Shown here: positions 1 through 64,000 of the stretch, in pieces | Position numbering within the stretch: position 1 is the stretch's first letter | How the letters are laid out: each line of letters opens with the position of its first letter | DNA from: a bacterium | GTDB taxonomy: Bacteria; Zhuqueibacterota; Zhuqueibacteria; Residuimicrobiales; Krinioviventaceae | Assembly: GCA_963674595.2 (NCBI GenBank) | Contig: CAXXFV010000023.1 | Span: forward strand, 416,001 to 480,000 | Direction of reading: 5' to 3' | Length of the DNA: 64,000 bases | Translations under genes and position numbers: made by a program | The notes under the pieces: model-generated | Told to the model about the DNA's origin: nothing | What the model saw: the letters and a program-made list of their open reading frames with translations, nothing else | Databases searched by the model: none

Positions 1-1293
1 AAAACCGGAGATATGGTTGTTTCGCTTTTAACTGACCCCTTTGTGACCATGAAAGGCTGTGAAAACGTTTTGTTTGAAAATATTCAATTCGCATTTTCCA
101 GAGGTAATGGAATTGTTATGGAGGATGGAAAAAACAACAAGATTGCAGGGTGTCAATTTTATTGTTTGGGTGACCATGCCGTTTTGATTAAAGGCGGATC
201 AAATAATGGTGTTACAAGTTCGGACATATATCAGGTCGCATTAGGCGGAATATATATAAATAGTGGTGACAGAGCCTCGTTGACCCCTGCCGGAAATTAT
301 GCCGTCAATAACCATATTCATCATTACAGTAATCTGGTACGAACCTATCAATGGGCTATTGATGTGACCGGTGTCGGAAACCTGGTTGCGCACAACCATA
401 TTCACGATGCGCCCCACGAAGCCATGCATGTGTCAGGCAATGAGCATATTATAGAGTATAATGATGTTCATGATGTTGTTAAAGAAACCGGTGATTCCGG
501 TGCACTGCATACAGGTCGGGACTGGACCTGGCGCGGCAATATCATTCGTTACAATTATTGGCATCATCTGACAGGTGCGGGATTGCATGGTGTGATGGGT
601 GTTTATCTTGATGATTTTTCCAGCGATTTTACTGTATATGGAAATGTTTTTTATAAAGCCGGACGCGCAACTCTCGTTGGTGGCGGCCGGGATAATGTTG
701 TTGAAAACAATATTTATATCGATTGTCATCCCTCTATTCATCTTGACGCCAGAGGATTAAGCTGGGCACATTATTATTTTACCGGCAAATACCCGGTTCT
801 GTTTGAAAAAATGGATGAAATGAACTATTCCAAACCTCCCTATAGTGAAAAATACCCCAAATTGCTTGAACTGTATTCCGATGATCCGGCCGTTCCAAAG
901 GGTAATGTTGTCAGAAGGAATATTTCCTATGGCGGAAGATGGCTGGATGTTTATGATTTTCTCGATTTTGATTTTTCCGTGGTTACCATGGAAGACAATA
1001 TTATTGCTGATGACGATGTTTGGCGGCGTCGTAATAAGGACCAGACAGGACCGGATCCTTATTATTTAAACATAGATATTCAGGAAGGTTATGATCTGTT
1101 AAAAAATGATGAGAACATTGGAAAAGAGTTAAAAAATAATATTTTTGTCAAGGGAAATCCTGGTTTTGAAAATATTGAACAAGAGGATTTTCGGTTGACT
1201 AAAGCGTCGCGCGCAAAGGAGATAGGTTTTGAACCTATTCCTTTTGATAAAATTGGATTATACAAAGACGAATATAGAAAAGTAATTGATTGA
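1..1293 (+). CDS. Right-handed parallel beta-helix protein (GH141/pectate-lyase-like), 5'-truncated
   Basis: Frame is open from base 1. Repeated beta-helix turns (GNxxxNNHIH, HNHIHDAPH, GNIIRYN, GVYLDD). Confidence 0.75.
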   Translation, partial: KTGDMVVSLLTDPFVTMKGCENVLFENIQFAFSRGNGIVMEDGKNNKIAGCQFYCLGDHAVLIKGGSNNGVTSSDIYQVALGGIYINSGDRASLTPAGNYAVNNHIHHYSNLVRTYQWAIDVTGVGNLVAHNHIHDAPHEAMHVSGNEHIIEYNDVHDVVKETGDSGALHTGRDWTWRGNIIRYNYWHHLTGAGLHGVMGVYLDDFSSDFTVYGNVFYKAGRATLVGGGRDNVVENNIYIDCHPSIHLDARGLSWAHYYFTGKYPVLFEKMDEMNYSKPPYSEKYPKLLELYSDDPAVPKGNVVRRNISYGGRWLDVYDFLDFDFSVVTMEDNIIADDDVWRRRNKDQTGPDPYYLNIDIQEGYDLLKNDENIGKELKNNIFVKGNPGFENIEQEDFRLTKASRAKEIGFEPIPFDKIGLYKDEYRKVID

Positions 1294-1296
1294 TAT

Positions 1297-1329
1297 AAAA
1301 AAAGGGCGCTTTCACAGCGCCCTTTTTTT
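1297..1329. terminator. Bidirectional intrinsic terminator
   Basis: AAAAAAAGGGCGCT-ttcac-AGCGCCCTTTTTTT perfect inverted repeat with A/T tracts between convergent genes. Confidence 0.9.
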
Positions 1330-1340
1330 ATGGAAATAAT

Positions 1341-2522
1341 TTATCTTGGCCAGCGGTCTTTTAATTCCGGTAATTTTGGATACTGTGCGTGGGGTTCCTG
1401 TTGATACCAAAATCCAACAGATGAAATGTCATCTGCCAGCGGTCTATAACCGCCGGGTTTACCGGGATACCACCCCAGGGCCTGAATTGTCACTTTTAGA
1501 TCTTTATGAAAATGAATCGGATCCATGATATGCCAGCGATACAGGCTCCATTTTCTTGGTCCGTCACCTTCCTGCTTGCCCAATGTAGTTCCCGCATAAG
1601 CTGTGCTGTATACCTCAGGAAATCCCCAACTGCCGCAGAAATAATCTTCCGTGCCCGTGCCGCAAATGGTTGGAAATTTTTTATCACCATCGATAAAAAA
1701 TTTAATTTCGCCTTCTCCAAACCAGCGGCTGTGAAGTTGTGTCCACGCCAGAAATGTACCGACATACTTGCCTTTGCCTTTTATATTATCCAAAATTGTG
1801 TATTCAGGGTTATCGGGATCGACAACAGCCCGACGCCACTGTGCATGGAAATAGGCCGCATTTTCAGGAATATCTGTTTTAATACCTGTGATTTGATAGG
1901 TAAACAGTCGAAGCGCTTTGTCGTTATCGTTCGTCAAGGTGATTTTTGCGTGTTTTTTAAAGGGCATGGGCCAGTAACAATTTAATGCCGATTTTGGATT
2001 AACAATGACAGGTAAAGAGTTCACCGGAGCAAAAAGATCGTGTCCAACGGCAAAAAAATCTGTCATCGGCACTTCAATGGATGGTTCTGTCTCATTGTCC
2101 CAATAAAAACGTAAAATACATCCCCGGCCATTTCCTTCCCAATTATTATCAGAAGTCATCCAAATATGTTGAATGATTCCCGGTCCTTCAAAATCCATAA
2201 TTGTGACTGTTTCTCCGGCTGCTGGTTTGATAAAAGGGCGGACTTTCCAACCCTGTCCCAAATGGGCGGCCCGGTCTGAAAATATTAAATCCGGATCATC
2301 CGGATTGGGTATGGCCATTCCACCTTTTCCTTTTTCTCCGGTTGGATTTTCAGGTGAAATTGAAAAGGATTCTGCATCGGATAAAAAGGGAAGAGAACCT
2401 AAACTGAAATCAGAATTTGAGTTTACATGGAGTTTGTTAGTTTGGCTAAAAGATACACTTGATAATAAAAGAAAAGGAAGGAGGATTAAGAATATTCGTT
2501 TTTTCACTGGGATTCCTTTCAT
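1341..2522 (-). CDS. DUF2961 / glycoside hydrolase family 172 protein, exported
   Basis: Motifs SISPENPTGEKGKGG, GPGIIQHIW, WFGEGE, GTGTEDYF; N-terminal signal peptide. Confidence 0.85.
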   Translation of the reverse strand: MKGIPVKKRIFLILLPFLLLSSVSFSQTNKLHVNSNSDFSLGSLPFLSDAESFSISPENPTGEKGKGGMAIPNPDDPDLIFSDRAAHLGQGWKVRPFIKPAAGETVTIMDFEGPGIIQHIWMTSDNNWEGNGRGCILRFYWDNETEPSIEVPMTDFFAVGHDLFAPVNSLPVIVNPKSALNCYWPMPFKKHAKITLTNDNDKALRLFTYQITGIKTDIPENAAYFHAQWRRAVVDPDNPEYTILDNIKGKGKYVGTFLAWTQLHSRWFGEGEIKFFIDGDKKFPTICGTGTEDYFCGSWGFPEVYSTAYAGTTLGKQEGDGPRKWSLYRWHIMDPIHFHKDLKVTIQALGWYPGKPGGYRPLADDISSVGFWYQQEPHAQYPKLPELKDRWPR

Positions 2523-2598
2523 GTTTTTAATGAAATGAACTGTTAAAAGGTGCCTTTTAATCAGAGTAATATGACCTATTGTGGATAAAAAAACAATA

Positions 2599-3333
2599 CT
2601 ATTTTACCCATGTTATTGCCTGATATACCAATTGACGATAATTATCATTTTCAAATGCCTGGTGACCGTGTCCGGGCTGAATATACACTATTTTCGAATT
2701 CTTGTATTGATGCGCCCAACCGATTATTTTATCACTTTCAGGGTGATCGGTAGTGAGCAAAATCTGCACATCAGGTTCGACTTTGTAATGACTGTAAACC
2801 TCATCATAAATATCAAAAGATTTGATACCTTTGGTTACTGAATGTTTGGTATTTTTAATGTTTATTCGAACATTTACATCATGTTTATAATCTGATAGTA
2901 AACTGTCCGGTGTTGTTTCTAATTTTAATATATAACGCCCACCTATAATGTATTCAAACTCTTCCCATGTTTGATAAGAAGCCAGGGAATGGTGCAGAAA
3001 AACCATTCCTTTGCCTTTTTTTAAAAGAGCTGTTAGTGCCTGTTTTTGAGTGTCAGAGATTTCCTGAACCATATCATAAAAAACAAGAACATCATATTTC
3101 TTTATTTCAGGTGAACCGTATATCTCATTTGCCTCCGGTTGGGCCATGTTTGTGTATGATATATCGGGCATATTTTTAAACATATTGAAAAAAGGCCCAT
3201 TTTCAAAATCATGACCGCCGGTGATAATTAAAATATTTGTTTTATTCGAACATGCAGAGAAAAGCAGAAACAAAAACAACATGGTAAGGATTTTGTAATC
3301 CCGGATAAAATGAATCATTGTTTTAACTTCCAT
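2599..3333 (-). CDS. ThuA-like domain lipoprotein
   Basis: LIITGGH, YDVLVFYD, GMVFLHH, DEVY, YIQPGH; lipobox-like LFSAC. Confidence 0.8.
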   Translation of the reverse strand: MEVKTMIHFIRDYKILTMLFLFLLFSACSNKTNILIITGGHDFENGPFFNMFKNMPDISYTNMAQPEANEIYGSPEIKKYDVLVFYDMVQEISDTQKQALTALLKKGKGMVFLHHSLASYQTWEEFEYIIGGRYILKLETTPDSLLSDYKHDVNVRINIKNTKHSVTKGIKSFDIYDEVYSHYKVEPDVQILLTTDHPESDKIIGWAHQYKNSKIVYIQPGHGHQAFENDNYRQLVYQAITWVK

Positions 3334-3362
3334 TATTTTTCCTCCGATTAAATATAGTTATT

Positions 3363-4589
3363 TTATTCGGTGTTTTGATTTTTATTCAAGATACGTTGTA
3401 AACTTTTCATGTTCATCATCAGGAATCGGGGTTGATGAAAATTTCCGCGTCTCATGGGATGAACACCATTTTTTTCTCTGGATAACGGTTCTCCGAATCG
3501 GTCGACGGCCTGTTCCCAGGCGCCGATACCACGACATATCTTTTTCTTTACATAATCCCAGGTTTTATCATAATAGTCTCTGGCCCAATATTCGTCACAG
3601 TGTTCACGGACCATCATACAACCGATTAAAATTTCCGTATGTGCCCACATTGTTTTTAAATTATAATCCGGTCCCTGGAATGTATCCGGACCGCCGAATA
3701 CATGGTAATCGCCGCTTCCCCAGCCGTCAAAAACATGGTCCCAGCCCATATCAAGATAGCGGTGAAAATGGTCTTTGGCATCGTTAAACAGTCCTTTGTC
3801 CTGTTTAATCAAGGCCGCTTCCATAACCATCCATTGTGTTTCAAGCGTATGTCCCAAAAACATGGTTTTTTCAACGCCTTTTATTCGGGAGTAATCCCGG
3901 TTCAGCGTTTCATTTGAGATTCGATAGGTCGGATGATAAAAACGTGTCATGATATTTTCAATGTGGTGATTCCACAATTTTGTCAGAGCACTGTCTTGAT
4001 CAAATCTAAGCAACTGTGTTATTACCCACATAAACAACATGGAATGGCCCTGAATTCGCAACCCTTCATCGGGTGTACCTTTTCGGTAATTTGGATTTTC
4101 ATAGGCCTGGTCTGCTGTGTGAATGGATAATTTGGCCAGTTCCAGATCCTTTTCATTTTTAGTCGCCAGATAATATTCAATCAAACCGCTTGCGGCAAAC
4201 AGCCATCCGTAAATATCTGCTGATGGTTTGTCCGGTTTGGTGATGTTGCCGTTTGTGTCGGCCATTTTGTGCCAGCGTCCGTTTCCGGCATACATGTGGT
4301 TGACGAGAAAATCATGCAAACGATCGGCAATCTCCAGATATTTTGGGTCTTGACCGAAATTATTATACAAATATGAATACACCCAAAGTGCGCGCGACTG
4401 ATACCAGATAAAAACCTGGTCGTCTACCGGAACACCGTTTGTTTCCAGATGGCACTGGAAGCCGCCTTTTTGCGGATTAAACGCATGGGGATGCCAGAAC
4501 GGTAAATATTCAATATATAACCGGGATGTCAGTTCGTCCAGATGGTTTTGTAACGAAACGCCGGCAATTAAATTATCTTGTTTTAACAT
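3363..4589 (-). CDS. AGE-family (N-acylglucosamine 2-epimerase-like) epimerase/isomerase
   Basis: LPFW, WYQSRALWVYS, GHTLE, KTMWAHTE, FHQPR motifs. Confidence 0.8.
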   Translation of the reverse strand: MLKQDNLIAGVSLQNHLDELTSRLYIEYLPFWHPHAFNPQKGGFQCHLETNGVPVDDQVFIWYQSRALWVYSYLYNNFGQDPKYLEIADRLHDFLVNHMYAGNGRWHKMADTNGNITKPDKPSADIYGWLFAASGLIEYYLATKNEKDLELAKLSIHTADQAYENPNYRKGTPDEGLRIQGHSMLFMWVITQLLRFDQDSALTKLWNHHIENIMTRFYHPTYRISNETLNRDYSRIKGVEKTMFLGHTLETQWMVMEAALIKQDKGLFNDAKDHFHRYLDMGWDHVFDGWGSGDYHVFGGPDTFQGPDYNLKTMWAHTEILIGCMMVREHCDEYWARDYYDKTWDYVKKKICRGIGAWEQAVDRFGEPLSREKNGVHPMRRGNFHQPRFLMMNMKSLQRILNKNQNTE

Positions 4590-4598
4590 GAGAATTCC

Positions 4599-4967
4599 TT
4601 ACGATATTGGTTGATAATTTGACAAATCATCTTTGATAGAGTATTTTAAAGTACAGCAATAAAAGTAAAAGGACGCAAGAGAAAAACCACGCATTACCAT
4701 TTCCCACACATGGTTTTCGACCAGAAACAAATCAACCAGCAAAGGTGGGCAGGTAAAAAGGAAAAAAACAGCTATCCAGCCGTATTTTTTAAGCTCATAG
4801 AGCGTTTTTAACATATACGGAGTAAATACCAGCGCCGCACCAATAAAGATATATAATGAAAGAAGACCTATAACATGGTGTAAAATAAATATAGTGACAC
4901 TACTTAATTCATAAGTCAGCCAATAGTTTAACTTTTTCAGTTTTAGTAATTTCTGTTTGCTGGCCAT
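4599..4967 (-). CDS. Hypothetical membrane protein (about 4 TM)
   Basis: 122 aa, mostly hydrophobic; same orientation as and close to the AGE gene. Confidence 0.6.
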   Translation of the reverse strand: MASKQKLLKLKKLNYWLTYELSSVTIFILHHVIGLLSLYIFIGAALVFTPYMLKTLYELKKYGWIAVFFLFTCPPLLVDLFLVENHVWEMVMRGFSLASFYFYCCTLKYSIKDDLSNYQPIS

Positions 4968-5140
4968 TTCCTGTCCCTGAGTTACTGAAAAGCGTGATCA
5001 ATTGTTTTTTAATAGTATACTTTGTTTTCCTCTTAACTTGTATATAAAATTTCTTACCGTATATTACAACTTTATCGTTAAAAAACAAGCTGGAAAAATT
5101 ATTTTTGAGTAGTGGAGATTAAGAGGGGAGAGTAGATAAT

Positions 5141-5171
5141 AAAAAAGCCTCTAATTTTATAGAGGCTTTTT
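5141..5171 (-). terminator. Intrinsic terminator downstream of tRNA-Arg
   Basis: AAAAAGCCTCTA...TAGAGGCTTTTT inverted repeat directly 3' of the tRNA. Confidence 0.85.
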
Positions 5172-5173
5172 AG

Positions 5174-5247
<74 letters not shown>

Positions 5248-5321
5248 AAGATTTTATTGACTTTTGTTTTTAAGATACCTGCATATTTCAAGATATCTGG
5301 TAGAAAAGTCATTAGAAAATT

Positions 5322-5350
5322 AATTTAGCACAATTATAATTAAAATTCAA
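5322..5350 (-). promoter_or_regulatory. Putative sigma70 promoter of tRNA-Arg
   Basis: Minus strand TTGAAT-17 nt-TAAATT about 75 nt upstream of the tRNA. AT-rich context, so could be chance. Confidence 0.45.
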
Positions 5351-5603
5351 GATAAAATTATTTTATTCTGTTACTTTTTATCTTTAAAATTCCAATTTCA
5401 CGGGGACTAAATATTAAAATTTATATCGTGATAACAGCCTCTTTTATCCCTTTATTTTAGTATATATTGATAAAAGTATCATAATATTATGGGAATGATT
5501 TCCTTTTATGATTTTTTAATGTTAATCCAAAACGAGGATTTATTATTCAAGCTTTCAGATCGTGTAATTGATAATTAACTTTATCCGATCAAACTTAAAT
5601 ATA

Positions 5604-5632
5604 TTGACAGGACCGTTCGAAAAGAGCATGAT
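5604..5632 (+). promoter_or_regulatory. Putative sigma70 promoter for the leader ORF/TonB receptor unit
   Basis: TTGACA-17 nt-CATGAT. Confidence 0.45.
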
Positions 5633-5745
5633 CTGTTGATTTTTAAGGAATGAACTTTAGCAAACAAGAGTTGTAAGTAAGTGTTGGAAAATTGAATATT
5701 TTTTTTAACATTAAGGTCGAAACGAGATAAAAAAATAAAGAGAAT

Positions 5746-6063
5746 ATGTTTACAACAATTCAAAACAAATCTTTTAAAAATCATGCATATCTTCTGATTG
5801 CGTTCGCCTGCCTTTTGCTTCTGTTAAGTGCAGGGCAGGATTTGTTTCACAATCACGAACCCGATTCCAAGACACACCAGGATTGTCCTGCCCATCAGAT
5901 TTATCTCATGTTGAGTGCAGCAATTGTGTGCGACTGTGCGTATTGGCTTTTTTATCTCATTGCCCTCATTGTCAAATGGATTTTTCGCCTGGCGAAATAT
6001 TCAATCTCTTATACTTTACATCATTCCCGCGCTCCGCCCTTTCAATTAATGAAAATTGCATAG
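5746..6063 (+). CDS. DUF2946/CruR-like leader protein with C-terminal RAPP arrest motif
   Basis: N-terminal hydrophobic segment, HNHxxxxxxHxxCPAH loop, second hydrophobic segment with CDC, then SRAPP at aa 94-98; lies directly upstream of a TonB receptor. Confidence 0.8.
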   Translation: MFTTIQNKSFKNHAYLLIAFACLLLLLSAGQDLFHNHEPDSKTHQDCPAHQIYLMLSAAIVCDCAYWLFYLIALIVKWIFRLAKYSISYTLHHSRAPPFQLMKIA

Positions 6064-6093
6064 ATCTAAAAAATTTTTCAAAAATTGAAAGGG
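6037..6093 (+). promoter_or_regulatory. Hairpin sequestering the TonB receptor Shine-Dalgarno (translational attenuator)
   Basis: CCCTTTCAATT (6037-6047) is the exact reverse complement of AATTGAAAGGG (6083-6093, covering the SD). Inner TGAAAA (6050-6055) pairs with TTTTCA (6075-6080). Confidence 0.75.
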
Positions 6094-6101
6094 ATGTAAC
6101 C

Positions 6102-8468
6102 ATGTCTTTATATTTTAAAAACTGGTCGTATCTTATTGCCTTTCTATGCCTGTTTTGTATTGTATCTTTGTCGTTCGGCCAGTCGACCTATGGAAGTATA
6201 GAAGGCATAGTTGTGGACAATCACAATAATCCTTTGATTAGTGCTGATATTTTGCTGCCAGCTTTGGAACGCGGGGCAAGCACCAATCGAGAAGGGAAAT
6301 TTCAAATCAAACAAATCCCTGCAGGGACTTTTAAAGTTGTTGCCCGATATATTGGATATCAATCAATAACACAAGATATTACGGTTGTCGGTGGAAAATC
6401 CAGCCAGATGCAATTTTCGCTTCACCAATCTGTGCTGGAATCGGAACCTATTGTGGTAACCGGAAGCCCAATTGCGTCTGATCCATTAAGTTCTCCTCAA
6501 GACATAAACTATATATCCGGACGAGAAAAGATCCGGCTGCAATCCACATCTCTTGGAAAAACCATCGAATCCATTCCCGGTATTTACAATATGTCTGCCG
6601 GATCGGTGGCAGGAAAGCCTATCATTCGCGGTCAGACAGGTGAACGCATCCGTATCCTGAACGACGGAGTAGCCCAGGAGTATCAGCAGTATGGCGAACG
6701 TCATGCACCTAACCTGGATCCCTTTAATGCAGAGCGGGTGGAAATTATCAAAGGTGCGGCCAGTTTGCTCTATGGTTCCGACGCATTGGGTGGAGCTGTC
6801 AACCTGATTCCCAACCGGTTTCACATGTCTTCCGGCAATGAAGCGGATTTTAACGGTTCGTTTACAAGTGCATGGAATTCGAATAACAATGAGCTGATGA
6901 CGGGTATTAAATTCGGTGCGTCTTCCGGTAATTTAGGATTGACCGGATCGCTGGTGAGGAAAAGCGCCGGCAATTTTCATACACCTGATATAGCAACTTT
7001 TTTGGAAACCGGAAAAAACGGTGATCCGAAATTTACTGATGAAATAGATAATACTGATTTTGATCAGATCAACGGTTCTTTAGCGGCAGGATTATTGACC
7101 AGAGCAGGTCTCTTTTCTGTTCATTATGATCATTATTTTAATGAAAATAATTTTCTTTTACCTGCCGGAACGCCTATCGGGCTGAGGCTTGAGAACCAAA
7201 CTATTTTTACCAAGGGCAATATGCCCATGGGGCGTTTTATTTTTAAACCAAAGTTGAGCTTCCAACGCAATCACCGTCAGGCAGCCAAAGCCGGACAGTC
7301 ACGTGATGTATTGCCTGACTCGGCTGTTGTAGATTTAGTACTGGATGTGTATACCGCCCGTTTTGACGTTGAGCATATTGACATTTCCCGTTTTTCCGGA
7401 ACAGTCGGTGTGGAAGCTAAATATTATGATCATGAAAATAACGGTAAGGTACCTCTTCAACCGACCGGACATTTTACCAATATTGCCATGTTCGGATTTG
7501 AAGAGTGGCAGGCGGAAGAACTCACTTTGAATTTCGGGGCGCGCTTTGATCATCGTTCCCAAAAATTCATTGCGTCGTCTTCCAATCCTTTGTTGCCGGT
7601 AGACGATGAAAAAACCTTTTCGTCTTTTTCCGGCGCTTTGGGAGCTTCTTATAAATTATCGACTATGTTGACACTGGCCGCAAACCTGGGTCGGGGATTC
7701 AGAACGCCCAGTTTTTATAATATGTATGTTTACGGCTACCATGGAGGTGTTTTCGCCTATCAAATCGGTAATCCGGATTTAAAGAATGAAACATCGCTGG
7801 ATATGAGCGCCTCGCTGAGACTGCGCAGCCGGCGTGTTGAAGCCTCGGCAACGGTCTTTCAGAATAGAATTAATAATTATATTTTTCTGTATAATGCACC
7901 TAATCATGAACTGGCACCAGGGGGAGAAACCTTTGTTTTTGCCCACGATCAGGCTGATGCGGTGCTTACCGGTTTCGATATAAGTATCAGCGCTACCGTA
8001 TTGGACTGGCTGGTCCTCAGCGCCAACGGATCGACGATTCGCAGTGATTTTGCCAGCGGACCTCATGATGGAAATGAACTTCCATTGATGCCGGCAGATC
8101 GTGTCTGTACGCAAGCTCGATTCCTGCTGCCCGGTACATCCGTTTTTCATTCTCCTTATATTCTGTTTAATTTAAAACATGTAGGAGACAAGGATGCTGC
8201 CGGTATTTACGAACCCTTTGGTCAGTTTGATGATGGTATCGGTCCAAATATTCCTTTTGGTGTGGCTTCTACAAAAGCTTATACCGTATTAAATGCCGGA
8301 TTTGGTTTTGATTTAAATATTTCGAAACGATTCATTAACATAGACCTGGAAATCACTAATTTGCTGGATAATGATTATAGAGATTTTCTGGATACGTATA
8401 AAGGCTATACCCTGGCACCTGGCCGGAGTGTAAATTTAAAATGTAATGTGGCTTTGAATAGTAATTAA
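6102..8468 (+). CDS. TonB-dependent outer-membrane receptor, probably for a metal (ZnuD-like), with N-terminal CarboxypepD_reg-like domain
   Basis: True start likely ATG 6102 (SD GAAAGGGA, signal peptide). IVVTG TonB-box-like segment, plug motif RVEIIKGAASLLYGSDALGGAVN, GNPDLKNE, APGRS C-terminus. Confidence 0.9.
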   Translation: MSLYFKNWSYLIAFLCLFCIVSLSFGQSTYGSIEGIVVDNHNNPLISADILLPALERGASTNREGKFQIKQIPAGTFKVVARYIGYQSITQDITVVGGKSSQMQFSLHQSVLESEPIVVTGSPIASDPLSSPQDINYISGREKIRLQSTSLGKTIESIPGIYNMSAGSVAGKPIIRGQTGERIRILNDGVAQEYQQYGERHAPNLDPFNAERVEIIKGAASLLYGSDALGGAVNLIPNRFHMSSGNEADFNGSFTSAWNSNNNELMTGIKFGASSGNLGLTGSLVRKSAGNFHTPDIATFLETGKNGDPKFTDEIDNTDFDQINGSLAAGLLTRAGLFSVHYDHYFNENNFLLPAGTPIGLRLENQTIFTKGNMPMGRFIFKPKLSFQRNHRQAAKAGQSRDVLPDSAVVDLVLDVYTARFDVEHIDISRFSGTVGVEAKYYDHENNGKVPLQPTGHFTNIAMFGFEEWQAEELTLNFGARFDHRSQKFIASSSNPLLPVDDEKTFSSFSGALGASYKLSTMLTLAANLGRGFRTPSFYNMYVYGYHGGVFAYQIGNPDLKNETSLDMSASLRLRSRRVEASATVFQNRINNYIFLYNAPNHELAPGGETFVFAHDQADAVLTGFDISISATVLDWLVLSANGSTIRSDFASGPHDGNELPLMPADRVCTQARFLLPGTSVFHSPYILFNLKHVGDKDAAGIYEPFGQFDDGIGPNIPFGVASTKAYTVLNAGFGFDLNISKRFINIDLEITNLLDNDYRDFLDTYKGYTLAPGRSVNLKCNVALNSN

Positions 8469-8528
8469 GTGATATATTATAAAAGCAAATCTTAAATGTT
8501 TCCTGTGATTTGTTTTTTTAATCAGATG

Positions 8529-8562
8529 AAAAGCGTTCGGAGAATCTATCCGGACGTTTTTT
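8529..8562 (+). terminator. Intrinsic terminator
   Basis: AAAAGCGTTCGGA-gaatcta-TCCGGACGTTTTTT. Confidence 0.7.
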
Positions 8563-8686
8563 ATTTTTGATACAGGCTCGAAAAAGTGCTAATGTTCTTT
8601 GGTTCAATGTTTTAATTTATTCCTGTAAACCATTGCTCAAAATTAATTGTTTTAGCCATTATGTTATGCTTTGTATGTTATTAATA

Positions 8687-8723
8687 TGATCGTTTTTGTC
8701 TGTTTTTTGATATTTTGTGACAG
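8687..8723 (+). promoter_or_regulatory. Putative DeoR-family operator, upstream array
   Basis: About 10-bp period repeats: TGATCGTTTT, TGTCTGTTTT, TGATATTTTG, TGACAG. Confidence 0.5.
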
Positions 8724-8787
8724 CGCCACTTTTTTCTGTGATTTAAGTTTAATAAAAATAATATTAAGAATTTTTCTTAATTTATAA

Positions 8788-8816
8788 TTGACTTTTGTAC
8801 AGAATTTTCATATAAT
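8788..8816 (+). promoter_or_regulatory. Sigma70 promoter of the DeoR-led operon
   Basis: TTGACT-17 nt-TATAAT, near consensus. Confidence 0.8.
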
Positions 8817-8829
8817 TCAGCAATTAGAA

Positions 8830-8849
8830 TGATCGTTTGTGATCGTTTT
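8830..8849 (+). promoter_or_regulatory. Putative DeoR-family operator, downstream of the predicted start site
   Basis: Tandem TGATCGTTTG TGATCGTTTT. Confidence 0.6.
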
Positions 8850-8871
8850 GTTTTGGTAGAAAGCAGAATGA

Positions 8872-9633
8872 ATGGAAAAACAGGCACGAATTAAATATAT
8901 TTTACAAGTCATTGATAAAAAGGGTCGTATTGCTATTGATGATATTGTGGCAAGGTGTAATATCTCTCAGATAACAGCCCGGAGAGACCTTGAACAGCTT
9001 GCCGGTAAAGGGTATATCATCCGTACGCATGGCGGCGCTATAAAAGACGAGTCGTTTTCACATTTGTTCAGTTTTGTCCGCAGAATGGACAGCAAAAGCG
9101 ATAAAAAAATGGCAATCAGCAAATATGCTGCTCAGTTTATTAATGATAATGAAACAATATTTTTGGACTGCGGGACAACAATCTTTAATCTCTGTCATTT
9201 TATCAACAAAAAGAATAACCTTCAAGTTATAACCAATTCATTATCTGTTGCTTCGGAATTGGCCAAGTATCCGCAAATTAAAGTTACTATGATCGGGGGG
9301 GATATTTTACCGGAACGACGGGCTGCCTATGGATTGACGGCCTGGAACCAGATTAATCAGTATCATGCGGATAAAGCGTTTATCGGTACAAATGGACTTT
9401 CGCTGACCGGTGGTTTCAGCTCCTATGATGATTCTGAAGCACAGGTTGTTTTGGCGATGGCCGGCGCCGCTGAACAGGTTTATATGTTGTGTGATTCGTC
9501 TAAAATAGAAAATGATTCGGTTTATAAATTTGCCCCTATTACGTTGGCAGATTATATTATCACGGATAAAGATTTGGCCCCGGATATTGTTAGTAAATAT
9601 AAAGAAAATAATGTGAATATAATAACCGCGTAA
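8872..9633 (+). CDS. DeoR/GlpR family transcriptional regulator
   Basis: HTH SQITARRDL, RTHGGA, IFLDCGTT, VITNS, DSSK. Confidence 0.95.
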   Translation: MEKQARIKYILQVIDKKGRIAIDDIVARCNISQITARRDLEQLAGKGYIIRTHGGAIKDESFSHLFSFVRRMDSKSDKKMAISKYAAQFINDNETIFLDCGTTIFNLCHFINKKNNLQVITNSLSVASELAKYPQIKVTMIGGDILPERRAAYGLTAWNQINQYHADKAFIGTNGLSLTGGFSSYDDSEAQVVLAMAGAAEQVYMLCDSSKIENDSVYKFAPITLADYIITDKDLAPDIVSKYKENNVNIITA

Positions 9634-9678
9634 TACCTGAATTTAACGGTTTTTTTGATAAAAAACGGGAAACTGATT

Positions 9679-11133
9679 ATGAAAGTAAATTGTATAAAAT
9701 TTTTGTTCGCTGTTTTGGTATTTACCTGTTTACCGCTATCTGCACAAGATACTGCTGTTCTTGAATTAAATAACAACAGAGAGTTGTTTGTTGACTATTA
9801 CTTGATCGACAAACTGGATAATCTTGAACTGACTTTGCAAAAGCCGATTGATGAAGGTCCGGTTATATATTTTGATAAACCCTGGGAAGGTGAGTTTAGT
9901 CTCTATACAACCATTATCCAAGATGGTGATACGTATAAAATGTATTACCGGGGTTTGCCGGATGTTCTTAAAGATTATGCAGACAGAGAGCTTACCTGCT
10001 ATGCCGAATCATCTGATGGTATTCACTGGGAAAAGCCGAATTTGAATTTGTATAAAGTTAATAGTACATTTGAAAACAATGTCGTTTTCATTGACTCTCA
10101 ACGTACAAACCATAATTTTTGTCCGATGTTGGATACAAACCCAAATGTTAAAGAGAGTGAGCGATATAAAGCCATAGGCGGCACTTATAACCATGGATTA
10201 TTTGCTTTTGCTTCTCCTGACGGAATCCATTGGAAAAGAATGCAACAAGAAGCAGTTTTTAAAAACGGCAAGTTTGATTCTCAGAATGTTGCATTCTGGT
10301 CGGAAAGTGAGGAATGTTATGTGCTCTATTTTCGGACCTGGTCCGGCGGCGAATTTGATGGTTTTCGTAGTGTCAGCAGAACAACATCTAAAGACTTTAT
10401 AAATTGGACGGAACCTGTTGCCATGACGTTTGGCGACACACCGATGGAACATTTATACACACACCAGACCCATCCCTATTATCGGGCACCGCGTATTTAT
10501 ATAGCGATAGGAGCGCGATTTATGCCCGGACGTCAGGTATTAACGGAACAGCAGGCAAAAGATTTTAATGTGAATCCCAAATATTACAAAGACTGCTCAG
10601 ACGCGGTATTGATGAGTTCCCGTGGTGGAAATGTTTATGACCGTACTTTTATGCAGTCTTTTATTCGTCCGGGAATTGGCCTTGAAAACTGGGTGTCCCG
10701 TACAAATTATCCGGCATTAAATGTTGTACAAACAAGTCCTGAGGAAATGTCCGTTTATGTGAATCATAATTATGCGCAGCCAACGACCCATTTGCGCCGT
10801 TATTCCATGAGAATTGATGGATTTGCAGCATTGTCCGCTGACTTTGAAAAAGGTGAAATGGTTACAAAACCTTTTACTTTTAAAGGAAACAAACTGGTTA
10901 TAAATTATTCCACATCGGCGGCCGGTGAAATTAAAGTTGAAATACAGGACCAAAACGGCGTTGCTGTGCCCGGTTATACCCTGGACCAGTCACAAACAAT
11001 TATTGGAAATGAAATAGAGCGTACGGTCTCATGGGAAAAGGGCAGTAATGTACAGGAATTAAGTGGAAAGCCGATTCGGCTATGTTTTGTATTAAAGGAT
11101 GCAGATTTGTATTCTTGTCAGTTTAAAGAATAA
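9679..11133 (+). CDS. Exported GH32/GH43-like beta-propeller hypothetical protein (paralog 1)
   Basis: Signal peptide, RELFVD, SxDGIHW repeats, FDSQN, RIDGF and a C-terminal beta-sandwich-like region. ATG 9679 preferred over TTG 9655. Confidence 0.65.
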   Translation: MKVNCIKFLFAVLVFTCLPLSAQDTAVLELNNNRELFVDYYLIDKLDNLELTLQKPIDEGPVIYFDKPWEGEFSLYTTIIQDGDTYKMYYRGLPDVLKDYADRELTCYAESSDGIHWEKPNLNLYKVNSTFENNVVFIDSQRTNHNFCPMLDTNPNVKESERYKAIGGTYNHGLFAFASPDGIHWKRMQQEAVFKNGKFDSQNVAFWSESEECYVLYFRTWSGGEFDGFRSVSRTTSKDFINWTEPVAMTFGDTPMEHLYTHQTHPYYRAPRIYIAIGARFMPGRQVLTEQQAKDFNVNPKYYKDCSDAVLMSSRGGNVYDRTFMQSFIRPGIGLENWVSRTNYPALNVVQTSPEEMSVYVNHNYAQPTTHLRRYSMRIDGFAALSADFEKGEMVTKPFTFKGNKLVINYSTSAAGEIKVEIQDQNGVAVPGYTLDQSQTIIGNEIERTVSWEKGSNVQELSGKPIRLCFVLKDADLYSCQFKE

Positions 11134-11157
11134 TATATTTTAATTAAGGAGTAACAA

Positions 11158-12525
11158 ATGAATAAAGATTGGTGGAAGGAAAGCGCACAAGGAATTCCCC
11201 ATATCGTTACCGAATTACCCGGACCAAAGTCCAATAGTTTGTCTGAAAAGGGGGCCCGTTACATCCGGGGACTGAGTTCTCAGGTGCAATTGTTCCCTGT
11301 TTGTTTTGACAAAGGTTTTGGTGTTACCTTGACAGACGTTGACGGCAATACGTTTCTGGATTTTTCATCAGGAATATATGTGACGTCACTCGGACATTGC
11401 CATCCGAAAATATCAGACGCTGTTGCCCACTGGGCAAAACGACTGATGAATTGTCACGATTTTACCACACCGGTTAAAGAAAAACTGGTTTCAAAAATGG
11501 CTGATATCCTTCCGGGAAATTTAAACGGCATTCAGTTATACAGCGATGGTGCAACAGCGGTTGAAGCCGGCTTAAGAGCCGCCAGGGTTATTTCCGGAAA
11601 ACACGAGTTTATATCCTGTTTTCGTGATTTTCATGGTAAGACAATGGGAGCTGTGAGTTGTGCCCGAATGTCGCGCGGTGAGGTGTTGTCCTATGCACCC
11701 ACACGTGTTGCCGGATTTTATATGGTCCCAAGACCTGATCCCTACCGTCCTTTGTTTAAAAAACAGGATGGTACGATTGATACGGATGCTTATATTGATT
11801 TTTATAAAGAATTTATTAGAGAAGGCACTGTCGGCAATGTTGCCGCATTTGTTTTGGAACCTGCACAGGGTTGGGCCGGCTCCATTTTTCCGCCGGATGA
11901 TTTTTTTCCGAAATTAAGGAAACTATGTGACGAGTTGAATATTTTATTCTTCGGCGATGAAGTCCTTACCGGAATGGGGCGCACCGGAGAGTTGCTGTGT
12001 CTGAATCATTGGGAGACGATTCCGGACATTGTTACTTTTGGTAAATCTTTTGGTAACGGGTTCCCGGTTACCGCGATGGTCGTTAAGGAAGAGTATGCCG
12101 AGGCTTTGGACCAGATTTCCGCGTCATCCAGTTATGGAGGAAACCCAATGGCCTGTGCCGCAGCGTTGGCTTCACTTGAAGTTATTGAAGAAGAAAATCT
12201 TTTAGAGAATACACGACTTGTCGGCGAAAGCATGATGAAACGAATGAAAAAAATGCAGCAGGAGCACCCGATTGTGGGTGATGTCAAGGGCAAAGGTTTG
12301 CTGCTGGGTATAGAACTGGTTAAAGATAAAGGAACCAAGGAACCTTTTGACGAAGCAGGCAAACTGGTCTATCAAAAAGCTTTTTCTAAAGGACTCGCCT
12401 GGATCCCTGCCGGACATATTTTGAGAATGTCGCCGCCTTTGATTATCGATGAAAAACACGCGATGCTCGGCTTGGACATGATAGAAGAAGCCATCGCCGA
12501 AGTTGAAAAACAATTTGGATATTAA
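11158..12525 (+). CDS. Class III PLP aminotransferase (GabT-like)
   Basis: DVDGNTFLDF, FHGKT, DEVLTGMGRTG, FGK (PLP lysine), YGGNP. Confidence 0.92.
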   Translation: MNKDWWKESAQGIPHIVTELPGPKSNSLSEKGARYIRGLSSQVQLFPVCFDKGFGVTLTDVDGNTFLDFSSGIYVTSLGHCHPKISDAVAHWAKRLMNCHDFTTPVKEKLVSKMADILPGNLNGIQLYSDGATAVEAGLRAARVISGKHEFISCFRDFHGKTMGAVSCARMSRGEVLSYAPTRVAGFYMVPRPDPYRPLFKKQDGTIDTDAYIDFYKEFIREGTVGNVAAFVLEPAQGWAGSIFPPDDFFPKLRKLCDELNILFFGDEVLTGMGRTGELLCLNHWETIPDIVTFGKSFGNGFPVTAMVVKEEYAEALDQISASSSYGGNPMACAAALASLEVIEEENLLENTRLVGESMMKRMKKMQQEHPIVGDVKGKGLLLGIELVKDKGTKEPFDEAGKLVYQKAFSKGLAWIPAGHILRMSPPLIIDEKHAMLGLDMIEEAIAEVEKQFGY

Positions 12526-12526
12526 A

Positions 12527-13669
12527 ATGAATAAAGTAAAAGTAGGTATTATCGGCCTGGGTTTAATGGGCCGGGAATTTGCCAGCAGTGTCGGCCGGTG
12601 GTGCCATGTGCTGGATTTTCCCATAAAACCTGAAATTGTTTCCATTTGTGATGTTAATCCGGATTTGTTTCCGTGGTATTTGGAAAATTTTCCTTCTATT
12701 AAACAGCACACTACGGATTATCAGGAATTGTTGAACAACCCACAGGTTGAAATGGTTTTTTGCGCCGTACCCCATAATCTTCATGAGGAAATTTATATTA
12801 ATATCCTCAAAGCCGGAAAACATTTAATGGGCGAAAAGCCTTTTGGTATTGACAAAAAAGCCAACACCCGAATTTTGGAAGAGATTGAAAAACATCCGGA
12901 ATGTTTTGTACGCTGTACATCCGAATTTCCCTATTTTCCGGCAGTTCAGCGAATGTGTAGTATGATTGAGAACAAAAAATTCGGCCAGATTATCGAAGTG
13001 AACGGCGGATTCAAACACTCCAGTGATTTGGACCCAGATAAATCCATTAACTGGAAACGCATCATTTCTATAAACGGTGAATACGGGTGTATGGGCGATC
13101 TGGGTATGCACGTTTGCCATGTTCCGTTTCGGGCCGGCTGGAAGATATTAAATGTACGGACCATTCTTTCAAATATTGTAAAAACCAGACCCGGTAAAAA
13201 CGGAAACGTCCCCTGTGAAACCTGGGACAATGCTACGCTGTTTTGCGAGGCAGTTGAGGAAGAATCTTCCAAGGACACTTTTCCGATGACGTTTAAAATG
13301 CAGCGCATTGCTCCGGGTGAAAAAAATACCTGGTATATTGAAATTCTGGGCACAAAGGCGTGTGCCAGGTTTTCAACCAAAAACCCCAAGTTGCTTCAGG
13401 TTTTGGAATATAACGGCGGTGAGCAGATTTGGCAGAATATTGATATGGGCCAGGAAACAGCCTTTAAAACCATTACCGGCGGTATTTTTGAATTTGGTTT
13501 TACAGATGCCATTTTGCAAATGTGGGCGGCATTTATCGATGAATTTTATCATAAAAAACCAAAAAGCAAATTTGCCCAGTGCGTAACACCGGAAGAGACG
13601 GCGATGAGCCATGAATTGTTTACGGCCGCGCTTGAATCTCATCATCAGCAAAAAACAGTTACGCTTTAA
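12527..13669 (+). CDS. Gfo/Idh/MocA family oxidoreductase
   Basis: GIIGLGLMG, GEKP, DLGMH; ATG 1 nt after the upstream stop. Confidence 0.9.
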   Translation: MNKVKVGIIGLGLMGREFASSVGRWCHVLDFPIKPEIVSICDVNPDLFPWYLENFPSIKQHTTDYQELLNNPQVEMVFCAVPHNLHEEIYINILKAGKHLMGEKPFGIDKKANTRILEEIEKHPECFVRCTSEFPYFPAVQRMCSMIENKKFGQIIEVNGGFKHSSDLDPDKSINWKRIISINGEYGCMGDLGMHVCHVPFRAGWKILNVRTILSNIVKTRPGKNGNVPCETWDNATLFCEAVEEESSKDTFPMTFKMQRIAPGEKNTWYIEILGTKACARFSTKNPKLLQVLEYNGGEQIWQNIDMGQETAFKTITGGIFEFGFTDAILQMWAAFIDEFYHKKPKSKFAQCVTPEETAMSHELFTAALESHHQQKTVTL

Positions 13670-13702
13670 AATAATAACAAATTTATTTCGTGAGAAAAAA
13701 AT

Positions 13703-14869
13703 ATGTTTTCCATTAAAGGAAAAATAGTCACACCTGACCGTATTGTTGACGGCTATGTAAACGTAAATCAGGACCGCATTTCGGATGTGACTGAAGAAAA
13801 GCCTGCCTTTGAAACGGTTTACGACTTTGGGCAATATCTTGTCCTGCCGGGATTTGTTGATATTCATCTGCATGGTATCGGTAATTATGATACCGTGGAT
13901 GCAGCAAATCTGGCCGGTATGGCAAAATTACAGCCGCAATACGGTACGACCAGCTTTCTGCCGACAGCCGCTGCCATGTCCAAACAACAGTATGCGGATT
14001 TGGGAAAGGACGCCCGGACCGCCATTGCCACAGTAGGAGGTGACGGCGCTAAAATTCAGGGGATCCATTTGGAAGGACCGTTTATCAATCCAAAGAGCTC
14101 CGGGGCCATGGCCCACTCCACCAGAAGGCCCATTGAGCAGGACGAGGCGGAATATTATATTGAACAGATAGGAGATTTGCTCAGGATTTTAACCTTTTCT
14201 CCTGAACTGGAAAACGGTCTTTATTTAACAGAAACTTTAAAAAAACACAATATTGTTGCATCACTCGGTCATTCGGTTGCGGAGCCACACCAGTTGCCTT
14301 CTTTAGTCGAGGCCGGGCTGAGCCATGTGGTGCACATGTTTAATGCGTTTGTTTCGTCCGGTGAAAAAGAACAGGGCGTGCTCAAGGCCGGTTTACTGGA
14401 ACACATTTTGTTAAATGATAAACTTACCTGTGAATTTATTTGCGACACCCACCATGTTGCACCGGAATATTTGACAATTGCATCCCGCGTACTTGGGCCG
14501 GACCGCTTTGTGGCTATTACCGACAGTCTGCCCGGCGCCGGTTTTCTGGATGGAATTTTTCAGTTCCCGAATGGCAGTGAGTTTAAAATTGAAAATGGTG
14601 TCGCCCGTCTCTATGGTGGTGAACAGGGCGGGTGCCTGTGCGGCAGCGTATTAACAATGAACCGGGCATTTTTTAATTTGATTAATATTTGTCAGATTGA
14701 TACGGTCCTTGCCGCCAGATATACGAGTTTAAATGCCGCCAGAGTAATTGGAATGGATGATCAAATTGGTTCAATTGAGCCGGGAAAATGTGCTGATATT
14801 ACTGTGTTAAATTCTGATTACGAATGTATTGCTACATTTGTTAATGGTAAATTGGTTTATAAAAATTAG
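13703..14869 (+). CDS. nagA: N-acetylglucosamine-6-phosphate deacetylase-like amidohydrolase
   Basis: PGFVDIHLHG, HLEGPF, GHS, HMFNA, ITDS, GSIEPGKCAD. Confidence 0.8.
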   Translation: MFSIKGKIVTPDRIVDGYVNVNQDRISDVTEEKPAFETVYDFGQYLVLPGFVDIHLHGIGNYDTVDAANLAGMAKLQPQYGTTSFLPTAAAMSKQQYADLGKDARTAIATVGGDGAKIQGIHLEGPFINPKSSGAMAHSTRRPIEQDEAEYYIEQIGDLLRILTFSPELENGLYLTETLKKHNIVASLGHSVAEPHQLPSLVEAGLSHVVHMFNAFVSSGEKEQGVLKAGLLEHILLNDKLTCEFICDTHHVAPEYLTIASRVLGPDRFVAITDSLPGAGFLDGIFQFPNGSEFKIENGVARLYGGEQGGCLCGSVLTMNRAFFNLINICQIDTVLAARYTSLNAARVIGMDDQIGSIEPGKCADITVLNSDYECIATFVNGKLVYKN

Positions 14870-14885
14870 TTTTGGGAGAAATATA

Positions 14886-15821
14886 ATGTCCACATCATTT
14901 GAATACAGTCCTTCAAAATGGGTTCCGTTTCGGGACAAAGATGTTTTGGATAAAGTCCGTAAAATCGATAAAAGTGAACTCACCAAACATGCAAATCCAA
15001 AGTTCCAAATTCGAATCGTCAAAGACGACATGGCCGAGATTGAATTTGTAACCGACATGTTTTGGCGGATTAAACAAGCTGCCGATGCTGATCAGCAAGT
15101 TGTTTTGATATTGCCAAATCCGAATCCATCATATAAAAAAGTTGCCTGTTTGATCAACAAGTTTCGGGTTAATTGCAAAAAACTGGTTGTTTTTGCCATG
15201 GACGAATATGCCGATGAAAATGGTGTCATTGCCCCTGAAGAGTGGCCCCAGGGATTTATGCAGGCATTGAAAAAGTATTTTTATTACCAAATTGATAAAG
15301 ATTTGCGTCCACCTGAAAGTCAGTTTCATGGTCCGAATAATAAAAATATAAATGATTACAGCCAAATGATCCTCGACCATGGCGGCGCTGATATGTGTTA
15401 CAGCGGACCGGGCTGGACGGGTCACCTGGCGTTTATCGAACCCGATGCACCTGAATTTGACGCCCCTTTGGAAGAGTGGAAGACCATGGGAGCGCGTATC
15501 GTGACGTTGAGTCCCTTTACCCTGGCCCAAAATTCTTTGCATGGCAGTTTCGGCATGAGCGGTGATCTGGCCATTGTTCCGCCAAAAGCCGCCACCATAG
15601 GCCCGGCCGATGTCATCGCTTCCAAAGCGCGTATGGAAATACATGCTTTGAGTGTACATAACACCACAACAGCCTGGCAGCGTCTTATTTCGCGTCTGGT
15701 TTTACATGGCCCGGTGACACCTTTGGTCCCTTCATCCATACATCAGATTTTGGAAACCAATTGTATTGTGTCGGAAACCATAGCCCAAAACATTGAAGTT
15801 AATTGGGACAAGGGATATTAA
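14886..15821 (+). CDS. NagB-like (glucosamine-6-phosphate isomerase fold) protein, divergent
   Basis: MDEY and GxGxxGHLAFxEP motifs; ATG at 14886. Confidence 0.75.
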   Translation: MSTSFEYSPSKWVPFRDKDVLDKVRKIDKSELTKHANPKFQIRIVKDDMAEIEFVTDMFWRIKQAADADQQVVLILPNPNPSYKKVACLINKFRVNCKKLVVFAMDEYADENGVIAPEEWPQGFMQALKKYFYYQIDKDLRPPESQFHGPNNKNINDYSQMILDHGGADMCYSGPGWTGHLAFIEPDAPEFDAPLEEWKTMGARIVTLSPFTLAQNSLHGSFGMSGDLAIVPPKAATIGPADVIASKARMEIHALSVHNTTTAWQRLISRLVLHGPVTPLVPSSIHQILETNCIVSETIAQNIEVNWDKGY

Positions 15822-15822
15822 T

Positions 15823-17139
15823 ATGCAAAACAACCTTTTTGCAGGTGCGGCTGTTGTTGACAGCAGTCCAAAGGATTCCCAGTTTTTATACGGGTATCCC
15901 CATGTTGAACGTTACAGCACCGGAATTCATGATCCCTTGTTCAGTTCTGCTCTTTATCTTTCCGACGGGCAGACCAAAATTATGTTTATTGCCAATGATA
16001 TCATCTTTGTCAGTAAAGAAATGACAGCCTATGTTCGCAATCAGATAAATGAACACACCGGCATTCCTGCGCAAAATATTTTGATATCCGCCACGCATAC
16101 CCATTCTGGTCCTATAACCGTCAACTATGTAAGCAATTCAAGTGATCCTGTGGTTCCCAAAGCAGATATTGAATACATTCGGTATCTTACCGAATGTATG
16201 ATAGAAGCCGCTTTAAAAGCCTTTAGCCGTGCTCAGCCTGCAAGGGTTGGACTGGGCCTGGCTGACAGTACCGGTGTTGGTACCAATCGGCATGATCCAC
16301 AAGGATTGTCCAATCATCAGGTACCGGTCCTGATGGTAAAATCTGCAAAAAAAGAGGCAAACATTGCCTGCATGCTTGTCGGCTCTATGCACCCGACTGT
16401 TTTGCATGAAGATTCTACCCTGGTTTCAGCCGATTTTCCCGGATTTGCACGAAAATATTTGCAGCAGCAAGCGCTGGGTTTAGAGTGTCCGGTGCTTTAT
16501 CATACCGGGCCTTGTGGTGATCAGAGTCCGAGACATGTTACTCATGGAAATACATTTTCCGAAGCAGAAAGATTGGGAAATATCCTGGGCGCATCGGTAT
16601 TAAAGATCATTTCCAATATCGAATATCAATCAGATATTTCTTTACAATGTTTTCAAAGAGAAATTGACCTGCCGAAAAAATCTTTTCCAAATGTACAAAT
16701 CGCTGAAAATCAGTTGAAAAACGCTGTGGAAAAACTGGAGCAACTGCGCTCCGACAATGCAAAATGGCAGGACATCCGGACCGCAGAATGTGACTGGTTT
16801 GGGGCCGAAGAAACACTGACATTGGCCAAAGCCGTAGAAAAACAGGAAATAAATGATTATTATAAATCCTGTTTACCTGCTGAGATTCAATTGTTAAAAA
16901 TCGGGCCCTGGAATTTTTTCGGCTGGCCCGGAGAAATTTTTACTGAATATGCTCTTTTGCTAAAAAAGAAGGTGGAAAATAGTTTTGTAATCTCTCTTGC
17001 TAATGGTGAACTACAGGGGTATATTACTACTCAGGAGGCTGCCGATAACGGATGGTATGAAGGTTCAAATGCTTTGTTTCATGCCAAAAGCGGTCAGCTT
17101 TTGGTGGACGAGTCTGTAAAATTGTTTGGGCAGATATAA
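15823..17139 (+). CDS. Neutral/alkaline ceramidase-like amidase
   Basis: GIHDPL, SATHTHSGP, NR, HPT, SADFPG, PGEIF. Confidence 0.8.
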   Translation: MQNNLFAGAAVVDSSPKDSQFLYGYPHVERYSTGIHDPLFSSALYLSDGQTKIMFIANDIIFVSKEMTAYVRNQINEHTGIPAQNILISATHTHSGPITVNYVSNSSDPVVPKADIEYIRYLTECMIEAALKAFSRAQPARVGLGLADSTGVGTNRHDPQGLSNHQVPVLMVKSAKKEANIACMLVGSMHPTVLHEDSTLVSADFPGFARKYLQQQALGLECPVLYHTGPCGDQSPRHVTHGNTFSEAERLGNILGASVLKIISNIEYQSDISLQCFQREIDLPKKSFPNVQIAENQLKNAVEKLEQLRSDNAKWQDIRTAECDWFGAEETLTLAKAVEKQEINDYYKSCLPAEIQLLKIGPWNFFGWPGEIFTEYALLLKKKVENSFVISLANGELQGYITTQEAADNGWYEGSNALFHAKSGQLLVDESVKLFGQI

Positions 17140-17192
17140 ATGTAAAAATCGATATAAATATTTTAATAGAAAATGAACATGTAGCGTGATAT

Positions 17193-18614
17193 ATGGATTA
17201 TGTTCTAGGCGTCGATCTTGGCACCAGTTATTTTAAACTGGGCCTCTTAAATAAACAGGGGGATTTGTGCGGATTTTCACGCATTTTTGTCCCCAAAGAC
17301 ACAGGTGACGGGACCCGAAGTGAGGTGCCGGTGGACCATTTTTGGCAAGTCCTGAAAAAGGGACTGCAAGACGCCTGTGTTCAGGCCCAAACAACGCCGT
17401 CCCGGATTAAAGCGGTTAGCTATTCTTCTCAGGCAAACTCTTTTGTTCTGCTGGACAAAAATAAAAGCCCATTAACGCCCATAATTTTATGGTGCGATAA
17501 CCGAGCTGAAAATGCTGATCTGTGCAAGGACGTTTTTAATAATGATGGATTTTTGGATATTACCGGTCTGGGGATAGGCTGCTCGCATCAATTTTGCATT
17601 TCAAAGCTGCTCTGGTTTCAACAGCTACAACCTGACTTGTGGTCTCAGGTTGATCATGTTATGACAATTTCCGATTATTTTACATATTGTATGACAGGAC
17701 AGACAGTGGGAGACGCCAGCACGGCTTCTTTGCTGGGTCTGTTAAACATTCATAACCTGCAATGGCAAAAAGATTTTTTCCCCTTTGAACATATCCATCT
17801 TTCAACACCGTTGCGGCCGGGCACCTGCGCCGGATCTGTTGTAAAAAATGGCACTGAGCTTTTTGGACTGCCGCCGGACATTCCCTTTGTCGTCGGCAGT
17901 CTGGACCATCTAATGGGCGCAGTCGGGGCCGGGGCCGGTTCTATTGCTGATATGAGCGAATCCACCGGAACGGTTTTGGCCTGCTTGAAACTTTCTTCCC
18001 ATTATCATCCCCTTGAAAATACAAGTACGGGGCCAGGATTTACAGAAAATCAATATTATCAACTGGCATTTAATGATAACGGAGCGGTTGGTCTGGAATG
18101 GTATCAAAATAAATTTTCGGATAAAGAAACCTTTCATCAGTTCGTGCAGTCGGCCCGGGATATTAATGTCGGCAGCAACGGACTTGTCGCCAAACCGGGT
18201 TTCCATTTATACAAAGGAATGGAAGGTTTTGATAATTGTTCTCTTTTGCATGAAAAAGGTCATTTCACACGCGCAATTTTAGAATTAACGGCGTTAAGCT
18301 TGTTTCAACTTGTAAACATATTATCTCCCGGCTCTTTGCCTCAACGAATTGCTGCCACCGGCGGTGGCGCTAAAAGTGAAATATGGCTGCAAATAAAAGC
18401 CGATCTTTTAGGGATTGAATTTATAACAACACAAGCACAGGCACCGGCGTGTACGGGGGCTGCCATGTATGCTTCTCTTGCGGCCGGCTGGTTTGCAGAT
18501 ATTGAAGCAGTTTCTGCAAAGTGGATTAAAATTAAAAATATATTCAAACCGATAGAACGTAACCACGAAAAATATCAAGAGTGGTATAACGCTGTGACAT
18601 CGAATCAGGTATAG
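17193..18614 (+). CDS. FGGY-family carbohydrate kinase
   Basis: GVDLGTS, ILWCDNR, ESTGT, TGGGAKSEIWLQIKAD. Confidence 0.9.
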   Translation: MDYVLGVDLGTSYFKLGLLNKQGDLCGFSRIFVPKDTGDGTRSEVPVDHFWQVLKKGLQDACVQAQTTPSRIKAVSYSSQANSFVLLDKNKSPLTPIILWCDNRAENADLCKDVFNNDGFLDITGLGIGCSHQFCISKLLWFQQLQPDLWSQVDHVMTISDYFTYCMTGQTVGDASTASLLGLLNIHNLQWQKDFFPFEHIHLSTPLRPGTCAGSVVKNGTELFGLPPDIPFVVGSLDHLMGAVGAGAGSIADMSESTGTVLACLKLSSHYHPLENTSTGPGFTENQYYQLAFNDNGAVGLEWYQNKFSDKETFHQFVQSARDINVGSNGLVAKPGFHLYKGMEGFDNCSLLHEKGHFTRAILELTALSLFQLVNILSPGSLPQRIAATGGGAKSEIWLQIKADLLGIEFITTQAQAPACTGAAMYASLAAGWFADIEAVSAKWIKIKNIFKPIERNHEKYQEWYNAVTSNQV

Positions 18615-18698
18615 AACATAATCATTGTAATGAGAAAAAATGGTACAGATCAAATAAATACGATTACTAATAATGAACCTCAAACCAGGAGCCGCTAA

Positions 18699-20198
18699 AT
18701 GAATATTGGCAGAACAACACTGGGCAGTTTGGATTGGATTATTGTTATAATTTACGGCATTGGAATGTTGGCTGTTGGATTTTATTTTTCACGTAAAAAT
18801 AAAAGTTCGGATGATTATATGCTGGGAGGGAGAAACATGAAATCCTGGCGGGTCGGACTTTCCCTTTTTGCTACATTATTCAGTGCTGTCTCATATTTGT
18901 CTTTACCCGGTGAGATGATTAAACATGGTCCTATGATATGGTGTCTGCTGGCGGCGATTCCTTTTATTTATATCATTGTCAGTTATTTGTTTATCCCATT
19001 TATTATGAAATTGAAAATTTCCAGTGCCTATGAATTGCTGGAAACCCGTCTTGGAAAAAAGAACCGTATTTTAGCCTCTGTTTATTTTTTGATCATGCGA
19101 TTTGTTTGGATGTCCGTCATTATTTATATGTGTGCGGATAAAGTAATCGTACCGATTATGGGATGGTCTGAAAGTACGGCTTTGTGGGTCAGTATCATTA
19201 TGGGTGTTGTGACTGTTATTTATACCTCACAGGGAGGATTAAGAGGTGTTGTATTGACGGATGTTGTGCAAACTTTTATCTTGTTTGGCGGATCTTTGCT
19301 TGCTATCGTTCTTGTTGTAAAACAGTTGGGCAGTGTCTCTGCTATTATACCTTCTCAGTGGCCTGATCATTGGGACGGCTGGGTGTTTTTTGATACCAAA
19401 GCCAGAGTTAGTTTTGTAACGGCTGCTCTTTCAGTTTTTAGCTGGTATATTTGTACGGCAGGTTCTGACCAAATGGCCATTCAAAGGTATCTGGCAACAC
19501 GTGATGTTAAAGCTGCCCGTAAAATGTATCTCAGTTCTTTGCTTTCTAATGTTTTTGTTTATTTTATTTTGGCGGCCCTGGGACTTGCACTGATGGCATT
19601 TTTTAGTAACAATCCTCAACTTATTCCGGGTCATTCTACGTTGATGGAAAGTGCTGACTTGCTTTTCCCCCATTTTATTGTCATCGGTTTACCGGTAGGA
19701 TTTTCCGGCCTGGTACTGGCCGGGCTTTTGGCGGCTGCCATGTCCAGTTTGTCATCCGGAATTAATTCATCCTGTTTGGTTATTATTAAAGATTTTATCG
19801 TTCCTATGCGAAAAAATACATCGGAACAGGACCAGGTAAAGCTGGCAAAAATTATTTCCATCGTTATTGGTGTTGTTATTGTACTGTTGAGTTTGGTTAT
19901 CGGAAATGTTAAAGGCAATTTGCTGGAACTGACCTATAAAACCATCAATCTTTTAGTCGGGCCTCTTTTTGTTCCGTTTTTTGTGGCCATGTTTATGAAA
20001 AAAGCCACATCAACAGCTACTTTTATCGGTACTCTTTTCAGCGCACTTGTTGCTATACTGATCAGTTTTTCAAATGAAATTTTATCTGTTAATATTTCTT
20101 TTCTATGGATCATACCGGGATCTTTTATTGCAGGTGTTTTGGTAACTATTATATCAAGTTTTATTCGTTTTAAAGCCGATTCAAATAATTTGGATTAG
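18699..20198 (+). CDS. Sodium:solute symporter (SSS, SiaT-like)
   Basis: About 13 TM; DYMLGGR, SAYELLETR, GGLRGVVLTD, DQMAIQRYL, AAAMSSLSSGINS. Confidence 0.92.
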   Translation: MNIGRTTLGSLDWIIVIIYGIGMLAVGFYFSRKNKSSDDYMLGGRNMKSWRVGLSLFATLFSAVSYLSLPGEMIKHGPMIWCLLAAIPFIYIIVSYLFIPFIMKLKISSAYELLETRLGKKNRILASVYFLIMRFVWMSVIIYMCADKVIVPIMGWSESTALWVSIIMGVVTVIYTSQGGLRGVVLTDVVQTFILFGGSLLAIVLVVKQLGSVSAIIPSQWPDHWDGWVFFDTKARVSFVTAALSVFSWYICTAGSDQMAIQRYLATRDVKAARKMYLSSLLSNVFVYFILAALGLALMAFFSNNPQLIPGHSTLMESADLLFPHFIVIGLPVGFSGLVLAGLLAAAMSSLSSGINSSCLVIIKDFIVPMRKNTSEQDQVKLAKIISIVIGVVIVLLSLVIGNVKGNLLELTYKTINLLVGPLFVPFFVAMFMKKATSTATFIGTLFSALVAILISFSNEILSVNISFLWIIPGSFIAGVLVTIISSFIRFKADSNNLD

Positions 20199-20210
20199 AA
20201 TACGATATCT

Positions 20211-21221
20211 ATGTCAACAGGACAAAAAACAGGTAAATTAAAGTTAACGCTGTCTGAATCAGACACATATATATACGAGCGTCAAATTCGGCCCTATCTA
20301 CCGGAACGAATTTTTGATGCCCACTCACATCTTATGAATACGGATTTTCATCAGATTGATGAGGATTTTAATACAAATCCGTTTTTTTATAATGTTGAAA
20401 TGCAAGACCTGGAAAATTGGTGGCGGATTTTGTTTCTGAATGTCCGGGTAAACGGATTGATTATGGGAACACCCGTATTTGATTGTGATGTGGTTGCTGA
20501 AAATGATTATGTCAGTAAAAGTATAACGGATTCGAATAATCGTTTTTCTTTAATGGTACATCCGGAAATGTCTGCGGACAGGTTGGAAAAATATATACAA
20601 ATTTATAAACCGGCAGGACTAAAACCCTATCTGCTGTTTGCAAAGGTTAACGATCAAGAAAATGCAAATATTACGGATTTTATTTCCGAAGAACAAATAG
20701 AACTGGCAAACAAATATAAACTTGCTGTTACACTGCACGTGTCAAAAACTAGAGGCATGGCTGACCCTGATAATTTATCTCAAATTCGCCGACTGGTGCG
20801 GCAGTATCCTGATTGTCAGTTTATCCTTGCACATTGCGGCCGGTGTTTTATTTCCATTAATATGCAAGATGCTCTCGGTTCTCTGCCGGTCGCCGAAAAT
20901 TTATGGATTGATACCTCTGCCGTGTGTGATGTGGGCGTTTTTTTACATTTATTTTCCAAATATGATTCCGGCAGGATTTTATTCGGCACGGACCTGGTAA
21001 CACCGACAGCATTTAGAGGTGGCTATGTCGGATTGGGAATGGGATGGCATACCTGTACCTACCAAATGCTGGACCCGCACGGAAAACGGCAAAACCGTTC
21101 AACGTTTGCTGTTTATGAAAGTCTTTCAGCCCTTTTTCAGGCCGTCAGGTTTTGTAAATTGGACAAGAAAGAGATTGAAAATATATTTTATAATAATGCA
21201 GCGGCACTTTTTAATTTTTAA
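20211..21221 (+). CDS. Amidohydrolase_2 family metal-dependent hydrolase
   Basis: DAHSH, ILAHCG, DTS, LFGTD. Confidence 0.85.
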   Translation: MSTGQKTGKLKLTLSESDTYIYERQIRPYLPERIFDAHSHLMNTDFHQIDEDFNTNPFFYNVEMQDLENWWRILFLNVRVNGLIMGTPVFDCDVVAENDYVSKSITDSNNRFSLMVHPEMSADRLEKYIQIYKPAGLKPYLLFAKVNDQENANITDFISEEQIELANKYKLAVTLHVSKTRGMADPDNLSQIRRLVRQYPDCQFILAHCGRCFISINMQDALGSLPVAENLWIDTSAVCDVGVFLHLFSKYDSGRILFGTDLVTPTAFRGGYVGLGMGWHTCTYQMLDPHGKRQNRSTFAVYESLSALFQAVRFCKLDKKEIENIFYNNAAALFNF

Positions 21222-21236
21222 TTAAAGTTATTTAAT

Positions 21237-22577
21237 ATGAAAAGTAATATCACATCGAATTCTAAATTCAATAAATCAAAGGCACTGTACGATCAGGCTT
21301 GTGAGCTATTTCCCTATGGCACTCAATTGTTCAGCCGTCGGCCGGAATTAGGCGCGTTTGGTCAAGCTCCAATTTATTTTGATCATGCAAAGGACGCCCA
21401 TTTCTGGGACATTGACGGCAATGAATTCATTGATACGGCCATGGGTGTTGGTCCTGTTATTCTGGGTTACTGTTACGAATCCGTTGACCAGACGGTAAAA
21501 GAACAAATTGAAAAAGGTGTTTTGGGGAGCATTAATCACAAACTGGAGATTGATGTAGCGCAGGCCATTACCGAAATGGTGCCCTGTGCCGAAATGATCA
21601 AGTTTTGTAAAAGCGGCGGCGAGGCTGATGCCGTTGCCGTACGAATTGCCAGAGGATACACCGGTAAAGATAAAGTCGTTTTTTGCGGGTATCACGGCTG
21701 GCATGACTGGTATCTGGCTGCGAATCTGGAATCGGATTCTTCGCTTGACAGACATTTACTGCCCGGACTGGCGCCCAAAGGCGTGCCGGTTTCTCTGGCC
21801 GGGACCTGTCTGCCTTTTGAATATAATAATCTTGATCAGCTTGAATCGGTATTGAAAAACAACAGCGGTCAGGTCGCCTGTATTATTATGGAAGCAACGC
21901 GTTTTAAAAAACCGGAGCCCGGGTTCCTTGAAGGTGTGCGTCAATTGGCTGATAAACATGATTGTCTGTTGATTTTTGATGAAGTGATAACCGGATTTCG
22001 TATGTCGGCCGGGGGTGCGCAGGAGTTTTTTGGTGTTACTCCGGACCTTGCCACTTTTGCCAAAGCCATTGCCAACGGCTACTCTTTAGCGGCTGTTGCA
22101 GGTAAAAAAGAGATAATGAAAACCCAGGCGGATAATTTTATCAGCAGCACCTATTGGAGCGATTGTGTTTCCCTGGCAGCCGGACTCGCTACGTTAAATG
22201 AAATTAAAAGAAAACCGGTGATTGAAACCATTAATTCAACAGGTCACAAACTTGTCAAAAGTTTGAGCGAAACAGCCCAAAACCATGAACTCGATGTTAG
22301 TGTGTCCGGGCATGGATTTGATTTTACACTGAGTTTTAATTACGATGCCGTCTCACAGAAATTAATGACATTGTTCATTCAGGAAATGATTGAACGCGGC
22401 ATTTACACCAATGGTGTGTTTTATCCATGCTTTACACACAAACCTAAAGACATTGAGAAAATCCTTCTGGCGGCTGATCAGGTTTTTGCCGTGATAAAGC
22501 AGGGTATCCAAGAAAACAAGATAGACCAATTGTTAAAATGTCCGGTCCGTCAAACCGGTTTTCGCAGGCTTGCATAA
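21237..22577 (+). CDS. Class III aminotransferase, glutamate-1-semialdehyde aminomutase-like
   Basis: WDIDGNEFID, GYHGWHDWY, FDEVITGFR, FAKAIANG, SSTY. Confidence 0.88.
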   Translation: MKSNITSNSKFNKSKALYDQACELFPYGTQLFSRRPELGAFGQAPIYFDHAKDAHFWDIDGNEFIDTAMGVGPVILGYCYESVDQTVKEQIEKGVLGSINHKLEIDVAQAITEMVPCAEMIKFCKSGGEADAVAVRIARGYTGKDKVVFCGYHGWHDWYLAANLESDSSLDRHLLPGLAPKGVPVSLAGTCLPFEYNNLDQLESVLKNNSGQVACIIMEATRFKKPEPGFLEGVRQLADKHDCLLIFDEVITGFRMSAGGAQEFFGVTPDLATFAKAIANGYSLAAVAGKKEIMKTQADNFISSTYWSDCVSLAAGLATLNEIKRKPVIETINSTGHKLVKSLSETAQNHELDVSVSGHGFDFTLSFNYDAVSQKLMTLFIQEMIERGIYTNGVFYPCFTHKPKDIEKILLAADQVFAVIKQGIQENKIDQLLKCPVRQTGFRRLA

Positions 22578-22607
22578 CCATTTTAGACTAGTTAAACAGG
22601 AATTTTT

Positions 22608-23564
22608 ATGAACCAACGATTATTAGGACATACAGGAATTTCCGTATCGGAAATTTCCTTCGGTGGTGTGGAAATCGGTATTCCCTACGGCATCGGCGTT
22701 AACAGTGTTGAGGACATGCCGACCGATTCCCAATCGATTGATCTTTTACATGCTGCCATTGACAAAGGTATCAATTTTTTTGATACGGCCAGGGCCTATG
22801 GGCGCAGCGAAGAAATTATGGGCAAAGCATTTAAGGGAAAAAGAGACCAGGTCGTCATTTGTACCAAATGCAGCCATTTATCCTCTGATGAAGAAAAGTT
22901 GGCCGATAAGCAGTATGTGACAGAAACAATAAATTCTTCAATTCAACAGAGTTTGTCCGAGTTGCAAACCGATTATATCGATGTTTATAAACTGCACAAC
23001 GCTCATCCGAATATATTAAAAAATGAGACTGTTTTAGATACTTTTGCAAAATTAAAAAAAGAGGGTCTTGTACGGGCGGCTGGTGTTTCCACCTATGCGG
23101 TGCAGGAAACGCAGCTCGCCATTGAACAGGGTGTGTGGGATGTTGTACAATTGTCGTTCAACCTGCTGGACCAGCGTCAATTAGCCCTTTTTGATATGGC
23201 CCAAAAAGCCGGTATCGGCATTGTTATCCGTTCGGTTTTGTTAAAGGGTATTTTAAGTGACAAGGGGCGTAACCTGCATCCGGCATTAAAAACCGTCCAG
23301 GAATACCGGGAACGTTACCAGTCCCTGTTGGATGATAATGTTTCTTCACTGTCGGTATTGGCGACAAAATTTGCCTTGTCATTTTCCCAGGTTTCTTCTG
23401 TTCTTGTCGGCATCGACCGTATGGAATACCTGGAAAAAGCCGTTGAAACGGCTGATGGGCACTATTTGAATTCAGATGTTTTACAAAAATTAAAAAACCT
23501 TGCCTATCCGGACCCGGCATTTCTTGATTTACCGAAATGGGACCGTGAGGGATGGTTAAAATAA
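22608..23564 (+). CDS. Aldo/keto reductase
   Basis: GINFFDTARAYGRSE, TK, DYID, GVS. Confidence 0.92.
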   Translation: MNQRLLGHTGISVSEISFGGVEIGIPYGIGVNSVEDMPTDSQSIDLLHAAIDKGINFFDTARAYGRSEEIMGKAFKGKRDQVVICTKCSHLSSDEEKLADKQYVTETINSSIQQSLSELQTDYIDVYKLHNAHPNILKNETVLDTFAKLKKEGLVRAAGVSTYAVQETQLAIEQGVWDVVQLSFNLLDQRQLALFDMAQKAGIGIVIRSVLLKGILSDKGRNLHPALKTVQEYRERYQSLLDDNVSSLSVLATKFALSFSQVSSVLVGIDRMEYLEKAVETADGHYLNSDVLQKLKNLAYPDPAFLDLPKWDREGWLK

Positions 23565-23593
23565 ATCAGAATTTTAAATTTGCGAGATAAATT

Positions 23594-24511
23594 ATGTTAA
23601 AATTAGGTGTCATCGGTATGAGTCCGGGAAATGGTCATCCCTATTCCTGGTCTGCTATTATTAACGGCGATTATAATAAACAGGTAATGGATACATGTGA
23701 ATTTGCCGGTATCCCGGTTTACCTGGCTGCCAACAAGGACACATTGGGCATCAACGGGGCCAACGTTACCCATATCTGGACCCAGGAAAAACAGATTTCG
23801 CAGCATATTGCCGAAGCAAGTTTAATTGACAATATTGTTGAAAATCCCCGGGACATGATCGGCCAGGTTGATGCTGTTTTATTGGCCCGGGATGATCCGG
23901 AAAATCATGTGCAAATGGCCAAACCCTTTATCGATGCTGGTGTGCCGATTTTTATCGACAAACCGCTGGCATGTACGGCTAAAGATTTGGAATATTTTAC
24001 CGAAATGAATAACAGCGACAAATTTATCATGTCCTGTTCTTCCATGCGCTATGCCACTGAAAGCCGTGCTGTTAAGACGGAAATGGCTTCCATCGGAAAG
24101 ATCGAACTGGTAACTGCTGTCGGCAAAAAAGACTGGATTAAATACGGCGTGCACATGCTGGAAGGTCTTTTTGCCTTTTTGGATGATCCGATTGCCAAAA
24201 CAGTCACCCATGTGAGTTCCTCCCATAAAGACATTGTCTATGTGGAATTTGAAACCGGCTTGGTGGCCACGGTCCATCTTTTTTATGATATTGTTCCGAC
24301 TTTTCAAATATCCGTATTCGGACAGTCGGGCTGGCGTTTGATCGAATATAAAAACTGGTACGCCATGTTTCGAGATAATCTTATCGAATTTATACGTTCC
24401 GTCCAACAAGGACAACCCAGATTGACCTTTGATAAAACACAAAACATTATTAAAACCCTGATCGGCGCCCAACAAAGCCTGGAAAAAGGTGGTGTGAAAA
24501 TTTCATTATAA
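23594..24511 (+). CDS. Gfo/Idh/MocA family oxidoreductase
   Basis: N-terminal Rossmann fold, FIDKPL, YGVH. Confidence 0.8.
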   Translation: MLKLGVIGMSPGNGHPYSWSAIINGDYNKQVMDTCEFAGIPVYLAANKDTLGINGANVTHIWTQEKQISQHIAEASLIDNIVENPRDMIGQVDAVLLARDDPENHVQMAKPFIDAGVPIFIDKPLACTAKDLEYFTEMNNSDKFIMSCSSMRYATESRAVKTEMASIGKIELVTAVGKKDWIKYGVHMLEGLFAFLDDPIAKTVTHVSSSHKDIVYVEFETGLVATVHLFYDIVPTFQISVFGQSGWRLIEYKNWYAMFRDNLIEFIRSVQQGQPRLTFDKTQNIIKTLIGAQQSLEKGGVKISL

Positions 24512-24521
24512 AGGATTTAAA

Positions 24522-26012
24522 ATGATTCGTTTTATTTTTAAAACCGCAGCTCTATTTATTATAGTAATTATAACAGGTTGTTCACAACCGCAGAAAGAGA
24601 TTGTTAAGAACCTGGTTGCCGACAAAAGTAATTTCAGAGAAAACATCGGCGGTGAATTTATTGTTCACAAATGGGAAAAAGAAGGTAAACCGGTATTTGA
24701 AAAAAAATATGATTGGGAAGGAATTGGTCCCAATTATGTTAAGGTTTTTAAAAAAGGTGACGGATACCTCATGTTTTACGGAGGATATTGCCTCGAAGGC
24801 GTGAATAAAAATAATTATCCAACGGGAATCGCCTGGTCGGATGATGGCTTGAACTGGAAACGTCAACCTAATAGTCTTGATAAAGACGGATTTGACTATC
24901 AGGCATTGGACAGGGCTTATTTCCCGGACAATCCAACCGGATTTGATTATCTCGGAATTGCCATTTATCGAGCCACAAAAGAATTGCCCTTTAGAGCAGA
25001 CTTTTACAAATCGGAAAACGGACTTGACTGGGAAAAGTTTAAAAAAGACGAAAAGACATGGTGGTTTGGTCCTTCTGATGTGATCGACTTTTTTTATGAT
25101 TACACCCGAAAAAAGTTTTACATGTACCATAAAATCTGGAAGGTTGAGGGCACAAAACTTGATGGAGAAAAATATGTTGGCTATTTCCCATCTTTTAGAC
25201 CTGAAATGGACAAAGAAAAAGAGACCGTTCGAATTACGGCAATAAAAGAACTTTTCACAAACAATGAAAATATAGATATTACGTTGCATTGCAAAGGGAA
25301 TGGTCATCAGGACGGCGGCGGCGGGACCATTACCAAAGACATGCGAATGCTGCGGGTGATTGCCATTGCAGAGAGTAAAGATTTTTTAACCTGGACAAAT
25401 CAACATGTTTTATTAGAACCCGAATTTGATAATTTAACCGCGCAGTTTTATTCGTCTCCGGTGCTGCCTGTTTACGGTATCCATGTTTGTTTTCCTCGCT
25501 ATTTGCAGGGTGACACCGGAGAAATGACGGTATTATTTGGCATGAGTGATACGAAAAAGCTGGAATTAGCGTCACTCGAACCAGTGCTTGCGTGCGGTCC
25601 AAAGGGTGCGTGGGATTCAGGCCTTATATTGGGTTCCGAGCCGATTGAACTTGACGGCAAATTGTGCATGTATTACACGGGAAGAAGAACAGATCACACG
25701 ATTAGTGTCACCTCCACGCATATTTCTGCTCTTGGCAGGGCCTGGCTGCGTATTGATGGTTTTGTATCGTTTACCGGCGGGAGGCTCGTTACCAAAAACA
25801 TGGATGTCAATGGCACCAAATTAATAATCAATGCAAAGGGAAAAGTAACAGCAAGACTCTTTGATGAGAATGGTACTGAGATAAATTCCGGTGCTTTTTC
25901 CGGAAACTGTATAAATGGAATAATGATGGAAACAGCCCCGCAAAAAGGCCAAACAGGGTATATTGAATTTGATTGCCATGAAGGTGAGTTGTTTTCTTTT
26001 TGGTTTGAATAA
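24522..26012 (+). CDS. Lipoprotein, GH32/GH43-like beta-propeller (paralog 2, divergent)
   Basis: Lipobox ITGC, SDDGLNW, SENGLDW, GAWDSG, LRIDGF. Confidence 0.6.
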   Translation: MIRFIFKTAALFIIVIITGCSQPQKEIVKNLVADKSNFRENIGGEFIVHKWEKEGKPVFEKKYDWEGIGPNYVKVFKKGDGYLMFYGGYCLEGVNKNNYPTGIAWSDDGLNWKRQPNSLDKDGFDYQALDRAYFPDNPTGFDYLGIAIYRATKELPFRADFYKSENGLDWEKFKKDEKTWWFGPSDVIDFFYDYTRKKFYMYHKIWKVEGTKLDGEKYVGYFPSFRPEMDKEKETVRITAIKELFTNNENIDITLHCKGNGHQDGGGGTITKDMRMLRVIAIAESKDFLTWTNQHVLLEPEFDNLTAQFYSSPVLPVYGIHVCFPRYLQGDTGEMTVLFGMSDTKKLELASLEPVLACGPKGAWDSGLILGSEPIELDGKLCMYYTGRRTDHTISVTSTHISALGRAWLRIDGFVSFTGGRLVTKNMDVNGTKLIINAKGKVTARLFDENGTEINSGAFSGNCINGIMMETAPQKGQTGYIEFDCHEGELFSFWFE

Positions 26013-26032
26013 AAATTATAACAGGAAAGTAT

Positions 26033-27142
26033 ATGACACCCAGAGAACGTGTTAAAGCTGTATATAAAGGTCAAACACCGGATAAAGTCCCTTTAATGCT
26101 GGACCTTTCACACTGGTATAAAAAAAATTACAATGTGTTTTTTGATCTGACGGGCTTTAAAAAGGTTGAGCAGCCGTTGGTGGATTTGCATAAAAAATGT
26201 GGTGCGGTTTTATATGTTGAGACCGGCAGTCATACTGAAATATATTATGAGGACGATACCATCAAGTCAAATGCCTGGACTGATGAGGAAGGTGTTTTTC
26301 ATACGGAAATAGTTACCCCACTCGGTACAATTTCCGAAGAGCGGGTATTCAGTCCGGAATCTTATTCTTATCATGTTCGGAAATGGCTGGTACAGAATAT
26401 TAATGATATAAAGATATTGGAATATGCCATGCAGCGGAGAAAATGCAGACCCCTGTTTGACCGCTATAATGCATGGACAGAAGCGACCGGTGAATTGGGT
26501 TATATTTATACGGCGTTACCCTATTCCGGCTTGGGATTCCTGATTTCTCGTTTCATGGGTGTTGAAAATACGATCATGGCCATTTATGATTACCCAAAGG
26601 AAATTGAAAATTTTATCACAACTGTAAATGAATCCAATCTGAAAATACTTGATGCAATTATTGATCAACCATTTGAGACATTGATTGTTGGTGATAACCA
26701 TGATTCAAATGTACAAAGTCCGGCGTTGTTTAAAAGATTTACTTTTGACTATTATAAAGAAATTGCCCGACGTGTTCATGAAAAAAACAAATTCCTGGCC
26801 GTACATGTTGATGGTGAGATGAGAGGATTATTAAAGTTAATGGCCGAATGTGATGTTGATTGTATTGACGCAGCCACCCCGGCGCCCATGTTTGCTTTAT
26901 CTCCTGAACAAGCGCGAGAAGAAGCCGGTAAAGATTTGATCCTGTCGGGCGGCATTCCGGCCACGGTTTTTGGTAAAACCGGTACGGATAAAGAGTTTAT
27001 TGATTCGGTAAAACGCTGGCTGGAAACAAAAAATCAATCGTCCCGGCTCATTCTCGCTGCCGGTGACCAGGTGCCGACAGATGCACCCTGGCATCGTATT
27101 GAAATGCTTTCACAGCTTGTGGATGAATACGGAAGATATTAG
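26033..27142 (+). CDS. Uroporphyrinogen decarboxylase/MtaA-fold family protein
   Basis: MTPRERV...PDKVP start, TPLG, HVDG, LSGGIP, ILAAGD. Confidence 0.8.
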   Translation: MTPRERVKAVYKGQTPDKVPLMLDLSHWYKKNYNVFFDLTGFKKVEQPLVDLHKKCGAVLYVETGSHTEIYYEDDTIKSNAWTDEEGVFHTEIVTPLGTISEERVFSPESYSYHVRKWLVQNINDIKILEYAMQRRKCRPLFDRYNAWTEATGELGYIYTALPYSGLGFLISRFMGVENTIMAIYDYPKEIENFITTVNESNLKILDAIIDQPFETLIVGDNHDSNVQSPALFKRFTFDYYKEIARRVHEKNKFLAVHVDGEMRGLLKLMAECDVDCIDAATPAPMFALSPEQAREEAGKDLILSGGIPATVFGKTGTDKEFIDSVKRWLETKNQSSRLILAAGDQVPTDAPWHRIEMLSQLVDEYGRY

Positions 27143-27172
27143 TTTTAATTATTGAGAATATAGAGAGAACCT

Positions 27173-28105
27173 ATGAAACCCCTGAAACACCATGAAATTC
27201 GCGGTAATTGGGCGACATTACTTTTGCCGATTCAAAGTGATGATTCGATTGATTATTCGCTGCTATCCGAACAAATTGACCGGTTTATAGAATTTAAAGT
27301 CAGCGGCATTTATTCCAACGGAACGGCCGGTGAATTTTATAATCAAACAGAGCAAGAGTTTGACAAAATCAGTGAATTGCTGGCCGAAAAGTGTAACAAA
27401 GCTGATATGCCTTTTCAAATCGGTGTCAGTCACATGAGTCCGATACTTTCGCTGGGACGTTTGCAGCGGGCTGTCCAACTAAAACCCGGCGCTGTTCAGG
27501 TTATCTTGCCGGATTGGGCGCCGACCTGTTTTGAAGAAAATGTTGTGTTTATGCAGAGAATGGCTGAACAGGCCGGAGATATTGGACTGGTTTTATACAA
27601 TCCTCCCCATGCAAAGCGTCATTTACCACCGGCTGGTATTATAAAACTAAAGCAGCACCTGCCTTCACTCATCGGTGTTAAAACGGCCGGAGGCGTTGCA
27701 ACCTGGTATCAAGAAATGCAAAGCATCATGTCTGAACTTTCGGTTTTTGTTCCCGGACACAAACTAGCCGGAGGTTTTCAGCAAGGTGCGCATGGCGCCT
27801 ATTCAAATGCAGCCTGTTTGAATCCGTTGGCTGCACAATTGTGGTATAACCAAATGCTGGTAAATATTGACGAGGCGCTTTTACTGGAAAAGCGTATTGT
27901 CACGTTTTTTGAAGATTATATCAGGCCTTATATTACAAAACAACAATATTCCAATCAAGCCGTTGATAAACTGTTGGCTTGCATCGGCAACTGGACGCCG
28001 ATCTCGCCCCGTTTGAGATGGCCCTATAAATCTGTTCCTGAACAGGATGTAAAGGAAATACGAAAAGCCGGTAAGGCGTTGTTACCCGAATTTATACTAA
28101 ATTAA
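27173..28105 (+). CDS. DapA/NanA-family class I aldolase
   Basis: NGTAGEF, LYNPP, GVK (Schiff-base lysine). Confidence 0.85.
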   Translation: MKPLKHHEIRGNWATLLLPIQSDDSIDYSLLSEQIDRFIEFKVSGIYSNGTAGEFYNQTEQEFDKISELLAEKCNKADMPFQIGVSHMSPILSLGRLQRAVQLKPGAVQVILPDWAPTCFEENVVFMQRMAEQAGDIGLVLYNPPHAKRHLPPAGIIKLKQHLPSLIGVKTAGGVATWYQEMQSIMSELSVFVPGHKLAGGFQQGAHGAYSNAACLNPLAAQLWYNQMLVNIDEALLLEKRIVTFFEDYIRPYITKQQYSNQAVDKLLACIGNWTPISPRLRWPYKSVPEQDVKEIRKAGKALLPEFILN

Positions 28106-28178
28106 AAATTAATACGTTCGTTAATGTCCAGGTTTTTGAAACAGTCAACCGAAACAGAACAAGGAAAGGAATTTTGAT

Positions 28179-29348
28179 ATGAGAGATTACAAAAAATTTG
28201 CCTTAAAATTAATTTTTTTATGCTTTGTATTTTCCGGTCAGTTGTACAGTCAAAAAATATCAGCAGAAATTATTTCTTCAAAAATTATCTGCTCTGAAGC
28301 TGACAGGTATATTGGTTGGCCCACAGTTATCTTGACACAGGAAAAAGAACTTGTTGCTGTTTTCTCCGGAGACCGGGATTATCATGTATGTCCGTGGGGA
28401 AAAACGCAAATGATAAAAAGTACCGACATGGGTGAAACCTGGTCGGAACCGGTGACGATTAATAATACACCTCTTGATGACCGGGATGCCGGTATTTTGC
28501 AGACATCCAAAGGAACGCTGCTTGTCACATGGTTTACGTCAAAGTTTTTTATATACGCTTGTGAAGAAAAAGATGACAGATGGCCGGTAGAAACATGGGA
28601 AAGACATATTGAAAAAATCAGTGCGGAAACCCAGAAAAAATGGCTTGGAAATTGGGTGCGCCGGTCTGAAGACGGCGGCAGAACATGGGGTGAATATATT
28701 CCTACAATTGTTAACGCTCCCCATGGTCCTGTTCAACTTGCAGATGGACGGCTATTGTACCTGGGTATCAATCAAATAATCGGAGATAAAAAAAGTGAGA
28801 ATCCTCCGGACCAGCAGCGTATGGCCGCCGCAGAGTCCGTTGATGATGGATTGACATGGAATATTATCGGTTATATCCCTGTGCCTGAGGGAATGGAAAA
28901 TGATGCAAAAGGTTGTCATGAACTTCATGTTGCTGAATGTAAAGACGGGAAAATTGTAGCCATGATTCGTAAACACGGCGAGCCCGGAGATCGTTATTTG
29001 TGGCAATCAGAGAGCAGTGACGGCGGCAAAACCTGGACTATGGCGCACCAAACGGAAATTTGGGGATTCCCGCCGCATCTTTTATGTTTAAATGACGGGC
29101 GACTTTTAGTAACCTATGGCCGCCGAAAAGAACCGTTTAGCGAGCGGGCTTGCATCAGTTCGGATGGCGGTGAAACCTGGGACGTTGAAAACGAACTGAC
29201 TATATCAAATGCAGCGAATAGTGATCTCGGTTATCCGGCATCTGTTCAGCTTGATGACGGATCTATATACACTGTTTTTTATCAGGCCCCTGCAGACGGG
29301 CAAAAGACCTGTTTAATGGGGACACATTGGCGTATTGTAGAAAATTAA
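28179..29348 (+). CDS. Exported BNR/Asp-box sialidase-like protein
   Basis: Signal peptide and five Asp-boxes (STDMGETW, SEDGGRTW, SVDDGLTW, SSDGGKTW, SSDGGETW); DLGYP. Confidence 0.85.
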   Translation: MRDYKKFALKLIFLCFVFSGQLYSQKISAEIISSKIICSEADRYIGWPTVILTQEKELVAVFSGDRDYHVCPWGKTQMIKSTDMGETWSEPVTINNTPLDDRDAGILQTSKGTLLVTWFTSKFFIYACEEKDDRWPVETWERHIEKISAETQKKWLGNWVRRSEDGGRTWGEYIPTIVNAPHGPVQLADGRLLYLGINQIIGDKKSENPPDQQRMAAAESVDDGLTWNIIGYIPVPEGMENDAKGCHELHVAECKDGKIVAMIRKHGEPGDRYLWQSESSDGGKTWTMAHQTEIWGFPPHLLCLNDGRLLVTYGRRKEPFSERACISSDGGETWDVENELTISNAANSDLGYPASVQLDDGSIYTVFYQAPADGQKTCLMGTHWRIVEN

Positions 29349-29375
29349 TTTTATAAGGATAAAAGGAATATCGTT

Positions 29376-30896
29376 ATGCGCATGAAAATATTTTCAACCA
29401 TTATTTGTTTTGTTGCCATATTTACTCAGGCATTGTTGGGTGAAAATCCTGAAATTCAAAATATTGGAACACAGCGGGAATTGTTTGTCGATTCCACGCT
29501 TGTTGCGGAATTCCAGGGTAATGCCCGGATGAGACTGCACCATCCGCAACGCCGGAACATTGTCCTCGTACATGATGACCCCTGGGAAGGCAGCGGCTGC
29601 GGTTACAATACGGTTTTTAAGGATAAAGATATTTATCGGATGTATTACAAAGCCTGGCATATTGATCTTGGTGGCAATGTTTCAAATCCGGTGGTTATCT
29701 GTTATGCTGAAAGTAACGACGGTATAACCTGGACCAAACCGAATTTGGGCCTGGTCGAGTTTAACGGATCGACAAATAATAATATTATCCTTGATAAAAT
29801 AGGCGATTATGGATGTCATGATTTTACACCCTTTATCGATACACGTCCCGGTGTTCCTGATGAACAGCGTTACAAAGCTATCGGCTTTGCCAGAGGGATG
29901 GAAGAAACTAAAAAAGGATTATACGGTTTTATATCAGCGGATGGCATTCATTGGAAAACAATTCAGGATGATGTTATCATTCAAGAAGATGGCTGGGTTT
30001 TCGATACACAGAATATCGCTTTCTGGTCAGAGGCTGAAAAACAATATGTGATGTATTACCGCAGAACTGTTGATAATATTCGGAATGTTGCCCGTGCTAT
30101 TTCAAAGGACTTTATTCATTGGGAAAAAGAAGGGCTTTTGGACTTTCAGCAAAGAGACCCAAATTCTTTGGAGCAGTTTTATACCAATCAGATCAAACCC
30201 TATTATCGTGCGCCGCACATTTATATCGGATTTCCTTCCCGATATTGTGACCGGGGCTGGATAGACGCTACAGAAGCCCTGCCTTCGCCGGAGTTACGAA
30301 AGGACCGGGCAAAAGGTAAAACCCGTTATGGTTCCGCCGTTACCGATGCGCTGCTTGTTGCGAGTCGTAATGGTCAGAGTTTTTACAGATGGGACGATGC
30401 CTTTATCCGACCCGGATTAAGGACCCGTCACAATTGGGCCTATGGTGATAATTATATTGCCTGGCATGTTGTTGAAACAGCATCCGAGTTTGATGATCAG
30501 CCAACTGAACTTTCTCTCTATGCCACAGAAAGTTATTTTACAGGTACATCTTCCAGGCTGCGCCGATATACATTACGGCTTGATGGATTTGCATCTGTTT
30601 ACGCCCCCCATGATGGCGGTGAGGTCCTTACCAAACCTTTTATATTCAAGGGAGATAATCTGGAATTGAATTTTTCAACATCTGCGGGTGGATCGATCTT
30701 TGTTGAAATTCAGGACCAGGCCGGTAATCCCATTCCCGGATTTCAGTTTGATCAATGTCAGCAAATTTTTGGTGATGCGCTGGATTATGTTGTGAAATGG
30801 ACCGACCAAAGTGATTTGTCTGCTTTGGTTGGAAAATCGGTCAGGTTGTGTTTCAAGTTGCGGGAGGCTGATGTTTTTTCTTTTCGTTTTTATTAA
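29376..30896 (+). CDS. Exported GH32/GH43-like beta-propeller hypothetical protein (paralog 3)
   Basis: Shares RELFVD, DGIHW, FDxQNxAFWSE, PYYRAPxIYI, FIRPG, LRRYxxRxDGFA and STSAxG with 9679-11133. Confidence 0.7.
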   Translation: MRMKIFSTIICFVAIFTQALLGENPEIQNIGTQRELFVDSTLVAEFQGNARMRLHHPQRRNIVLVHDDPWEGSGCGYNTVFKDKDIYRMYYKAWHIDLGGNVSNPVVICYAESNDGITWTKPNLGLVEFNGSTNNNIILDKIGDYGCHDFTPFIDTRPGVPDEQRYKAIGFARGMEETKKGLYGFISADGIHWKTIQDDVIIQEDGWVFDTQNIAFWSEAEKQYVMYYRRTVDNIRNVARAISKDFIHWEKEGLLDFQQRDPNSLEQFYTNQIKPYYRAPHIYIGFPSRYCDRGWIDATEALPSPELRKDRAKGKTRYGSAVTDALLVASRNGQSFYRWDDAFIRPGLRTRHNWAYGDNYIAWHVVETASEFDDQPTELSLYATESYFTGTSSRLRRYTLRLDGFASVYAPHDGGEVLTKPFIFKGDNLELNFSTSAGGSIFVEIQDQAGNPIPGFQFDQCQQIFGDALDYVVKWTDQSDLSALVGKSVRLCFKLREADVFSFRFY

Positions 30897-30980
30897 AATG
30901 TTTTGAAAATGATTTGTAAAAAAGTATATTGGCCGATTATATAACGGGGATAGATTTTATTAATTTTTGGAGTTTTACTT

Positions 30981-31787
30981 ATGCAGGTTCGAGAAAGTAA
31001 TGTTTTAAAAAAATTGAGAAACGGTGAATTGGTCGTTAGTGTAAAAACCAACCTGGCTGAACCCCGGATTGTGGAAATAGCTGCCATGTGTGGCTATGAT
31101 TGTATGTGGCTTTGTATGGAGCATGTTCCGAATGACTGGAATGTTATTGAAAATCAGATACGGGCTGCCAAGATACATAATATGGATACGGTCGTGCGGG
31201 TGTCGCGCGGTTCCTATAGCGAGCTTGTTAAACCATTTGAGGCGGACGCTTCCGGTATTATGGTGCCGCATGTTATGGGGCTTGAGGACGCAAAAAATGT
31301 TGTCCGGCAGACACGGTTTGCCCCCATAGGACGACGACCGGTGGATGGAGGGAATACCGATGGCGCTTTTTGTATGGTGGATTTTAAAGAGTATTTGAAA
31401 AGTTCAAATGAACAAAAATTTGTTATTATCCAGATTGAAGATCCGGAACCGTTGCAGGAACTCGATGAAATTGCCGCACTGGATGGAATTGATATGTTGT
31501 TTTTTGGCCCTGGTGATTTCAGCCACAGCATCGGAGCGCCGGGCCAATGGGACCATCCGGAAATAACGCAGGCACGTGAAAAAATAGCACAAGCGGCTGC
31601 AAAACATGGCAAGTTTGCCGGTACTGTCGGCAGTTTGGATTCTCTGCAGGAGCTTACGGATATGGGTTATCAGTTTATCAATATCGGTGTCGATATTCTG
31701 GGACTGATTGACTATTTTAAAAATATAACGGCAACCGTCAAACAGAAAAAGATTGATTTGTCGAATATAAAAAGTGTATACAAATAA
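30981..31787 (+). CDS. HpcH/HpaI family class II aldolase
   Basis: MEH, GIMVPH, PIGRR, QIE, FFGPGD. Confidence 0.9.
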   Translation: MQVRESNVLKKLRNGELVVSVKTNLAEPRIVEIAAMCGYDCMWLCMEHVPNDWNVIENQIRAAKIHNMDTVVRVSRGSYSELVKPFEADASGIMVPHVMGLEDAKNVVRQTRFAPIGRRPVDGGNTDGAFCMVDFKEYLKSSNEQKFVIIQIEDPEPLQELDEIAALDGIDMLFFGPGDFSHSIGAPGQWDHPEITQAREKIAQAAAKHGKFAGTVGSLDSLQELTDMGYQFINIGVDILGLIDYFKNITATVKQKKIDLSNIKSVYK

Positions 31788-31798
31788 GGATATAATTT

Positions 31799-32659
31799 AT
31801 GAACAGATTATCCGGTGTTATTGCAGCTATTCCGACACCGCTTGACAAGAATGAAAATGTAAACGTTTCGGATTTGAAAAAACTTGTTGATCATGTCATT
31901 TCCGAAGGCGCATCCGGAATCTTTGTACTAGGAAGTATGGGCGAAGGTCCTGCGCTTATGGATGATCAAAAATTATTTGTCGTTAAAGAAGCTGTTAGCC
32001 ATATAAAAAATCGTGTTCCGCTATTGGCTGCTATTTCTGATGTTTCCACTAAAAGAACGCTTGAAATGGGTAAAAAAATACAGGAGCTTGGAGCGGATTT
32101 TCTTGTTACGACCACACCTTATTACTACTCGTTTCCGCATCCGGACAGTATCAAAGAGTTTATCCAGGTACTTGCTGAAAATTTGCAAACACCTTTGGTT
32201 TTTTACAATTGTCCGGGAGCAACCGGTAACAAGGTGGACCTGGAAACAATGGACTATATTATGAATGTTCCGCAGATTGCGGCCGTCAAAGATTCCAGCG
32301 GAAATATGGCCATGGTGCTGGAATTATTGAGACGCTATCCCAAAGATGAAACCAGACCGTGCCGTATTTTGCAGGGAGATGAATCGGTCTATGATGTCAG
32401 TCTGCTGATGGGAGCCGACGGTGTGGTTACAGGCGGCGGGACGGTTTTTGTAAGCTTGCTGGTTGAACTTTATCAGGCTGCCATAATAGAGGACAAAAAA
32501 CGTGCGTTTCGGTTGCAGCAAGAGTTTCGCAAAAAAATGGATGATATGCTGGGCCCGGAATTACTGATTGACTGGGTTTATGCCATTAAAAAACAGCTTG
32601 CCGATAAGGGCCTTTGCAGTGACAACCTGACCAGTCCATTTTTAAAACGAAAAAAGTAA
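31799..32659 (+). CDS. DapA/NanA-family aldolase (KDG aldolase-like)
   Basis: LGSMGE, FYNCP, AVKDSSG. Confidence 0.88.
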   Translation: MNRLSGVIAAIPTPLDKNENVNVSDLKKLVDHVISEGASGIFVLGSMGEGPALMDDQKLFVVKEAVSHIKNRVPLLAAISDVSTKRTLEMGKKIQELGADFLVTTTPYYYSFPHPDSIKEFIQVLAENLQTPLVFYNCPGATGNKVDLETMDYIMNVPQIAAVKDSSGNMAMVLELLRRYPKDETRPCRILQGDESVYDVSLLMGADGVVTGGGTVFVSLLVELYQAAIIEDKKRAFRLQQEFRKKMDDMLGPELLIDWVYAIKKQLADKGLCSDNLTSPFLKRKK

Positions 32660-32660
32660 C

Positions 32661-33128
32661 ATGACTGAAAAAATAAAAATATTGGACCAAAAAGCTTCTG
32701 ACAATGAATATTTGCATAAAGATTTTCACGGTGCATTGGCCTATTCCATAAAATACCTGGAAGATGAGTTTGGACCCCAGGCCGTTAAAGAGTATTTGGT
32801 ACAGGTTGCCGATAGTTATTTTGCACCATTGACGGATCAATTAAAAGATACCGGTTTATCCGCACTGGAAAATCATTTCAGGCAAATATTTGAAAAAGAG
32901 GGGGGACAGGCCACATTTGAATATGATAAAGATGTTCTGGTTATTACGGTAAGCGAATGTCCGGCAATTACCCATCTTTTAAAAACAAATATGCTGTTTA
33001 CAGAACGGTTTTGCGAAACCACGAATGTTGTTAACGAAACGATCTGTCAACATGCCGGTTACAAGTGTTCCTGCCGATACGAACCGGGAAAAGGTACGTG
33101 TGTTCAGAAATTCTGGAAGGAGAAATAG
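32661..33128 (+). CDS. Small Cys-containing hypothetical protein (V4R/ATC-hydrolase-like)
   Basis: Helical N-terminus then ECPAI, FCE and further Cys; 1 nt gap to the upstream gene. Confidence 0.55.
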   Translation: MTEKIKILDQKASDNEYLHKDFHGALAYSIKYLEDEFGPQAVKEYLVQVADSYFAPLTDQLKDTGLSALENHFRQIFEKEGGQATFEYDKDVLVITVSECPAITHLLKTNMLFTERFCETTNVVNETICQHAGYKCSCRYEPGKGTCVQKFWKEK

Positions 33129-33131
33129 ATT

Positions 33132-33569
33132 ATGATATCCTGTACGGAATTTATCCCGGCCTATAGCGAACTTTTTAAATATTTACATGAAAAGGGAGGA
33201 AAAGACGCTGTTGTCAAATTTTGGGAAAATTTGTCGGATGCTTTTTTAGGGAACCTGAGGGAACTGGTCATTGAAAACGGAATTCGCGGTTGTTACGAGT
33301 ATTGGAGCCATACCTTGACGGAAGAGGCCGCTGATTTTAGAATGACGCTTGATGAGGAAAAGGGCCTGTTCCAAATAGAAATGCGCCATTGTCCCAGTAA
33401 AGGGCGTCTGCTGCAAACCGATCATATACAGAGTTATAAATATTATTGTGAACATTGTGATCTTTTATATCGCCGTGTTTTGGAGCCTTTGGGCTATGAA
33501 TATCATGTCGACCTCGGTCACTGCGAGCAGGCCAAGTGTTTGCTAACAGTGAGAAAAAAGATTAATTAA
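33132..33569 (+). CDS. Small Cys-containing hypothetical protein (V4R/ATC-hydrolase-like), related to the preceding gene
   Basis: HCPS, YCEHC and two C-terminal Cys; 3 nt gap to the preceding gene. Confidence 0.55.
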   Translation: MISCTEFIPAYSELFKYLHEKGGKDAVVKFWENLSDAFLGNLRELVIENGIRGCYEYWSHTLTEEAADFRMTLDEEKGLFQIEMRHCPSKGRLLQTDHIQSYKYYCEHCDLLYRRVLEPLGYEYHVDLGHCEQAKCLLTVRKKIN

Positions 33570-33587
33570 TTGAACAACAGGTGTTAT

Positions 33588-34370
33588 ATGCATGTTAAAG
33601 AGTTGTTAAGTTTAAAGAATAAAGTCGTCCTTGTTACCGGCGGTGCGGGGCGTTACGGCAAACCGATTGTGGAAGGTTTGGCTGAAGCCGACGGGACCGT
33701 TATAACCGCTTCACGTAACCTGGAAGCCGGGGAAAAAGTGGCCTCTGAATTTCGTCAGCAGAATTATGACGTCCATGCTTTGCAGGTCGATCAGGCCGAC
33801 CATGATTCGGTTATAGAGCTTAAGAAGAACATTCAGGAAAAATTCGGCCGCCTTGATGTTTTTATCAATAACGCTGTTGCCCGCCCTATGAAGGGTTATA
33901 ACGAACCGTTAGAAAACTGGCGGGAGTCCATGAACGTGAACGCTACCGGATCGTTCGACATTACCCGTGAAATGGCGGATTTGATGGCGTTGACCGGCGG
34001 CGGCACGATTGTGAATATCGCCTCCATGATGGGAATGTTTGGTCCGGATTTATCCAATTATGAAGGCACCAATATGGGTGATCCCCCACCGGATTATTTT
34101 TTCCACAAAGGCGGAATGATTACACTGACACGATACCTGGCCCGTGTGTTGGCAGATAAAAAAATCAGGGTAAACTGTATCAGTCCCGGCGGACTTTTAA
34201 CGGACTATGAACTTCCGGAACGGTTTTTGGAAAATTATAATAAAAAAGTACCGGTCGGCAGAATGGCAACCTATGATGATATTAAAGGCCTGGTTGTGTT
34301 TCTGTCTTCGGATGCGTCAGCCTATGTGAATGGGGAAAATATTTTAATGGATGGTGGTATGCATGCCTGA
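33588..34370 (+). CDS. SDR oxidoreductase, PtmA-like
   Basis: TGGAGRYG, NNA, YFFHK (YxxxK), IRVNCISPGG, MDGG; ATG at 33588. Confidence 0.88.
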   Translation: MHVKELLSLKNKVVLVTGGAGRYGKPIVEGLAEADGTVITASRNLEAGEKVASEFRQQNYDVHALQVDQADHDSVIELKKNIQEKFGRLDVFINNAVARPMKGYNEPLENWRESMNVNATGSFDITREMADLMALTGGGTIVNIASMMGMFGPDLSNYEGTNMGDPPPDYFFHKGGMITLTRYLARVLADKKIRVNCISPGGLLTDYELPERFLENYNKKVPVGRMATYDDIKGLVVFLSSDASAYVNGENILMDGGMHA

Positions 34371-34381
34371 CATGCATACCA
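34355..34381. terminator. Hairpin between convergent genes, possible terminator
   Basis: TGGTATGCATG-cctga-CATGCATACCA, 11-bp stem with the SDR stop in the loop; U-tract weak. Confidence 0.4.
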
Positions 34382-34400
34382 TAAAATTCTTTTAATAAAA

Positions 34401-35837
34401 TTACTCTTTAACCAATAATGCCACCACTTCAACGTGGGCCGTATGCGGAAACATGTCAACCGGTTGTAGTTTTAACAATTTGTATCCGTCTTCTGCAAGC
34501 TCTTTAATATCTCTTGCCAGCGTTGTCGGATTGCATGAGACGTGCACAATACGCTGCGGAGCAAGTCTTTTTATCGCCTGTACGGTTTTTGGGTGCATCC
34601 CGGCCCTTGGCGGATCGATGATTAAAACATCCGGCTTGCCATACCGGCTTGTAATTTCATCTGTCTCTTCAATCTGATTTTTCAGATCACCGAGGACAAA
34701 TTCACAATTTTTAACCTGATTTAATGCTGCGTTTTTTTCTGCATTTTGCACAGCCGATTCAATCGCTTCAAAACCGACTACTTTATTGACATAATTGCTC
34801 ATATACAGTGAAATTGTACCGGCCCCGCAATATAGATCATATACGGTTTCATTGCCTTTAAATTCAGCATAGTCCAGCACAACGTCGTACAGCTTTTCAG
34901 CTTGTTTTGTGTTGGTTTGAAAAAACGAGTTACCGGAAATTTCAAAAATATAATTGCCCAGTTTTTCGTAAATAACAGGTTTGCCGTGTAACACATATTC
35001 TGCTTCACTGAATGCGACACTTGCCTTGCTTTTGGTGGTGCTGAACAATAAACTGGTTATCTGCGGAAACTGTTTCAACAATTCTGTTTTAAGCAATTCT
35101 GCAATTTCTTTGTCATATTTGGATGCAACAATATTCACCATCAGATCATCCGTATTTGCACTTTTCCGAATGACGAGGAAACGCCAAAATCCGGTATGGT
35201 CCTGGGTGCTATAGGCCGGATATATACTTGATGCAGCAATGGAACGCACTTTACTCAAAATTTGTGCAATAACCGGTTCTGCCAGGTGACATTCCTTTAA
35301 ATCGATAACTTTTTCATAAAATCCACGGGCATGCATTCCCAAAAAATAACCTTCTTTATCAAGCGGTTCTCCGGATTCTATTTCTTTTTGGGTAATCCAG
35401 CGCTGCCGTGCAAAGGAAAATTCCATTTTGTTACGGTAATAAAATGTGTTCACTGAGGGCAAGGTTGGTGAAAATTCAAAACCGGAAAAACCTCCCAACC
35501 TTGTTATAATATCTTTAACCTGTTCGGTTTTGGTTTTAATTTGTTCGGCATATTGATAATGCTGAGTAACGCAGCCACCGCAGTCTAAAAAATGTGAACA
35601 TATTGGTTCCACATAATCATCTGATTGTTGTATAACGTCCAGAATTCTGGCAACAGCATAGCTTTTTCTTTTTTTAACGATTCGAACGGTGAGTTGTTGG
35701 CCGGGAACAGCATGATCAATAAATATAACAAAATCATTTATTTTTGCTACCCCCTGTCCGCCAAAAGCCAGAGATTCCACGGTTAATTCCAGTTCCTGGC
35801 CTTTTTTTACATTTGGTAATACTAGATCATTGGTCAT
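34401..35837 (-). CDS. rlmD: 23S rRNA (uracil-5)-methyltransferase RlmD
   Basis: TRAM domain, CxHFxxCGGC, YRNKMEF, SFFQTN, DLYCGAG, DPPRAG, VSCNP, DMFPHTAHVE. Confidence 0.95.
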   Translation of the reverse strand: MTNDLVLPNVKKGQELELTVESLAFGGQGVAKINDFVIFIDHAVPGQQLTVRIVKKRKSYAVARILDVIQQSDDYVEPICSHFLDCGGCVTQHYQYAEQIKTKTEQVKDIITRLGGFSGFEFSPTLPSVNTFYYRNKMEFSFARQRWITQKEIESGEPLDKEGYFLGMHARGFYEKVIDLKECHLAEPVIAQILSKVRSIAASSIYPAYSTQDHTGFWRFLVIRKSANTDDLMVNIVASKYDKEIAELLKTELLKQFPQITSLLFSTTKSKASVAFSEAEYVLHGKPVIYEKLGNYIFEISGNSFFQTNTKQAEKLYDVVLDYAEFKGNETVYDLYCGAGTISLYMSNYVNKVVGFEAIESAVQNAEKNAALNQVKNCEFVLGDLKNQIEETDEITSRYGKPDVLIIDPPRAGMHPKTVQAIKRLAPQRIVHVSCNPTTLARDIKELAEDGYKLLKLQPVDMFPHTAHVEVVALLVKE

Positions 35838-35853
35838 TAAATATAATTCATCC

Positions 35854-36423
35854 TTAATTATCTTTTAATATTCGTCTGATGCCTGTCAATTGCTCCTGGT
35901 ATGGACCGGCTGATAATTTGGACAGTGTGACCCCCTGGCTTGTTGAAGCGTGAACAAAACGGTCATTTGCAATATAAATACCGACATGGTCCGGTTCTCT
36001 ATCGTTGTTGTTATTAAAAAACACCAGATCACCGAATTTTAAGTTTTTTTGTTGTATGGACATGCCAAGTTTAAAAAGCTGTGAGGTACTGTGCGGTAAA
36101 GAAATTCCGGCAGCATTTTGATAAACAGCCATTACAAAACCGGAACAGTCCACACCCTGAGGCGTTTCGCCGCCCCATACATAGGGCGCTCCCCAGAATT
36201 TTTGGATCTCTTTTTTCACATTTTCAAAAAAATCGGCTTTTTTTGAAAATAACTTTCCATCAGGCAGGTCGGATTCCTCCGTAACAGGTTCCTGTTCATA
36301 GCCCGGGTTTTGCTTCCGCTCCCAGGTTTGCCGGTCCCTTTGCACGTGTTGAACAGCACATTGTGAAATAAAGAGGGCCGTAAAAATTAAAAAAAACAGA
36401 GTATAAGATTTTCTTAACAACAT
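35854..36423 (-). CDS. NlpC/P60 (C40) peptidase, probable lipoprotein
   Basis: PYVWGG, DCSGF, GDLVFF, HVGIY, FVHAS. Confidence 0.93.
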   Translation of the reverse strand: MLLRKSYTLFFLIFTALFISQCAVQHVQRDRQTWERKQNPGYEQEPVTEESDLPDGKLFSKKADFFENVKKEIQKFWGAPYVWGGETPQGVDCSGFVMAVYQNAAGISLPHSTSQLFKLGMSIQQKNLKFGDLVFFNNNNDREPDHVGIYIANDRFVHASTSQGVTLSKLSAGPYQEQLTGIRRILKDN

Positions 36424-36571
36424 TGTATCTTCCTATTTTTTATTTTTCTATAAAGTAATTTATACAACGTTAACTATCAAGAAAAATATATTTGCCATAA
36501 TTTTTGCTTGACTTTTGACTTATTTAACTTAAATTTAAGCAGTTGTTGTTCTTTATCATCTAGAGATATTC

Positions 36572-37075
36572 ATGGAAAATATATTTTTATTTATTAAACA
36601 AAATTTACCCTGTCCTATTTATCTAATACTTGGTTCAATAGTTTTTGTGCTTTTTTTTATTTTTCTTAAAAAGAGAACAAAGTTTATAAAAGCATCTTTT
36701 TTCAGTTTGATAATAGGAATCGCAGGGGTCTATGCTTCAGAATATTATATTCAGAAAAAATGGCCGCAAATTGATCAGGATTTATGTGGTGAAAAAGCTA
36801 AAAAGTATAATTTATCATTTTTTCGATACGACACCAATCCTTCGAATAATGACTATATTAAAAAGGACTTGACGGTTCCTGAACTTAAATTATTAGACAG
36901 GGTCCTTTTACTTGAAAAAAGAAAATCCGGTTTAAACCTTTCAGATGTAGATTTACAGAGCGTTGCCCGAAATAACAGGAGAGTTATGCTGGCTTATGAA
37001 CGCTGGTGTGAGTGCAAACTTTTAATGCGGTCTAATCATCATGTTTTCTATCCTGATGAGCGAGCTTATTATTAA
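36572..37075 (+). CDS. Hypothetical membrane protein (2 N-terminal TM)
   Basis: 167-aa ORF with two hydrophobic helices; no family recognised. Confidence 0.55.
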   Translation: MENIFLFIKQNLPCPIYLILGSIVFVLFFIFLKKRTKFIKASFFSLIIGIAGVYASEYYIQKKWPQIDQDLCGEKAKKYNLSFFRYDTNPSNNDYIKKDLTVPELKLLDRVLLLEKRKSGLNLSDVDLQSVARNNRRVMLAYERWCECKLLMRSNHHVFYPDERAYY

Positions 37076-37129
37076 CAATCTGTTATGTTAACGGAATATA
37101 CGGGAACAAAATTTCCCGAAAGGAGTTAT

Positions 37130-37153
37130 AACCCGAGGCCTTTCGGGTTTTTT
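37130..37153 (+). terminator. Intrinsic terminator with an alternative pairing
   Basis: AACCCGAG-gcct-TTCGGGTT followed by a T-tract. Confidence 0.65.
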
Positions 37154-37180
37154 CATTTAACCAAGCCTAGTTGAGGCATT

Positions 37181-38104
37181 ATGAAATTTTCCAGATTATT
37201 ATTTTTGAATTTGTTTTTGTTTTCAGTTGTTTTCTCTCAACAAACCAGAAATCCAAAATTAGTTATTTCCTATCTTTCAAGTATTGGGCAAACTGGAGAA
37301 AATCCGGGACAATTTTTAAAACCCGCCGGAATCGCCATTGATCCAAAAGGGAATATTTATATCGCCGATACGGATAATCATCGAATTCAAAAATTTGATC
37401 AGCAGGGGAAATTGCTGTTTTTTATCGGTGGGTTCGGATGGGAAAGAGAACAATTTCAATATCCTGTTGATATTTGCGCCAATAATACGTTGGATGTATT
37501 TGTTGCCGATTATGAAAATCAGAGAATTGAAAGATATGACAGGGATCTGAACTGGATTGCCTCTATTTATACGGATCCTTCTTTGGATGAACGTTTGCAA
37601 TTGGGGTTTATAAACTCTGTTGATTACAGCCGGCACGGTGAATTGTTTGCGGTAGACAGCGAAAATAAACGAATTCTAAAATTTAATACACTTCAGGAAC
37701 CCGTTTCCAGTTATGGAGATTATGACTGGGGACAAGGTGTTTTAACAGATCCTGTTAAAATTTGTGTGGGACCGGATGATATGATTTATGTCTCTGATCG
37801 CGGCGACGGGCGAATTTTTGTATATGATTATTATGGAAATTTTTTACACACAATCGGTGATGAAATTTTAAAATCACCATCTGGTTTGTTTTTATACAAT
37901 ACTATTCTATTTGTTACAGATACGGAACTGAATAAAATTTTTGCTTTCCAGACATCGGGACAGAAAATTTTTGAATTTGGTGCGCCGGGAGATAAAATCG
38001 GTGCATTTCAAAATCCAGGAGATATTGCATTCTATCAGAATAAACTCTATGTTGCAGATACAGATAATAACCGTATCCAGATTTTTAACCTTACTATTCA
38101 ATAA
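37181..38104 (+). CDS. Exported NHL-repeat beta-propeller protein
   Basis: Signal peptide; GQFxxPxGIAID, YIADTDNHRIQKF type repeats. Confidence 0.9.
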   Translation: MKFSRLLFLNLFLFSVVFSQQTRNPKLVISYLSSIGQTGENPGQFLKPAGIAIDPKGNIYIADTDNHRIQKFDQQGKLLFFIGGFGWEREQFQYPVDICANNTLDVFVADYENQRIERYDRDLNWIASIYTDPSLDERLQLGFINSVDYSRHGELFAVDSENKRILKFNTLQEPVSSYGDYDWGQGVLTDPVKICVGPDDMIYVSDRGDGRIFVYDYYGNFLHTIGDEILKSPSGLFLYNTILFVTDTELNKIFAFQTSGQKIFEFGAPGDKIGAFQNPGDIAFYQNKLYVADTDNNRIQIFNLTIQ

Positions 38105-38125
38105 ACCGGAAATAAAAATACAATT

Positions 38126-41100
38126 GTGGTAACAACAAAACTCATACGATATTTACTGCCGTTTTTTTTTGCATGTTCACTTTTTGCCCAAACCAAGGGG
38201 AAACTGGAAACAATCAGTTTGTTTGAAAAAGAGGTGTTCCTTCGTGGTGAAGACCGCCGGGGACCCTATTTTTTGCCGGACAGTTTGATTATTCAGGGCT
38301 CTGAAAAAGTTTTTATCGACAACAATCTGCTGCAAACCGATGAATATGAAATGGATTATATTCATGGTGAAATCCGTTTTCCTGTTTCCGTGCCTGCCGG
38401 TGCGGAAATTCGGTTGAGCTATAAAAAATCTCCCTATATTTTTCAAAAAGAATATTATCATCACAAACTGATAAGACGCGTATTTGGTGCGCCGACTGAA
38501 TCGGTGGATATGAGATTCAAACCGAAAAACGAAGAAGAGGATATTGCCGCTCAACTCACCAAAAGCGGAAGTATTACCCGTGGCGTCACCGTCGGATCAA
38601 ATCGTGGTTTAAAGGTGAATTCCAGTTTGAACATTAATGTCAGTGGAAAGGTCGCGGAAAATGTAGAGGTCGTTGCCGCGTTGACAGACCAGTCCACACC
38701 GATTCAGCCTGAAGGAACGACCCAGAACCTTCAGGAAATTGATAAAGTTTTTGTTCAGATTAAGGCACCGAATGTTTCGGCAACCATGGGAGATTTTAAT
38801 CTTGAATATTCATCAACCCAGTTTGCCGGTTACAGCCGAAAACTTCAGGGCGCTATGGGTAAAGTTGAATATGATCATTACAATGTTACTGTTTCCGGCG
38901 CTGTTTCCCGTGGAAAATATTATTCCATGTCTTTCCTTGGCTCGGAAGGGAACCAGGGACCTTATCAGTTACAGGGCGACCGGGGACAGATTGATATTAT
39001 TGTATTGGCCGGAACAGAACGTGTGTTTATCGACGGTGAGGCAATGGTGCGCGGAGAAACCAATGATTATATTATTGATTATGCTTCCGGGCAAATTACA
39101 TTTTCCCGTAGACGGTTAATTACCTCCGATTCCAGAATTGTTGTTGATTTTCAGTATTCTGATGAAAAATTTAAACGAAATTTATATTCTGCCAATGCCA
39201 ATACCAGCTTATGGGATGGAAAGTTTAAATTCGGTACCACTCTATTACGGGAATCTGACGACAAAGAAAATCCATTGGATTTTACATTAACCGACGAAAA
39301 ACGGGAGGTCCTTGCACAAGCCGGCGATGAAAGCAATAATGCAGTATTGAACGGAGCTACCTATGTCGGTAAAGGAAACGGACGTTATATTTTAAACACA
39401 GACAGTGCGTTTGTTTATGTCGGTCCGGATTCCGGTGATTATACTGTTGTGTTTTCCGATGTGGGAGAGGGCAAGGGTGATTACCTTTATAAAGGCGGCG
39501 GTATTTATGAATATGCCGGAAAAAATGACGGACGTTATGCACCGGTGGTTTTATTACCCACGGCAAAAAGCCATAGTGTTCTGGACTTTGATATGGCATT
39601 ATCGCCGGTATCGTTTTTTAGCATCAACAGCGAAATTGCCGTCAGCAGTCTGGATAATAACCTGTACTCGAAAATTGATGACAATGATAACCAGGGTTAT
39701 GCCCAAAACTGGACTGTTTCGTTAAAGCCCAATTCTCTCAGGTTTTTGGGTAAAAACTGGGGCGCTTTAAATGTTAAAGGCAATTATCGTAAAATTGATG
39801 ACCAGTTTAACGACATTGACCGGACCAATGAAGTTGAGTATAATCGCAAATGGGATATAGGCAGCAGCCAAAGCAGAGAGGAAATCGTTAAGGAAACATC
39901 AGTACTTTATGAACCGATAAAAGACCTTGCTTTTGGCGGAGAACTTGGGGCAATCGACAAAGGCTCTTATTTTTCTTCCAACAGATGGTCGGCTTCCAGC
40001 CGTTTGGCGCGGAAAAATATTCCGTCTTTTAATTATAAAGTTGAAGATATTAATAAAAATGATAAAAATAATCAGCAAACCAGTGACTGGCTGCGGCAAA
40101 AGGGACAGGCAGAATATAGTTTTTGGAAAATAAAACCGTCCGTAGCTTTTGAAGGCGAAATTAAAAAAGAAAACTGGTCTGATTCTGTTTACACCGGATT
40201 TCGATTTGAAAATTTTACCGGCGGGCTGGAGGCAAGGCCATTTTCTAAATTGACGGCTTTTGCCAAATTTTCACAGCGTCAGGACTCGGACTATTTGGGA
40301 AATAATCTTTTCGAAAAAGTATCAACAGCGACAACACAAAATTATCAACTTCAATTACAACGGTATAAATCACTTACTGCTTCTTTTGAATTTACACATC
40401 GGGAAAAAAGTTATACAAATCCGGAGACCAGTAATCAGCGTACTGATTTGGCGGAAATTCGTCTACAATCGACTCCCTGGAAAAGGGCTGTTCAGGCAAA
40501 TATGATCTATCAGATTTCAAATACAGCTACCGCGCAAAAAGAACGTGTCTATATCCAGGTCAGCCAGGGAGATGGAAATTATCGTTTTGACGAGGAATTG
40601 AACGAATATGTGAATGATCCGTTGGGTGATTATATCATGCGGATTTTGACAACAGACCAATTTATACCTGTTGTGGAATTGAAAACAAGCTCCCGAATTC
40701 GTTTAACACCCAAACTTTTGTTTAGTTCAAAGTCAAAAAATACTAAAAAAAAGCTATCTCTGTGGAAACGATCAATACAGGCCCTGTCGTCTGAAACCTA
40801 TATCGCTTTGGAGGAGAACACGCAGGAGGATGATGTTTGGGATATTTATTTGTTAAAATTGTCAAAATTTCGACAACCGAACACAACAATTTTTGGTAAT
40901 ATGCTTTTTCGTCAGGATCTCCATATTTTTGAAAATAACCGGGATTTTTCCATTCGGTTACGGCACCAAAATCGTGATGAAAAAAATAATCAATACCTGG
41001 AAGGCGGCCAGGACCGGATAGAAAACAAGAATGCTGCCAGAATTACCGCCCGATTGAGTAAAAAGTTCAGCAGCCAAACCGAGTTGACACAAAAGCGGAC

Positions 41101-41548
41101 GGCACGGATTTTTAATATCAGCGGACGACAAGACCGTGATATTTATGCAACCATTTTAAACACTGATATTTCTTTCAGGCCCAAGGCCCCGCTTGAACTT
41201 GCTTTGGAGGGCCGTTCGTCCTGGGAAGAGGACCGTTTTTATGAAACACCGACAGAGGTTCGGGCCTATGCTCTGATACCGCGTGTGAATTATTCTTTTC
41301 GTGGTAAGGGCCGGTTAAGGACCGAATTTGAGTGGAGCCACGTAACGGCAACACCAAATGACAGACTCATTCCCTATGAAATGGCTGACGGCAGAAGTAT
41401 CGGGAGTTCCGTTCGCTGGGACGTTCGTTTTGATTATCGTATTTCTCAAACTATTCAGGCTTCGTTTTCCTATACCGGACGAAATGAACCGGAACGAGAT
41501 AGAACCATACATACGGCCCGTGCACAGGTGACAGCCGCGTTTCACTAG
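38126..41548 (+). CDS. Large (1140 aa) putative outer-membrane beta-barrel protein, possibly SprA-related
   Basis: Signal peptide, alternating beta-strand pattern, two DYxxGxIxF modules, C-terminal AQVTAAFH strand. Confidence 0.6.
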   Translation: MVTTKLIRYLLPFFFACSLFAQTKGKLETISLFEKEVFLRGEDRRGPYFLPDSLIIQGSEKVFIDNNLLQTDEYEMDYIHGEIRFPVSVPAGAEIRLSYKKSPYIFQKEYYHHKLIRRVFGAPTESVDMRFKPKNEEEDIAAQLTKSGSITRGVTVGSNRGLKVNSSLNINVSGKVAENVEVVAALTDQSTPIQPEGTTQNLQEIDKVFVQIKAPNVSATMGDFNLEYSSTQFAGYSRKLQGAMGKVEYDHYNVTVSGAVSRGKYYSMSFLGSEGNQGPYQLQGDRGQIDIIVLAGTERVFIDGEAMVRGETNDYIIDYASGQITFSRRRLITSDSRIVVDFQYSDEKFKRNLYSANANTSLWDGKFKFGTTLLRESDDKENPLDFTLTDEKREVLAQAGDESNNAVLNGATYVGKGNGRYILNTDSAFVYVGPDSGDYTVVFSDVGEGKGDYLYKGGGIYEYAGKNDGRYAPVVLLPTAKSHSVLDFDMALSPVSFFSINSEIAVSSLDNNLYSKIDDNDNQGYAQNWTVSLKPNSLRFLGKNWGALNVKGNYRKIDDQFNDIDRTNEVEYNRKWDIGSSQSREEIVKETSVLYEPIKDLAFGGELGAIDKGSYFSSNRWSASSRLARKNIPSFNYKVEDINKNDKNNQQTSDWLRQKGQAEYSFWKIKPSVAFEGEIKKENWSDSVYTGFRFENFTGGLEARPFSKLTAFAKFSQRQDSDYLGNNLFEKVSTATTQNYQLQLQRYKSLTASFEFTHREKSYTNPETSNQRTDLAEIRLQSTPWKRAVQANMIYQISNTATAQKERVYIQVSQGDGNYRFDEELNEYVNDPLGDYIMRILTTDQFIPVVELKTSSRIRLTPKLLFSSKSKNTKKKLSLWKRSIQALSSETYIALEENTQEDDVWDIYLLKLSKFRQPNTTIFGNMLFRQDLHIFENNRDFSIRLRHQNRDEKNNQYLEGGQDRIENKNAARITARLSKKFSSQTELTQKRTARIFNISGRQDRDIYATILNTDISFRPKAPLELALEGRSSWEEDRFYETPTEVRAYALIPRVNYSFRGKGRLRTEFEWSHVTATPNDRLIPYEMADGRSIGSSVRWDVRFDYRISQTIQASFSYTGRNEPERDRTIHTARAQVTAAFH

Positions 41549-41572
41549 TTGAAATTTAATCAGGAGTAAGTT

Positions 41573-42286
41573 GTGATGAATTTATCTGCAAGATGGCAAA
41601 AAGCCCAACAGTATGAAAAGCAGTGGTGGGAGGACCGAATAGACGCTATTGATACCGATTTTTATAAGGCCTATGCGCAGGATTTGATGGCTGAACTTGA
41701 TGGGATAATGGAATTTGATGAAAACACACGAATCCTGGAGGTCGGCAGTGGTGCCGCTGGAATAATTACCTACTTGCCTGGAAATTTTCGTTGTGCCATT
41801 GATCCTCTTGAAGATTTTTATGGGACCGTGCTCAAGTTTACCAAAAACAGGGACCCAAAAGTCAGGTATTCCACAGGTAAAGGCGAGTCCTTACAATTTG
41901 ATGATCAATGTATGGATTTGGTAATAATTGATAATGTTTTGGACCACTGCGAGGACGTTAAACAGGTTTTTTTGGAAATGTTTCGTGTTTTGGATGTAAA
42001 TGGAATTGTTTATCTGCGGTTAAATACCTATAACAAATGGGGTAAATTTATTCGCGTTATTGTCGAATTGTTTCAGATTGATGAAGGGCATCCTTATACT
42101 TTTTCAGTCAAAAATTTACGGATCCTTTTTCAAGATAGCGGATTTACGGTAGTCAAGCATAAAAGCGCTGGTTTTTTCAATATTTGGCTGAAACAAGTTC
42201 GTTCGAAAAAAATAAAAGAATGGGCCAAGGCTGTTTTGTTGGCTGTGCCGGACAAGTCTTTATTTGTATTAAAAAAACAAAATTAA
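41573..42286 (+). CDS. Class I SAM-dependent methyltransferase
   Basis: ILEVGSGAAG, IDPL, NVLDH. Confidence 0.85.
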   Translation: MMNLSARWQKAQQYEKQWWEDRIDAIDTDFYKAYAQDLMAELDGIMEFDENTRILEVGSGAAGIITYLPGNFRCAIDPLEDFYGTVLKFTKNRDPKVRYSTGKGESLQFDDQCMDLVIIDNVLDHCEDVKQVFLEMFRVLDVNGIVYLRLNTYNKWGKFIRVIVELFQIDEGHPYTFSVKNLRILFQDSGFTVVKHKSAGFFNIWLKQVRSKKIKEWAKAVLLAVPDKSLFVLKKQN

Positions 42287-42289
42287 AAC

Positions 42290-44059
42290 ATGAAAATATT
42301 CATTTATATATTACTGATTTCAAGTTCTGTTGTTTATTCGGCTGATGTGCGCAAACCATCTGTTCAGGTAGAACATGTCGAGTTTTACGGTGTTTCCAAA
42401 TCCCATGAACATAAAGTAAAAGAATGGTTTGATATAAAAGAAAGTTCTGTTTTTCGTTTGCAATTGTTGGAACAGAGTTGTAAAAAGGTATTAAACGAGT
42501 ACGGCAAAATAGGTATGCCTTTTACAAAAATCGATTCTGTTATTTATTTCATCAATGCTGATTCCAGTAAAGCCGATATACATGTTTATTTGAACGAAGG
42601 GGGTATTGTAAAAACAGGTAATATCCAATTGATAAATCCTGATACAACAGTGACAACAGAATTAAAAGAGCGTTTTGAATCGGCTCCCGGACAAGATGTC
42701 TCTGTAGGCCGTATTGAGTCGGATATTGACGATGCATTGACACAGTTGGAAAAAGACGGACGTCCGTTCGGACGATTTCGGCTAAAGGCCATCAACCTGG
42801 ATTCTGTCGATAATTATTCGGAATTTAATGTTGGATTTGAAACATCCATCGGGCCCCGGCTTGTTATACAGGAAATTCAACTGGCCGGCAACAAGGTGAC
42901 GAAAGACCATGTTATTATTCGGGAAACACGAATAAAACCGGGAGACATTTATAATGAGACCAAGGTTAAAAACATTCGTACGCGTTTGATGCGCCTTGGT
43001 TTTTTTCAACATGTAGATGAACCGGCAGTGTTTTTGGCGGATAAAGATAAGGGCGGTTTGCTGATCAGAGTATCGGAAGGGAATGCCAGTACTTTTGACG
43101 GTGTAATTGGCTATAATCCGGGAACAACGGATGAAAAAGGATATTTTACAGGTTTAATTGATATTTCACTGGGAAATCTGTTCGGCACCGGACGCTCTTT
43201 AAAGGTCCACTGGCAGAAAAGAGACCAAAAAACTCAGGATATTGAATTCCATTATAAAGAACCCTGGATTGCCGGTTTTCCGGTGCACGCCGGTTTTGGT
43301 TTTGAACAGCTCATTCAGGATACCACCTATGTGCAGCGGCAAGTTGCTGTGGATGTTTCCATGCCTCTTTTTGAAAATTTATCAGCCTTTACCAAATTAA
43401 GCCGATTGGAAATATCACCCGATTCCACCGGAAGTTATTTGCTGGGCATTCCAAGAAGCCGGACATTAAATGCTTCTATCGGTATCAGCTATGATACGCG
43501 TGATGATTTGCTGAACCCGAGACAAGGCGCCTTTTATGAAACAAGCATTCAGGCTGGAAAGAAAAAAAATCTGGGACCGGATGATTTGGTTGAAGCATAT
43601 CAATTGAAAAAAAATATAAACAACAAACAAATTTCATTGGATATTGAATTTTATATTCCTTTATTTAAAAGACAGGTTTTTGCGTTATCTTTTCACGGTC
43701 GTCAAATAACCAGTAATGAACAATATATACCTGTTCCTGACCAGTATCGGTTGGGAGGTGCCAGAACGTTGAGAGGATACCGTGAAGATCAGTTCAGAGG
43801 GAGTAGTGTGGCGTGGTCAAACGTGGAGTACCGTTATATCCTTGGTCGACGGTCGCGTGCTTTTCTTTTTACGGACCATGGTTATTATACCAGTTTGAAC
43901 GAATCCGGAAAAACCGAAGCCTATAAAATTGGATATGGTTTTGGTTTTCGTTTGGAAACCGGCTTGGGAATTATGGGTATTGACTATGGTTTCGGAAAAG
44001 GGGAGGGTGACGGTTTGTTTAGCGGAAAGATACATGTTGGCTTAATTAACGAGTTTTAA
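42290..44059 (+). CDS. Omp85 (BamA/TamA) family protein with POTRA domains
   Basis: GNKVTKDHVIIRE POTRA, NLFGTG, LGGARTLRGY (VRGF-like motif), terminal Phe. Confidence 0.88.
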   Translation: MKIFIYILLISSSVVYSADVRKPSVQVEHVEFYGVSKSHEHKVKEWFDIKESSVFRLQLLEQSCKKVLNEYGKIGMPFTKIDSVIYFINADSSKADIHVYLNEGGIVKTGNIQLINPDTTVTTELKERFESAPGQDVSVGRIESDIDDALTQLEKDGRPFGRFRLKAINLDSVDNYSEFNVGFETSIGPRLVIQEIQLAGNKVTKDHVIIRETRIKPGDIYNETKVKNIRTRLMRLGFFQHVDEPAVFLADKDKGGLLIRVSEGNASTFDGVIGYNPGTTDEKGYFTGLIDISLGNLFGTGRSLKVHWQKRDQKTQDIEFHYKEPWIAGFPVHAGFGFEQLIQDTTYVQRQVAVDVSMPLFENLSAFTKLSRLEISPDSTGSYLLGIPRSRTLNASIGISYDTRDDLLNPRQGAFYETSIQAGKKKNLGPDDLVEAYQLKKNINNKQISLDIEFYIPLFKRQVFALSFHGRQITSNEQYIPVPDQYRLGGARTLRGYREDQFRGSSVAWSNVEYRYILGRRSRAFLFTDHGYYTSLNESGKTEAYKIGYGFGFRLETGLGIMGIDYGFGKGEGDGLFSGKIHVGLINEF

Positions 44060-44143
44060 TAATATAATATTTAAAAACATAGACATCTTTTAATTTTTTT
44101 TGTACATTTCATTAAACAATAACTGATTAGTAGCGAGCAAATC

Positions 44144-45700
44144 ATGAAATTACATTCGGACAAATTCCCTTTTTCAGGATTGATGTTTTTTATCCCGGTT
44201 ATTCTGCTTTTACTGTTCTTTTCTCAAGATGTTTTTGCAGATACGACAAACGTTATGATAGTCCTTGATGCTTCCGGAAGTATGGGTGAAAAAATTGAGG
44301 GCCAGACAAAGCTTGATATTGCAAAAAAAGTGATTCATGATGTTCTTTTAACACTCCCGCCGGATGTTCGGGTTGGTTTACGTGTATACGGGCATCAATC
44401 GCCCAAATTTTTAAAAGACTGTTATGATTCCAGATTGGAAGTCCCTCTCGGATTCCATGACGCTTCACAAATAGAAAAGGTGCTTGTGCCTATTCAGCCC
44501 AGAGGATATACTCCATTGGCATATACACTGGATGCTATTAAAAATGATTTTATATATAACGGAAAGAATGTTATTATTTGTATGACGGATGGTGTGGAGA
44601 CCTGTGATGGTGACCCTTGTTTGATTGCTGATAATTTAAGGCGCCTGGATATTTCTGTAAAAATTCACATGATTGGGTTTGATGTGGGTGAAATCGATCA
44701 GGAAATCCTCATGTGTGTTCCAAAAAATTCAGGCGGACAATATTTTTCTGCAAATAATTCCGTCCAGTTGGAAAATGCATTGCAGGATGCTTTTAAAATG
44801 AGTATTAATCCCGGATATTTAATCCTGGAGTTTAAAAATTTAAAACTTGGAGGCGGTGTTATTTTCGGCAAACTGTTTACCGAAGATAATGAATTCCTTT
44901 TTTCGCAGGCCAGAACAGATCAAAAAATAGCATTACCACCCGGTGTTTTCAAAATTCGGGATTTTTATATATGGTCTCCGTCAGACCCCAATCCATATAA
45001 TGATTCTAATGTTTCCATTGATAGTGTTCGTGTCGTCAGTGGTAATGAAACCGTCGTCCCTTTGGATGAGTATGCGATTATTGACGCCGAAATTATTTTC
45101 CCGATGGACTTTCCACAGGAAACCAAAGTAATCATAAATGATTTAACGCGTGCCAAAATACACGATGAAATTATTATCAATGCTGTGGAAAAAAAGTTTT
45201 TACTGCGTTCCGGGGAATATAAAATTTCTGCGAGTTTAGTATCTGAACCTGATAGAATAATAGCGAAACAATATGTGTTTTTGCCGCAATCCTATAATGA
45301 AATTATTATAGATTTAAAACCGTTTGATTATACGCCTTTTATTTTTGGCGGTGGAATAGGGCTTTTTGTTCTTTTTCTTATTTTATGGATGCGCAAATCA
45401 CGCCAGGACCCCCATAAAGTAATTATTGAATTTGCAAAAAATCCTCAATCATTTCGAGGCAAAATTGTGGAACTGGAGCTTCGTTTGAGCCCGGAAGACA
45501 AAGCATGTGGACATGCTGTTTCATTTTGGACTTATTTCCCCGTAGACCTGGGTGTCCAGATTTATGTTCCGGCGAAATTTTTCAAAATTAAGAGTTTTGA
45601 TACCAGTTATAAAATTTTGGTGAAATTTATGTGCCAATCCGGAGATCATTTAAAAGGTAATGTTTTGATTTCTTATAAAAGAGGTACAAAAATTAAATAG
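44144..45700 (+). CDS. VWA (MIDAS) domain membrane-anchored protein
   Basis: VLDASGSM, GYTPLA, TDGVETCDGDPC; TM near aa 397-415. Confidence 0.85.
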   Translation: MKLHSDKFPFSGLMFFIPVILLLLFFSQDVFADTTNVMIVLDASGSMGEKIEGQTKLDIAKKVIHDVLLTLPPDVRVGLRVYGHQSPKFLKDCYDSRLEVPLGFHDASQIEKVLVPIQPRGYTPLAYTLDAIKNDFIYNGKNVIICMTDGVETCDGDPCLIADNLRRLDISVKIHMIGFDVGEIDQEILMCVPKNSGGQYFSANNSVQLENALQDAFKMSINPGYLILEFKNLKLGGGVIFGKLFTEDNEFLFSQARTDQKIALPPGVFKIRDFYIWSPSDPNPYNDSNVSIDSVRVVSGNETVVPLDEYAIIDAEIIFPMDFPQETKVIINDLTRAKIHDEIIINAVEKKFLLRSGEYKISASLVSEPDRIIAKQYVFLPQSYNEIIIDLKPFDYTPFIFGGGIGLFVLFLILWMRKSRQDPHKVIIEFAKNPQSFRGKIVELELRLSPEDKACGHAVSFWTYFPVDLGVQIYVPAKFFKIKSFDTSYKILVKFMCQSGDHLKGNVLISYKRGTKIK

Positions 45701-45722
45701 TATTATTTGAGTAGAGGTTAAA

Positions 45723-46277
45723 TTGTCCGATTCTGTATTAAGAAAATTAAGCTTTGAAGAAATTCACAGTCAACGTCCTGATATAAAAAAATTGTCCAAA
45801 ATTGATCGTCATCCTGTTGTTGTATTGCTGGATGATATTAGGAGTTTGCATAATGTTGGGGCTGTTTTCCGAACTGCGGATGGTATTCATTTGGAACATA
45901 TATATTTATGCGGTATTACCGGAACACCCCCCAGAACTGAAATTCGTAAAACCAGTCTAGGAGCAGAGGAAGCTGTTCCCTGGACCTATATTAATGATGC
46001 GGCCGGTGTTATTGAACAATTAAAAAAAGATGGTTATCAAATTGTTGTTTTGGAACATACCAACGATAGCAAGGACTTTCGCAAAGCCGACTATAAATTC
46101 CCTCTTTGCCTTATTGTGGGCAATGAGTTTCACGGTGTAAAGGATGAACTTGTTCCCATGGCTGATTTGGCGATTGAAATTCCCATGTTTGGAATTAAAC
46201 AATCCTTTAATGTTTCTGTTGCCTTTGGCATAGCCGCTTATGAAATTTTGTCTCATTGGGAACAGAATAATAAATAG
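45723..46277 (+). CDS. SpoU/TrmH-family RNA methyltransferase
   Basis: DIRSLHNVGAVFRTAD, GNEFHG, EIPMFGIKQSFNVSVA. Confidence 0.92.
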   Translation: MSDSVLRKLSFEEIHSQRPDIKKLSKIDRHPVVVLLDDIRSLHNVGAVFRTADGIHLEHIYLCGITGTPPRTEIRKTSLGAEEAVPWTYINDAAGVIEQLKKDGYQIVVLEHTNDSKDFRKADYKFPLCLIVGNEFHGVKDELVPMADLAIEIPMFGIKQSFNVSVAFGIAAYEILSHWEQNNK

Positions 46278-46490
46278 TTGGGATTGTTATCAAGTCAAAT
46301 GAAAAACTATTTTTCAAAAATCGACCGTTTTCAGAAAAGAGGAATAGTGTGCATTGTAATTGGCGCTTTGTTGCTTGTTTATAAAGGCCTTGTCGTTAAA
46401 ACAATGTCATACATCGAGTTTCTGCTTTACCTGGGTCTTATAGGTGTTGGTGTGATTATAATGACACATTTGAAGGAAAATAAAGACTGA
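46278..46490 (+). CDS. Small 2-TM hypothetical protein
   Basis: 70 aa with two hydrophobic helices, fills the gap in the operon; start uncertain. Confidence 0.5.
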   Translation: MGLLSSQMKNYFSKIDRFQKRGIVCIVIGALLLVYKGLVVKTMSYIEFLLYLGLIGVGVIIMTHLKENKD

Positions 46491-48454
46491 GTAACTATTG
46501 GCGACATTTTCTTTCTGGGTTTTTGTTTTTATCTGTTTCTATTGCCTTTACGCAGGAGAAATCCGGTGTATCTTTTCATCTCACCAAAAATTCATCCGCT
46601 GATATAGATTCATCTTTTGATGTTCTTTGTTATAATATTTTTTTGGATATAAATCCGCAAAATGAATATATCATTGGTGAAACAGAGCTTACATTTCGAC
46701 TGAATGAAGAAAAGTCATCAGTTTATTTGAATTTATTGGGTTTACAGGTAGATTCCGTTAAGCTGGACGATTCTGCAGTTTCATTTATTCGTGATAAAAA
46801 AGGATTATCCATTCCGATAAATTCTCCTCATGATTCGTTACGGGTTCAGGTTTATTATCAGGGCAGACCGGCAAACGACGGTACCGGCGGATTTTTCTTT
46901 ACCGATCGTTGGGTTTATACTATGGGTGAAGCGTTAAACTCTAATCCGTCGTCATCTTTTCGATATTGGGTTCCGTCGCACGATCAACCTCATGATAAAG
47001 CTGCCGTTGACCTTTATATTACTGTCCCAACCGGTTTACAGGTCGTTTCAAACGGACTTTTACTGGAACAAACGCCGGTTAACGAAAAAACGCTATTCCA
47101 TTGGCAGGAACACCATCCGATTGCTACCTATTTAATTGCTGTATCAGTCGGTGATTTTGCACATGAACAAAAAAGCTATGAGAGCATTGACGGCAATATT
47201 ATTCCTTTTGAATATTATTATTACCCGGAACATGCCGGACTTGTTCAGAAGGATTGGCAAAATACAGGAATAATGATGCGTTTTTTTGAAGAAACATTTT
47301 CTTCATATCCTTTTGACAAATACGGAATGGTTGAACTTCCCGTTTCGGGCGCTATGGAACACCAGACAATGACCTCCTATGGCCAAAATCTGCTGACCGG
47401 AAATAATAAATTTGATTATATTGTCGCCCATGAACTGGCGCACCAATGGTGGGGCGACCTGGTGACGCTTAAGGACTGGCGAGAAATATGGCTGAATGAA
47501 GGTTTTGCCAGTTATAGTGAAGCCCTTTATTTTGAACATATCGGTGGCCCGGAGGATTTGAAAGTATATATGCAGGGCCTTAAGGACCTTTATCTCAAAG
47601 AAGTGCGAAATATTGGTCATTTTCCCATTTATGATCCGGAATATATGTGGGGAGGAACGGTTTATCAAAAGGGCGCCTGGATTTTACATATGTTAAGACG
47701 ACAAATTGGAGATTCATCTTTTTTTAATTTGTTAAGAACCTATGCCCAAAATTTTGCCTATAAAAATGCTGCCATTTCGGATTTTGTTTCTCTTGCTGAA
47801 AAGGCAAGCGGCCAAAATCTGGAATGGTTTTTTGAACAATGGATATATGACAAGGGATTTCCGGAAATTGATATTGATTGGGACCTGCAACAATTATCTG
47901 AAAACCGATATGAAATTCAAATTGAACTCTCTCAAACCCAGACAACACAGGATTTTTTTGTGTTTCCGTTGGAAATAGGGATTCAAATGAAGAATTTTAT
48001 TGTTTTAGATACATTATATGTCGAGATGAAAAATCAATTGTTTGCTTTTGAAACAAACCAGGAACCTCAGAATATTTTGTTTGATCCGGATGGATGGCTT
48101 TTGACAAACATCAGAATTAAAAGCCGTCCGCTTCCTGTCGGTTTTTTGGAAAATACGATTGCTTTATCTCAAAATTACCCAAATCCCTTTATACCGGAAG
48201 AATATCAGTCTTGTTCAATAATGTTTCAGATACCGGAAAAGTATTCGCCTCAGAACGTAACCCTGGTTGTTTATAATCTGTTAGGCCAGGAGATAAAACG
48301 GCTGATAGATAAAAAAATGACGGCCGGAATTTACACCTGGCAATGGGACGGCACAGATAACAGTGGTCTCAATGTTGCAACCGGTACCTATTTTTATACA
48401 CTTGCTACAAATTATCAAACCATTAAAAAACAAATGTCGGTCATTCGACATTAA
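46487..48454 (+). CDS. M1 family aminopeptidase with C-terminal secretion-sorting/FlgD-Ig domain
   Basis: GAMEH, HELAHQWWG and WLNEGFA zinc motif; LSQNYPNPF, VYNLLGQEI, WDGTD C-terminal domain. Start is probably CTG 46487 (alternative TTG 46523). Confidence 0.88.
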   Translation: MSNYWRHFLSGFLFLSVSIAFTQEKSGVSFHLTKNSSADIDSSFDVLCYNIFLDINPQNEYIIGETELTFRLNEEKSSVYLNLLGLQVDSVKLDDSAVSFIRDKKGLSIPINSPHDSLRVQVYYQGRPANDGTGGFFFTDRWVYTMGEALNSNPSSSFRYWVPSHDQPHDKAAVDLYITVPTGLQVVSNGLLLEQTPVNEKTLFHWQEHHPIATYLIAVSVGDFAHEQKSYESIDGNIIPFEYYYYPEHAGLVQKDWQNTGIMMRFFEETFSSYPFDKYGMVELPVSGAMEHQTMTSYGQNLLTGNNKFDYIVAHELAHQWWGDLVTLKDWREIWLNEGFASYSEALYFEHIGGPEDLKVYMQGLKDLYLKEVRNIGHFPIYDPEYMWGGTVYQKGAWILHMLRRQIGDSSFFNLLRTYAQNFAYKNAAISDFVSLAEKASGQNLEWFFEQWIYDKGFPEIDIDWDLQQLSENRYEIQIELSQTQTTQDFFVFPLEIGIQMKNFIVLDTLYVEMKNQLFAFETNQEPQNILFDPDGWLLTNIRIKSRPLPVGFLENTIALSQNYPNPFIPEEYQSCSIMFQIPEKYSPQNVTLVVYNLLGQEIKRLIDKKMTAGIYTWQWDGTDNSGLNVATGTYFYTLATNYQTIKKQMSVIRH

Positions 48455-48473
48455 AATAAATGAAAGGAAAATT

Positions 48474-49238
48474 ATGGTGGATATTAATCTAAGTCTTAAA
48501 GGAAAAACTGCCCTGGTTACCGGAGGTTCACGTGGAATAGGACGCGCTATAGCCGTCCGTTTAGCACAAGCCGGTGCTGATGTTGCTATTAACTATCTTC
48601 GCCAACGTTCTGCTGCTAATGAAACGCTCGAACAAATTGAAGCAGCCGGTGCAAAGGCACTTGCCATTCGCGCTAATGTTGGTGATCATGAAAATATTCA
48701 CCACATGTTTGAACAAATTGAGAAAGAGTTTGGACATCTTGATATATTGATCAGTAATGCTGCTTCCGGTGTTTTAAAACCTGCTATGGAATTGACAGAA
48801 CGTCACTGGAGATGGACAATGGATATTAATGCCGGAACGCTGTTGCCTTTGGCCCAACATTCACTTCCTTTAATGAACGGCAATGGAAAAATTGTTGCTG
48901 TGTCCAGTTTAGGCTCTATTCGTGCCATCCCTAATTATGCGGCTGTCGGCGCTTCCAAAGCAGCCCTGGAATCTTTGATTCGCCATTTGGCGGCTGAGCT
49001 GGCACCGAAAGGAATTTCAGTTAATGCGGTTTCCGCCGGAGTTGTGGACACCGATGCTCTTAAACATTTTCCGAACAGAGATGATATGATTGGTTCTTCT
49101 CTTGCCAAAACGCCATCCGGACGTTTAACAACACCGGAAGATGTGGCAGATATAGCTTTATTTTTGTGCAGCGATCTGGCAAAACAGATTCAGGGACAAA
49201 CAATCGTTGTAGATGGAGGATATTCTATTTTAGGTTAA
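48474..49238 (+). CDS. fabL: SDR, enoyl-ACP reductase FabL-like
   Basis: TGGSRGIG, SNAASGVLKP, YAAVGASKAALESL, TDALKHFP; ATG 48474 with SD. Confidence 0.75.
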   Translation: MVDINLSLKGKTALVTGGSRGIGRAIAVRLAQAGADVAINYLRQRSAANETLEQIEAAGAKALAIRANVGDHENIHHMFEQIEKEFGHLDILISNAASGVLKPAMELTERHWRWTMDINAGTLLPLAQHSLPLMNGNGKIVAVSSLGSIRAIPNYAAVGASKAALESLIRHLAAELAPKGISVNAVSAGVVDTDALKHFPNRDDMIGSSLAKTPSGRLTTPEDVADIALFLCSDLAKQIQGQTIVVDGGYSILG

Positions 49239-49279
49239 GTAAACAAGTGATTGATTGATACTTCTAACTGAGGTAGTAT

Positions 49280-49990
49280 ATGTCTAATAATGATATATGG
49301 GCACTCGTCCTCTCTTATGGATATGCATTTGATTTGTTGTTTTTTGTAGAATTTCTCGGCAAAAAATTTCAATGGTCGCTGGACCTGTCGCGCAAAATTA
49401 TCCATATCGGAGCCGGATTATGGGTATGGGCAATCGTAATGTTGTTTGATACCTGGTATTTTGGGATTATCCCATTTGCTACGTTTATTGTGTTAAATTA
49501 TATCTTTTACCGCAGGCAATCCTTTAAGCAGATGGACAATGAACAGTCAACCCTTGGAACGGTTTATTTTGCAATTTCTATTACAGTCTTGTTTTTATTG
49601 TTCTGGAGAAAACAAGGTCCATCTGATTACGCACCTATTGTCGTTGCTGCCGTTATGGCAATGACACTGGGCGATGCATTTGCCAGTATTTTGGGGATCA
49701 AGTATGGTAAAAAAGGTTACACTGTTTTTAAATTTAAAAAAACTATTATCGGTTCTTTGGCGATGTTTGCTTTTAGCCTGATCGGAATCGGTGCCAGTCT
49801 CTGGTTTCTTTCCGGTTCCAGTTTTAGCCCGTTCAGCGCAGTTCTGTCAGTGGAAGCCATTATTGCATTAACACTGATTTCCTCTGTTTTTGCCGCATTT
49901 GCCGAGGGCGTTTCGCCTGCCGGGACTGATAATCTGACGGTCCCTCTTGGTACCGGACTTTTACTTTATTTTTTGGTTAATTTATTATAA
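49280..49990 (+). CDS. Phytol/dolichol kinase-like membrane protein (CTP_transf_1 family)
   Basis: SRKIIHI, GDAFASILG, KKTIIGS, DNLTVP; multi-TM. Confidence 0.85.
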   Translation: MSNNDIWALVLSYGYAFDLLFFVEFLGKKFQWSLDLSRKIIHIGAGLWVWAIVMLFDTWYFGIIPFATFIVLNYIFYRRQSFKQMDNEQSTLGTVYFAISITVLFLLFWRKQGPSDYAPIVVAAVMAMTLGDAFASILGIKYGKKGYTVFKFKKTIIGSLAMFAFSLIGIGASLWFLSGSSFSPFSAVLSVEAIIALTLISSVFAAFAEGVSPAGTDNLTVPLGTGLLLYFLVNLL

Positions 49991-50002
49991 TTTTTTCGTA
50001 TA

Positions 50003-50041
50003 AAAAAAGCCCCAACATTTTAAAAATATTGGGGCTTTTTT
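50003..50041. terminator. Bidirectional intrinsic terminator
   Basis: AAAAAAGCCCCAA...TTGGGGCTTTTTT between convergent genes. Confidence 0.88.
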
Positions 50042-50042
50042 A

Positions 50043-52776
<2,734 letters not shown>

Positions 52777-52925
52777 TGGCGGTCCTTTCGGTACAATAGA
52801 TGTAGAGAACGAGTTTTGTTTTTAAGCGTTGGTATTCAGGAAAACATTATAAAAGATACTAAAAATGAATTTAAAATACTATGGCTTTCAAAAGTATGAC
52901 AAGGAAAAAGTTATAAAATTTTTTT

Positions 52926-54368
52926 TTAAAACGACAACAAACATTGCCAAATAAACATATGGCCCAGATCATCCGTATTTTCCCATATTGTCTTTACAAT
53001 GTCTGCATCTCCGGAAATCTGTGGTAATTCTTTTTGCTTTTCCTGCCAGGGTATGCAAACACCCGGTCGGGTAAGAGTATTTTTATGCTCAGGCATTCCA
53101 TAGTTTTTGTCATAGGGCACGTTTTCATCCGGCTTTACATATTGCGGTGTGGATGGATCTATATGACCGTCAGAATACACGCCGTATTCACGGGTGAAAT
53201 TTGTAAGAGCTTTTATGTTTTCAACTTTTGTATCGTTTTGCATAATCGCACTGGCATCCATAATGTAACCGCCGTCCCGGGCGATGGTGTCAATAATGTT
53301 TTTGCAATAATCCTGAACATCCTGGGGAGAACCCAGGGCCAGAATGGCATTTGGTACGCCACCGCTTAAACAGAATTTATGTCCCAGTTTTTTATGTGTC
53401 AGGAGATAATCTCCCCGGTCGATATGATAAACAATACTGGAGAGGGGTAATTCGGCAAAACTATCCAGATGATGGTCCCAGCTTCCTTCGGCGTAAAAAA
53501 GCGTCTGGTTGCCGTTGCGCCAAAGTTCTTCAATAATCGGTTTTATTGTGGGCCAGTAATGGGATTCAAATTGTCCTTTGGAAACAAAAGGAAGGCCGCC
53601 GCGATGCATCCAGTAACCGACCGGCACCTGGTGGTTTGGGTCTGCTGATGATTGGGCAATGTGATAAATATGCGGCATCAAAGCTTCGCAGGCCTTGAGC
53701 ACTTTATTCGGCTGGTTCATCATATCCATTGTCAGCCCAATATAGCCACGGAGCTTATCGGCAAGAATATCAAATGGCGCTTTTAAAATTCCGGAAATAG
53801 CGGAAACAACACCAATATCGTTTTTCAGCGTTTCTCCCTGCGGACCAAAAGCATTAAAGTATTGCATCATGGCCATGCCGCCTTTGACAAACGCAAGGTT
53901 GTTACGAAAAGATGTTTTTTCGTCTGCTGCCTTAATTTCCGTAGAAACACGCGGCAGCCAGACATTATACAAAAAGTCGGTTGGATTTTTTATCAGCAAG
54001 TCATATTCATCTGCTTTCATAAAAGCATTTTCTTCTTTAGGCTCCAGGTATTGAAACGCCGTATCAGGAGAAATTTCAATACCGGGCGTTGCATAGTACT
54101 TTAAACCAATTGCCTGGGTTAATCCGGTCCATACATACACCATATTACCTACTACGGCGTCCCAGTCAAAGTCTTTAGCACATTTTTGGGCGGCAATAAA
54201 GGCTTTGTTAAAATCATGGGTCACTTGCTGACAGGTCATGCCGGTGTATTTTGCTGTAAATTCGGCTACAAACGGACGAATGGGTATTTTGTCCGGTTTT
54301 TCGTTTTTCATAGCCGTTACATAACGGGCAAGTCGTTCCTGGTAAATTTCAGACGTTGATTTTTGCAT
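52926..54368 (-). CDS. Uroporphyrinogen decarboxylase-fold protein (possible corrinoid methyltransferase)
   Basis: EKPDKIP, PFDILADKLRG, CLSGGVP, DGGYIM; C-terminal extension. Confidence 0.75.
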   Translation of the reverse strand: MQKSTSEIYQERLARYVTAMKNEKPDKIPIRPFVAEFTAKYTGMTCQQVTHDFNKAFIAAQKCAKDFDWDAVVGNMVYVWTGLTQAIGLKYYATPGIEISPDTAFQYLEPKEENAFMKADEYDLLIKNPTDFLYNVWLPRVSTEIKAADEKTSFRNNLAFVKGGMAMMQYFNAFGPQGETLKNDIGVVSAISGILKAPFDILADKLRGYIGLTMDMMNQPNKVLKACEALMPHIYHIAQSSADPNHQVPVGYWMHRGGLPFVSKGQFESHYWPTIKPIIEELWRNGNQTLFYAEGSWDHHLDSFAELPLSSIVYHIDRGDYLLTHKKLGHKFCLSGGVPNAILALGSPQDVQDYCKNIIDTIARDGGYIMDASAIMQNDTKVENIKALTNFTREYGVYSDGHIDPSTPQYVKPDENVPYDKNYGMPEHKNTLTRPGVCIPWQEKQKELPQISGDADIVKTIWENTDDLGHMFIWQCLLSF

Positions 54369-54433
54369 GATTTCCTCCGCATATATGGAATGCCTGGCAA
54401 TTATATCAAGTACTGTTTAAGGGAAATATAGGA

Positions 54434-55654
54434 TTATATAATGTGCGCAATAAAAAAATCAGTTTGTGAACTTGCTTTGATCGTGTAATTTTTTAATAAA
54501 GCCGGAACAAGTATGACCTGGCCTTTTGAAAAAGATTCCGTATCATTTGCTGACCATTGTATGTCCAATAATCCTTCTGTTATGAGTATGATGTGCAGGC
54601 TGTTGCATGTCAGTTCGGTTTTTTGGTTTTGTTCCATTTTGTAATTAGAAATTTGAAATTCACTGATTGGTACCTGATAGTGTGTTATATTTAATTCATT
54701 ATTGGGCTGCATAACAGGAACAGGTTGTGTTTCCCATGTCAGAATTTCCGCCAATGTTTCCACGTCTTTGAACTTTGGCGTTAAACCGGCACGGACCACA
54801 TTATCGGAATTTGCCATACATTCGACAATATTACCTTTCAAATAAGCGTGCGGAATACCGGCATTTAAAAATACACCCTGTCCCTTTTTCAAATAGACAA
54901 GATTTAAAAGAAACAGCGAATATAATCCAACGTCTGTTCCGTATTTTTGGCGTAATGACAAAAACAGTTCTTCAGCATCGGAGAGATCGTTTGATTTTGA
55001 CAAACGGTTTTCCAGATTTCGCAGGGATGTTTCCAGTTCATCTTCATGTGTTTGTGGTTTTTGCATGAGCGTGGAATATAATATTTTTATTTCTTTTGAG
55101 GCGTTAGTATCAGATTGATTTAAAAAAGATCCCACTATATCCGAACCGATAAAGTCAGCCATTTCCTGATAGTTTTTCAGAACTGTTTTTAATTCGGGGA
55201 TTGTTTTAAATCCAACCAGCGCTGTCAGGTTGTCCAGAGCTATCGCTATTTCCGGTTTGTGATTGTCATCCGGATAATTTTTGGGGTCGCGTTTGTGCAG
55301 CATTTCTGCCTGTTTTTTGTTGGGATGTGCTTGTATGGAAAGGGCTTCTCCGGCGGAAAGGACTTTGAGCAGAAACGGTAATTGATTGTTAAATTTTTCA
55401 GCGACGTTTGCTCCTAAAATTTCCCGAGGATTTTTTTGAATATATTCATCAAGGTTCATTTCCATGTCGTCAATTTTTACTTTGGAAGGAGCTTTGGGAT
55501 GAACACCAATCCATAATTCTGCATAGGGTTTGTCTTTTATAATATCTTTGCCGATTAATTGGGGTATAAAGGCCTGTTCATTTCTGGTGCCCCATTCATA
55601 GTGCTGCACACTGCTTTTTAAAACAAGTGGTTTGATCTGATCTTTTTGTAACAT
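54434..55654 (-). CDS. manA: Mannose-6-phosphate isomerase, class I
   Basis: QHYEWG, AELWIGVHP, LPFLLKVL, LSIQAHP, DDNHKPE, PHAYL, MANSDNVVRAGLTPK. Confidence 0.95.
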   Translation of the reverse strand: MLQKDQIKPLVLKSSVQHYEWGTRNEQAFIPQLIGKDIIKDKPYAELWIGVHPKAPSKVKIDDMEMNLDEYIQKNPREILGANVAEKFNNQLPFLLKVLSAGEALSIQAHPNKKQAEMLHKRDPKNYPDDNHKPEIAIALDNLTALVGFKTIPELKTVLKNYQEMADFIGSDIVGSFLNQSDTNASKEIKILYSTLMQKPQTHEDELETSLRNLENRLSKSNDLSDAEELFLSLRQKYGTDVGLYSLFLLNLVYLKKGQGVFLNAGIPHAYLKGNIVECMANSDNVVRAGLTPKFKDVETLAEILTWETQPVPVMQPNNELNITHYQVPISEFQISNYKMEQNQKTELTCNSLHIILITEGLLDIQWSANDTESFSKGQVILVPALLKNYTIKASSQTDFFIAHII

Positions 55655-55777
55655 TTAGGTTCCATTCATATTTTATTTTCAGATTTAATTTTAGGTAATT
55701 TAAAAATTGTTTTGCAAAAATGAAAATAATTCCTTTTACTATTGGATATTGAAACGTGATATATTTTTGGAGAAAAG

Positions 55778-56707
55778 ATGACAGTTACACGTCCGGTGAT
55801 CATATTTGACACTGATATCGGTAATGATATCGATGATGCGCTTGCATTGGTGATGCTGCATTCCTATGTGGACATGGGATTTATTGATTTTGCTGCAGTG
55901 ACCATCAGCAAGGATAATAAATGGGCAGCGGTTTATACGGACATCGTTAACCGGTTTTACGGTCATTCGTATATACCAATTGGTATTGTCAGGGATGGTA
56001 AAACGGAGGATACCGGACCATTTATCAAAACTGTTTCCGAAAAAATGGGTAAGGACTTTTCTTCCTTAACCGATATTGAAGACGCTGTGACCCTGCAAAG
56101 AAAAATTTTGAGTGAATCGGCTGACCAGTCTGTGGTTTTTGTTATTGTTGGTTTTTCAACAAATATTGCCCGGCTTTTGCGGTCTCAACCCGATGACATT
56201 TCCCCGTTAACCGGGATGGAGCTGGTACGTAAAAAAGTCCGGTTTATGTCCATGATGGCCGGGAATTTCAGCGACCATCCGGAAAGAGAATATAACATTT
56301 TTATTCATCCGGAAGCGGCGCAGTATGTCTTTGCAAACTGCCCTGCGCCCATTATTTGCAGCGGCTTTGAAGTGGGCATCTCTATCGAATATCCTGCAAA
56401 AAGTATTGAAAATGATTTCAATTACGTTGATTATCATCCTGTTGCCGAGGCCTATAAGGTTTTTATGAAAATGCCCTATGATCGGCCGTCCTGGGACCTG
56501 ACATCGGTTTTATATGCTGTCGAACCGGATGCTTACTGGTTCACCTTGTCATCTCCGGGGAAAATCCGTGTTGATGCTAATGAGTTGACAATTTATCAAA
56601 AAGATGAAAACGGAAAACATTTTTATCTAAAAGTTGATGATATTCAGCGTGAGAATGTAAAGAACAAATTAATAGAGCTGGTAACGCGTTTACCCAGGAA
56701 ATTTTGA
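55778..56707 (+). CDS. Inosine/uridine-preferring nucleoside hydrolase family protein
   Basis: IFDTDIGNDIDDALAL, EYNI, SWD. Confidence 0.88.
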   Translation: MTVTRPVIIFDTDIGNDIDDALALVMLHSYVDMGFIDFAAVTISKDNKWAAVYTDIVNRFYGHSYIPIGIVRDGKTEDTGPFIKTVSEKMGKDFSSLTDIEDAVTLQRKILSESADQSVVFVIVGFSTNIARLLRSQPDDISPLTGMELVRKKVRFMSMMAGNFSDHPEREYNIFIHPEAAQYVFANCPAPIICSGFEVGISIEYPAKSIENDFNYVDYHPVAEAYKVFMKMPYDRPSWDLTSVLYAVEPDAYWFTLSSPGKIRVDANELTIYQKDENGKHFYLKVDDIQRENVKNKLIELVTRLPRKF

Positions 56708-56731
56708 CTTGATATAAATTATCTAAACTAT

Positions 56732-58132
56732 ATGAGCCATAAAAACTCCAAATTACGTTTTATAAATTGCTGCAGGAAATTCAGCCGGATTTTATTTTTA
56801 ATATTTTGTACAAACAGTATCCTTGCCGGCAATACATTCGCACAGGAACAATCTGTTTTTAAAGAACGATTGTCCGGTATGCTTTACAGTTCCATCGTAG
56901 CCGATGCTATGGCTGGTCCCAGAAAAGGACGCTCAATTGAAGCGACGCAGAATTTTTTAGAACTGGGTCACTGGATAAAATCTTTTGCACCTTATTCCCT
57001 GGAACAGCAGCAAAATGGAGAGGTATATAAACAAAATGCCGAACCAGGTACATTTACCGAAGAAAGCAGGATGCGGATTTTGATGGCACAAATTTTAATT
57101 GAAAATCAAAAACAACGACCTTGTCAGCCGGTTTTAAAAGAATTTTTAGCCAAAGAGATCATTCGCAGCTATCAGAATGCATTTGATGATTTTATGTTGT
57201 TTGATTCAAATTATCACAAGATGATACAAGAGGAGAGACCGCCGTTTGACGAATTTCGAAAACAGAAATATTTAAAAATGGCCTTTTTATGGGAATTGAC
57301 AAAAATTTCAACTTCGGTTTTTATACCTCAGGACGTACCTCTTTTTTCTCCTCCATACAAAATACATCATGATAATGTGATACCTGTTGGGATTGCCGAT
57401 GACTGGCACCTTGATCCGGTTGAACCGGTTTTGGTACAGGAAAATATAAAATCCGAATTTGCTCAAAACGCTTATGCGGCCGGTAAAGAGATACCGGTCG
57501 GACTTGTAGGGCTTTTACCTGCAGCCGCCTACTTTGCCGGAAATCCGGTCGATGCCTTTCAATATATAATGGATTTGAATTTTTTTGACATCGGAACGGC
57601 CCCTTTTTATACAGCCGTTCTTGGAGCTGTTGTGGCAGATTTGTTGGGTGGTAAAAACTGGCCGGATATTACACAAATTATTATGGATAATGGTTTGGAC
57701 AGCTATCTCGGAACAGAAAAAAACGCTGTAATTTTATCAATTGAAAAAGAGTTTAACCAGGCTGTTGTGATGGCCCGTCATTTTAAAAATAAAACGAAAA
57801 TGGATACAAAAGAACAACTTGTTTCCTTGATTTATGAATTGCATTACGTCGCTGTTGACGATTCAAATATGTGCACAGTTCCCGAGCTGTTTTTCTGTAC
57901 TGTGGCTTTAATGGAATACGCTCAGGAAATTCCTTTGCTCATTGAAGCGGCGGCAAACTATGGACGGGACAATGACACGCTGGCGTTTATTGCAGGTTCT
58001 GTTGCCGGTGCCTGGCTTGGGGTAAAGAATGTGCCTGCTTCCTGGATTGAAACGGTTGAACAGGCCAATTCCGAATATTCTTTAATGGAGATATTTTCAA
58101 ATTTTGAAAATATCTTTTGTGTGCCGGAGTGA
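56732..58132 (+). CDS. ADP-ribosylglycohydrolase-family protein, probably exported
   Basis: VADAMAGP, GTFTEES, NYGRDNDTLAFIAGSVAGA, VPASW; signal-like N-terminus. Confidence 0.7.
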   Translation: MSHKNSKLRFINCCRKFSRILFLIFCTNSILAGNTFAQEQSVFKERLSGMLYSSIVADAMAGPRKGRSIEATQNFLELGHWIKSFAPYSLEQQQNGEVYKQNAEPGTFTEESRMRILMAQILIENQKQRPCQPVLKEFLAKEIIRSYQNAFDDFMLFDSNYHKMIQEERPPFDEFRKQKYLKMAFLWELTKISTSVFIPQDVPLFSPPYKIHHDNVIPVGIADDWHLDPVEPVLVQENIKSEFAQNAYAAGKEIPVGLVGLLPAAAYFAGNPVDAFQYIMDLNFFDIGTAPFYTAVLGAVVADLLGGKNWPDITQIIMDNGLDSYLGTEKNAVILSIEKEFNQAVVMARHFKNKTKMDTKEQLVSLIYELHYVAVDDSNMCTVPELFFCTVALMEYAQEIPLLIEAAANYGRDNDTLAFIAGSVAGAWLGVKNVPASWIETVEQANSEYSLMEIFSNFENIFCVPE

Positions 58133-58143
58133 GGTATTAAATG

Positions 58144-59028
58144 TTAATTAATGCTTTGTTTACTTGATACTATCTCGTCCAGCAGCTTTTCACTTTCCTG
58201 TAAATTTTTGAATTCTTTAACACCAAATATATATTGCCCTGATCGGGTTATCAATACTTTACCCTGATAGGCCGGTTCTGCTAAAAATTTGTTTTGCTGC
58301 AACTCTGATATTTTTCCTCTTTTTAAAATATTGTTTTGATATTCCTGAAATGCTTTATCTGCTTTTTGATCGTCCGGAAATATGATGACGAATGCCTGGC
58401 ATGTATCTGCCGGAAGAGCGTATTCAGCAATCATGGTGTTTTCAAATATTGTCTGGCCCATAAATCCCTTGGGTATGTATTTTAATGATCTGGGAATTTG
58501 ATTTTGATCGGTGAGCAGGGTTATTTCCGACGGTACCGGAAGGTCGGGTATTTTTTCTGCGATTGCGTTGGCGGTTGAATACAATTTGTCCGTTACAAAT
58601 TTTTTATCGGACCCGGCATTTATTTGTACAAAAAAGCGGCCCTTGTAAAAACGAATATTGTATATGGAGGTAATTGCTTCCGTACCGATTTTTTCATAGG
58701 TCAAATTGGGATAACGAAAGCTGCTGTAAAGACCGAATGCATTGAGCGAACTTTGCATGTCGTAAATATCTACGGTCAGCGTTGCCGCTTCATCATCGAC
58801 ATTTATCCAGGAGGCGGTGAGCATGTGTTTAAAATGATAATCAATATAATGCTCTGCTTCACCATTGATATATTCGAACAGGTTTTCCGGCGTATAGAGC
58901 TCGGGTTCAAAATCAACCTGCCACTGACCATCTGCCGTTATATCAGGGATGTATTGCAACAGTGGATTTTCCGAGGCTTTTGCCGTTAATGCAGAGAGTA
59001 TGAATATAATAAAAAAAACTTTTTTCAT
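58144..59028 (-). CDS. Exported DUF6599-like protein
   Basis: Signal peptide MKKVFF; ENLFEYINGEAE, VDIYDM, AFGLYS, FYKGRFFVQI. Confidence 0.65.
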   Translation of the reverse strand: MKKVFFIIFILSALTAKASENPLLQYIPDITADGQWQVDFEPELYTPENLFEYINGEAEHYIDYHFKHMLTASWINVDDEAATLTVDIYDMQSSLNAFGLYSSFRYPNLTYEKIGTEAITSIYNIRFYKGRFFVQINAGSDKKFVTDKLYSTANAIAEKIPDLPVPSEITLLTDQNQIPRSLKYIPKGFMGQTIFENTMIAEYALPADTCQAFVIIFPDDQKADKAFQEYQNNILKRGKISELQQNKFLAEPAYQGKVLITRSGQYIFGVKEFKNLQESEKLLDEIVSSKQSIN

Positions 59029-59120
59029 TTTTATGTTGCCTCCGTTTTTCATTTTTGGATATAATAGGCAAGTTTTCTTGCTTTAGCAAGAATAAAAAGC
59101 TTGAAAAGAAATATGGTGCT

Positions 59121-60206
59121 TTATAGAGCTTGTGAAAGTAAAAAAGGAAAGAACCTGAAACCGAGTCCGGTAATGACCTGATTGTCCTGAGTCAGATTGA
59201 CAAACAAAGACGGGGAAAAATGTTTTGTTTTTATCATACCGGGATAAACATTTAATCTTGCTTTATAGCCTTTTGTCCCGGACAGAATTAAAGATGCAAG
59301 AAGTGAATTGTTTCGGTCATAAAAAACACCACATGTCCATATCAACTCTGTCGTTAATTCCCGGACATTGTTTTCATGTTGTATGTTTATTAGATCTTTG
59401 GCAACCAAACCACCGGCCACAGAAAAACATTGTGTTTTTGTTCGATTGTAGGAAAGACCGAGCATTCCATGACAACCCCAGTGATACATGATCTGGAATT
59501 TTTCTGTTTTAGGAATATCAATTTTTATAACAAAGTTTTGTCCGACGTTATATATTGATTTGTGTCTGAGATTAATCCCGGATAAAAACGACCAGTCCTG
59601 CATGTGTAACGTATTGCGGAAAAAACGGCACACTTTGTCTGATGAAAATATCAGAACTCCCAAAGGATTAAAAATATAAAAATCTGCAACAGGATCGACA
59701 TTGGGCCCGATATAATTATTATTTTCCACCACTTCATTTAAAAAATGTGTTGTCATAAGTGACGAAAAGGCCAGTAATCGGGGATGCCTGAATCCTTTAA
59801 TTTTATACCAGTCTGAAAATTTTCGATATGTAAAACCGCCGCCGATCATATGCAGAGAATAATTGGGAAAGTATTGGGCATTTTTAAGCTTAATTGAACT
59901 CGGAAACACCTCCTGACGCAGAAAATTGTCCCATCCATATTGCTCTATCGCTGTTATTGGGTGCGATAAATTGTATGAGACATTTTTTATACCCTGTTCA
60001 AAGGCAATGTCCGGCAAGTGATTGTTGCGATTGCTGATTTGCAAAATTCCCATACCGCTGTTGACCAAAATCCACAATGGTGAATACAGGGATTCCGACC
60101 CGTATTCCATAGGGGTATAGAATGTTAATGTCTCTCCGTGGGCGGTTTTTATCCAGAGTACGGAGAGACAGAAAAATAGCAGAACGATTTTTCGTGCGGT
60201 TTTTAT
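59121..60206 (-). CDS. Hypothetical exported/outer-membrane protein
   Basis: 329-aa ORF from ATG 60110, extendable in frame by 32 codons that encode a signal peptide, to ATA 60206; beta-strand-rich C-terminal half. Confidence 0.6.
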   Translation of the reverse strand: MKTARKIVLLFFCLSVLWIKTAHGETLTFYTPMEYGSESLYSPLWILVNSGMGILQISNRNNHLPDIAFEQGIKNVSYNLSHPITAIEQYGWDNFLRQEVFPSSIKLKNAQYFPNYSLHMIGGGFTYRKFSDWYKIKGFRHPRLLAFSSLMTTHFLNEVVENNNYIGPNVDPVADFYIFNPLGVLIFSSDKVCRFFRNTLHMQDWSFLSGINLRHKSIYNVGQNFVIKIDIPKTEKFQIMYHWGCHGMLGLSYNRTKTQCFSVAGGLVAKDLINIQHENNVRELTTELIWTCGVFYDRNNSLLASLILSGTKGYKARLNVYPGMIKTKHFSPSLFVNLTQDNQVITGLGFRFFPFLLSQAL

Positions 60207-60267
60207 GGCTTTCCCTTTAATTGATTTAATTTGGGTGGAAAAGGTTTAGATTCGGAGTTGATAAAAA

Positions 60268-60816
60268 TCAAGATAACATGATCTTGACGGCAATAACCAA
60301 AAGTATGCAGGCCCCGAAAACTTCAGCTTTTTTACCGATAATATGTGCCAGGCGTTTACCCAGGGCAATACCGGTAATGGTCATTAACGCGGCAACGAGC
60401 CCGATGACCAGACATGGTTTAACAAGCGAACTGCCTATAAGACCAATGCCAAGCCCAACGCCGAAAGCATCAATGCTCGTGGCAATAGAAAGGGCAACAA
60501 GGGTCCAGCCTTTGGTAAGGTCTTTTTTCCCTAATTTATCTTCATTTTTGTCGCAAAACACTTCGTGAAGCATGTGGCCGGCAATAAGTATCAAAATTCC
60601 GGCTGCAATAAATTTATTATACTGTGAAAAGAGTCCGGCAATTTCATAACTTGTCAGCCACCCTAAAATCGGCATAAAGAACTGGAATAATCCAAAGTGA
60701 AATCCCGCTCTGAAATATTGTCTGAATTTGGCGCCCCTGCTGCCGACAGAGACGCCGACTGAAAATGCGTCTGTTCCTAATCCTATGGCAAGAATCAAAA
60801 TTTCTAGTGCTTGCAT
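60268..60816 (-). CDS. mntP: Manganese efflux pump MntP family
   Basis: DAFSV, FGLFQFFMP, ATSIDA, AEVFG; about 6 TM. Confidence 0.9.
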   Translation of the reverse strand: MQALEILILAIGLGTDAFSVGVSVGSRGAKFRQYFRAGFHFGLFQFFMPILGWLTSYEIAGLFSQYNKFIAAGILILIAGHMLHEVFCDKNEDKLGKKDLTKGWTLVALSIATSIDAFGVGLGIGLIGSSLVKPCLVIGLVAALMTITGIALGKRLAHIIGKKAEVFGACILLVIAVKIMLS

Positions 60817-60848
60817 GTTTCTCTAAAAATGGTTAAAACACGGCCCAA

Positions 60849-63200
60849 TTAAAGGGCCGTTGTAATGCTGTTTTGTAGTCTGTTTAATCTTTTATCTTTT
60901 TCCAGCGCAAATTTTTCAATTCCTTTAAACAACCAATCTTCAGACAGGTGTGCTTCTTCGAGAATTTCATCAATAGTACCGCCTGAGCGCCACTGATTGT
61001 CCCAGTCTGAACTCATTGCATATTCTCTTGAAAGTTGAGAAGAAATCCAGTTGTACATATTGCGTCTGGCAGCGTTTGTAATGACAGTTGAGTTTATCCA
61101 ATCTGCGTCGGAAACGAGTTTGTGCCTGTATTCTGCCGGTTGGAGATAAAAAAGTTCGTGGCTGACAGCAGCGATTAATTTGACATTCAATCCTGCCTGT
61201 TTTAAACGCGGCAAAAGTTTGATGACGTTTAAAGTCGTGCTGGTGCCTTGGACAAAGATTGTTCCCATTTTGGGTAAACCAGGATCATAGTCCCGAATCA
61301 AGTAAGCGCCTTTGGCGGCCTCAAAATGAGAAGCAACTCCCAGTTTTTCTCTGTCCGGAATTTCAATTGCCGGTCGGGTCAAATGCAGGGCAATGATTGG
61401 TGCTTCGGTTTGCAAAGCAGCTCCCAACAGGACCGGTACTTCGTTATGTTCCCAGGGGTACAGATTTATGACATGACCTTTGGGGAAAAGTTCGGTAACA
61501 CCGGGAGAAAAAATGCCAAAATGTGTTCTGGAATCGTCGGCTGTTTCCGGACCGGAATGGCCGGCCACCCAAATGGTCTTTCCCAGCTTTATATTACTGT
61601 CCTGCGCCATTTGGCTAAACAGGCGCATGGGACCGTATTTTAAATAGGAAAATGAGCCATAGGTGCTTGAAGCTGAATAAAATCCGCAATAATCCTCAGA
61701 GGGATTTTCTGCAAAATTTACCGAAGAGAGTCCGGCACAAATGCCTGCATTGGCAAATTCTGTAATTTCCATCGGCAGCAGGCTGCCGGTTGGATTGGTT
61801 TCGCGGTTATAAACACCGAATCCCGGAGCGCCGGCCCACTCTTTGGCAAAACCGGAAATATTGGTCGAGTCGGCAAGGTCGGCTGACATGACGATAAATA
61901 AGGGGCGTCCGTATTTTTGCTTTGCAACGGAATTGACATAGGCGCCGAATTTTGCCAGTGCATTTCGGTTGGCGGCTTTGCTGCCGGGTTTAACAAAAAC
62001 GTCGGCCGGGTATTTGGTAAAATCTACAATGTCCGGGTCTTTACCCGGATCTGTATTACAATTAACAGTAACTTTTGTTCGTAAATCAGGGATCATTTCT
62101 GCAATTTCAATCAGTCTGTCTGCGGTATAATCCAGCAATCCCGGCTGTGAATCATAAAGCGACATGACCTGTTCCAGGTTTTCCTTGGTTGCCTGAACTT
62201 TGTCCTTTTCAGAGTCAGGGGCAGGCTGATTAACGTCCTGGAAGGTTATGCCATATTTATCCATAAAAGGCTTTTTCGTTTCCCAGAATTTTTCACTGTT
62301 CATTGGGCTGTGCGGTACGCCGTGGGATTTGTTGTCAAAAATTCCGTAACCGCGTCCCTTTAATGTTTTAAAATATGATGCATTTGGTATGTTTTTGTCC
62401 TTTTGCCCATAAACAGCGTCTAAAATTGTTTGTGTTACGTCCGGCCATTCCATACCGTTTTCCGTTCCGGTAACGCGCCATCCGTGCGCTTCAAACCAGT
62501 CTCTTGGCGTACCGTAAACGACATGGTTGATGGGTGTATTGTCAATGCCGAAATTGTTCCAGTCAATTAAATAATAAAAATTATCCAGTCCCAGTCCATA
62601 AGCTGAATTTTGGGTTTCGTGAACACCACCCGGCGTTAAACCGCCTTCGCCTTCCATGGCAAATACACGCACATCGCCTGCGCCTGCCAGTTTTAAAGCC
62701 ATGGCCTGACCTGCTGCGGCTGGGGAGCCGTGACCGGAAGGTCCGGTGTTGAATTTAAAAAACTGTGTTTTGCCTTCCATTTCAGCATGTCCCGGTAGCC
62801 CTTTGTTACGACGCAGGGTCAGCAGGTCTTCATAAACAAGCTGTTGATTTTTAGCATCATTAACGGCATAAATCGATTGTCCGGTTTTTTGTAACTTGCG
62901 CCGCAGAGCTTCGTTAAGGACCGCCAGTGTAGCATATACCAGCGGATTTGTGTGTCCGGCAACAAGAATAAAACGATCGGCAAAAGCTTTTTGTGGATTT
63001 CGTATGTCCCAGCGCATGGCCCCACTCATTAACAGCGAAAGCAGCATGTGGACTTTGGAACGGGAACCGCCGGGGTGTCCGCTTTGTCTCAGGTTGAGCA
63101 TAAGATCAAGACTTTGGTCGATCATATCTTTTAACATTTCCCAATATTTAAAATTGGGCGAGGAGGTCTCTAGGTATTGGAGTACGGTATTATCCTTCAT
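60849..63200 (-). CDS. tkt: Transketolase (long form)
   Basis: SGHPGGS, DRFILVAGH, LPGH, TGPSGHG, GEG...N ThDP motif, SADLADS. Confidence 0.85.
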   Translation of the reverse strand: MKDNTVLQYLETSSPNFKYWEMLKDMIDQSLDLMLNLRQSGHPGGSRSKVHMLLSLLMSGAMRWDIRNPQKAFADRFILVAGHTNPLVYATLAVLNEALRRKLQKTGQSIYAVNDAKNQQLVYEDLLTLRRNKGLPGHAEMEGKTQFFKFNTGPSGHGSPAAAGQAMALKLAGAGDVRVFAMEGEGGLTPGGVHETQNSAYGLGLDNFYYLIDWNNFGIDNTPINHVVYGTPRDWFEAHGWRVTGTENGMEWPDVTQTILDAVYGQKDKNIPNASYFKTLKGRGYGIFDNKSHGVPHSPMNSEKFWETKKPFMDKYGITFQDVNQPAPDSEKDKVQATKENLEQVMSLYDSQPGLLDYTADRLIEIAEMIPDLRTKVTVNCNTDPGKDPDIVDFTKYPADVFVKPGSKAANRNALAKFGAYVNSVAKQKYGRPLFIVMSADLADSTNISGFAKEWAGAPGFGVYNRETNPTGSLLPMEITEFANAGICAGLSSVNFAENPSEDYCGFYSASSTYGSFSYLKYGPMRLFSQMAQDSNIKLGKTIWVAGHSGPETADDSRTHFGIFSPGVTELFPKGHVINLYPWEHNEVPVLLGAALQTEAPIIALHLTRPAIEIPDREKLGVASHFEAAKGAYLIRDYDPGLPKMGTIFVQGTSTTLNVIKLLPRLKQAGLNVKLIAAVSHELFYLQPAEYRHKLVSDADWINSTVITNAARRNMYNWISSQLSREYAMSSDWDNQWRSGGTIDEILEEAHLSEDWLFKGIEKFALEKDKRLNRLQNSITTAL

Positions 63201-63344
63201 CGTAATTCTCCTTTTGGTTTAAAAAGGCTGTTTGGTAATAAAGTTTATCCGGCACTAGAAATTAAAACTTTAACCCAGAAATGCAAGGGAAATAAAAGGG
63301 CGGGGCCGGATGTGAAGTAATGAACAGTTTTTACATGAATTGTA

Positions 63345-64000
63345 TTAAATTTTCCAGGTTACCTGGCACTGAAAACGTCTTCCCGGGGCAGGAAAAAGTC
63401 TGTATTGGTAATATAGTTTGTCAAATACATTGTTTATATCAAAGGAAAAATCAAATTTGAGTGTTTGCCACATGATTCGGGTATCTGTCAACATTTGGTC
63501 CTGAAATGAAATGCGGTCTTGATATCGATAATGAATGGTTTGTGTCAACTTGTTGTTCCAGTAATTCAGCTTAATTCCGGCAGTAAATTGATGTTTAAAA
63601 TGTGAAATGGTATAGGAGGATATGGAATCCATGTTTTCTTTATTGGTTGTCAGATACGTATACCCAAAGGAAATTCTGTCAAGTATGGAGAGGTTTGAAA
63701 ATTTTTTCTGGAAATCGGTTTCAAAACCTTTTGTGTTCAAATTTATAATATTTTCAGCAAGCCATTTTTGTTCCTGCTCCATCCACAGCCAGTCAATTAT
63801 ATCCGATCCTTTTCGAATAAAACAGGCGGCATTGACTAAATATGAATGGCGTTGTAATAAATAACCCCATTCATAGTTCCAGCCTTGTTCTGCTTTAAGG
63901 TTCGGATTGCTTTGGTGTCCCGGATCGGAATAGTACAGTTCCGTATAGGTGGGGATACGAAATGCTTTTCCAACCGTGAAATAGAATTTGTTTGAGGGAT
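63345..64000 (-). CDS. TonB-dependent receptor, C-terminal part (5' end outside window)
   Basis: Frame is open to the window edge: AFRIPTYTELYY, NPNLKAEQGWNYE, DIIDW, NNVFDKLY, APGRRF. Confidence 0.85.
   Translation of the reverse strand, partial: PSNKFYFTVGKAFRIPTYTELYYSDPGHQSNPNLKAEQGWNYEWGYLLQRHSYLVNAACFIRKGSDIIDWLWMEQEQKWLAENIINLNTKGFETDFQKKFSNLSILDRISFGYTYLTTNKENMDSISSYTISHFKHQFTAGIKLNYWNNKLTQTIHYRYQDRISFQDQMLTDTRIMWQTLKFDFSFDINNVFDKLYYQYRLFPAPGRRFQCQVTWKI

Follow-up and report, generated by a model that had tools for sequence, protein, structure and literature searches.

To date, copper is the only metal for which gene control by a responsive nascent leader peptide has been demonstrated, namely, for CruR and CutF (PMC9426467; PMC9973294). 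CruR (Bp2923) of Bordetella pertussis, a DUF2946 (PF11162) protein, is the leader of cruR-bfrG-bp2921 (PMC9426467), and a toeprint is reported in which these sites of the stalled ribosome, P and A, are occupied by its two Pro codons (PMC12992588). CutF of Rhodobacter capsulatus is a DUF2946-like member of the cutFOG operon that works only in cis, and a stem-loop masks cutO's Shine-Dalgarno (SD) sequence (PMC9973294; bioRxiv 10.1101/2025.02.05.636593). Both had been named as precedents in a preliminary description of the locus analyzed here, and both are documented in the accessible portions of these sources. According to the available text of a survey of RAPP/RGPP upstream open reading frames (uORFs), RAPP and RGPP are versatile, EF-P-resistant arrest motifs, RSPP is partially permissive, and cases are found before "TonB-related" genes across Gram-negative phyla (PMC12992588). 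With respect to zinc, ZrgD (DUF2607/PF10795) is encoded in zrg, a zinc-uptake operon of Vibrio that is under Zur control (PMC9817125). Our literature search for a zinc-sensing nascent leader peptide returned no case.

In the window, i.e., the whole 64,000-nucleotide stretch of DNA that we analyzed, a 105-codon ORF precedes a gene for a TonB-dependent receptor (Table 1). We consider it likely that this ORF is a nascent-chain-type regulatory leader that acts as a sensor for the receptor, in which a stall at RAPP would uncover the receptor SD and a metal would modulate the stall.

Table 1. Features of the leader-receptor locus, in positions of the window
Feature	Positions	Strand	Basis
Promoter-like site, TTGACA - 17 nt - CATGAT	5604..5632	+	Consensus match only, 10/12 positions
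Leader ORF, 105 aa, of an HNH...C...RAPP family without a name	5746..6063	+	Homology matches; no Pfam/NCBIfam family above threshold
N-terminal transmembrane helix (signal-anchor), codons 7-29, after K8 and K11	5764..5832	+	AlphaFold2
Candidate metal-binding loop, codons 35-48, H35-N-H37-E-P-D-x3-H44-x-D46-C47-P48	5848..5889	+	Conservation, model
Second hydrophobic segment, codons 52-80, within predicted helix 48-90	5899..5985	+	Model, family comparison
R95-A96-P97-P98 (CGC GCT CCG CCC), predicted ribosome-arrest site	6028..6039	+	Motif, analogy with CruR
5' arm/anti-SD, CCCUUUCAAUU, includes CCUUUC	6037..6047	+	Fold, pairing tests
Inner 6-bp stem (6050-6055 x 6075-6080) and 19-nt loop containing UAG 6061-6063	6050..6080	+	Minimum free energy (MFE) fold
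3' arm, AAUUGAAAGGG, containing receptor SD GAAAGGG (6087-6093), 8 nt before ATG	6083..6093	+	Fold, SD usage
TonB-dependent receptor, 788 aa, CarbopepD_reg, Plug, and 22-strand-type barrel	6102..8468	+	Domain and structure-relative searches

The elements that had been claimed for this ORF, namely, 105 aa, a His/Cys loop, a second hydrophobic segment, and R95-A-P-P98, were all present when the sequence was checked. Upstream of the receptor, the leader carries a hydrophobic N-terminal segment followed by H35-N-H37, H44, and C47-P-A-H50; its second hydrophobic segment includes C62-D-C64, and RAPP lies 7 residues before the C-terminal end. The AlphaFold2 model (mean pLDDT, 88.4) has a helix at residues 7 to 29 and places the segment of codons 35 to 48 as a loop joining two helices. 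The P98 codon is CCC (6037-6039), the stop codon UAG occupies 6061-6063, and the receptor begins 38 nt past that stop; since the receptor ATG is at 6102-6104, the end coordinate of 6104 given previously was right. Neither the Pfam nor the NCBIfam search of the leader gave a match reaching threshold. The promoter-like site is weak, because the region has 6 such sites versus 5.3 expected from shuffles.

Comparison with other genomes establishes ORF 5746-6063 as a real, conserved gene of a family without a name. Nine close homologs were found (E values of 5e-31 to 2e-16), and the family as a whole comprises 139 representative clusters at E<=1e-3, nearly all of them 90 to 110 aa long. Of the 167 genomes of the window's phylum, 50 carry it; for the taxonomic family to which the window belongs, the figure is 11 of 18. 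The family core consists of an N-terminal transmembrane helix, the motif HNH-x6-H-x-D-C-P, and R[A/G/S]PP 48 to 50 residues past the Cys. Although mean column identity is only 10% across 144 sequences, H35 and C47 are invariant, and N36, H37, R95, P97, and P98 are at least 90% conserved. The conserved candidate ligand set is thus H35, H37, H44, and C47, with D46 and P48 conserved too. The gap from HxH to Cys is 9 in 127 of 142 members; of these 142, 118 have H at C-3, 124 have D/N/E at C-1, and 125 have P at C+1. C-x-x-H and C62-x-C64, which had been stressed as ligands, are present in the window's leader, but C62/C64 and H50 are variable among relatives; position C+3 differs among the 141 motif-bearing relatives, with Y (37), H (34), F (27), C (17), and L (13), and "CXXH" therefore does not characterize the family. 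The proposal of a non-copper metal therefore loses its CXXH basis, while its non-copper part is upheld by the Znu gene context described below.

The arrest motif proved to be conserved in homologs, as had been expected of it. Of the 135 motif-bearing relatives, 126 have R[A/G/S]PP (variants among the 135 were RAPP, 93; RGPP, 18; RSPP, 15; and KAPP, 6), and the Cys-to-Arg distance is 48 to 50, i.e., 47 to 49 intervening residues, in 127 of the 135. Past the Pro-Pro, the tail has 1 to 8 residues in most members, with a full range of 1 to 69, and in some loci it is the mere translation of the ribosome-binding site (RBS) region; selection therefore appears to end at Pro-Pro. The N-terminal segment is hydrophobic in 130 of the 133 members scored, and the second segment is hydrophobic in 109 of 136 and clearly nonhydrophobic in 10 of 136. 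With strong conservation confined to the His/Cys motif and the C-terminal R[A/G/S]PP, at fixed spacing, this pattern supports a putative sensor-plus-arrest peptide.

The leader resembles CruR in several respects: both are encoded by short uORFs that immediately precede the gene for a TonB-dependent transporter, and both are exported or anchored in the membrane; both have a metal motif that includes Cys and, close to the C terminus, RAPP; and the logic proposed for both is that metal frees the ribosome stalled ahead of an uptake gene. The motif-to-RAPP distance is conserved in both, similar but not equal, at 45 intervening residues in DUF2946 (PMC9426467) and 47 to 49 here. In contrast to the CXXC of CruR, the window's family has HNH-x6-H-x-D-C-P, the window's leader has a second hydrophobic helix, and the likely metal is zinc rather than copper. 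Furthermore, CruR acts through Rho-dependent termination in a G+C-rich unstructured spacer (PMC9426467), whereas the window's family has a conserved SD-masking helix. With CutF, the leader shares a nascent exported chain, a metal motif, and a Pro-rich stalling C terminus; however, CutF has CxxxC and a PPP stretch, is EF-P dependent, and controls a detoxifying multicopper oxidase with copper inducing the stall, whereas the window's leader has the His/Cys motif and RAPP, precedes an uptake receptor, and would use the arrest codons themselves as the anti-SD. Like ApdA, ApdP, and SecM, it is a small protein with a localization signal, an R-A/G-P-P core near the C terminus, and a co-oriented gene downstream, but those peptides monitor protein export (PMC12992588) and the window's leader is a candidate metal sensor. 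The available text of that survey holds no sensor motif, RNA structure, or description of the window's family. ZrgD is comparable as a protein of about 100 aa, of unknown function, from a zinc-uptake operon (PMC9817125).

In profile searches, the family stays under threshold for both DUF2946 and DUF2607. The preliminary description had pointed to DUF2946, but the window's leader has no PF11162 match at E<=1; weak, subthreshold matches occur in 8 of 144 members (the best at 19 bits, E of 0.0025, against a gathering score of 23.7 bits), PF11162 was not found in the window's genome, and none of the 167 phylum genomes exceeds the cutoff. DUF2946-like features of the leader are the hydrophobic N terminus, the co-oriented receptor downstream, and the Znu genes near relatives; C47-P-A-H50 takes the place of the conserved CXXC (CxxxC in CutF). 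By Pfam profile score and motif, the family differs from DUF2946, and it would work on a principle already shown for CruR and CutF. DUF2607 gave no match to the window's leader and did not reach the cutoff in any of the 167 phylum genomes. Two of 144 members have subthreshold matches to it, the better being P0094, which aligns with the profile end to end at 22.5 bits (cutoff, 24), and a DUF2607 cluster is among the look-alikes given by the protein atlas.

The window's organism uses SD sequences: its 16S rRNA tail reads ...CACCTCCTTTCT, and 23% of the -20 to -4 regions contain GGAG, versus 2% of control regions. The 5' arm CCCTTTCAATT (6037-6047) and AATTGAAAGGG (6083-6093) can form an 11-bp helix without mismatches. 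Both this pairing over the receptor SD and the 6-bp inner stem, as originally claimed, were recovered in the MFE fold of 6020-6110 (-17.6 kcal/mol; z = -2.66); an energy this low or lower was obtained for 2 of 200 shuffles. Pairing between the 5' arm and its own RBS region yields -19.8 kcal/mol, which only 2 of 2,860 other RBS regions of the same genome match or surpass, and the arm's CCUUUC has the same letters as the 16S rRNA 3' tail. The arm starts at the predicted A-site codon (P98), and the arrest codons overlap the anti-SD strand. The helix 6037-6047 x 6083-6093 fits an SD-sequestering stem-loop of the secM-secA and cutF-cutO type, with its 5' strand within the footprint, of established size, that a stalled ribosome would have. 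The expectation that holding the 5' arm unpaired would free the SD was borne out in part: with 6022-6049 unpaired, the computed cost of opening the RBS (6086-6107) fell from 14-20 to 7-12 kcal/mol (range by stretch folded), but in a ViennaRNA model of the stalled ribosome the SD remained in weaker alternative pairings (P unpaired, 0.03 to 0.32).

Covariation across homologous loci likewise favored the hairpin. In 48 nonduplicate loci, 20 of which have an automatically chosen, and possibly incorrect, downstream start, a stretch at or just past the Pro-Pro codons pairs with the purine run preceding the next gene's start. The mean cognate duplex energy was -14.2 kcal/mol versus -9.9 kcal/mol for swapped partners (0 of 5,000 permutations), and in 28 curated loci the means were -15.5 versus -10.9 kcal/mol for noncognate partners, although L003, L004, L027, and L028 did no better than noncognate partners of their own clade. 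Some of this pairing comes free, since an SD sequence is by its nature complementary to CCN CCN, the Pro-Pro codons, and swapped partners still average about -10 kcal/mol. A duplex of -10 kcal/mol or lower was found in 39 of the 48 loci; the other nine fell short (L005, L030, L051, L053, L054, L065, L068, L072, and L073). Where such a duplex exists (39 loci), the median position of the start of the 5' arm relative to the A-site codon is -2 nt (range, -6 to +7), and that of the end of the 3' arm relative to the ATG is -6. MFE folds pair the Pro-Pro codons or the next few nucleotides with the prestart purine run even across 160 to 390 nt (L019, L033, L035, L009, L041, and L010). In the main clade, the 13 pairs are 86% paired, and 5 of them have changes on both sides, a result that 4 of 500 shuffles reach. 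There, the motif AAAUUUGAAAGGG is conserved at the nucleotide level even inside read-through leader ORFs. These comparisons support a recurrence of the predicted anti-SD/SD pairing with differing sequences across the family, and we regard an SD switch operated by arrest as quite likely. In most loci, including those with stop-less leader ORFs that read through the receptor start, the receptor begins 70 to 108 nt past the Arg codon. In such read-through variants, the released ribosome would itself cross the receptor RBS, so the simple ON/OFF picture may differ.

Receptor orthologs behind leaders in 12 other loci are 55% to 71% identical to the window's receptor. Its nearest solved relative by sequence is ZnuD, over the plug region only (residues 112 to 295; E of 5.7e-21); against the ZnuD-type NCBIfam NF038289, it scores 120 bits with a cutoff of 950. 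Its highest-scoring NCBIfam models are two subfamilies of heme/hemoglobin receptors, at 155 and 150 bits, both far under their cutoffs. The window's own locus revealed no Znu gene, no recognizable Zur box, and no adjoining metal gene. A leader paralog in the same genome, however, sits in a cluster of znuA, znuC, znuB, leader, lipoprotein (151 aa), and TonB receptor, in which ZnuA has a His-rich loop and Synechocystis ZnuA as its best solved match (2.1e-31). Furthermore, at three loci of two other clades (L034, L035, and L042), the leader is followed by an unknown protein and then ZnuA. Zinc is indicated because the paralog lies in a znu cluster and the leaders of other clades precede ZnuA; we give zinc as the ligand an even chance.

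Considering these data, we propose the following model. The leader would be inserted in the membrane as a helical hairpin whose short, outward-facing loop bears His35, His37, His44, and Cys47. Upon reaching R95-A-P97-P98, the ribosome would stall while P97 occupies the P site and P98 the A site, as predicted by analogy with the CruR toeprint (PMC12992588). At this point, the His3Cys loop would be about 50 residues from the peptidyl-transferase center, just beyond the ribosome and translocon. The stalled ribosome would cover 6037-6047, the strand otherwise paired with the receptor SD (6083-6093), so that the receptor RBS would be uncovered and the receptor translated (ON). Once the stall is released, the ribosome would translate 7 codons to the UAG at 6061 and depart, the hairpin would re-form, and the receptor start would be masked (OFF). 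Stall length would be set by metal, most likely zinc, on the His3Cys loop. For an uptake receptor, the likely polarity would be that metal shortens the stall; given a switch, we lean toward this "metal turns it off" direction.

The best-surviving alternative keeps the switch and changes either its ligand, to copper (as for CruR and CutF) or heme/iron, or its polarity, such that ligand lengthens the stall; we consider it unlikely. His and Cys bind copper too, C-x-x-C is found in 17 of 141 relatives, and there are the eight weak DUF2946 matches, but no copper or heme-utilization gene was seen adjoining any annotated locus. Heme could be suggested by the receptor's top NCBIfam matches, even though every one of these scores is far under its cutoff, and by a conserved FRTP...H547...NPEL stretch (consensus) in the receptor, which may resemble the FRAP/NPNL boxes of heme receptors. 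Cys-Pro, a heme-regulatory motif, is moreover invariant or nearly so in the leader family. Any other ligand has to be set against the Znu genes near leaders in three separate clades and the zinc type of the ZnuA next to the paralog. Reversed polarity has a precedent in CutF, where ligand induces rather than relieves the stall (PMC9973294; bioRxiv 10.1101/2025.02.05.636593), although ligand-induced expression suits a detoxifying enzyme more than an uptake receptor.

Less probable still, and in our view improbable, is that the ORF encodes a small membrane protein that is stable and has a function of its own, e.g., as a metal-binding partner of the receptor or the Znu system, where the hairpin merely couples translation and RAPP is a pause without sensing. 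The confident two-helix model would also be expected of such a protein, the helix would be opened by any ribosome translating the leader, stalled or not, and family members are, in the loci annotated, always co-oriented with and adjoining envelope uptake genes. However, the sequence varies freely outside the metal motif and RxPP, some members have no second hydrophobic segment, the tail varies from 1 residue to 69 and is in places just RBS translation, and the fixed Cys-to-Arg distance has no obvious meaning in a mature protein. Ordinary proteins are also reported, in the accessible text, to strongly avoid RAPP-like motifs (PMC12992588).

We assign an even lower probability, making it very unlikely, to transcriptional control as in CruR, in which the stalled ribosome would block Rho termination between leader and receptor and SD pairing would be secondary. 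CruR, the closest characterized leader before a TonB transporter, does act via Rho (PMC9426467), and both control modes could coexist. Nevertheless, the conserved RNA feature is the SD-covering helix and not an unstructured C-rich stretch, the spacer between leader and receptor is A/U rich, and no terminator-like site was found on the + strand between 5200 and 6300. Many loci have a leader ORF overlapping the receptor start, so that Rho would find no untranslated stretch to load on. Finally, a chance ORF with a chance hairpin in an A/T-rich spacer, as the two shuffles matching -17.6 kcal/mol might suggest, has a negligible probability and was rejected on the grounds of family size and conservation, the fixed Cys-to-Arg spacing, and cognate-versus-swapped pairing that recurs with other sequences.

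Returning to the zinc-responsive switch, a broader joint reading can be offered tentatively, as possible but short of probable. In this scenario, zinc sensing by an arrest peptide would have its first example in this leader: while the nascent chain is ribosome attached, the His3Cys loop, located where its membrane hairpin turns, would read periplasmic zinc and free the RAPP stall by force, with the distance of 48 to 50 residues acting as a "ruler" and the arrest codons doubling as anti-SD. Throughout the phylum, the family would regulate envelope uptake genes of three kinds, and it would form one superfamily with DUF2946 (copper) and DUF2607/ZrgD, i.e., metal-specific nascent-chain sensors with specificity set by the loop. 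The departures of the family from CruR and CutF are its candidate His3Cys ligand set, its links to Znu zinc uptake, and predicted stall codons that would serve as the anti-SD, an unusually economical RNA design. At about 360 nt, this is a compact system for asking how metal binding outside the ribosome reaches the peptidyl-transferase center. Much of this class of nascent-chain metal leaders escapes the current Pfam models, and in the records such leaders are annotated as "hypothetical protein" or left uncalled. The family lives in little-studied, uncultured lineages.

Our reading of the sequence confirmed the leader ORF and the motifs that the preliminary description had claimed for it, namely the hydrophobic segments, the His and Cys residues, and the RAPP motif, as well as the TonB-dependent receptor that follows it. 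Folding of 6020-6110 with RNAfold furthermore returned exactly the claimed 11-bp helix and 6-bp inner stem covering the receptor Shine-Dalgarno (SD) sequence, at -17.6 kcal/mol (z = -2.66), with 2 of 200 shuffles folding as well. The features are collected in the table.

Features of the leader-receptor region (window positions; protein features by residue)
Feature	Position	Strand	Details
tRNA-Arg (anticodon TCT)	5173-5247	minus	~500 nt upstream of leader, opposite strand
Leader ORF	5746-6063	+	105 aa
K8 and K11, then hydrophobic stretch	leader N-terminus	+	read in sequence
H35-N-H37, H44, C47-P-A-H50	leader	+	read in sequence
Second hydrophobic stretch with C62-D-C64	leader	+	read in sequence
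R95-A-P-P98	6028-6039	+	read in sequence; 7 further codons, then UAG 6061-6063
5' arm CCCTTTCAATT	6037-6047	+	opens with second Pro codon, P98 (CCC, 6037-6039)
Inner stem, 6 bp	6050-6055 x 6075-6080	+	RNAfold
3' arm AATTGAAAGGG	6083-6093	+	perfect complement of CCCTTTCAATT; 8 nt before receptor ATG
TonB-dependent receptor	6102-8468	+	CarbopepD_reg, Plug, and barrel domains

The organism uses Shine-Dalgarno pairing: its 16S rRNA 3' end reads ...CACCTCCTTTCT, GGAG occurs in 23% of the -20 to -4 regions of 2,860 long ORFs against 2% of control regions, and G enrichment upstream of these starts peaks at -9 to -11. This makes GAAAGGG a credible SD. The 5' arm (CCCUUUC...) carries CCUUUC, identical to the rRNA tail, and pairs with its own ribosome binding site (RBS) region at -19.8 kcal/mol, a value equalled by 2 of 2,860 RBS regions of the same genome (mean, -7.1 kcal/mol; sd, 3.1). 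No terminator-like site was found on the plus strand after the hairpin. Across four related DNA runs, the RAPP codons and both arms were unchanged wherever contigs cover them, bar position 6086; contigs of X3 and X5 span the whole stretch; X9 coverage breaks off at 6038, inside the opening codon of the 5' arm, and returns at 6179. Variation among these contigs was low overall, with most differences at 5704-5735, in the leader 5' untranslated region. The change at 6086, T to G in one contig of run X4 (depth 2), would remove the A6044-U6086 pair from the helix; it may stem from misassembly.

Sequence comparison places the leader ORF in a gene family that has no name. A word-indexed search returned 9 homologues at 34 to 63% identity, and their profile retrieved 139 proteins, nearly all of 90 to 110 aa, from 1.84 billion representatives at E ≤ 1e-3 (26 at ≤ 1e-10 and 5 at ≤ 1e-30). 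A 144-row profile run against a 5.8-billion collection gave 18 matches, all labelled "hypothetical protein" and none with a Pfam domain. Assignment of the leader to a named Pfam or NCBIfam family was rejected, as only noise matches were obtained (HTTM, 16.4 bits; HmcD, 11.9 bits). Of 167 genomes of the window's phylum, 50 carry the family; among the 105 of good quality, 34 do. Metagenome-assembled genomes with relatives are labelled KSB1, Neomarinimicrobiota, Caldithrix, and "Cytophagia."

Motifs were counted over 143 family sequences, leaving out P0069, a 760-aa repeat protein; locus L011, a false match lacking the motif, was left out of all counts. HNH is found in 128 members, the gap from HxH to the Cys is 9 residues in 127 of 142, and the Cys is flanked by H at -3 (118/142), by D, N, or E at -1 (124/142), and by P at +1 (125/142). 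The 135 members with both motifs carry RAPP (93), RGPP (18), RSPP (15), KAPP (6), HAPP (1), or others (2), the Arg position lying 48 to 50 residues past the Cys in 127 of them; in 8 members the arrest motif is absent or the sequence truncated. The tail beyond Pro-Pro mostly has 1 to 8 residues, with a maximum of 69. Mean column identity in the 144-row alignment is 10%; H35 and C47 alone are invariant, with N36, H37, R95, P97, and P98 above 90%. Conservation of RAPP holds in the form of a recurring R[A/G/S]PP-type motif. The preliminary description's choice of CXXH and C62-x-C64 as ligands is wrong for the family, since relatives carry Y, H, F, C, or L at the position of H50 and both C62 and C64 vary. 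The N-terminal hydrophobic segment is found in 130 of 133 members and the second in 109 of 136, being clearly missing in 10. An AlphaFold2 model built on the alignment (mean pLDDT, 88.4) predicts a helix at residues 7 to 29, a loop at 35 to 47, a helix at 48 to 90, and an unstructured tail with RAPP.

Pairing between the arrest codons and the downstream RBS is, on comparative grounds, also a trait of the family. DNA of the relatives was taken from reference genomes, metagenomes (28-row alignment scan), and genomes of the phylum; six duplicates of earlier loci (L044, L045, L046, L049, L055, and L057) were left out of the 48-locus pairing set, and eight loci near-identical to kept ones (L017, L018, L021, L026, L034, L036, L040, and L042) out of the pairing counts. 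In minimum free energy folds spanning the Arg codon through the next start, a purine run ahead of that start pairs with the Pro-Pro codons or with the few nucleotides beyond them. The arms are CCCUUUCAGAU and AUUUGAAAGGG in the main clade, CCUCCUUUGCGGAACUC and GAGUUCUGGAAAGGAG in L025, and CCUCCUG and CAGGAGG, 388 nt apart, in L033; further differing arms occur in L013, L031, L037, L039, L041, L009, and L010. A duplex of -10 kcal/mol or better forms in 39 of the 48 loci, the weaker ones being L005, L030, L051, L053, L054, L065, L068, L072, and L073. Relative to the first base of the second Pro codon, the 5' arm has a median start of -2 nt (range, -6 to +7); relative to the ATG, the 3' arm has a median end of -6. 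For 20 of the 48 loci the downstream start was assigned automatically, by taking the first ORF of at least 100 aa (at least 40 aa if running off the locus end) and its first ATG. Cognate arms averaged -14.2 kcal/mol against -9.9 for permuted partners (sd, 0.44), a mean reached in 0 of 5,000 permutations; related loci are not independent in these statistics, which still include at least 10 different arm sequences. The 28 hand-checked loci alone gave -15.5 against -10.9 kcal/mol for swapped partners, and L003, L004, L027, and L028 paired no better than with partners of their own clade. In the main clade, represented by 17 sequences and 13 pairs, 86% of cells are paired, falling to 59 to 68% when the partner is slid by one column, and 5 pairs have changed on both sides, which 4 of 500 shuffles reached. 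The hairpin is kept, with covariation, in homologous loci, save for the 9 of the 48 that miss -10 kcal/mol.

In most loci, the next long ORF begins 70 to 108 nt past the Arg codon. This includes loci whose leader lacks a stop ahead of the receptor start (L002, L003, L004, L016-L018, L020, L023, and L028) and runs 30 to 48 codons further, over the RBS and ATG, so that AAAAUUUGAAAGGG, the conserved RNA motif, is translated into QNLKG. These tails suggest either that ribosomes seldom pass RAPP or that the tail is free of protein-level selection.

A bacterial ribosome covers about 12 to 15 nt downstream of its P-site codon. By analogy with the CruR toeprint reported in PMC12992588, the P site of the arrested ribosome would hold P97 (6034-6036) and its A site P98; the stalled ribosome would then reach about 6049 and cover the whole 5' arm, the arrest codons themselves being the anti-SD strand. 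With 6022-6049 held unpaired, opening 6086-6107 had a computed cost of 7-12 kcal/mol instead of 14-20, the values varying with the stretch that was folded. Weaker alternative pairings of the SD persisted in the folding model. Once a ribosome has terminated at UAG 6061, the outer helix would be free to form again. The proposed arrest-plus-hairpin design is strongly backed by comparison; stalling at the leader's RAPP, the ligand, and the polarity of the switch are what we infer.

The principle of metal control through a nascent leader is already known from CruR and CutF. Copper binding to the CXXC of CruR, a DUF2946 leader preceding the TonB transporter BfrG, relieves the RAPP stall, upon which Rho terminates, and a CXXC-RAPP spacing of 45 is conserved in DUF2946 (PMC9426467); at CutF, before cutO, copper prolongs the stall and melts an SD-shielding stem-loop (PMC9973294; bioRxiv 10.1101/2025.02.05.636593). 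A 2025 survey describes RAPP/RGPP uORFs before TonB-related genes across Gram-negative bacteria (PMC12992588). The window locus shares with CruR its setting, an uptake receptor, and with CutF its RNA device, the SD-shielding stem-loop. It lacks CXXC and is not a member of PF11162 by HMM search; DUF2946 membership fails. No DUF2946 was found in the genome behind L011 or in 150 genomes of its phylum. Two relatives have hits to the C-terminal half of DUF2946, P0127 at 19 bits and P0067 at 17, and a search with P0127 returned only itself; P0094 aligns over the full length of the DUF2607 profile at 22.5 bits, the cut-off being 24. DUF2607 is the family of ZrgD from the Zur-regulated zrg operon (PMC9817125). 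The leader family, DUF2607, and DUF2946 may form one superfamily of metal-related RxPP leaders. Our literature search, which covered article text, found no published description of this leader family or of a zinc-responsive arrest peptide; members may occur in the gene lists of PMC12992588.

No clue to the metal was found among the window leader's own neighbors, which are, on the upstream side, the tRNA-Arg, a small membrane protein, and a GlcNAc epimerase, with a DeoR regulator lying downstream. A same-genome paralogue outside the window (98 aa, ...HNHQPDFRDHESCP...KRGPP; L013 1495-1791) starts 18 nt past the znuB stop in a co-oriented cluster (L079 5849-11347) of znuA, znuC, znuB, leader, a 151-aa protein, and a TonB receptor (738 aa), and its GGUCCUCCC pairs with UAGGGAGA before the next start at -15.9 kcal/mol. 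The adjacent ZnuA bears the His-rich loop HKSHSHKVQGHSHDHDG and has His at each of the three ligand positions that mark the zinc type. Among solved structures it matches zinc proteins best: Synechocystis ZnuA (2.1e-31), followed by Lbp, AdcA, and E. coli ZnuA. Three architectures recur in the family: leader and TonB receptor, as in the window; leader, a 150- to 190-aa unknown protein, and TonB receptor; and leader followed by an unknown protein of 385 to 466 aa. In two other clades, ZnuA follows a leader and an unknown protein of 385 to 437 aa (L034, L035, and L042).

The His3Cys set with Asp suits zinc, to which we give about an even chance of being the leader's ligand. Copper or heme would be the alternatives. 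The window's receptor scores 155 and 150 bits with heme/hemoglobin models, 120 with ZnuD, and 51 with copper, all far below cut-offs, and its closest solved structure is ZnuD, over the plug only. The leader would extend nascent-chain metal sensing from copper to, probably, zinc.

One branch has the 385- to 466-aa protein instead of a TonB receptor (L034 3629-4783, L035 3516-4724, L042 3381-4691, L051, L066, L068, and L070-L073). It has no significant Pfam or NCBIfam match, the sub-threshold ones being a faint OmpL-like porin (L034) and beta-propeller hits (L051), and in loci that extend far enough it is followed by ZnuA. The protein may be a so far undescribed envelope component for zinc uptake.

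Upstream and between the genes, Rfam at gathering scores found only a tRNA in 19 loci when riboswitches and other known RNAs were sought; a search of 5250-5760 for a Zur/Fur-type operator gave only A/T-rich imperfect inverted repeats, and no box shared by the regions upstream of the leader and of znuA was evident by eye. In L002, L016-L018, L020, L022, L023, and L032, GTTAGCTGCTAAATGAATGA, with the palindrome TTAGC-N-GCTAA, is conserved 25 to 35 nt before the leader ATG and could be an operator or part of a promoter; the region upstream of the window's leader lacks the motif.

Three more small ORFs of the same genome, belonging to another, His-rich and Cys-free family (NGH.HK...FHAHPF...HTH or similar), end in RAPP or RGPP (L014 989-1878, minus strand, about 84 kb upstream of the window; also contig C16 from 140413). 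Since they add to the leader and its paralogue, the genome has at least five RxPP leaders. Two of the His-rich ORFs stand in tandem before a CarbopepD_reg/Plug TonB receptor, and in the second, the Pro codons are followed by CCUCUGGU, complementary to the ACCAGAGG ahead of the receptor ATG.
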